DNA of 32,000 bases from Halomicronema hongdechloris C2206 (GCF_002075285.3 NZ_CP021983.2:4710001-4742000); one strand, 5' to 3'; positions 1 to 32,000 are shown, counted from the stretch's first letter. Notes: a model not told the origin generated them from the letters alone. Made by a program: numbers and translations.

Positions 1-12
1 TTGGAACTTTCT

Positions 13-591
13 TTACGCCATGCCGAAACAGGCCTGGACGGATACTTCGCAAGTTGGAAAGGCTTGCAGCCTGACAGATTGGGGGGCTTTTAGAACAAGC
101 TGACGCCGATACCCCCCGGGACTCGGCTCTCTGAATATATGGAGTTGCTGAGCAGAGAGGTTGAGAACCCAATAATCAAGAATGCCAGCGGCTGAGTATA
201 AATCGGCTTTGCTACCCAGATCGCGTTCCAGCGTCGTGTCAGCGACTTCAAGAATCAGGAAAACGTCTGTAGGGATCGGGTGATGACTAGCGTAAAAGTC
301 ATCTTGCGGGCGAACGACGGCGATATCTGGTTCCGGCTCTGAATAGTCGTCAAGCTGGATGGGATCTTGCATTCGCACCAGCGCGTGCTCTCCCAGTTGA
401 CTTTCGAGGAGCTTTTCAAGCCGCTTGCAGAGAGCGCTATGGGCCGGGCCTTTGGGCATTTTCTGAATGATTTGTCCGGCAATCAGCTCAACCTGTTCAT
501 CCGCACCAAGGATGCCGACTTCTGCCATGCGATGATAGTCAGCCGTGGAAATGAGACGAAGCTGGGTTAGCGATTGCGATGCTGCGATCAC
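13..591 (-). CDS. Uma2 family endonuclease (DUF820, restriction-endonuclease-like)
   Basis: 192-aa ORF. Its layout is typical of cyanobacterial Uma2/DUF820 proteins: STADYHRM..GIL, ELI.G.I, PEPDIAVV, FLILEVAD, YWVLN. Recognised from memory of the family; no search was run. Confidence 0.85.
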   Translation of the reverse strand: MIAASQSLTQLRLISTADYHRMAEVGILGADEQVELIAGQIIQKMPKGPAHSALCKRLEKLLESQLGEHALVRMQDPIQLDDYSEPEPDIAVVRPQDDFYASHHPIPTDVFLILEVADTTLERDLGSKADLYSAAGILDYWVLNLSAQQLHIFREPSPGGYRRQLVLKAPQSVRLQAFPTCEVSVQACFGMA

Positions 592-924
592 GGTTGTAGA
601 GGTCTAGCCTACTTGAATTCGATTATAGCGATGATGAATAGTGGTCCTGCTCCTCTGGCTACCCTAGAGCTCTACGGAGTGCAGCGCGGGCAAGATGTGG
701 ATTGTCGTGGATTATCGTGGTCTACCTCTGGATAAATCCTTTGAGGCTAACTCGTAACGCTTAAACATTGATAAGTACGCTTAAGTGTTAGCCGTAAACG
801 CTTAAACGTTACTTATGCTTGCTCAAGCATTTGGCCGTTTTGCTCAAGTCTTTGCCCTGATTGAGTCAGCCGTCAGGGAAAACCCTGAAACATTTAGCCG
901 ATTTCTGGTCGAATGATTAGCTTT

Positions 925-1029
925 GCTTAAGCATTAAGGGCAGACATATAAGCATTTGTCGAAATTGCTTAAGCGTTAAGGGCAAACGCTTAAGCATTAG
1001 GAGCAAACGCTTAAGTTTTTAGGGCAACT
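925..1029. repeat. Iteron-like 21-bp repeats with a GCTTAAG(C) core: three exact-phase tandem units plus one upstream copy
   Basis: The units read directly as 925-945 gcttaagcattaagggcagac, 967-987 gcttaagcgttaagggcaaac, 988-1008 gcttaagcattaggagcaaac and 1009-1029 gcttaagtttttagggcaact. Further (A/T)CGCTTAA(G/A) half-sites lie at about 757, 777, 798 and 1044, and a palindrome atgcttgctcaagcat at 815-830. Confidence 0.8.
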
Positions 1030-1332
1030 GCTTTCTGTTTTGGGCTTAACGCTGCCAGCGCAGCCACTAACCTACGTAGATTTCCCCAGATGGCGAAAAC
1101 GGGCAGCCAAAAGTTCCGGAGAACTACTCAACCCCTCCTCGATATCCCTGGATTACAGTATGGGTGTTCGCAATTGAGTTGCATGCATCAGGGATGCATC
1201 CCCGGAACGGTAAGGCGCTCAGGCTCCTGCTCATTTACCAATGACAGTCCTTACTCCTGCTGAGTCCATCACCCCCGATGACTGCCACTCAGCCTCGTTG
1301 TTCAACTGCTGTTCAACTCTGGAGAAAGACTC

Positions 1333-1698
1333 ATGTCACGACGTAAAAGAAGCTCGACAGTGCTTGAAAAAGCCGAACGCCGTATTGCCGGCATGCAATC
1401 TGTTGCAGATGATATTGACTTTGGCAGTGGGCTCACCCTAGCCACCTATGAAGCGCGGATTCAAGCCGCCCGGGAGAAACTGCAAGCCTATAACCGGATA
1501 CTCTCGATGGTGGACGGCGCCTACAACGACCTGATCGCAGCAGAGAAGGAGTTGATGGATTTTTCCGAGCGCATGTTGTCGGGGTTTGGGGTGCGCTACG
1601 GCAAAGACAGTTCGGAATATGAAATGGCCGGAGGCCAACGTAAATCCGAATACCGTAAGCGGACTCACCGCTCCACTGACGATGCCAATGTAGCGTAA
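1333..1698 (+). CDS. hypothetical protein (helical, basic C-terminus)
   Basis: 121-aa ORF with an ATG start, followed about 50 nt later by a strong intrinsic terminator. I recognise no domain. Confidence 0.55.
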   Translation: MSRRKRSSTVLEKAERRIAGMQSVADDIDFGSGLTLATYEARIQAAREKLQAYNRILSMVDGAYNDLIAAEKELMDFSERMLSGFGVRYGKDSSEYEMAGGQRKSEYRKRTHRSTDDANVA

Positions 1699-1749
1699 CC
1701 GCTGCCAGGCGTAACCCCTTCGTTTTCGATAGACCATAGGTACCTACTC

Positions 1750-1781
1750 GTGTACGGCCCACCATAGCCGTACACTTTTTT
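1750..1781 (+). terminator. Rho-independent terminator
   Basis: A 9-bp perfect stem gtgtacggc / gccgtacac (1750-1758 / 1767-1775) with an 8-nt loop, followed by TTTTTT at 1776-1781. It lies downstream of the 1333..1698 ORF. Confidence 0.7.
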
Positions 1782-1794
1782 AGTGATTGATCGG

Positions 1795-2279
1795 CGCCAC
1801 AGGATGGAAGGGGCAACACCCGATCCAAAACCATCGCGATCCACGCCCCCATCAAACTCGAAAGGTCTGGGAAGAAAGTCTTGAAGTGGCAATGAAAATT
1901 AAAGGGTCATAGGGGCGCCGACGAGTCGTTCGGATCAAGACCGGGCATCCGTTTACGGCCATTAGCCCAATTGCGGATGTGCATGCGAATCATAATGAGG
2001 CCCGGGATGCGACCCTAAGGCAACACCGTAGCACGTATCGTCGGCATCAAAACCTCTATGCTAAGACTCGTGGGGCATTACAACAGGCTTGGAGGTCCAA
2101 CGGCTCATCCATCATTGGGTCAGGTCCCATTGGGGTTAACATAACAGACCACTCCAGTGCTAGCAAAGCCATGCCCGCAGAGCTATTGGCGATGGGCTTG
2201 TGCGCTCGTCCCCTATCAACTCAGGACATCCTCTTGACGAGAGGGTTTCGATGTATCTCCTCTTAACAGACCAATGCCT
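1795..2279 (+). pseudogene. IS1-family transposase remnant (C-terminal part, with in-frame stop and frameshift)
   Basis: Reading across frames gives KVWEESLEVAMKIKGS*GRRR..HPFTAISP..VHANHNEARDATLRQHRSTYRRHQNLYAK..LEVQRLIHHWVRSHWG..ILLTRGFRCISS. This parallels the C-terminus of the fuller copy at 9659..10654. The terminal sequence cagaccaatgcc (ending about 2279) resembles the IR gaaaccagtgcc of that copy. Confidence 0.75.
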
Positions 2280-2428
2280 TTATATGTACTTAGTAACCCA
2301 TAGAGGAAGTAGTGGTACTGTGGAGGAGAATGGGCACTGTAATTCTGTATAAACCATTACAAATACTCTATGAAGCATAATAACTTGTATACACGTTTCC
2401 CAATTCTTCAAAAAACCTGATTTGGGTT

Positions 2429-2522
2429 TATAGCGGTTTTCAGAGTGAGGTACAACATACCTCCCGTAATGCTTGTATAGCAAGGCTCCTACGTACTTCA
2501 TCCGTCCGGGAACCGTTATATC
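2429..2522 (+). repeat. 95-bp repeat with terminal inverted repeats (MITE-like or structured RNA), copy A
   Basis: Near-identical to 5877..5973, differing by a 3-nt indel and two substitutions. The ends TATAGCGGTT...AACCGTTATA are inverted repeats. There is an internal hairpin gaggta-caaca-tacctc. Confidence 0.85.
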
Positions 2523-2557
2523 TATATTCTTCAAAATAAAGAAAATATATTTGGATC

Positions 2558-3178
2558 ATGATAGAACTACAAGCTGAGTCAATAGTACCTTCTTATTTCG
2601 GTGATTATCGAATGCTAGTTTTCTTAGAAAAACCAGGAGATTTGCAGCATATTGCTGTTGTATTTGGCTATCCTGAGAAAGAATTAGTTCCACTTGTTCG
2701 AGTACACTCTGCTTGCGTGACGGGTGAAATTTTTAGGGCAAGTAACTGTGACTGTAGAGAACAGTTAGATTATGCTTTCTCATTATTTAGAAAAGAAGGA
2801 CATGGTATTCTAGTTTATTTAGATCAAGAAGGCAGAGGAAATGGGCTTCCGGCAAAACTCAAAACTATGAAGTTAATCCAGGAGGGAGAATCTGTTAACA
2901 AAGCATTTCAGAGGCTCGGATATCCAGGTGATGCACGTCACTACGGCGTTGCAGCAGAAATTTTAGAAGAACTAGGAATTCACCAATCTATAGAACTCCT
3001 CACAAATAACCCAAAAAAAATTAATGAATTAGAGGCTGCAGGAATTCGTGTTGAAAGGCGTAGATCCTCCTATCTAAAGCCAAAGACAGAGCTCATTAGA
3101 AGAGAGTTAATATCTAAACGAGATGAACTAGATCATTATTTTCCTTCAGCGATAGAAATTGAGAAAAATGACGAGTAA
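2558..3178 (+). CDS. GTP cyclohydrolase II (RibA) family protein, atypical (Met at the catalytic Tyr position)
   Basis: 206 aa. It aligns by eye without gaps to E. coli RibA across RVHSxCxTGE, the zinc motif CDCxxQL, QEGRG.GL and LLTNNPKK. All three zinc Cys residues are present (C53, C64, C66). Confidence 0.9.
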   Translation: MIELQAESIVPSYFGDYRMLVFLEKPGDLQHIAVVFGYPEKELVPLVRVHSACVTGEIFRASNCDCREQLDYAFSLFRKEGHGILVYLDQEGRGNGLPAKLKTMKLIQEGESVNKAFQRLGYPGDARHYGVAAEILEELGIHQSIELLTNNPKKINELEAAGIRVERRRSSYLKPKTELIRRELISKRDELDHYFPSAIEIEKNDE

Positions 3179-4349
3179 ATCGATTATTCAATTTAGATCT
3201 GAGTGGAGAAAAGCAGTACATGAAACTCTAGTAGCATCATCAGCAACTGCAGGCGTTGTATTTGGTGGTGTGCGCTTGCTAAAAGAGTTCGGTCTATTGA
3301 CTGCTGTTTCAATTCAATCAACAGGCTCTATAGGATTATTAGCAGCTTTTAGCATATGCTTAGCAGGAGGCTTAATTGCTACATTGGTTCGCATGACAAA
3401 TCGATACATTAAAGTCAAAGATAATATTCATCTATCAGTAGATAAGGACGAGGTTATCTTAGACCTACTTAATGAATTATTTGACGAGAGGCGTCATGAT
3501 GAAGTAATTATAATTGGCTTTACTTTAAGTCGTATCCTTTGGGTTCAAGGGCGTTGGCAAACAAGAGTAGCGATTGGATATTTACTTGAGAAATCAGCAA
3601 TAACTACAAGTGAGCCAAATTATGAGGTTTATCTACATGCACTTGTTGACATGATTGGCTGGACGTCTGCGATGTTAGGAGATCATGTTACTGGAGAGAT
3701 GTACTTAAAGCGTGCTGTTCAGTATTCTAATGAGCATATTTCTAAATCACCAGCCTGTGCATACTACTTAGCAAAAGGTTATCGGCATTTAGGAGGAATC
3801 GCTTATAGAAAAGAAAATTTCTCCGCAGATGGAGGCGCAAAATTTTGGTTGGATAAAGCGTTGGAAAGTGCTGAAAATATTTCTTTAGATACTAAAAAAC
3901 AAGAAATGGTAGCAGGGATTGAATATGGAATTTCTGAAATTTTTATTCGTCAAGAATCTTACTGTGAAGCAGAAAAGCATTCATTAAAGTCGGAGAAAAT
4001 TTATACTGATATTGGTGATGAAGTACGTAAAATAAAAGTTTTGAATCAAAAAGGTCAAATTTATTTTAGTAAGAATGCCTATCCACAAGCATATTCTGCG
4101 TATTCACAGGCGATCTTCCTGGCTGAAAGAGATTCGAGAAAAGAACAGCGTGCAGAAGCTTATTATGGCTTGGGTCTACTTTACTTAGCTGAGGCTCAAA
4201 TTTCTAAAGGGCAAACAAGAAGCAAAAAGCGTAATAAAGCCATAGAAAACTTGGAAAAGGCGAGAAACTTTATGGAGGAAATAGGAATAGATTCTGATTA
4301 TATATTCGGAATAGAGAAAGAAATAAAAAGAGCAAAGCTATTTAAGTGA
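3168..4349 (+). CDS. membrane-anchored TPR-like repeat protein, unknown function
   Basis: The ORF is open from 3159 (TTG). ATG at 3168 is the likely start and overlaps the upstream stop by 11 nt. The N-terminus has a clearly hydrophobic segment (GSIGLLAAFSICLAGGLIATLV) preceded by a weaker one. The C-terminal two-thirds has TPR-like helical-repeat signatures (AYYLAKGYRHLGGIAY, AYSAYSQAIFLAE, AEAYYGLGLLYLAEA). Confidence 0.8.
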   Translation: MTSKSIIQFRSEWRKAVHETLVASSATAGVVFGGVRLLKEFGLLTAVSIQSTGSIGLLAAFSICLAGGLIATLVRMTNRYIKVKDNIHLSVDKDEVILDLLNELFDERRHDEVIIIGFTLSRILWVQGRWQTRVAIGYLLEKSAITTSEPNYEVYLHALVDMIGWTSAMLGDHVTGEMYLKRAVQYSNEHISKSPACAYYLAKGYRHLGGIAYRKENFSADGGAKFWLDKALESAENISLDTKKQEMVAGIEYGISEIFIRQESYCEAEKHSLKSEKIYTDIGDEVRKIKVLNQKGQIYFSKNAYPQAYSAYSQAIFLAERDSRKEQRAEAYYGLGLLYLAEAQISKGQTRSKKRNKAIENLEKARNFMEEIGIDSDYIFGIEKEIKRAKLFK

Positions 4350-5279
4350 ATGACAAGTATTGTAGGAGATTATGGCATTCTTATGCATGACGTCATTGTT
4401 TTAGGTGATATCAACCTAGATTGCTGTGTTTTAGGTAATCTTGAATTAGACTTTTCTTCATTGGTTGAAAATGGACGTATAGTTTGGGAGAAAATCGAAG
4501 ATCGTCCCGGAGGAACAGGCTTGAATTTTGCAATTTTAGCAAAAAAAAGAGGTTACGATCCTCTTCTAATTGGTCGAGTTGGAAATGATTTTCCTGGCGG
4601 CTTGTTGCTAGATTTTATCTCAAACTTAGGCCTTAATAAAGGAGTTTTTGTAGATAAAAACAACCCGACTGGACGAGCAGTTGTAGTAAGAGACGCAAAA
4701 GATATTCGATTGCTTATTGACAATAATACTAAAGAAAAATTGAACGCTAACCAGTTTCTGTCATTAGATAATATAAAATCTTATTCTGAAGAAATTAAAA
4801 ATTCCAGGTTTCTATATATCTCAGGCTTTTGCATAAAAGATAAATCTGTGCCAAGATTTGAGTCTGTACAACAGGCAATTGATATTGCAGTTAAAAATGG
4901 AACATCAATTATATTTGATGTTGTGCCGCATAAAATATACGAGGAAATAAGTTTTAAGCAACTTCGGGAAACTATTCCTCAGGCTAATATTGTGTTTTCA
5001 GAAGTTGCAACAATACGTCGACTATTAAGTTTAGGAACAACACAAGAAAATATTACTGAGAGAATTGCTGAAGAGACAGCACAAGCTTTACGAAAATTCT
5101 ATCACCGGTTTGCATTGCGCTGGGGCAGATCTGGTGTAGACGAAGAGATTATCTGGGATGGGATAGCAAGGAAAATGACTAGAAGATCCCATGATCATAG
5201 TAGTGCAGAAGAAAAACGTGGATTTGGAGATCAAATAGCTTTAGATGCGTTAGGAAATGTTTTTGGCCTTGGTCCCTAA
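4350..5279 (+). CDS. PfkB-family (ribokinase-like) sugar/nucleoside kinase
   Basis: 309 aa. It has the N-terminal VLGDINLDC strand, the GG motif (PGGTGLNFA) and the C-terminal anion-hole/catalytic motif as GFGD (canonical GAGD). Its ATG directly abuts the TGA of the upstream gene. Confidence 0.85.
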   Translation: MTSIVGDYGILMHDVIVLGDINLDCCVLGNLELDFSSLVENGRIVWEKIEDRPGGTGLNFAILAKKRGYDPLLIGRVGNDFPGGLLLDFISNLGLNKGVFVDKNNPTGRAVVVRDAKDIRLLIDNNTKEKLNANQFLSLDNIKSYSEEIKNSRFLYISGFCIKDKSVPRFESVQQAIDIAVKNGTSIIFDVVPHKIYEEISFKQLRETIPQANIVFSEVATIRRLLSLGTTQENITERIAEETAQALRKFYHRFALRWGRSGVDEEIIWDGIARKMTRRSHDHSSAEEKRGFGDQIALDALGNVFGLGP

Positions 5280-5327
5280 TATCAATTAAACTACTCTCTA
5301 TATTGTTGCACTGTCGATTGGATATTG

Positions 5328-5755
5328 AGTGCGATCGCCGCCCTCGTAGGTAACGAAACCCAACTTTAATGCTTATTAAACTCCAAGATCATCCTCAAAT
5401 AAAACGACGTTTTTCTCGCCCCAATCAATATCATAAATCCCATCTCAACATATCGATGAAAGCTCGAATAAAGCCAATCTCTCGGTCGATTTACAAATCG
5501 ATAATGCATTGGGTTGTAATGAATATGGAATGCGCTCCGTAGGAGAGTAACCATTTCAGGAACATGGAATAACGTTTGCCGTTGATAGGTGACAACCGTA
5601 AAAAAGTAAGTGCCACCCGGTGTGGTTGCTCGGCGGTAGCGTATTGTATTGCCCAATGTATTGATAATGTGAGTATGGACAATTTGATGGAATTCTAACG
5701 GTTGATGATGTTGGGTTGAACAACGTGAAACCCAACATCTACTGGGGCTGCTAGG
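5328..5755 (-). mobile_element. Internally deleted RAYT-like (IS200-like Y1 transposase family) element, copy 1
   Basis: The ORF 5366..5656 encodes IRYRRATTPGGTYFFTVVTYQR...LLRSAFH joined directly to IHYNP..RPRDWLYSSFHRYV. The N- and C-terminal signatures of REP-associated tyrosine transposases are present, but the central HUH/Tyr region is missing. A REP-like hairpin gttgggtt-N11-aacccaac lies at one end. Nearly identical to 7502..7944. Confidence 0.75.
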
Positions 5756-5880
5756 TAGCTCACGACGCGCAGCTCGTGGCAGTGATGTCAGCCTCCAATA
5801 TTAGTCACGTTTTAACTCTGAATCCGAATGATTTTGCTGGTATTTTGGGCATTAAGGTTGTTCATCCTCAGGAAATTATA
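5755..5880 (+). pseudogene. C-terminal fragment of a PIN-domain (VapC-like) toxin
   Basis: The translation VAHDAQLVAVMSASNISHVLTLNPNDFAGILGIKVVHPQEII matches the usual C-terminal layout of VapC toxins (HDA.LVA...LT.N..DF....GI.VVHP). There is no N-terminal part. It begins where the RAYT-like element ends and runs into repeat copy B. Confidence 0.5.
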
Positions 5881-5973
5881 GCGGTTTTCACTCGAGTGAG
5901 GTACAACATACCTCCCGTAATGCTTGTATAGCAAGGCTCCTGCGTACTTCATCCGTCCGGGAACCGCTATATC
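5877..5973 (+). repeat. 95-bp repeat with terminal inverted repeats, copy B
   Basis: TATAGCGGTTTTCACTCGAGTGAGGTACAACATACCTCCCGTAATGCTTGTATAGCAAGGCTCCTGCGTACTTCATCCGTCCGGGAACCGCTATATC. Same orientation as copy A. Confidence 0.85.
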
Positions 5974-6296
5974 ATTTTTAATGTGAGGAATTCTGGAAAC
6001 GCTGAATAAATGAAGTCTAACACCCCCAATGCACTCGACCGATTCAAATGTTATCTATGAGCATTATGCATTGTCGGCGGCGGATGATTGGAAACGTTGG
6101 GCGGCCTCGTACCTCGGTGGTGACATTGCAGCAAGGTTGCCTGTCGGTGTTTGGCTTACTCTGTCAAGAGGTTTATGGTTGAGAGGCCCTCTAAAATTAT
6201 CAACGCGTTAGCTATTATTTAAGAGGCTTTGTCTATATCGCAATGCCAGCAAGGCATCTATCCCCTCTACCCGCATTTTACAGGATAAGATATTTT

Positions 6297-6533
6297 ATGG
6301 TGAACATAACTGTTGATGAAATCCAAAAAGACCCACTAAAGTACCTGCGCCAAGTGGAAGCGGGTGAAACTCTTGTAATTATGCGCTTTAATCAACCAAT
6401 TGCCGAGCTGAGACCTATTGCTAGTAGTCAGCAGTTGCGACCATTTGGTTTGTGCGCAGGTGAGTTTACCGTTCCAGATGATTTCGATGCCCCCTTGCCA
6501 GAGGATCTACTGAATGCATTTGAGGGCAAATGA
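6297..6533 (+). CDS. Phd/YefM-type antitoxin (VapB-like partner of the downstream PIN toxin)
   Basis: MVNITVDEIQKDPLKYLRQVEAGETLVIMRFNQPIAELRPI is a typical Phd/YefM N-terminus. It overlaps the toxin start by 4 nt (ATGA). The ORF is open from 6243, but ATG 6297 fits family length better. Confidence 0.8.
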   Translation: MVNITVDEIQKDPLKYLRQVEAGETLVIMRFNQPIAELRPIASSQQLRPFGLCAGEFTVPDDFDAPLPEDLLNAFEGK

Positions 6534-6913
6534 GGATTCTGCTAGATACACATATCTTTTTGTGGTTCATTAGTGGCGATGCCCGGCTATCAATCGATGT
6601 TCGGGATGCTATCCGTGATCCAAGCAACGAAGTCTATCTGAGTGCAATTTCAATTTGGGAAGCAATTGTTAAGTACCAGCTGGATAAATTATCTCTGCCG
6701 GAGCATCCTGGAACGTATTTACCCAAGCAACGGGATCTTCATCAGATTGCTGGCCTCGTTCTTGATGAAAGCAGTGTGGTTCAATTGACTAATCTGCCAC
6801 TATTACATCGTGATCCGTTTGACAGAATGCTTATTTGTCAAGCCTTGCAGAATGGGTTAACTATTGCAACTGTAGATAAGGCAGTCCGCGCTTACTCAGT
6901 AAATGTCATGTAG
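6530..6913 (+). CDS. vapC: PIN-domain toxin, VapC family
   Basis: 127 aa. It has MRILLDTHIFLW (first acidic residue), SAISIWE, and HRDPFDRMLICQA with a late conserved Asp. The arrangement is a classic TA pair. Confidence 0.9.
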   Translation: MRILLDTHIFLWFISGDARLSIDVRDAIRDPSNEVYLSAISIWEAIVKYQLDKLSLPEHPGTYLPKQRDLHQIAGLVLDESSVVQLTNLPLLHRDPFDRMLICQALQNGLTIATVDKAVRAYSVNVM

Positions 6914-7112
6914 CAGCGCGGCCCAACACTACGTTGGTACGGAGGGCACAAAAGTTGAGTAGGGTGTTCCTATGCTGAAAAAGGAAGTGATGAAGAGGAT
7001 GATTATGAGCGATATGGTCTCTACTTCTCAGAAGCAATCGGCTACATAATTAGAGTGAATGGAAGTCGAGTCCCCCTTTACTACGGGGAGATTAAAGTTG
7101 TAAAAGCAACAG

Positions 7113-7379
7113 GTGAATATCATGCTATCCCACGAACCGGTCCTCGCCGAACAAGCTAAAACCTGGAAATTCCTGGAGCTATGGGTGGATCCAGTACTGT
7201 TTCCGCCCAAAATCCTTATGTTGATTGGTGACCAGGATGGGACTTGCCGAATTTTTAGCCCCGGCGCTAATTACAAATTAGTAGTTGCTCACTCAAATTA
7301 TGAAGCAGCAAGAGAATGGCTGCTTGAGGATGAATATGAACGGGTTCAAGGCCAACTTCTAGCAGAAGAAGTTCTTTGA
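7113..7379 (+). CDS. hypothetical protein
   Basis: 88-aa ORF with no recognisable domain. It is followed immediately by a hairpin repeat element. Confidence 0.45.
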   Translation: MNIMLSHEPVLAEQAKTWKFLELWVDPVLFPPKILMLIGDQDGTCRIFSPGANYKLVVAHSNYEAAREWLLEDEYERVQGQLLAEEVL

Positions 7380-7501
7380 TTACTTGCAAGTGACGGAGGT
7401 TGCTTAGCAGTGACTATGTAGCATAACAACCCCAATGCACCTGACCATTGAAAGTTTGTCAGTCAGTACTCAAGGGTTACTGCGACGGGTGATTGGGCGT
7501 T

Positions 7502-7944
7502 AGTGCGATCGCCGCCCTCGTAGTTGGGTTGAGGTAACAAAACCCAACTTTAATGCTTATTAAACTCCAAGATCATCCTCAAATAAAACGACGTTTTCCG
7601 CACCCCAATCAATATCATAAAACCCATCTCAACATATCGATGAAAGCTCGAAAAAAGCCAATCTCTCGGTCGATTTACAAATCGATAATGCATTGGGTTG
7701 TAATGAATATGGAATGCGCTCCGTAGGAGAGTAACCATTTCAGAAACATGGAATAACGTTTGCCGTTGATAGGTGACAACCGTAAAAAAGTAAGTGCCAT
7801 CCGGTGTGGTTGCTCGGCGGTAGCGTATTGTATTGCCCAATGTATTGATAGAGTATGGACAATTTGATGGAATTCTAACGGTTGATGAGGTTGGGTTGAA
7901 CAACGTGAAACCCAACCTACTGGGGCTGCTAGGACGATCGCACT
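7502..7944 (-). mobile_element. Internally deleted RAYT-like element, copy 2 (more complete ends)
   Basis: It has the same deleted ORF as copy 1 (inside 7550..7915). Both subterminal hairpins are present: agttgggtt-N9-aacccaact at the low-coordinate end and gttgggtt-N11-aacccaac at the other. The imperfect terminal inverted repeats are agtgcgatcgccgccctcgtag versus ctactggggctgctaggacgatcgcact. Confidence 0.75.
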
Positions 7945-8145
7945 GGGAACATTAGGCCGCGTGAACAATGAGATGAGCCCACAAGCGACCATTCAGTTTT
8001 GCGATAGCAAGTCCCAAATAAATAAGTAGACTTAACCCTGGTATCCAAACCCGTTACTCATTGATAAGGTACTGATGATTCAGAGAAGCTCATTGCTTTT
8101 GCTAGAATACAACACAAAGGCTTTATGCCCTAGGAGATCACCCAA

Positions 8146-8400
8146 ATGGCAATAGTTGTTACCCTTAGCCCTGAATTAGAGGCGTTGCTGCTTGACAAAG
8201 CTGCTCGGCGAGGTCAAGATGTGAGCCTTGTTGCGTCTGAATTGTTAGCTAGTATCTTAGAGTGGGAAGAGCAGGATTCAGAAGAGGCCATCAAGGGTAT
8301 TCAGCAAGGGTTAGACGATTTTGAGTCAGGAAAATTCCGGTCTTTTCAAGATTTTGCTGAAGAGAAACGCAGCAAATACAATCTGCCAGCCGATTCATGA
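8146..8400 (+). CDS. ParD/RelB-like ribbon-helix-helix antitoxin
   Basis: 84 aa, acidic. It has an N-terminal RHH-like segment and a IQQGLDDFESGKF segment typical of ParD-like antitoxins. It overlaps the downstream toxin by 4 nt. Confidence 0.8.
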   Translation: MAIVVTLSPELEALLLDKAARRGQDVSLVASELLASILEWEEQDSEEAIKGIQQGLDDFESGKFRSFQDFAEEKRSKYNLPADS

Positions 8401-8744
8401 AATATCGCATCGAAATTTCAAGCGTGGCAGAGGCTGAAGCAGATGGTGCATTTCTAAGGTTGTCCAAAGTTACCTCTCCTGCAAAGGCAAGCCAATGGTA
8501 TTCAGGGTTATTACAAGCAATTGAGTCTTTGTCTCAAATGCCTAAACGCTGCCCATTAGCGCGAGAGGATGAGTATTTTAGCCGAGAGATTCGCCAGTTA
8601 CTTTACGGGCGGGGGCGTAACTCATACCGAATCCTTTTTACTGTTTTGGAGGGGCAAAACACGTCAACGGCTCGCATTCTCCACATCCGTCACGCATCAC
8701 AGCAAACGATTGGTGAAGACTCTGAAAAACCCGACGCAACCTAA
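8397..8744 (+). CDS. RelE/ParE-family toxin
   Basis: 115 aa. YRILFTV....ARILHIRH is the characteristic C-terminal core of the RelE/ParE superfamily. Confidence 0.85.
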   Translation: MKYRIEISSVAEAEADGAFLRLSKVTSPAKASQWYSGLLQAIESLSQMPKRCPLAREDEYFSREIRQLLYGRGRNSYRILFTVLEGQNTSTARILHIRHASQQTIGEDSEKPDAT

Positions 8745-8880
8745 CAACCCGGTTGGAGCGGACTGACAAGAGAGCTTGGTTAGGTTACAAAGGTTACTAG
8801 CAGCTGCTCAACCGGAACGTTAGGCCTGTCGGGGGACAGAACGTCAGGGTTGGCATCTGGGGAAATAGCAAAGGGCTGTA

Positions 8881-9306
8881 TTGATGCCATTTCCTTCTGA
8901 ATATCAACGGGCAACGGATCACTTCTGTGCCTTCCTGACGGAGGTTCGTGATCGCTGCGGCTATGGGAGCTCTCATCAAGCCTATACCACCGTACAGGGG
9001 GTGTTTCAGGTATTCCGGTGCCGATTGAGTCTCGCAGATGCCATCAGATTCGCAGGCGCACTCCCCGTCGGCATGAGAGCGCTGTTCATTGCCGATTGGG
9101 ATCCAGATGAAGAGCGGCTACCGTTCATTGACCATGCTCAGATGAACTGTGAAGTCAGTCAGCTCCGCTCAGAGCACAACTTCTCTACAAGGACTGCTAT
9201 CGAAGAAGTCGCAACTTGCTTATGGCTGCATGTCGATCGTGAGAAACTCGAAGCTGTCTTGGCGAAGCTCCCAACTGCGGCAGCTGACTTTTGGTCCCCG
9301 GTGTGA
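8881..9306 (+). CDS. DUF2267-domain protein
   Basis: 141 aa. The pattern F...V......S.HQAY..VQGVFQVFR.RL...DAI.FA..LP...RALF...W resembles the DUF2267 repeat. Assigned from memory. Confidence 0.65.
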   Translation: MMPFPSEYQRATDHFCAFLTEVRDRCGYGSSHQAYTTVQGVFQVFRCRLSLADAIRFAGALPVGMRALFIADWDPDEERLPFIDHAQMNCEVSQLRSEHNFSTRTAIEEVATCLWLHVDREKLEAVLAKLPTAAADFWSPV

Positions 9307-9645
9307 GAGTTAGGTAGGATGGGCGACTCTATGACAAGACCCTTCAGCAAAGAATGAGTTCCTTAGGTCGCCCACCAACGCTGCAAAAAGCTAGGCATTG
9401 AATAGAGAACCCGTAGTGATTATCTTGTTCGAAATCTTTGTTAACCCACACCCAAACTACAATGCCACTGCTGAAAACATGGTGGGCAAACAAAGCTTAT
9501 AGGCACTAGCGAGGGGTGTCTAAGCTGTCGCGCATTTAAAGTACATTAACAGCGTTTCCCTTATTCTTGAGCTTGCGGTCCCACTTTATAATCAACTCTC
9601 CCTCATTGAGTAGCTTATTTACCAGAGCCTCAAGGACTCTCCTGT

Positions 9646-10714
9646 CGGCACTGGTTTCTCAAGAGGTGATGCAATGAAATCCTTGTGTCGTCAAGATTTC
9701 GTAGGTTGAGATCACGTGGTTACAGTATCCCATAGCCATGGCTGGTGTCGTCTTTTTGCCGAGCCCCCAATGGGGACGTACCCAGTTGTGAATCAAGCGC
9801 TGAACATCTAACACTCTCTGCAAGGCGTCCACCTTTTTGGCGTAGAGATTTTGGCGTCTTCGGTAGGCACTGGCTCGTCGTCGCAAGGCTGCATTCTGGG
9901 CTTCATTATGGTTGGCATGCACCTCCGATGGCGGGCTGATGGCCGTGAAAGGGTGCTCTGTTTTCACCCACTCAATCCGACGCCTACCTTGGGAACCCTT
10001 GATTTTCATCGCCACTTCCAGCCCTGCTCGCCACACTTTGCGTTTGCCGTAGGCACGAGGAACCTCGGTGGCTTTCAGCCAGAGGCTAGCCCATCGCCAC
10101 AAGGTCGTGCCGTAGCGGCGTTCCCCATCGGTAAACCATCGGATAAAGTGGGCAGGGCTAGCCCATTGCCAAGCCTTTGAAGTGCTTTCGTCAAACAGGG
10201 AGGACTGTTTTTCCCCGCCACTGCCGTCACCCAGTACCGGCTGTTCCGTTCGATGAAGTGAGCTCTCCAGCCCTCTGATTCAGAGGGGGGGAAGGTTCTC
10301 GCCCACGCGAGTGTAGACTTCGTCGCCTTCGAGGGTGACCTCACTGGCCTCGGGAGCGGGGGGTGACCAGTGTCCGCTATGGGCTGCTAGACGCCGTTCC
10401 CAGCTAATAATCGTGGCATGGGATTTGCCAAAGGAGCGTCCAGTGGCCCGCACTCCTAAGCCCTCTGTCCGCACATTGATAGCCGCAGAGACCATTGATG
10501 CGAGGGTTCGCAGGCGAGCCAGCGGGGTGTGAGTGCGGGCGTTAAATCGCTTGCCACAGTCTCGACAGAGATAACGTTGCCGAGTGGATTGGTCTTTCAA
10601 ACGGGCAGTCCCGTTTTTGACGGTCTTCTGACTTTGACAGTGGGGGCATCTCATGGGTTACAAGCTTTGCAGTGATATCATTCTAGCCGTCACCCTTTAG
10701 CAAACCAGTGCCGC
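9646..10714 (-). mobile_element. IS1-family insertion sequence with 12-bp perfect terminal inverted repeats; transposase broken into three ORFs
   Basis: The IRs are CGGCACTGGTTT (9646-9657) and AAACCAGTGCCG (10703-10714). The three ORFs are 10280..10654 (Zn-finger MRCPHCQS...CRDCGKRF plus HTH), 10075..10344 and 9659..10102. Concatenated, they give a continuous IS1-like transposase. Confidence 0.8.
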
Positions 10715-10773
10715 GGTGTTAGTTAGGCCATAAAAGTCGCGATAAGTTCATCTGAACCACCGTCGAACCTCGA

Positions 10774-12498
10774 GTGATGGTAGAACCTATCCGCCAGATT
10801 ATCGATAACCTCTACCGCACGGAGTCGCGGCGGATCTTTGCTACCCTGATTCGCCTGCTAGGCAACTTCGATCTGGCCGAAGAAGCCCTACACGATGCCT
10901 TCGCGGTAGCGACAGAACAATGGCCCCAGCAGGGGGTACCTGCGAATCCTAGAGCTTGGTTGATATCTACCGGTCGCTTCAAAGCCATTGACACCCTGCG
11001 GCGGCGAACCCGCTTTGATGCTTCCCTGGCAGGACTGGCCGCGCAGTTCGACTCCGCAACCAACCTGCCCAAGATCACCGATGATAGCTCGGTGGAAGAT
11101 GACCGTCTGCGGCTGATCTTTACCTGCTGCCATCCGGCCCTATCGCCAGAGGCCCAGGTGGCGCTGACTCTGCGGGAAGTGTGTGGCCTCACTACTGAGG
11201 AAATAGCCCATGCCTTCCTGATGTCACCTGCGACGCTGGCCCAGCGGATTGTGCGGGCCAAGGCCAAGATTCGAGATGCCAAAATTCCCTATCAAGTGCC
11301 ATCGGGCCCAGAGCTGCCAGAGCGATTGGAGACCGTGCTCCAGGTCATTTATCTGATATTTAACGAGGGGTATGCCGCCGCCTCTGGACCGTCGCTGACC
11401 CGGGCCAATCTTTCTGAGGAAGCGATTCGACTGGGGCGATTGTTGATGGCACTGCTGCCCAGTTCTGAGGTGATCGGCCTGCTGGCCCTAATGCTGCTGC
11501 AGGAGTCGCGGCGAGAGGCTCGCACGTCTCCTGAGGGCGATCTAATTTTATTGGAGGATCAGGACCGTGCCCTCTGGAACGTTAATTACATTGCCGAAGG
11601 TCGCGAGCTGGTGCAGCAGGTGCTGGCGGCAGGACGGGTTGGAGTGTACACCGTACAGGCTGCGATCGCAGCTATCCATGCCGAGGCTCCCAGCACCACC
11701 GCCACCGCCTGGAACCAAATTGTCACCTGGTATGACATCCTGTTGCAGCTTCATCCTTCCCCCGTGGTCGAGCTAAACCGAGCCGTGGCCGTGGCAATGC
11801 GCGATGGCCCCGTCGAAGGCCTGCAGTTAGTCGACACTCTTCTGAAACAAGGTCAGTTGAACAACTATCACCTGGCCCATGCGGCTCGGGCCGATCTCTG
11901 CCGACGGTTGGGCAAAACCACCGCCGCCAGGGATGCCTATCAGCAAGCCCTGACCCTGGTGAAGCAAGACCCCGAACGTCGTTTCCTTGAAAAGCGCCTG
12001 CAGGAACTGGGTCGAACCGACGCAAGCCCTCTCCCCAACGGTCTCATACTCAAAAACCCATACGAATTAGGAGATTTCACGATGAAAGTCATGGTTTTAG
12101 TCAAAGCCACGGCTGATTCAGAAGCCGGAGTCATGCCCACTGAGGAGATCCTGACCGCCATGGGCCAGTTCAATGAAGAACTGGTGAAAGCAGGTGTCAT
12201 GTTGGCTGGCGAAGGGTTGCATCCCAGCTCGAAAGGGGTGCGAGTGCAGTGCTCAGGCAAACATCGCACCATCATTGATGGGCCATTTACCGAAACTAAA
12301 GAACTCATTGCCGGGTTCTGGATCTGGCAGGTGCAATCTATGGCAGAGGCGATTGACTGGATCAAGCGTAGCCCCTTTCAAGATGGCGAAATCGAGCTCC
12401 GTCCTGTATTTGAAGCAGACGACTTTGGCGATGCCTTTACTCCCGAACTGCGGGCACAAGAAGATCGTCTGCGGGCTGAGATGGAAAAGCAGGGATAA
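10774..12498 (+). CDS. ECF42-type sigma factor (sigma2/sigma4 plus a long TPR-like C-terminal extension), in frame with a DGPF/YCII-related domain
   Basis: 574-aa ORF. The N-terminus has ECF sigma features (ESRRIFATLIRLLGNFDLAEEALHDAF, NPRAWL, and a sigma4 HTH LTTEEIAHAF.SPATLAQRIVRAKAKI), followed by a helical extension of about 230 aa. No stop codon occurs before the DGPF module. Confidence 0.85.
   Translation: MMVEPIRQIIDNLYRTESRRIFATLIRLLGNFDLAEEALHDAFAVATEQWPQQGVPANPRAWLISTGRFKAIDTLRRRTRFDASLAGLAAQFDSATNLPKITDDSSVEDDRLRLIFTCCHPALSPEAQVALTLREVCGLTTEEIAHAFLMSPATLAQRIVRAKAKIRDAKIPYQVPSGPELPERLETVLQVIYLIFNEGYAAASGPSLTRANLSEEAIRLGRLLMALLPSSEVIGLLALMLLQESRREARTSPEGDLILLEDQDRALWNVNYIAEGRELVQQVLAAGRVGVYTVQAAIAAIHAEAPSTTATAWNQIVTWYDILLQLHPSPVVELNRAVAVAMRDGPVEGLQLVDTLLKQGQLNNYHLAHAARADLCRRLGKTTAARDAYQQALTLVKQDPERRFLEKRLQELGRTDASPLPNGLILKNPYELGDFTMKVMVLVKATADSEAGVMPTEEILTAMGQFNEELVKAGVMLAGEGLHPSSKGVRVQCSGKHRTIIDGPFTETKELIAGFWIWQVQSMAEAIDWIKRSPFQDGEIELRPVFEADDFGDAFTPELRAQEDRLRAEMEKQG
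12082..12498 (+). CDS. YCII-related DGPF-domain protein (possible independent start inside the fused ORF)
   Basis: MKVMVLVKATADSEAG...IIDGPFTETKELIAGFWIWQV carries the DGPF motif. ATG 12082 is preceded by taGGAGatttcacg, an SD-like sequence. It is in frame with the sigma ORF. Confidence 0.6.
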   Translation: MKVMVLVKATADSEAGVMPTEEILTAMGQFNEELVKAGVMLAGEGLHPSSKGVRVQCSGKHRTIIDGPFTETKELIAGFWIWQVQSMAEAIDWIKRSPFQDGEIELRPVFEADDFGDAFTPELRAQEDRLRAEMEKQG

Positions 12499-12696
12499 AG
12501 TTAGCACCGTCCCCATCCCAGATTGCAATGGCTGGATTGTTTCACTGAATACAGTTTATGAACCATATTGCCCACTGGTCTAGCCTTCTGGTTACAGGTA
12601 CCCGTAACTCAGTTCTACTGCCATTGCGACGACGGTCAAGCGACAAGCAGTCGATACAACTGGCTTCAAGGGATCGCCACGGCGGCCAGTCGCGTG

Positions 12697-13974
12697 TCAC
12701 AACCGGCCCGTGATAGTCGCCCAGTGGGTTCCAGCGTGAAAGTCAGCAACGGACCAGAACGGACCTTCAAGTGTCGTCGCCCCAATCGCCGGTGACGTGG
12801 CGAAGTCGAGGCCATTGTACCAGGCGCACCCTCCCGGGATTCCCAGCAGGGTGCCGAAGGAGAGGGGCAATCCCTGGCACCGGGGGCGGACGGAGGCGGT
12901 GGTGGTGATGATGCTCGCCCCTCGGCGCAAGTACGTAGCCGCGAAATCGCTGCCGAACGCGTTCGAGTTGCAGCCGACCGACCGCGCTGTGGCGTTGCGG
13001 GTGAACCAACAACGGCGGGGGAACAAGCCAATCTCGGCCTGTTCGAAGGTCGGAGCCGGTTCTTCTGGCAGGAGAGTAGACGGTGTGAAACTGGCCACTG
13101 CTCCACCCCACATTGAGTTTCCCCCGGCGTGACCGAAGATCAGGAAGTCTTGGATCGGTGTCGAGGTTGAGCCGTTGCTGGCGGCAGATTCGATGTCAAT
13201 GTCGGGGTCGCCGCTGGGGCTTGACACCGCCCCCGGATAAAAACGACTTGCGATCGCAGCGTCCCGCCACTGGCTGGCTGGATCGAAGAGATGAATCCGG
13301 AGCGTGACGCCAGTGGTAGCCGTCAGGTTCGAGACGTCAAACTCGTCACCTCGCCAGATCACGAGGGGATAGCGGCTCCCAGTCGCGGCGGGAGACTGCA
13401 TCCGCACTGGCCGAATGCAGGGCCAGTTGCGCCCGGATCCGGTAATCGATCGGGAGAGTCCCCAGAGGGTATCGGCATCACTATCGCTCACCGCAGTGTT
13501 GCCAGTGACGCTCCAGCGTTGAACCATCGGCGTGGGGCGCCCGCTGCCGTCCCTGGCAGTGCCCTGCTGGACGACATGGGTCAGCTCATGAACTAAGAGG
13601 CGTTTTCCCCGCGCTGTCTGCGGGGCGTACTCTCCGGCCCCGAAGACAATATGACGCCCCATGGTAAAGGCGCGGGCGTTGATCTCTCTAGCAGCCTGTG
13701 CCGATCGAGCCCCCGTGTGTAACCGAACTTGGCTGAAATCGTGGCCGAAGTGCGGCTCGACGACTCCTCTAATATCACGAGATAAAGGCTGACCACTGCC
13801 TGTCATTGAGTCAACGAGCGCTTCCATCCTGGGGCCGCTCCCGGACGCATGCTTTGCCTCGCCCCCCTTAGGCTTCATAGAGGCCCATTGGTTCCCCACG
13901 TTGCGCGACTGGCATTGCGGGCAGCCGCCACCGCAGGCACAAGCACGCTGCAGCCTCGGTCCAGAATCACCCAT
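12697..13974 (-). CDS. DUF4157-domain zincin-like protein with an uncharacterised C-terminal domain
   Basis: 425 aa. The segment PLSRDIRGVVEPHFGHDFSQVRLHTG..A...A..INARAFT.G..IVFG.GEY.......LL.HELTHVVQQ is the DUF4157 signature, including HExxH. The remaining roughly 270 aa are not recognised. Confidence 0.85.
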   Translation of the reverse strand: MGDSGPRLQRACACGGGCPQCQSRNVGNQWASMKPKGGEAKHASGSGPRMEALVDSMTGSGQPLSRDIRGVVEPHFGHDFSQVRLHTGARSAQAAREINARAFTMGRHIVFGAGEYAPQTARGKRLLVHELTHVVQQGTARDGSGRPTPMVQRWSVTGNTAVSDSDADTLWGLSRSITGSGRNWPCIRPVRMQSPAATGSRYPLVIWRGDEFDVSNLTATTGVTLRIHLFDPASQWRDAAIASRFYPGAVSSPSGDPDIDIESAASNGSTSTPIQDFLIFGHAGGNSMWGGAVASFTPSTLLPEEPAPTFEQAEIGLFPRRCWFTRNATARSVGCNSNAFGSDFAATYLRRGASIITTTASVRPRCQGLPLSFGTLLGIPGGCAWYNGLDFATSPAIGATTLEGPFWSVADFHAGTHWATITGRL

Positions 13975-14763
13975 GATCCTGATCGGCCACTCGGTCTGCT
14001 GCCCGCTCGAAAAGGTCTCCTGGGGGGTTAACCGTCAGCGTTGGCTGGATCTGTATAGGGGATGGGCTTATCGGTATCCGGCTGCAAGCTGGGACAGTCC
14101 CAGACAGGACACTACTCGCTGAACTCGCTTCCAGTTGGTCAGGAGTAGACTGTGGCCATCGCAGGACAACTCGATTGCCGATCGCCGGCCGTAAATGAAG
14201 GATGGGGAGGGTACATTACGGCTTTGTCGGAAAAGCGCCCGGCCGATTGTCGTAGATTTGGCAGTCGATTTCCGCCGACGTCGGCTGCTGAGTTGGCTTC
14301 GGTGTCTGTGCGAAGGTGCCCATGATTACTCTCCCTTCGCTCCATTACCGGTCCCTAGCTCATCACTAGCAGGCATCATTCTACATAGGCCCCGGATGGA
14401 CACATGGTTAGGTGGAAATACGGCACTCTAACTCCTCCATAGGGGGGATTAAATCGATAGATTTCAGTATAGTCACCCCCTCCAGTCACCCCCCTCTTAT
14501 TTAAGGTTTGTATCGCCTCTGTGTCGTGGACTCCCGGGCGCAATTTGAATCTCGTCCTATAGCAACCGTGCCTATGCTGAGGACGGTTGCGATTAGTAGC
14601 TCCCTAGTCTAGGCCATGGGAGCGACTGTTCAATGTCCTAAGCTACCGTAACAAATCCAATGGTAGTTCGCCCATGTACATGCCCTTGGCTAAGGACATG
14701 GCATCAATGTGGTGCACCCTGACTAGGACACTGACACCAAAGCTCTGGCATCGAGACGGCCGC

Positions 14764-15675
14764 TTACCCCTCAGAAATCCCCGATTGCTGCCGCACACTG
14801 CGGGCAATGGCGGCCACATCTTCATCCCCATAACCCTGGGCAATCAGGCCCGTCTCAATTTGCTCTACAAATGCCGCCATGGGCAAGGTCACCCCCAACT
14901 CTCGCGCCGCCTCTAAGGCAATATCGAGATCCTTGCGGTGCAGGCGCACTCGAAATCCCAGGGGATAGTCATTGCGGATCATGGCACCAGAGCGATTGGT
15001 CAGTCCCCAAGACCCGGCAGCGCCGCCGCCGACGGCCTGCACCACTCGCTCCATATCCAGTCCGGCTTTGAGGCCTAGGGCCATGCCCTCGGCTACCGAC
15101 CAATAGGTGCCTGCCACAATAATCTGATTAATCGCCTTGGTGATCTGTCCGGCTCCGATGGGGCCCACATGGGTCAGGGTGTTGCCCATGGCCTCGAGCA
15201 CTGGCCGCACCCGCTCTACCACCTGGGGCTCCCCGCCGATCATGATAGATAGGGTCCCCTTCTGAGCACCCTCCGAGCCTCCTGATACCGGGGCATCTAC
15301 CATGGCAATCTGGCGCTCTGCTAGGGTGGCGGCAATCTGGCGTGTCACCGTGGGGCTGATGGTAGACATGTCTACCACGATGGCTCCGGCCTTAGCCCCA
15401 GCCATCACCCCCTGCTCTGCCAGGATGACGCGCTCCACGTCGGCGGTGTCACTGACGCAGGTAATCACCACATCTGCTCCCGTGGCAGCGGCTTGGGGAG
15501 ACTCGGCCCGCTGGGCCCCTGCTGCTGCTAGGGTCACCTCTCGCTCGCGGGTGCGATTATGTACCGTGACGTCGTAGCCGGCTTTCAGCAGATTGATGGC
15601 CATTGGCGCCCCCATGGTGCCCATGCCGATAAACGCTAGTTTCACAGGCGCTTCCCCCTTAGAGCTAATTTGCAA
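14764..15675 (-). CDS. NAD(P)-dependent oxidoreductase, 3-hydroxyisobutyrate dehydrogenase / 2-hydroxy-3-oxopropionate reductase family
   Basis: 303 aa. It has a Rossmann motif (LAFIGMGTMGAPMAINL) and family-typical segments (DAPVSGG..GA..GTL.IM.GG). The exact start is uncertain. Confidence 0.85.
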   Translation of the reverse strand: MQISSKGEAPVKLAFIGMGTMGAPMAINLLKAGYDVTVHNRTREREVTLAAAGAQRAESPQAAATGADVVITCVSDTADVERVILAEQGVMAGAKAGAIVVDMSTISPTVTRQIAATLAERQIAMVDAPVSGGSEGAQKGTLSIMIGGEPQVVERVRPVLEAMGNTLTHVGPIGAGQITKAINQIIVAGTYWSVAEGMALGLKAGLDMERVVQAVGGGAAGSWGLTNRSGAMIRNDYPLGFRVRLHRKDLDIALEAARELGVTLPMAAFVEQIETGLIAQGYGDEDVAAIARSVRQQSGISEG

Positions 15676-16014
15676 AGAGAATCGTAAGAGGCAGTCTATC
15701 CCAGTTTTGGCAAAGCCTTCAGCACTCTGTCACCGTTTGATAGCGTCACGTTGGAAGGCTGATGTGACTGACTGTCACGAAGTTTGCAAATCACCTCTTA
15801 CATCGGTTCTGGTCCAACCTTATCAGAGGATATTTGGAAAGTACCCTGCAACCTTGCTCCAGACTGGCCTCTGGCCAATAGAACCATACACTTTAAAACG
15901 CCTACCTTACAGGCCTTTCAGCCGAGTTTCTAACTGTCCTCTCAAAGGGGATGATGCCCAAGCTGGGTCGCTAACCGATAAGATGCAAACCAGAGGACGT
16001 TTCAACCCGGGGCC

Positions 16015-17079
16015 ATGACAGACCCATTACGGCAACTTCAGGCAAGTGCAGGCGCAACCTTGTCCGACCAATCGGTGCCCCTCAGCTTTGGCAATGATGC
16101 TGTGGCTCTGCAGGCAGCAGAACAGGGAGCAGCCCTGGTCGATTGCTGCCATTGGGGCCGCATTCGCTTGGGGGATGCCGACCGCCTGCGGTTTCTCCAT
16201 AATCAGACCACTAACAGCTTCCAACAGCGCCAACCCGGAGAAATCTGCAATACGGTTTTCGTCACCTCCACGGCTCGCACCATCGACCTGGCCACGGCCT
16301 ACATCCTAGAGGAGGCCGTGCTGTTGCTAGTTTCCCCGGGTCAGGCCCAGCGCCTGATGGAGTGGATGGATCGCTTCATCTTCTTCGCCGACAAGGTCTC
16401 CCTCACCGATGTCACCGCTGAGACCGCGACCTTTTCCTTAGTCGGTCCCGTCAGTCAGACCCTGTTGACCAAGGTAGGAGCAGAGGTAGTTGCAGATCTA
16501 GCTCCAGGACAGCATCGACACTGCTCTTTGGGGGATCTAGACGTCCACATTGCGGCTGGTAGTGGCCTCACCTTGCCCGGTTATACCCTGATCTGCGCTA
16601 TCGACCAGGCCGCTCCCCTATGGCAGCGGCTCACCGAGGTCGGTGCCGTGCCGCTGGGAGAGCAAGAGTGGCAACACCTGCGTATTCGCCAGGGTCGTCC
16701 CATGCCCGGGGCCGAACTCAGCGATGACTATAACCCCTTAGAAGCCGGTCTCTGGTCAGCCATTGCCTTCGATAAAGGATGCTACATTGGCCAGGAGACG
16801 ATTGCCCGCCTCAATACTTATCAGGGGGTGAAGCAGCAGCTCTGGGGCCTGAAATTATCCACCCCAGAGTCTCCCGGCACCCCCATTACCGTGGAGGGCA
16901 GAAAAGTCGGGCAGCTCACTAGCGTGGTTGAGACCCCGGAAGGCCCCTTCGGCCTGGGCTATATTCGCACCAAGAGTGGCGGGGCCGGCCTGCAGGTACA
17001 GGTGGGCAACAGCGAGGCAACGGTTTTAGATATTCCCTTCGCCTCTCGCGGTTATTTGGCGGTGCAGCCCAGTGAGTAG
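16015..17079 (+). CDS. ygfZ: YgfZ/CAF17-type folate-binding protein (GcvT-like fold)
   Basis: 354 aa. It carries the signature KGCYIGQE(T)IAR and has GcvT-like N-terminal features. Confidence 0.8.
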   Translation: MTDPLRQLQASAGATLSDQSVPLSFGNDAVALQAAEQGAALVDCCHWGRIRLGDADRLRFLHNQTTNSFQQRQPGEICNTVFVTSTARTIDLATAYILEEAVLLLVSPGQAQRLMEWMDRFIFFADKVSLTDVTAETATFSLVGPVSQTLLTKVGAEVVADLAPGQHRHCSLGDLDVHIAAGSGLTLPGYTLICAIDQAAPLWQRLTEVGAVPLGEQEWQHLRIRQGRPMPGAELSDDYNPLEAGLWSAIAFDKGCYIGQETIARLNTYQGVKQQLWGLKLSTPESPGTPITVEGRKVGQLTSVVETPEGPFGLGYIRTKSGGAGLQVQVGNSEATVLDIPFASRGYLAVQPSE

Positions 17080-17120
17080 ATGGCAGAGCCTATTCACTGT
17101 AGCCCAGTCGACGCCTACTC

Positions 17121-18110
17121 TCAGCGAGGCAACAAATCATCGGACCACAGGCCCTTTTGCTCCAGCCAGGGACGGCTGTAAATGCGGGATTGGTAACGGG
17201 AACCGCTGTCGCAGAGGACGGTGACGATGGTGTGTCCCGGTCCCATTTGCTTAGCCAGGGCCACGGCTGCCCCCACATTGATGCCGACGGAGCCTCCCAT
17301 AAACAGCCCGTCTTTGTAGAGCAATTGATAGATCATGCGCAGGGCTTCTGGGTCGTCGATTTGGATGGCATCGTCGATGGGGGCTCCTTCCATGTTGGCG
17401 GTGATGCGGCTGTTGCCAATGCCCTCGGTGATGGATTTACCCTCTGTGGAGATCTTCCCGGTTTTGGCGTAGCTGTAGAGACCGCTGCCCATGGGATCGG
17501 CCACGACGCAGTGAATATTGGGATTCTTCTCTTTGAAGAACATGGCCGCACCGGCATAGGTGCCGCCAGTACCGGTAGAGGCGACCCAGGCGTCAATGGT
17601 GCCGTCGGTTTCACTCCAGATTTCCGGCCCGGTGGTCTCATAGTGGGCACGGCGATTGGCCAGGTTGTCGAACTGGTTGGCCCAAATGGCGTTGTCCATT
17701 TCCTCAGCCCAGCGGCCAGAGACTTTCACATAATTGTTGGGATCCCGGTAGGGGACGGCTGGCACCGTGCGGACCTCGGCCCCCAGGGTCCGCAGTAGGT
17801 CCATCTTTTCCTGGGATTGGGTCTCGGGAATCACGATCAAGCATCTGTAGCCCTTGGCGTTGCAAATGTGCACTAGACCAATGCCGGTGTTGCCAGCGGT
17901 GCCCTCCACCACCGTGCCGCCTGGGGCCAACAGCCCTCGCTCTTCGGCATCTTTGATGATGTAGAGGGCGGCCCGATCCTTAACGGAACCTCCCGGATTG
18001 AGAAACTCGGCCTTGCCTAAGATCTCGCAGCCTGTGGCCTCACTGAAGCTATTGAGGCGGATCAAAGGGGTGTTGCCTACCGTGCCAACGAAACCGTGCT
18101 TGATATCCAT
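17121..18110 (-). CDS. PLP-dependent cysteine synthase family protein
   Basis: 329 aa. It has GNTPLIRLN, the PLP-lysine motif NPGGSVKDR, and GTAGNTGIGL and GTGGT loops. Confidence 0.85.
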   Translation of the reverse strand: MDIKHGFVGTVGNTPLIRLNSFSEATGCEILGKAEFLNPGGSVKDRAALYIIKDAEERGLLAPGGTVVEGTAGNTGIGLVHICNAKGYRCLIVIPETQSQEKMDLLRTLGAEVRTVPAVPYRDPNNYVKVSGRWAEEMDNAIWANQFDNLANRRAHYETTGPEIWSETDGTIDAWVASTGTGGTYAGAAMFFKEKNPNIHCVVADPMGSGLYSYAKTGKISTEGKSITEGIGNSRITANMEGAPIDDAIQIDDPEALRMIYQLLYKDGLFMGGSVGINVGAAVALAKQMGPGHTIVTVLCDSGSRYQSRIYSRPWLEQKGLWSDDLLPR

Positions 18111-18335
18111 TCCCTATATCTTAATTGACTGCAATCCGGAGGTCTCCATCTCCCTATCCTAAGGGGAAATGGGCCGTCTCCTTAGATCCCAGGTTAGGGA
18201 CAGTGGCGTCGGTGTGTAGGCTGTCGACGGGCTGAAGAGCTGAGGCATCAGACTTAACGTCGATTTAATACCGCTTCGGGATGACCTGAGGCATCATCGT
18301 AGGAGCAACTTTGTTCTTTCTGGGGCAAGTGAACT

Positions 18336-19817
18336 GTGGCGGAACTCAACGGTGTCATGATGCAATGCTTCCACTGGTATATTCCCGCCGGTGGAACCCT
18401 CTGGAGCGAAGTCACACACAATGCCAAAGCCATGGCAGAGGCAGGCTTTACCGCCATGTGGCTGCCCCCGGCCTATAAAGGGTTGGGTGGCGGCTATGAC
18501 GTCGGCTATGGCGTCTATGACATGTTTGATCTGGGGGAGTTTGATCAAAAGGGATCTATCAGCACCAAGTATGGCAATCGGGCGCAATATCTGGCGGCTA
18601 TTGGTGCCCTGCATGATGTCGGCATCCAGGTCTATGGCGATGCCGTTTTGAACCACCGCATGGGAGCCGATGCTGCGGAAACTTTTAAGGCGATTCCGTT
18701 TCCCAAGGATAATCGCCTGCATCCGAAGGGGGACTTGCAAGAGATTAAGAGCTATACCCATTTCTACTTTCCCGGTCGCCAAGGGAAATACTCTAGCTTT
18801 GAATGGTACTGGTATCACTTCGATGCCGTCGATTACAACGACTACAATCCCGATGACCGCGACACGGTGTATTTGATTGAGGGGCATCAATTCGACGACT
18901 ATGTGGCCCTGGAGAAGGGAAACTATGCCTATTTGATGGGCTGCGATTTAGATTTTCAGAACGAATGGGTGCGGGGAGAAATCACCCACTGGGGTAAGTG
19001 GTATCTCGATACTACTGGGGTGGATGGCTTCCGCCTGGATGCCATCAAGCATATTTCTTCCTGGTTTTTCCCCCAGTGGATAGACGCCCTGGAGCATCAT
19101 GCCCAGAGAGACCTGTTTGTGGTGGGTGAATACTGGTACAACGATCTGGGAACCTTGCGGTGGTATATCGATGCCGTCGGCGGGCGGATGGCTGTCTTCG
19201 ATGTGCCGCTGCACTACAACTTCTACGCCGCCAGCCGGGCCGGGGGGCAGTACAACATGGCCACTATCCTGGATGGCACGTTGATGCAGACGGACTCGTT
19301 CCATGCGGTTACCTTCGTGGAGAACCATGACTCGCAGCCCCTGCAAGCCCTGGAGTCGCCGGTGGAGCCCTGGTTTAAGCCCCTGGCCTATGCCTTGATT
19401 CTGCTGCGGCAGCAGGGGTATCCCTGTGTGTTTTATGCCGATTATTACGGGGCCGACTACGAAGACTATGGCAAGGATGGCAATCGCTATCCCATCCACA
19501 TGCCCTGCCACCGCTGGATCATCGATAAGTTGCTCTATGCTCGTCGTCACTATGCCTATGGCCCTCAGTACGACTATTTCGACCACTTCAATACCATCGG
19601 CTGGACTCGCTTAGGGGATGAGGCCCATCCCCAGGGGTTAGCGGTGTTGATGAGTGATGGTCCGGAGGGGCACAAGTGGATGGAGGTGGGGCAGCCCAAT
19701 GCCAAGTTTGTGGATCTGAGCGAGCATGTCTCGGAGCCGGTCTATACTAACGAACACGGCTGGGGTGAGTTTCGCTGCCAGGGTGGCTCGGTCTCGGTAT
19801 GGGTGCAGGCCGCATAA
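18336..19817 (+). CDS. amyA: cytoplasmic alpha-amylase, GH13 (E. coli AmyA / Bacillus licheniformis type)
   Basis: 493 aa. It shows long colinear similarity to E. coli AmyA as I recall it (MQCFHWY, WLPPAYKG, FDLGEFDQKGS, GFRLDA.KHI, FV.NHD.QP, PWFKPLAYALILLR, GGSVSVWV). The start is GTG at 18336 or ATG at 18357. Confidence 0.9.
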   Translation: MAELNGVMMQCFHWYIPAGGTLWSEVTHNAKAMAEAGFTAMWLPPAYKGLGGGYDVGYGVYDMFDLGEFDQKGSISTKYGNRAQYLAAIGALHDVGIQVYGDAVLNHRMGADAAETFKAIPFPKDNRLHPKGDLQEIKSYTHFYFPGRQGKYSSFEWYWYHFDAVDYNDYNPDDRDTVYLIEGHQFDDYVALEKGNYAYLMGCDLDFQNEWVRGEITHWGKWYLDTTGVDGFRLDAIKHISSWFFPQWIDALEHHAQRDLFVVGEYWYNDLGTLRWYIDAVGGRMAVFDVPLHYNFYAASRAGGQYNMATILDGTLMQTDSFHAVTFVENHDSQPLQALESPVEPWFKPLAYALILLRQQGYPCVFYADYYGADYEDYGKDGNRYPIHMPCHRWIIDKLLYARRHYAYGPQYDYFDHFNTIGWTRLGDEAHPQGLAVLMSDGPEGHKWMEVGQPNAKFVDLSEHVSEPVYTNEHGWGEFRCQGGSVSVWVQAA

Positions 19818-19868
19818 TAGCGGGCAACTCTGGGTGGGCTCCCCGGTCTCTTTGAGTTCTGATGGGCC

Positions 19869-21179
19869 ATGTGCGATCGCAACCCTGCTGTTTTCTATGG
19901 ACCTCGCCTTACCTCCTGGCTGGTCTGGCTGGTGCAGCGATTGGCGGAACCCCTAGGGCGGCGTCTCTACTGGGTCGATCTGGTCTTGAGTCAGGCGGAT
20001 CATCAGGTGTTGGCAGCCCTAGCGCAGGAACGGGTGATTTTATTACCGAATCATCCCACCTTCCAAGATCCCATCGTCATGTTTCTGCTCTCGGCCCGCG
20101 TTAACCAAGCGTTCCATTACCTGGCTGCCCTGGAGACCTTTACCAACCCCCATGCCATGGTTTTCATGGCGGCAGATAACAGTTTCTGGCGGATCCTGCT
20201 GCGGTTGATGGATGAGCACACCTGGTGTTTTCGCAATTTTCTGCAACGGCTAGGGCTGTACTCGGTGCGGCGGGGCTTGGCAGACCGGGCCAGCATTGCC
20301 CAAACCTTGGCCCTATTGCAACAGTCCCAGACCCATCTGGTGATTTTTCCGGAGGGGGGCTGCTCGTTTCAAAACGATACGGTGATGCCCTTTCGGGCCG
20401 GGGGCATTCAGCTGGCATTTCAGGCCCTGAACCGCTGTGCCAAGCAAGACCGACCCCTACCCGATCTATATGTGCTGCCGGTGGCCATCAAGTATGTCTA
20501 TACCGAGGATATGCAGCCGGTGATCGAGGCCACGCTGCAGCGATTGGAGCAGGCTTTGGCCCTAGACGATGTGATGGTCTCCACTCCCGATGCCTATACC
20601 CGCCTGCGTCGAATCGCCGAAGCGGTCTTGGGGCGCCTAGAGCAGGAATATGACCAACACCGCCCGGAGGCTACCACCCTCTCCCTAGACGACCGCATTA
20701 CTCACCTGAAGCAAGCCGTGCTGGATGCCTGTGAAGCCCAACTGGGTCTCAGTGCTGCCCCCGAAACCCCGGTGCGAGAGCGGGTATACCGAATTCAGCA
20801 TGCCCTGCGCAACGGGTCTGACAGTGAGCCCTCAGAGCTTTTCTTTTCCCCTGAGAGCGTCGAGAAAGCGACGGCGCGGCTGCTCAACTTCGACGCCATC
20901 TGCGACGGCTACGTGGCCGCCAACCCTACGCCCGAGCGCTTTCTGGATACCCTGATTCGCCTAGAACGGGAAGTCTTCGAGATCGACCAACCCCCGCCCA
21001 AGGGCCATCGCCAAGCCATCCTCCGCCTGGGCACTCCGATCAACTTGAAAGACGCCTTCGCAGACTACTGCCAGGATCGCACCGCCACGGTGGAGCGGCT
21101 GACTAACCAAGCCCAGGCGGCCGTGCAGGCCATGCTGGATGGAGTGAATGGTGGCAAGGCGGGGAAGAGGGAAGGGTGA
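19869..21179 (+). CDS. PlsC-family acyltransferase with a long C-terminal extension
   Basis: 436 aa. It has the HX4D motif (NHPTFQDP) and FPEGG, which are the acyltransferase blocks I and III. Confidence 0.75.
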   Translation: MCDRNPAVFYGPRLTSWLVWLVQRLAEPLGRRLYWVDLVLSQADHQVLAALAQERVILLPNHPTFQDPIVMFLLSARVNQAFHYLAALETFTNPHAMVFMAADNSFWRILLRLMDEHTWCFRNFLQRLGLYSVRRGLADRASIAQTLALLQQSQTHLVIFPEGGCSFQNDTVMPFRAGGIQLAFQALNRCAKQDRPLPDLYVLPVAIKYVYTEDMQPVIEATLQRLEQALALDDVMVSTPDAYTRLRRIAEAVLGRLEQEYDQHRPEATTLSLDDRITHLKQAVLDACEAQLGLSAAPETPVRERVYRIQHALRNGSDSEPSELFFSPESVEKATARLLNFDAICDGYVAANPTPERFLDTLIRLEREVFEIDQPPPKGHRQAILRLGTPINLKDAFADYCQDRTATVERLTNQAQAAVQAMLDGVNGGKAGKREG

Positions 21180-21212
21180 AGAGGGAAGAGGGAAGAGGGA
21201 AGAGGGAAGGGG
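21161..21212 (+). repeat. Polypurine heptamer microsatellite (GAAGAGG)n
   Basis: There are four perfect GAAGAGG units at 21178-21205 with degenerate units on both sides. The only non-purine base in the tract is the T of the acyltransferase stop codon (21177-21179). Confidence 0.9.
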
Positions 21213-21682
21213 CCCGTGCGGAGCAGGGTGAAGAGCTTGCCCGGCACGCTGGTCAGTCAAGTTACAGGCGTTTTGCCAGCGACATAATACACGCAGCGGA
21301 TGCTGTGTACTCAGCGGCTCTGTGGTAGCAGTACGGTGACCGCCCTGACTGGCCGTGTTTTGGACGAAGTGATTTATAAATTCCCTACGACACTCTATGC
21401 TTGCAGCGTTACCTTGGGGCTTAGGAGAGATGCGATCGCAATCTGGGCAGGTTAGCACCAATGCACATCTCCCAAAAAGCGAAGCGATCCGCTTGCATAA
21501 AGATAATCTTCACCAGATTCGTCAACGATCCACAGACACCCAAATACATCTGCCTTTTCGTCTGGTAGCCCCCGATAAACCTTCCACGTTTCAATCTATC
21601 CATCTGCTGCGCCGGAGGCACAGATAGCAAATTGAAACGAAGGATCATCAACTCTAATCCGATCGAGTCGGAAAGGGCAGCT

Positions 21683-22492
21683 TTACTTTGCTCGGACATA
21701 CAGGGCTTTGTGAGTCCCTCCAGCGACATCCCTCTCTTCAGTCACAAATAAATCCTGCTTTGCTTTTACTAGCTGAGAAAGCTTCTTGTAGCCATATAAA
21801 CGCGAATCGAAGTCAGGTTGAAGTTTATTTAAATAACTTCCGAAAGTCCCAAGTTCAGCCCATCCTTCATCATCACTAGATTGCTCTAACGCTGTCAAAA
21901 GAAACTGTGTCGGGAAGGTTTCTTTCTTGTCTTCAGTTTTGTCTTTCTCACTGGACTTCTTATATTTCTTTGATGATTTGGATTCATCAGCATTGCCATC
22001 TAATTCACTTTCTTCAAGTGCAGGACGTAATACCTCAGTAAAAATAAATTTATGGCAGGCATTTCTAAAAGCTTCGGGCGTTTTTTGCTCTCCAAAACCG
22101 AGGACAGTCAATCCTTCCTCTCGAATTCTTACTGCTAGACCAGTAAAGTCGCTATCACTAGTCATCAAACAAAAACCGTCAAACTTACGCGTGTATAATA
22201 AGTCCATAGCATCGATAATCAAAGTGCTATCTGTTGCATTTTTCCCTATCGTATAAGCAAATTGCTGTACAGGTTTAATAGAATATTTGTGAAGTACCTT
22301 TTTCCACGAGGCGCTAGTGGGAGCGGTAAAGTCACCATAGATACGCTTTACTGTGGCCTCACCAAAACGTGCAATCTCAGCTAAGAGGCCTTCAATGACC
22401 GCCGCTTGCGCATTATCAGCATCAATCAGGACAGCAAGACGAAGGGTTGGCTTCTCTGACTCAATTTTTGCTACTAGCCTTGGAGAAGTCAT
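21683..22492 (-). CDS. NYN-domain (LabA/DUF88-like) predicted RNase with a C-terminal OST-HTH/LOTUS domain
   Basis: 269 aa. It has NYN features (LAVLIDADN, KRIYGD, GKNATDSTLIIDAMDL, F.LMTSDSDF), a Lys/Glu/Ser-rich linker, then a LOTUS-like segment (GWAELGTFGSYLNKLQPDFDSRLYGYKKLSQLV). Confidence 0.8.
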   Translation of the reverse strand: MTSPRLVAKIESEKPTLRLAVLIDADNAQAAVIEGLLAEIARFGEATVKRIYGDFTAPTSASWKKVLHKYSIKPVQQFAYTIGKNATDSTLIIDAMDLLYTRKFDGFCLMTSDSDFTGLAVRIREEGLTVLGFGEQKTPEAFRNACHKFIFTEVLRPALEESELDGNADESKSSKKYKKSSEKDKTEDKKETFPTQFLLTALEQSSDDEGWAELGTFGSYLNKLQPDFDSRLYGYKKLSQLVKAKQDLFVTEERDVAGGTHKALYVRAK

Positions 22493-22673
22493 GTCTGCCT
22501 CTCTGGTACGTGTCTTAACTGAGAGTGCCCATATGAATAGGATACGTTACGCCTTTGACCTTATCCACGATCGCAAATTCAGCTCTGCTTTCACTTCATC
22601 TTGTTGGCAGGTGGCGAGAAACTCGTAGAGTTGGTCTTTGGAGACAACGGGAAAGGTGGGGGTGCGATCGCAT

Positions 22674-23117
22674 CTAAGCGACCCGCTGAGCGATCAGGGT
22701 TTCTACCACACCCATCAGCCGTTCAATGTGTCGCCCTTGAGCCTGGGTAGTTTCGTGCTGCTGTCGTGACAGCTCAAGTTGGGAATTGAGCGATGTTTGC
22801 AGCGTCTCGAAGTTCCGTTCGATGCGATCGAATCCTCGTTCCATGCCATTTTCTAACCAAGTGATGGATTCGCTCAGACTGGCGACCTGTTCAGAGTTAG
22901 CTTCGATGGCCTGTGCAGTACGGTCTAAAGTCTGGGTGATAATCTCTACTCGAATCAGGAAACGGAGCGCCTCGTTGACGGCCTCTGCATCGGGAAACAT
23001 CTCTGCAACGTCCGGATCAAGACGCACAGTCGTACTTCCAAAGTTTTTGCGCTCTGGCCCCATCCGTCTGACTCGCAACTGCTTCAAGTCATATTCTTCT
23101 CGCAAGTCGTCTTCCAT
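22674..23117 (-). CDS. antitoxin-like N-terminal module fused to a coiled-coil C-terminal region
   Basis: 147 aa. The N-terminal roughly 55 aa (EYDLKQLRVRR....TVRLDPDVAEMFPDAEAVNEALRFLI) match a small antitoxin family common in cyanobacterial TA islands. The remainder is heptad-like (ETLQTSLNSQLELSRQQHETTQAQ). Confidence 0.6.
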   Translation of the reverse strand: MEDDLREEYDLKQLRVRRMGPERKNFGSTTVRLDPDVAEMFPDAEAVNEALRFLIRVEIITQTLDRTAQAIEANSEQVASLSESITWLENGMERGFDRIERNFETLQTSLNSQLELSRQQHETTQAQGRHIERLMGVVETLIAQRVA

Positions 23118-23119
23118 GA

Positions 23120-23344
23120 CTACCTTAATCCTTTTTCGTAAGCACCTCGTTCAAAGCGTGTGACTTCTCTGGCACTGATGAGGCGCATGGTGCCTCCTCG
23201 CCGGTCGAGTTCTTGCTTCTGGGCTTCAGTCAGGTCGGGATAGGCTTGCTGGGCGGCGGTGCTGTCCCAAATGGCTTGGACAAGGCGCATCCACTCTTCA
23301 ACGCTGAGAGCAGTAATTTCGTTGAGTGTGGTGGTAATGTCCAT
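23120..23344 (-). CDS. chimeric ORF: addiction-module antitoxin N-terminus joined to a BrnT-like toxin C-terminal remnant
   Basis: Residues 1-49 (LSVEEWMRLVQAIWDS...LTEAQKQELDRR) resemble the putative-addiction-module-component family. The tail RLISAREVTRFERGAYEK resembles the conserved C-terminus of BrnT/DUF497 toxins (IRIISAR.AT..E...YE). Confidence 0.5.
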   Translation of the reverse strand: MDITTTLNEITALSVEEWMRLVQAIWDSTAAQQAYPDLTEAQKQELDRRGGTMRLISAREVTRFERGAYEKGLR

Positions 23345-23476
23345 ACTGAAAAGTCTGGCAGGAGAACTAATGAGCCGACTTCCCCAACGATAGCAGAAGG
23401 ATTTTCAATGACTTAGCGTGAGGGAAGATCGCCATGGCAGTTTGGTCATAGCGGTGATGGAGCGATCGCAAGGACT

Positions 23477-23869
23477 TTACTGAATCGTTTCACTGCCTGC
23501 ATCCAAATCCTGTTTCATGCGCTCGATAGTCATTTTCACGGACGGAATGTAGCGATCGCAGATATCAAACACCACTTCTACATCGACATCACCATAGTGA
23601 TGGCTGAGAATATCGCGAGTGCCTTTAGCGCCTTTCCAGTCCACGTCTGGGTAAGCCGCTAAAAACTTCTTGCCGCCATACTTTTCGAGGTTTTTGATAC
23701 TTTCGCCCATCCAAATCAGCATCATAGCGATGCCGTCGAGTCTATCGAGTCCTTCATCGGTTTGAGTGAAATCCTTGGCAGATTGGATGCCTGTAAAGCG
23801 TCGCTCAATGCGATTGATGGCCTCTTCAATTTGGCGCAGCACTTCTCGCAACAGCGCAATATCAGACAT
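23477..23869 (-). CDS. hepT: HepT-like (DUF86) ribonuclease toxin
   Basis: It has the RX4HXY motif as RDILSHHY. The likely start is MSDIALL at 23869, overlapping the upstream MntA stop. The ORF is open to 23887. Confidence 0.85.
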   Translation of the reverse strand: MSDIALLREVLRQIEEAINRIERRFTGIQSAKDFTQTDEGLDRLDGIAMMLIWMGESIKNLEKYGGKKFLAAYPDVDWKGAKGTRDILSHHYGDVDVEVVFDICDRYIPSVKMTIERMKQDLDAGSETIQ

Positions 23870-24197
23870 AAATCGCCTCTTGGTCAATGCGCTGTTTTAG
23901 GAAGGCGTTCATATGAGGACGATATCGGACTAAATCAACGGAGACTTGTAGCGATTCCTGAAGGTGCTCCTTGAGATGCACCATCGAAAATAGGTCGGGC
24001 GGCATTTCGACCACAACATCAACATCGCTGGTTGCGATCGCTTCATCCCTAGCAACAGAGCCGAAGATGCCTAAACGGGTCACTCCGTAGGTTTCTACTA
24101 GCATCGGCTTGAGTTGACGCAGTGTTGACAATAGATCACTGCATTTGAATGTGTCTGTCGCCATCCCGCTATCTCCTAAAGGTAAGGAATCCGCCAA
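23862..24197 (-). CDS. mntA: MntA-type nucleotidyltransferase antitoxin
   Basis: 111 aa. It has the minimal nucleotidyltransferase motif LGIFGSVARDEA..SDVDVVVE. Confidence 0.85.
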   Translation of the reverse strand: MADSLPLGDSGMATDTFKCSDLLSTLRQLKPMLVETYGVTRLGIFGSVARDEAIATSDVDVVVEMPPDLFSMVHLKEHLQESLQVSVDLVRYRPHMNAFLKQRIDQEAIYV

Positions 24198-24299
24198 TTT
24201 CTATATCAAGGATAACTGGTGGATATGCTCACGATCGCTGGGTCAGGTGTGGTGCCGTGAGGGGGCGATCGTCCTTCTCAAGCGAGTGTTTCACCTCAA

Positions 24300-24373
24300 A
24301 TTCATACATACCGCTCTTGCAGCAGAGGTTTATTTTGGGAAAGCCACTGTTTGATTTCCGCGAGCGTTTTCAT
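24300..24373 (-). pseudogene. N-terminal stub of a second MntA-like nucleotidyltransferase
   Basis: The minus-strand ATG overlaps the stop of 24370..24585 (ATGA). It reads MKTLAEIKQWLSQNKPLLQERYV then a stop. This matches the usual N-terminus of MntA-type proteins but ends before the GS..R/D.D motif. Confidence 0.35.
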
Positions 24374-24585
24374 CTTTCCCATGAGGCGCGTTCCTGGTCA
24401 ACGTAAGCTTGGGCCTCGATGCCATGCCAGATATCTTTGCCGAGTCCCTCTAACCCCAAAATGCTGCGCTTAGGTGTTTCTGTCATGCGACGACGCACGA
24501 TCGCGGCTAGCGCTTCCAACAATTGCCACTGCTCGTCGGGCGTCAACTCTTCAACTTGGCAACAAATATCCCGATAAGTCGTCAT
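24370..24585 (-). CDS. small antitoxin-like protein of a TA island (unclassified)
   Basis: 71 aa. The C-terminal SILGLEGLGKDIWHGIEAQAYVDQERASWE motif recurs in small cyanobacterial proteins encoded upstream of toxin genes, as I recall it. Confidence 0.5.
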   Translation of the reverse strand: MTTYRDICCQVEELTPDEQWQLLEALAAIVRRRMTETPKRSILGLEGLGKDIWHGIEAQAYVDQERASWER

Positions 24586-24923
24586 CGTCTTTGCACACTA
24601 TCTGTTTCACTAATCATGGCATATGGCTGGTGAGAAATGCGATCGCCCTTACGACAGGCTAGAGCTAACACGCCTTCCCCGCTTCACCCCGATGACCTGA
24701 ATTCATCTCGCCACTTCGTAAATGCTTTGCTAACAGGTGACTTACGTGAGCAGATTTTTATCTCAGATTTTCATCTATAGATTCAGGGCAATCGCACTTA
24801 TTTTGTATCAATCGTACTTGACAGAATAGTTTGTCAACCCAGGTGTCTAGGGCTAGACAGGTCACCTGGTATCCGCGAGACTGCAAGCCTCTCTACTGTT
24901 CTACTCTCGACCCCGGCCTTCTC

Positions 24924-25222
24924 ATGTCCAAAGGATTTGCTCCCTCAGTGGCTTCTGCCCCATCAGCGACCGCCCAAAAGCTGCGACAGAGCTTTATTGA
25001 GCGGTTTGAGGCTCTCGAAGATCCTCGGGTGAAACGGCAGCCCGAGCACTTGCTCGTCGATATTGTGGCCATCGCGATTCTGGCGGTGCTCTCAGGAGCC
25101 AATGACATGGTGGCCGTTGCAACCTATGGCAAAGCCAAGCAATCGTGGCTGGAGACGTTTTTGGCGTTGCCGAATGGCATTCCCTCGCATGATACCTTCT
25201 CCAGGGTCTTAGCCCTAGTAGA
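24924..25222 (+). pseudogene. ISAs1-family (H-repeat-associated) transposase, N-terminal fragment only
   Basis: F..L.DPR..R...H.L.DIVAIAILAVLSGANDMVAVATYGKAKQSWLETFLALPNGIPSHDTFSRV is the N-terminal domain typical of ISAs1 transposases. The DDE part is absent, and the sequence breaks where the IS66-type gene begins. Confidence 0.7.
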
Positions 25223-25224
25223 CC

Positions 25225-26748
25225 ATGAGCGAAACCATCACCATTGCCGGAATTGAAATTCCCAAAGCCGATTGGGATGCAACCCCTGCCAGTGTGCAAG
25301 CCGTGGTGATGGTGTTGAGTGAGCGTCTTGCGCACATTGAAGAGCAACTCAAGCAAAATTCGAGAAATTCATCCCGTCCCCCCTCCAGCGATACCTTGAG
25401 TCAGCGCCAAGCGAAACCAGAAGAGCCATCATCGAGCAAGCGCCGCGAGTCTAAGCGCTCACAAGGAGCCCAAGGAAAGAAGGGGCATCAAGGATTTGGC
25501 TTTTATCCGGTCGAGGCGGCTCATCTGCATCATCATATTCCTGAGAGATGTCGCCATTGTGGTGAAGGACTGAGTGGGGTGGATGAGCAGCCTCATCGGC
25601 ATCAGGTAGTGGATGTGCCGCCCTTGAGCTTGCAGGTGGAGGAGCATCAACTGCACCAATTAACCTGCGAGTGCTGTGGCAAAACGACCCGAGGCCAATT
25701 CCCCCCAGAGGTCCCCACCACAGGCTACGGAGACCGATTGGTGAGCCTAGTCGGACTGTTGAGTAGTGGGGAGTATCGCCAAAGTCACAGCATGGCTCAG
25801 TCGTTGCTGTCGGTTGTGTTTGGCCTGGAGCTATCGCGTAGCAGTATTCATCGCATGCGCACTCAAGTGAGCGCAGCGGTGTCAGCCCCTGTTGCAGCGG
25901 CTCATGAGTATGTGCAGTCGCAGGCATCGGTGCATAGCGATGAGACGGGATTTCCGCAACGCAACCGCGATGGGGCCAATCCGCAGGGACGCAAAGGCTG
26001 GCTATGGGTGTTGTGTGCACCCTGGGTGATGGTGTTTTGGGTGTCGTTGCAACGCTCCCAACAGGCAGCAAAAGACCTCATAGGTGAGGGATTTACCGGG
26101 ATTGTTCACTCAGATCGATACAGTGCGTATAATCGGTTGCCCATCCATCAACGGCAGGTGTGTTGGGCGCATCTGAAGCGGGATTTAACCCAAATTGCCG
26201 AACGCAGTGGGGTATCCCAAGCGATTGGCACCGCCTTGTTAGCCCGTCAACGACGCTTATTTCGCTGGTGGCATCGGGTGCGGGATGGCACGATGATCCG
26301 TGAGCAATTAGGTGAAGCGGTGGCGCACTTGCGGGCCGGGTTCAAGGCGGAGTTGGAATCGGCCTGTGCCTTACCGATTGGGGCGAACGAAACGAGTGCC
26401 TTAGCCAAAAGTGTCAGCACCTTGCGTGAGATACTCAAGGTGGAGGATGCCCTCTGGACATTTGTGGATACCCCGGGAGTTGAGCCGACCAATAACACCG
26501 CCGAGCGGGCCTTGCGGTCTGGGGTGATTTGGCGGCGCACCACTCAAGGGTCTCAATCAACAGCGGGCAGTGAGTTTGTGGGTCGGATTTTGACGGTAAC
26601 CACCTCCCTCAAGGCTCAGGAGCGCAATGCTTGGGATTACTTGACTCAGGCGCTGCGAGCCCAGCGATTAGGTTTGCCTGCGCCATCCCTGTTACCCCTT
26701 CCTAAACCGCAAGACTTGCCTATGCCGTTAGCGTTGCCCCAAGCCTAA
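25225..26748 (+). mobile_element. IS66-family transposase gene (single-ORF type)
   Basis: 507 aa. It has an N-terminal leucine-zipper/Ser-Pro-rich region (NSSRPPSSD), a Zn-finger (CRHCGEGL...CECCGKT) and a DDE region (HSDETG..., YSAYN, CWAHLKRD). No tnpA/tnpB-like accessory ORFs lie upstream. I could not define the IS ends. Confidence 0.85.
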
Positions 26749-26928
26749 AACCTGATGACTGCCTGAGACGCTGAAACAGTTATCTTATAACAGAGGGTCG
26801 TAGAAACTCAGCCTCCTCAAAGAGGTCTATAGCGGACACCGGCGGAGGACAGTAGTCCTCTATACTAAACTGAAAGGCGAACATCCGTTCACCTTAGCAA
26901 TATTGTTTGACGATATTTTCAAGTGTCC

Positions 26929-27180
26929 ATGGCTGACATTCAAACCTGTCCCATCTGTGGGGTCAAGATCATGGTGGGCATTGTCGGAGGAGATCGCGTC
27001 TTATTTTCAGCCGGTCCCCCTGGAACCCGCTCTAAGCTATATGCCAGGGTTTGTCGCTATGTAGATAAACCCAGTTGCATTAACCGCCAAGCTGCCTCCC
27101 AAACACCGCAACCAGACGACTTCTACAGGCATGACCAACCCCCTTCACAGGAAACACCTTCACAAGAAACAGAATTGTAG
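26929..27180 (+). CDS. hypothetical small protein with a CxxC...C...C pattern (possible zinc ribbon)
   Basis: The ORF is open from 26923 (GTG), with ATG at 26929. It has CPICG ... CRYVDKPSC. The tail is Pro/Gln/Ser-rich and low in complexity. Confidence 0.5.
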   Translation: MADIQTCPICGVKIMVGIVGGDRVLFSAGPPGTRSKLYARVCRYVDKPSCINRQAASQTPQPDDFYRHDQPPSQETPSQETEL

Positions 27181-27412
27181 CCGACCTGATAACCTCAGCA
27201 ACCTCAGGAAATTTTCGGCGAAGTTGTCGCTAGTCTTCATGGCTGTAGTCAGAAAGTGGGCCATAATGGCACAGACAACTGGCCTTAGAGTGTTCCAGCT
27301 AAATACTCATCCAAGGGCTGGCTGAACCGGCCAGATAGGCTGAGTTCAATCGCCTAGATCAGGATATTTTTTTGAGATGGAATACTCTTAGACATTACTA
27401 GCGATTACATCG

Positions 27413-27850
27413 ATGAAACTGACTCGACTTTCTCTGTGTTTTCCCATCGCTGCTCTCACAGTGGGAATCAGCACGTTTGGGGCCCATGCCCAAACGGCCC
27501 TTTACAACCCTGTTGAGATGCCAGCCAGCCGTGAAATTACCGATACTCTTACAGAAAACGATATTCCCACGGGCTTTGGCGGATTTGCCCGCGATTACAC
27601 CGTGTACCTAGAAGATGGTGACCAGGTAGCCATTGATGTCATTTCTGAGGAGTTTGATACCCTCGTTACCTTGATGGATGCCAATGGCAACACCGTTGGT
27701 GAAAATGATGACGGTCCCGATGGCACCACTAACTCTCTGCTGTTTGCTCGGATTACAGAGACAGGAACTTACACGGTACGGGTACGGGCCTATGCCGGAC
27801 AGGGTACCGGCGAATTTTACCTGAAAGTGGCCAGACTGCGAGAAATTTAA
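27413..27850 (+). CDS. secreted protein with a bacterial pre-peptidase C-terminal (PPC)-like domain
   Basis: 145 aa. It has a signal peptide (MKLTRLSLCFPIAALTVGISTFGAHA). The pattern Y.V.L..GD.V.ID..S..FD..V.L.D.NG......DDG...TNS.L......GTYT.RV is typical of PPC domains. Confidence 0.7.
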   Translation: MKLTRLSLCFPIAALTVGISTFGAHAQTALYNPVEMPASREITDTLTENDIPTGFGGFARDYTVYLEDGDQVAIDVISEEFDTLVTLMDANGNTVGENDDGPDGTTNSLLFARITETGTYTVRVRAYAGQGTGEFYLKVARLREI

Positions 27851-28014
27851 GTAGGTAGCACGGGGTATCTCGGACACTCAGACATGGGGGACGAGATACC
27901 TCGCTGCACTGAGAGCGGCGTAAAAATTTATCTTGCTATGGGCTCACTCAGTTTGCTACCTTAATTAAGCATCAAATTAAACTTAACCCAGGTCCAGACC
28001 TGGAATCAGTACGA

Positions 28015-28087
<73 letters not shown>

Positions 28088-28232
28088 TCGTTTCAGCCAT
28101 TGAGAATCGATAAGTGAGGCTAATGCTTACCGCTAGAGGTCATGGATACCTATACCTTGGCAGGTAGGGCTATGATTTTGATCCTGCGCTTACATCGCTA
28201 TCGTCTATGATGTCGTGGAAGGACTATCCTGC

Positions 28233-30986
28233 CTAAATCAGAGGTACAAACCATTTCAGGATCAAAGCTGGTAGAGTTACCGGTATACCAGCACCAATAC
28301 ACGATACTGCCTGAATTAGGGTCAAGGGTTGAGTGTCGAACAGGGGGTTGATAGCAGGAACCTGACTAAACAGAATTTGCAAGAGTAAGACGACTCCTAC
28401 GCCAATGGCAGGCATACAAGCCACTTCTTGACCCATGTCTTGAGTAGCTCGTCGCAGTCGAGCCCACAGCGAGGGAATAAATTGACTAATACTCAGCAGG
28501 TAGAAGGTTTCAGCAGCAACCAGGCTATGGACGGCCATGGTACGGGCTAGGGTGAGATTGCTGGTGGCTTGCCAGACCCACTCAAACATGCCAAAGACTG
28601 CTACCAGGTTAAACACCGAAATAATTAGAACCCGCCAGAGCAACCTGCCAGACAGCAATGGTTCATTGGCGGGACGAGGAGGACGCTGCATAGTGCCGGG
28701 TACTTTGGGCTCGAAGGCTAGGGTGGCGCTGAGGGCAACGGAACTGACCATATTCACCCAAAGAATTTGTACCGGTAAAATCGGTAGGGCTGCTGCCACC
28801 AAGACACCCACCAAGATCGTTAAGGCTTCTCCACCGTTAACTGGCAGAATAAATCCGATAGTTTTGAGCAGATTGCCATAGACGGTGCGCCCCTCTTCTA
28901 CCGCGGCTTCAATGGAGGCAAAGTCGTCATCTGTGAGGATCATGTCGGCGGCTTCTTTGGCCACTTCTGTGCCGTTGATGCCCATGGCTACGCCGATGTC
29001 TGCTTGCTTGAGGGCTGGGGCGTCGTTGACTCCATCGCCGGTCATGGCGACAATTTCTCCTTTAGATTGCAGGGATTTCACCAGCCGGAGCTTTTGCTCT
29101 GGCGCCACCCGGGCAAATACGGCGCTAGTTTCCAGGGCGTTGGCTAATTCAGCATCGGCCATGGCTGCCAGTGCTTGGCCGGTGAAGGTGGGAGCATTCA
29201 GGATTTGGTTCAACCCCATCTGGCGGGCGATAGCGGCGGCAGTGAGGGCGTGGTCGCCAGTAATCATTTTCACTTGAATGCCAGCAGACTGGCAGGTCTT
29301 CACGGCGGCGATAGCATCGGCCCGGGGTGGGTCGATCATACCCTGGAGGCCCAAGAAGGTGAGGGTATGGTGTAAATGGTCATGGTCAATATGCTGCTGT
29401 TGAGACGATACTTGCTTGCGAGCCAAGGCCAGTACTCGTAAGCCCTGGTTAGCGAAGGTATGGACTGTTTGCTCAATGGCGACTCGATCTAGCTCGATGG
29501 GGTTACCCTGGTTATCTAGCTGGTGCTGACACCGCTGCAAGACGGCTTCTACGGCCCCTTTCACATAAATGCGATGGCAATCGGGTTGTGCGGTTACCCG
29601 GTGCAGGGTGGCCATGTACTGGAACTGGGATTCAAAAGGAATCGTATCTAATCTGGGAAAGGTCGCTTCCAGGAGAGGTAGGGTTAATCCAGCTTTGTGG
29701 GCCGAGACAATTAGCGCCCCTTCGGTGGGGTCGCCGACAACCGATACTTGACTGTCGTCTGTCTGCAGGTGAGAGTCGTTGCACAACAGGCCACATTGCA
29801 GGCACTCCTGCAGGGGGGGTACCCCATCTAAGCACACTGGCTGGTTGTCTTTGAGGATGGCTCCCTTGGCTCCATAACCTATCCCGCTAACCTGGTAGGT
29901 TTCGCCCCCGGCATAGATCGCCTGAACGGTCATTTGATTTTCGGTGAGGGTGCCGGTTTTATCGGAACAAATCACGGTGGTGCTGCCCAGGGTTTCCACG
30001 GCAGGGAGTTTCCGGATAATGGCATGGCGCTGAGCCATGCGCCCTACCCCAATGGCCAGAGCGACGGTGATGACGGCGGGTAAGCCTTCTGGAATGGCGC
30101 TTACCGCTAGGGCCACTGCTGCTTTAAATCCTGCAGTCCAGCTGCCTTGCTGACCCATGACGATGGTAAACATGCCGGCTGCCAGGGCCAGAATGACGTA
30201 GAGTAGGGTCTTGCTGAAACGATCGACTTTGCGAGTCAGGGGGGTGACCAGCCCGGTGCTATGGGCCATCATCTGGGAGATTTGCCCGGTCTGGGTCTGG
30301 TTGCCAATGGCCACTACAATGCCTCGGGCCTGCCCGCAGGTAACCAGACTGCCGGCATAGGCCATATTATGGCGATCGGCTAAGCCGGTATCAGGGGGCA
30401 GGGGGTCGGTAGATTTCTGGACGGGCACTGATTCGCCAGTGAGGGCGGCTTCACTGACTTGCAGGTTCCGCACCTGAAACAGGCGCAGGTCGGCAGGCAC
30501 TTTGTCGCCAGAGGTTAGCAGGACCAAATCGCCTGGGACCAGATCTCGGGAGTTGAGTCGTTGTTTCTGCCCCTCTCGAATGACGGTGGTTGCAGTGGTG
30601 ACGGCTTGGGCTAGAGTTGCGATCGCATCCTCTGCCTTTGACTCCTGAACAAAGCCGATAGTGGCATTGATCAGAGTAACCGCAAAAATCACCCCAGCAT
30701 CTACCCAGTCTTGCAGAACTAAAGCCACCCCTGCGGCCCCCAGCAAGATATAAATCAGAGGCTGGTGAAACCCCCTCAGAAAGCGAACAAGGGAGCTTTT
30801 CCCACCGTGCCCCTTTAGCTCATTGACCCCATATTGCTCCTGCCGCAGGGCCACTTCTGAGGCTAGTAGCCCAGTATTCAAATCTGTCCTGAGATAGTGG
30901 ACAACATCAATTGCCGAGACTTGATGCCATGGCGGTTCAGATGACGTGGTCGAAGACGAAACAGGCTGACGCATGGGCATTTCCAT
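28233..30986 (-). CDS. P-type cation-transporting ATPase, P2 (Ca2+/PacL-like) type
   Basis: It has DKTGTLT, TGES, MITGD and [10 protein letters not shown] motifs and multiple TM segments. The ORF is open to 31055, but one of the Met codons at 30986, 30980 or 30974 is a more plausible start. Confidence 0.9.
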
Positions 30987-31127
30987 ATCGTTTGCTGGAG
31001 AACAGAGCTTTACACGCAATTGTAGGTATTGATTGCCTTGCCCCTTGCAGGTCATCCTGAATCGTGGCAGTAGACCGTGAAGGTATTCTAGAGAAGTATC
31101 TAGTCCAGCGTGGCCTTCAGGATTTCC

Positions 31128-32000
31128 ATGGCTCGTCTCAATAATCGTGCGTTTAATATTCTTGCAGCTGAGGTCCAGCGCCTGTGTGCGTCTAAACCCC
31201 TAGAAAAGGTACGGCAAGATATCGTACTGCGTCGGCTAGAAAAATTTTGCCAGGCGGAAGGGCCACCGGTCACCCTCGATGAGCTCCGAAACACCATCGA
31301 CGATATTTTCCCTGACTTCAGTGAACAGGTGCTGCGCCAGGCCATTAAGGCTAATACTAGAGCGAGTCAGGTTGCCTCAGTGCGACAGAAGCTAGGATGC
31401 CTCACCCAGGCAACCATGGGGACTGCCCTATTGGCAGCAGGAATCTGGGTCTTGAACTTACCCTACCCGATGGTGCGCTGGCCAGTGGCTCGAGTTGCTC
31501 CGATCGTTCTCTTGCCTAGCTACATCCGTATGGATCACGACTACCGTCAGGCGGTTTCTTTGGTAGAGCAGGCGGATCAATTGGTGAATCAAGCTACCAG
31601 CTTCGATGATATTGACCTGGGTGCCGAGAAGGTTACCCAGGCCCAACAGCACTTAGATGGGTTGCCAGTCTGGTTTTTGGGCTATTATCCCAAGGCTTAC
31701 TGCGGCTGGTTTGGTTGCAGCTGGCGCTTTACCTTCGATGAATTTCAGGAAGCCAGGGCTGCCATTGGCCGCATGGAGGCGAAAGTTTTCCAAGAGCAAA
31801 ATGCTCAGGCCCTGCTAGAGGCAGGCACTGAAGAGGTCGATGCCGCCAAACAGGCCTATGAGTCAGCTCCGACAGCAGCAGCTAAAGCCCAGGCCTTGGC
31901 CGCATGGCAAGCAGGTATGGATAAGCTGAATGAAATTCCAGCTGGGACCTACGCAGGCCGCAGTGCCGCCACCAAGCTAGAGGCCTATCGTCGTGACTAT
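31128..32000 (+). CDS. hypothetical protein, 5' partial view (runs off the window end)
   Basis: I read this frame myself: MARLNNRAFNILAAEVQRL...GTALLAAGIWVLNLPYPMV...YYPKAYCGWFGCSWRF.... It stays open for 291 codons to the window edge. It is missing from the ORF track because no stop codon is in view. It runs divergently from the ATPase gene. Confidence 0.7.
   Translation, partial: MARLNNRAFNILAAEVQRLCASKPLEKVRQDIVLRRLEKFCQAEGPPVTLDELRNTIDDIFPDFSEQVLRQAIKANTRASQVASVRQKLGCLTQATMGTALLAAGIWVLNLPYPMVRWPVARVAPIVLLPSYIRMDHDYRQAVSLVEQADQLVNQATSFDDIDLGAEKVTQAQQHLDGLPVWFLGYYPKAYCGWFGCSWRFTFDEFQEARAAIGRMEAKVFQEQNAQALLEAGTEEVDAAKQAYESAPTAAAKAQALAAWQAGMDKLNEIPAGTYAGRSAATKLEAYRRDY

Follow-up and report, generated by a model that had tools for sequence, protein, structure and literature searches.

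A 206-residue protein encoded by Halomicronema hongdechloris C2206 resembles GTP cyclohydrolase II (GCH II), and the NCBI protein that is 100% identical to it was deposited as 'Riboflavin biosynthesis protein RibBA'. An earlier note on this DNA had paired one of its methionines with the catalytic tyrosine of E. coli RibA and had proposed a product other than the riboflavin precursor. The locus raises the question of what such an enzyme makes, from which substrate, and for what purpose. The gene was analyzed within a window of 32,000 nucleotides, by which we mean the whole stretch of DNA under study, and the features discussed below are collected in Table 1.

Table 1. Features of the window (nucleotides counted from its first letter; residue numbers are those of the GCH II homologue unless E. 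coli is named)
Feature	Position	Strand	Remarks
Direct repeat of ~97 nt, left copy	2426..2522	+	
Tyr-less GCH II homologue	2558..3178	+	ATG to TAA, intact ORF, 206 aa; locus tag XM38_044780, assigned by position from the neighbours' tags
Zinc motif C53-x2-G-x7-C64-x-C66 (CX2GX7CXC)	2714..2755	+	Cys codons 2714-2716, 2747-2749, 2753-2755
Met104 codon, switch position	2867..2869	+	Opposite E. coli Tyr105
Arg127 codon	2936..2938	+	Equivalent of E. coli Arg128, the nucleophile that expels pyrophosphate
Putative membrane-anchored TPR protein, XM38_044790	3168..4349	+	393 aa from ATG 3168; ORF open from TTG 3159
Divergent PfkB-family kinase, XM38_044800	4350..5279	+	309 aa; start abuts TPR stop codon
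Truncated RAYT/IS200-like element	5348..5736	-	Between the repeat copies; second copy 7532-7916
Direct repeat of ~97 nt, right copy	5874..5973	+	

Fold and active site of the GCH II homologue

A Pfam search of the protein returned PF00925 (GTP_cyclohydro2) over residues 7 to 168, with an E-value of 2.9e-46 and 157.5 bits against a cut-off of 23.3. It was the only match, and a DHBP synthase domain was absent. When all PDB chains were searched with phmmer, residues 5 to 107 aligned without gaps to residues 6 to 108 of E. coli RibA (2BZ0) at an E-value of 1.2e-29, and overall the two proteins were approximately 34% identical. The 2BZ0 entry is the GMPCPP/zinc complex of E. coli RibA. An AlphaFold2 model built from an alignment of 36 sequences had a pLDDT of 96.7, and Foldseek superimposed that model on chain B of 2BZ0 with an rmsd of 1.2 Å over 169 columns and a TM score of 0.93 by target. 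We conclude that the protein is confidently predicted to have the GTP cyclohydrolase II fold.

Family-level thresholds separated the protein from the riboflavin enzymes in part. It passed the cut-off of the broad RibA subfamily NF001591 (162.9 bits versus 148) and missed that of the ribA equivalog TIGR00505 (150.3 bits versus 205.85). The deposited name is misleading because, lacking a DHBP synthase domain, the protein is not bifunctional. We correct the annotation on that point and add that the protein is, in all likelihood, not a riboflavin enzyme.

The active-site correspondence claimed in the earlier note was borne out by formal alignment. The phmmer match to 2BZ0 paired C53, C64 and C66 with C54, C65 and C67 of E. 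coli RibA, and the cysteine triad was invariant in 36 of 36 sequences in the alignment of relatives. Met104 fell opposite Tyr105 whether the pairing was obtained by ungapped HMMER alignment, by MAFFT or by hmmalign. Within 10 residues of Met104 there is no Tyr, and in the AlphaFold2 model M104 lies inside the helix formed by residues 97 to 108. The equivalent of Arg128 was retained as R127, in a column that was likewise invariant among the 36 sequences. Moreover, across relatives that were 38 to 66% identical, 18 columns and the catalytic residues did not vary.

We define the column shared by Met104 and Tyr105 as the switch position. Tyr occupied the switch in 91 members of a 121-sequence set, made up of E. 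coli RibA and the 120 homologues listed, and in 132 of the 164 domains found by an exhaustive search of representatives, and Met occurred there only three times in each set. Tyr was also retained in the distant UTP cyclohydrolase 7EJ3. In work by Ren et al. from 2005, Tyr105 reportedly hydrogen-bonds the zinc-bound water. The E. coli Y105F variant is reported to yield GMP as its only product. The zinc held by the three cysteines is described in the review PMC10366380 (citing Kaiser 2002) as crucial for opening of the guanine ring and dispensable for release of pyrophosphate, and Arg128 is positioned to form a covalent guanylyl intermediate (PMC10366380). A substitution of Glu53 by Ala was considered as a co-switch of Tyr105 and rejected, as position 53 varies (E, S, Q, K or A) among Tyr-type enzymes.

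A coupled operon on a mobile island

Two genes follow the GCH II gene on the same strand. The first encodes a protein that matches TPR_12 and TPR_1 in Pfam and bears, toward its N terminus, one strong hydrophobic segment (residues 54 to 80, approximately) and one weaker segment. The second encodes a protein that matches PF00294 (E-value 1.9e-16; 60.7 bits versus a cut-off of 25.8), the AlphaFold2 model of which (pLDDT 82) has a ribokinase-like fold and was aligned by Foldseek to ribokinase, KDG kinase and adenosine kinase with TM scores of approximately 0.6. Three motifs, GDINLD, PGGTGLNFA and KRGFGD, are invariant in the kinase family; the first two line up with SINAD and GGKGANQA of ribokinase, and KRGFGD was equated with the C-terminal GxGD motif by eye only. 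An assignment of the kinase substrate from structure was attempted and dropped, as the Foldseek and PDB profile matches (IolC, KDG kinase, ribokinase and adenosine kinase) were generic, at 14 to 20% identity. Because the start of the TPR gene overlaps the GCH II stop by 11 nucleotides and the kinase start abuts the TPR stop codon, we conclude that the three genes constitute a translationally coupled operon in which GCH II comes first.

The three-gene cassette differed in composition from its surroundings. Its GC content was 0.34 to 0.38 versus 0.55 to 0.62 for the core of the window (35% for the operon versus approximately 57% for the genome), and none of the 12 cyanobacterial HIP1 octamers in the 32-kb window lay within it. 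A repeat search identified flanking direct repeats, 80 nucleotides at 98% identity, which pairwise alignment stretched to approximately 97 nucleotides and which occur in the window as two copies only, with none expected by chance. The element recognized between the repeats and its second copy are 97 to 98% identical; its assignment as RAYT-like was made by eye, and its ORF had no match in Pfam. Toxin-antitoxin genes of the Uma2, PIN/Phd and ParE types and elements of the IS1 and IS66 types were found in the neighborhood. No riboswitch or other RNA was matched in an Rfam E-value scan of positions 1 to 12000, and a scan of positions 2200 to 6100 found fewer promoter-like sites than in shuffled sequences and no convincing terminator, and was therefore uninformative. 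Finally, no rib genes were present among the scanned ORFs of the window. We conclude that the cassette has every appearance of a discrete, horizontally acquired island.

The island bears directly on whether the protein is an ordinary RibA or RibBA that feeds riboflavin biosynthesis. Such a role would agree with the deposited name, with the NF001591 score and with retention of the zinc site and the arginine. It is nevertheless hardly credible for a protein that lacks both the switch Tyr and a DHBP synthase domain, fails the TIGR00505 cut-off, and is encoded in DNA of foreign GC content between flanking repeats, where it is linked to a kinase and a TPR protein instead of to rib genes. Because rib genes are absent nearby, the GC content is foreign, the operon partners are a PfkB kinase and a TPR protein, and the equivalog threshold is missed, we conclude that the GCH II homologue probably acts outside riboflavin synthesis. 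The earlier note had reached the same view from the switch residue, and the island, the operon partners, the absence of rib genes from the window and the TIGR00505 result all fit it.

The same three genes were found on five other unrelated metagenomic contigs. On a contig of 60% GC (L001), the gene order was that of the window, and the GCH II, TPR and PfkB proteins were 66, 48 and 55% identical to their window counterparts. Three further contigs (L008, L009 and L036) carried the same triad in the same order. On another (L007), a TPR protein of 648 residues was followed by a GCH II-PfkB fusion of 497 residues, with HicA-type toxin genes near. A second, independent GCH II-PfkB fusion was 556 residues long (P0130), and a decayed remnant of such a fusion, truncated and frameshifted, was present at L010. 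Both partner families are very small: among 5.8 billion proteins, the kinase had only 5 relatives at an E-value of 1e-5 or below, one of them fused to GCH II, and the TPR protein had four true relatives, which gives a family of about 5 members in the same 5.8e9 proteins. Because the linkage recurs across genomes of 38 to 60% GC and the two genes have been fused twice, we conclude that there is strong genomic evidence that the cyclohydrolase and the kinase act in one pathway or complex.

Recurrence also speaks to whether the locus is a decaying relic without function. The gene is a singleton in a region rich in mobile elements, and the related locus L010 is truncated and frameshifted, as a relic would be. 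Decay is highly improbable for the window itself, however, where three intact, translationally coupled ORFs are found, the AlphaFold2 model of GCH II is very confident, no variation is seen among relatives in 18 columns or in the catalytic residues, and conservation of all three proteins extends to genomes that differ greatly from one another.

Exchange of partners was seen as well. Downstream of P0278, which is related to the TPR protein, lie genes for a NUDIX hydrolase, a histidine phosphatase and an alpha/beta hydrolase, and a relative of the kinase (L011) lies after a 743-residue Maf-PfkB-Maf fusion and before a weakly NDK-like protein. Because GCH II, Maf and NUDIX enzymes all cleave a nucleotide pyrophosphate linkage, the common theme of the modules appears to be nucleotide pyrophosphohydrolysis coupled to phosphotransfer. 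The Maf and NUDIX partners are also a hint that the modules may depend on pyrophosphatase activity and nothing more.

Candidate reactions of a Tyr-less subfamily

At the switch position, the module-linked GCH II proteins carried Met (the window and L001), Phe (L008, L009 and L036), Leu (P0130) or Ala (L007), and never Tyr. Equivalents of the zinc cysteine triad, R49, EGRG, R128 and K154 were present in every one of them. Because the nearest relatives have Phe, Leu or Ala at the switch, the conserved feature appears to be the absence of Tyr and not Met itself.

In a comparison of 219 Tyr-type domains with 54 domains in which the switch residue is hydrophobic, the absence of Tyr went together with S62A, R64N and I96N, with a hydrophobic residue in place of Q108, with F or Y in place of N118 and with loss of Y182 (E. 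coli numbering, here and below for the pocket), at positions that are 76 to 100% conserved in the Tyr-type enzymes. The window protein has A62, N64, N96, I108, F118, I179 and E182 and so displays the full derived signature. By contrast, the actinobacterial Met types, P0144 (Saccharomonospora WP_307845922.1) and P0250, have S or A at 62, H at 64, I96, Q108, N118, N179 and Y182, with Ser62 retained in the Saccharomonospora protein; they preserve most of the canonical signature and depart from canonical RibA essentially at the switch only. In a neighbor-joining tree built without bootstrap, the actinobacterial Met and Leu types, to which the S. coelicolor enzyme examined experimentally is probably related, fell near canonical RibA, and the window protein fell in a separate, derived clade. 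Since both the clade and the pocket signature differ, the Met of the window appears to have arisen independently, inside a more deeply diverged subfamily. We conclude, on sequence grounds, that the window Met does not represent a simple Tyr-to-Met switch of the S. coelicolor type and that the protein is a member of a distinct Tyr-less subfamily, altered at six or more further positions that hardly vary in Tyr-type enzymes.

The derived subfamily also holds Leu-type proteins, which are common on CPR/DPANN-like contigs. Their genomic contexts were heterogeneous, and an attempt to read the function of the Leu types from context was abandoned, as folK and folP were neighbors at one locus only and the other loci disagreed, with no consistent partner.

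One way to account for the altered pocket is a shift of substrate, in which the enzyme would open or hydrolyze another nucleotide (such as a purine NTP other than GTP, a dNTP or some modified nucleotide), much as UTP cyclohydrolases use UTP. At least six conserved positions have been replaced as a block (S62A, R64N, I96N, Q108 to a hydrophobic residue, N118F and loss of Y182), UTP is an established substrate for the GCH II fold (7EEV/7EJ3), and Leu-type members of the subfamily are found in lineages with reduced genomes, where their surroundings are unrelated. Similarity to GTP-specific enzymes is still high, however (34 to 46% identity and an rmsd of 1.2 Å), and the UTP cyclohydrolase, which is far more divergent at 16% identity, keeps the Tyr. 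We consider a change of substrate clearly unlikely.

With GTP as the presumed substrate, the retained residues bear on which partial reactions survive. Because the zinc triad, the arginine, the EGRG loop and Lys154 are all kept, the enzyme would still release pyrophosphate and still attack the base with the help of zinc. Moreover, zinc is dispensable for pyrophosphate release and its site is nonetheless strictly kept, an indication that selection continues to act on the ring chemistry. As the Tyr is missing, the most likely product would be a nucleotide with an opened ring that retains its formyl group, and GMP would be the alternative. The changed pocket residues A62, N64, N96 and F118 could shift the substrate or allow another route of deformylation.

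Our best explanation, to which we give somewhat less than even confidence, is a catalytically competent GCH II-fold enzyme that has been re-purposed in a self-contained, horizontally mobile operon outside riboflavin synthesis, and that converts GTP to a formamidopyrimidine nucleotide, or failing that to GMP, for use by the kinase. The enzyme would bind the nucleoside triphosphate and expel pyrophosphate by way of a guanylyl intermediate on Arg127 (E. coli Arg128), and it would activate the zinc-bound water for attack on C8. GTP would thus give pyrophosphate and 2-amino-5-formylamino-6-ribosylamino-4(3H)-pyrimidinone 5'-phosphate ('FAPy'), and GMP would be the fallback product. FAPy, or a derivative of it, may then be handed to the co-transcribed, and sometimes fused, PfkB kinase for further phosphorylation, and the membrane-anchored TPR protein may serve as a regulator or a scaffold. 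The kinase step is conjectural because a hydroxyl is the expected target of a canonical PfkB active site and the GCH II product is already 5'-phosphorylated. Two points count against FAPy: the precedent belongs to another lineage, in which the pocket is canonical apart from the switch, and Y105F reportedly makes only GMP in E. coli, with Phe found at the switch in three members of the module.

The latter point leads to a simpler enzyme, one that would act as a GTP pyrophosphatase only (GTP to GMP and PPi, the ring not being productively opened). In a stress or conflict module it would be the effector that drains GTP; the TPR protein would sense or regulate, and the kinase would be an accessory. 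In addition to the Y105F result, the switch residue is unconstrained (M, F, L or A), relatives of the TPR protein pair with NUDIX and histidine phosphatase, and relatives of the kinase pair with Maf-PfkB-Maf, Maf and NUDIX both being nucleotide pyrophosphatases; the toxin-antitoxin genes and mobile elements of the island would suit an effector as well. A drain of this kind would, however, leave a tightly coupled or fused kinase without a role, and it would not call for zinc cysteines that are invariant in every member, though unneeded for PPi release (PMC10366380). The module also matched no PADLOC model, and searches of phages, plasmids and viral contigs turned up no copy of it. We regard pyrophosphatase activity alone as possible, though rather unlikely.

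A related and distinctly improbable alternative is that the GCH II/membrane-TPR/PfkB triad is an undescribed mobile conflict system, anti-phage or stress related, that makes a toxic or signaling nucleotide or collapses the GTP pool. GTP would be converted to a ring-opened formamidopyrimidine nucleotide that the kinase re-phosphorylates to a polymerase-poisoning or signaling nucleotide, or else the module would simply collapse the GTP pool; in either case the TPR protein might be a swappable sensor or regulator that also serves Maf and NUDIX effectors. In PADLOC-DB 2.0, neither the three window proteins nor most of their partners had a match, and only a generic TPR model matched the TPR protein of L007. 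No relative of the kinase was found on the phages, plasmids and viral contigs searched, the phage GCH II matches were ordinary Tyr-type enzymes, and a literature search found no link between GCH II and anti-phage defence.

Of the interpretation offered in the earlier note, the separation from riboflavin synthesis is well supported, and the formation of FAPy in the manner of S. coelicolor, although plausible, is extrapolated from another lineage. The locus matters for several reasons. The Tyr-less subfamily is distinct from the one Met-type enzyme studied experimentally, and its natural series of Met, Phe, Leu and Ala, together with the co-varying block of pocket residues, offers a probe of how ring opening and deformylation are controlled. 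Moreover, within a mobile island, strict linkage to a membrane TPR protein and to a nearly unknown PfkB family, in the latter case with gene fusions, points to an uncharacterized metabolite derived from GTP or to a system that consumes GTP. A phosphorylated formamidopyrimidine nucleotide, should that be the product, would be a small molecule new to bacteria; should the module serve in defence, ring opening of GTP would be added to the repertoire of nucleotide-based immunity.

Comparison with known systems

E. coli RibA (EC 3.5.4.25; 2BZ0/2BZ1) shares with the window protein the fold, the CX2GX7CXC motif, Arg128, the EGRG loop and Lys154. The window protein differs in that Tyr105 is Met and that Ser62, Arg64, Ile96, Gln108, Asn118, Asn179 and Tyr182 are altered. 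Its gene, moreover, has no link to rib genes, shares an operon with those of the PfkB kinase and the TPR protein, and was acquired horizontally.

A parallel at the switch is the S. coelicolor enzyme SCO6655, the switch residue of which we take to be Met120. In work by Spoonamore and Bandarian from 2006 and 2008, the enzyme is said to stop at the formylated product, and a change of its Met to Tyr is said to restore the RibA reaction. SCO6655-type enzymes are, to our knowledge, the only experimental precedent for Met at the switch. The earlier note had attributed this chemistry to S. coelicolor paralogues in the plural; of the three GCH II copies only one, a divergent third copy, has the new function (2026 review, PMC13151069). 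Met at the Tyr site, the zinc site and the arginine are common to the SCO6655 type and the window protein, whereas the pocket and the clade differ, as judged on the actinobacterial proxies P0144 and P0250.

Archaeal GTP cyclohydrolase III (ArfA, PF05165) converts GTP to FAPy and PPi (PMC7288161), which is the reaction predicted for the window protein. ArfA has an unrelated GGDEF/cyclase-like fold and a two-metal mechanism, and the window protein had no match to PF05165.

Anti-phage systems that act on nucleotide pools (dGTPase, dCTP deaminase and viperin types) share no sequence relationship with the triad in any PADLOC model, and the resemblance is one of architecture only. In both cases, a small mobile operon in an island rich in toxin-antitoxin genes encodes an NTP-consuming enzyme, and the reuse of a repeat-protein partner with other nucleotide hydrolases is a further likeness.

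UTP cyclohydrolases and URC1-like proteins (7EEV and 7EJ3; PRK07198) differ from the window protein in having an additional N-terminal domain (GTP_CH_N), where the window protein has no N-terminal extension, and in carrying Tyr at the switch. Identity is approximately 16%, and the window protein scored 29.7 bits against the PRK07198 (NCBIfam) cut-off of 403. They nonetheless belong to the same fold family and act on a different nucleotide, and they illustrate that the GCH II scaffold can change its substrate.

Accessory genes and repeats around the cassette

The Pfam-assigned genes near the island, which comprises the three-gene cassette of a Tyr-less GTP cyclohydrolase II (GCH II), a membrane TPR protein, and a PfkB kinase, are listed in the table, and the surroundings of the island are accessory-genome content. 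A transposase-like motif, HANHNEA...RRQNLYAK, was also common to two ORFs (1979-2266 and 9659-10102), neither of which was matched in the Pfam scan.

The cassette and a RAYT-like fragment are enclosed by a pair of direct repeats. These could be a scar of the attL/attR type or, alternatively, a dispersed element that has been duplicated. The Pfam scan returned no match for either of the truncated RAYT/IS200-like segments, and their assignment was therefore made by eye.

Coordinates of features in the window and, in the last row, of an example from locus L032
Feature	Position	Strand	Remarks
Uma2 endonuclease	13-591		Pfam
Phd-like/PIN pair	6243-6913		Pfam
Antitoxin/ParE pair	8146-8744		Pfam
IS1 InsA-like fragment	10280-10654		Pfam
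IS66 transposase	25225-26748		Pfam
Direct repeat, ~97 nt	2426-2522 and 5874-5973		98% identical; two copies only in window
Truncated RAYT/IS200-like ORF segment	5348-5736 and 7532-7916		two copies, 97-98% identical
Short array of ~21-nt units	925-1033		GCTTAAGCRTTARGGGCAAAC-like
eCIS core (DUF4157-type) protein	12697-13974	-	425 aa; domain at 62-139
TPR-NUDIX-histidine phosphatase-alpha/beta hydrolase	L032 4117-7298

Other features of the window

The HIP1 octamer GCGATCGC occurred 12 times in the window versus 0.56 times expected, an excess that is a typical cyanobacterial signature, and when the whole window was scanned, none was found between 2523 and 5330. Elsewhere, an imperfect inverted repeat overlaps the array of ~21-nt units, and the eCIS-core protein, which has a long Cys-rich tail, is encoded in the high-GC part of the window.

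Cassette relatives and GCH II diversity at other loci

Relatives of the cassette partners were found in other modules. Locus L011 (5744-9957) encodes a 743-aa Maf-PfkB-Maf triple-domain protein, then a cassette-type PfkB kinase 43% identical to that of the window, and then a protein of 342 aa that matches NDK weakly; a ROCO (LRR-Roc-COR) protein is encoded nearby. This arrangement resembles a sister module that lacks GCH II. In several soil metagenomes (L032-L035), genes for a NUDIX hydrolase, a histidine phosphatase, and an alpha/beta hydrolase come after that for a membrane TPR protein of the cassette type. Moreover, a proteobacterial MAG (Microflora Danica; L010 7704-8901) carries a frameshifted cassette-type PfkB fused to the C-terminal half of GCH II; either this copy is decaying or the long-read sequence contains an error.

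Exhaustive searching revealed unusual GCH II architectures (P0126, P0128, P0129, P0131-P0134, P0146, P0157, P0195, and P0137), including a spermidine-synthase domain fused to one GCH II. Other proteins contain the GCH II domain two or three times, and in many of these the first domain lacks the zinc cysteines. Members of the cassette's Tyr-less subfamily with Leu at the position of E. coli RibA Tyr105 were common on CPR/DPANN-like contigs (L002/L003, L004, and L038-L041). Their contexts differ: one adjoins folK/folP, another has an archaeal ribosomal-protein setting, and a third is next to an HD-domain nucleotidase; among the same loci, one member with Met at that position adjoins pyrF.
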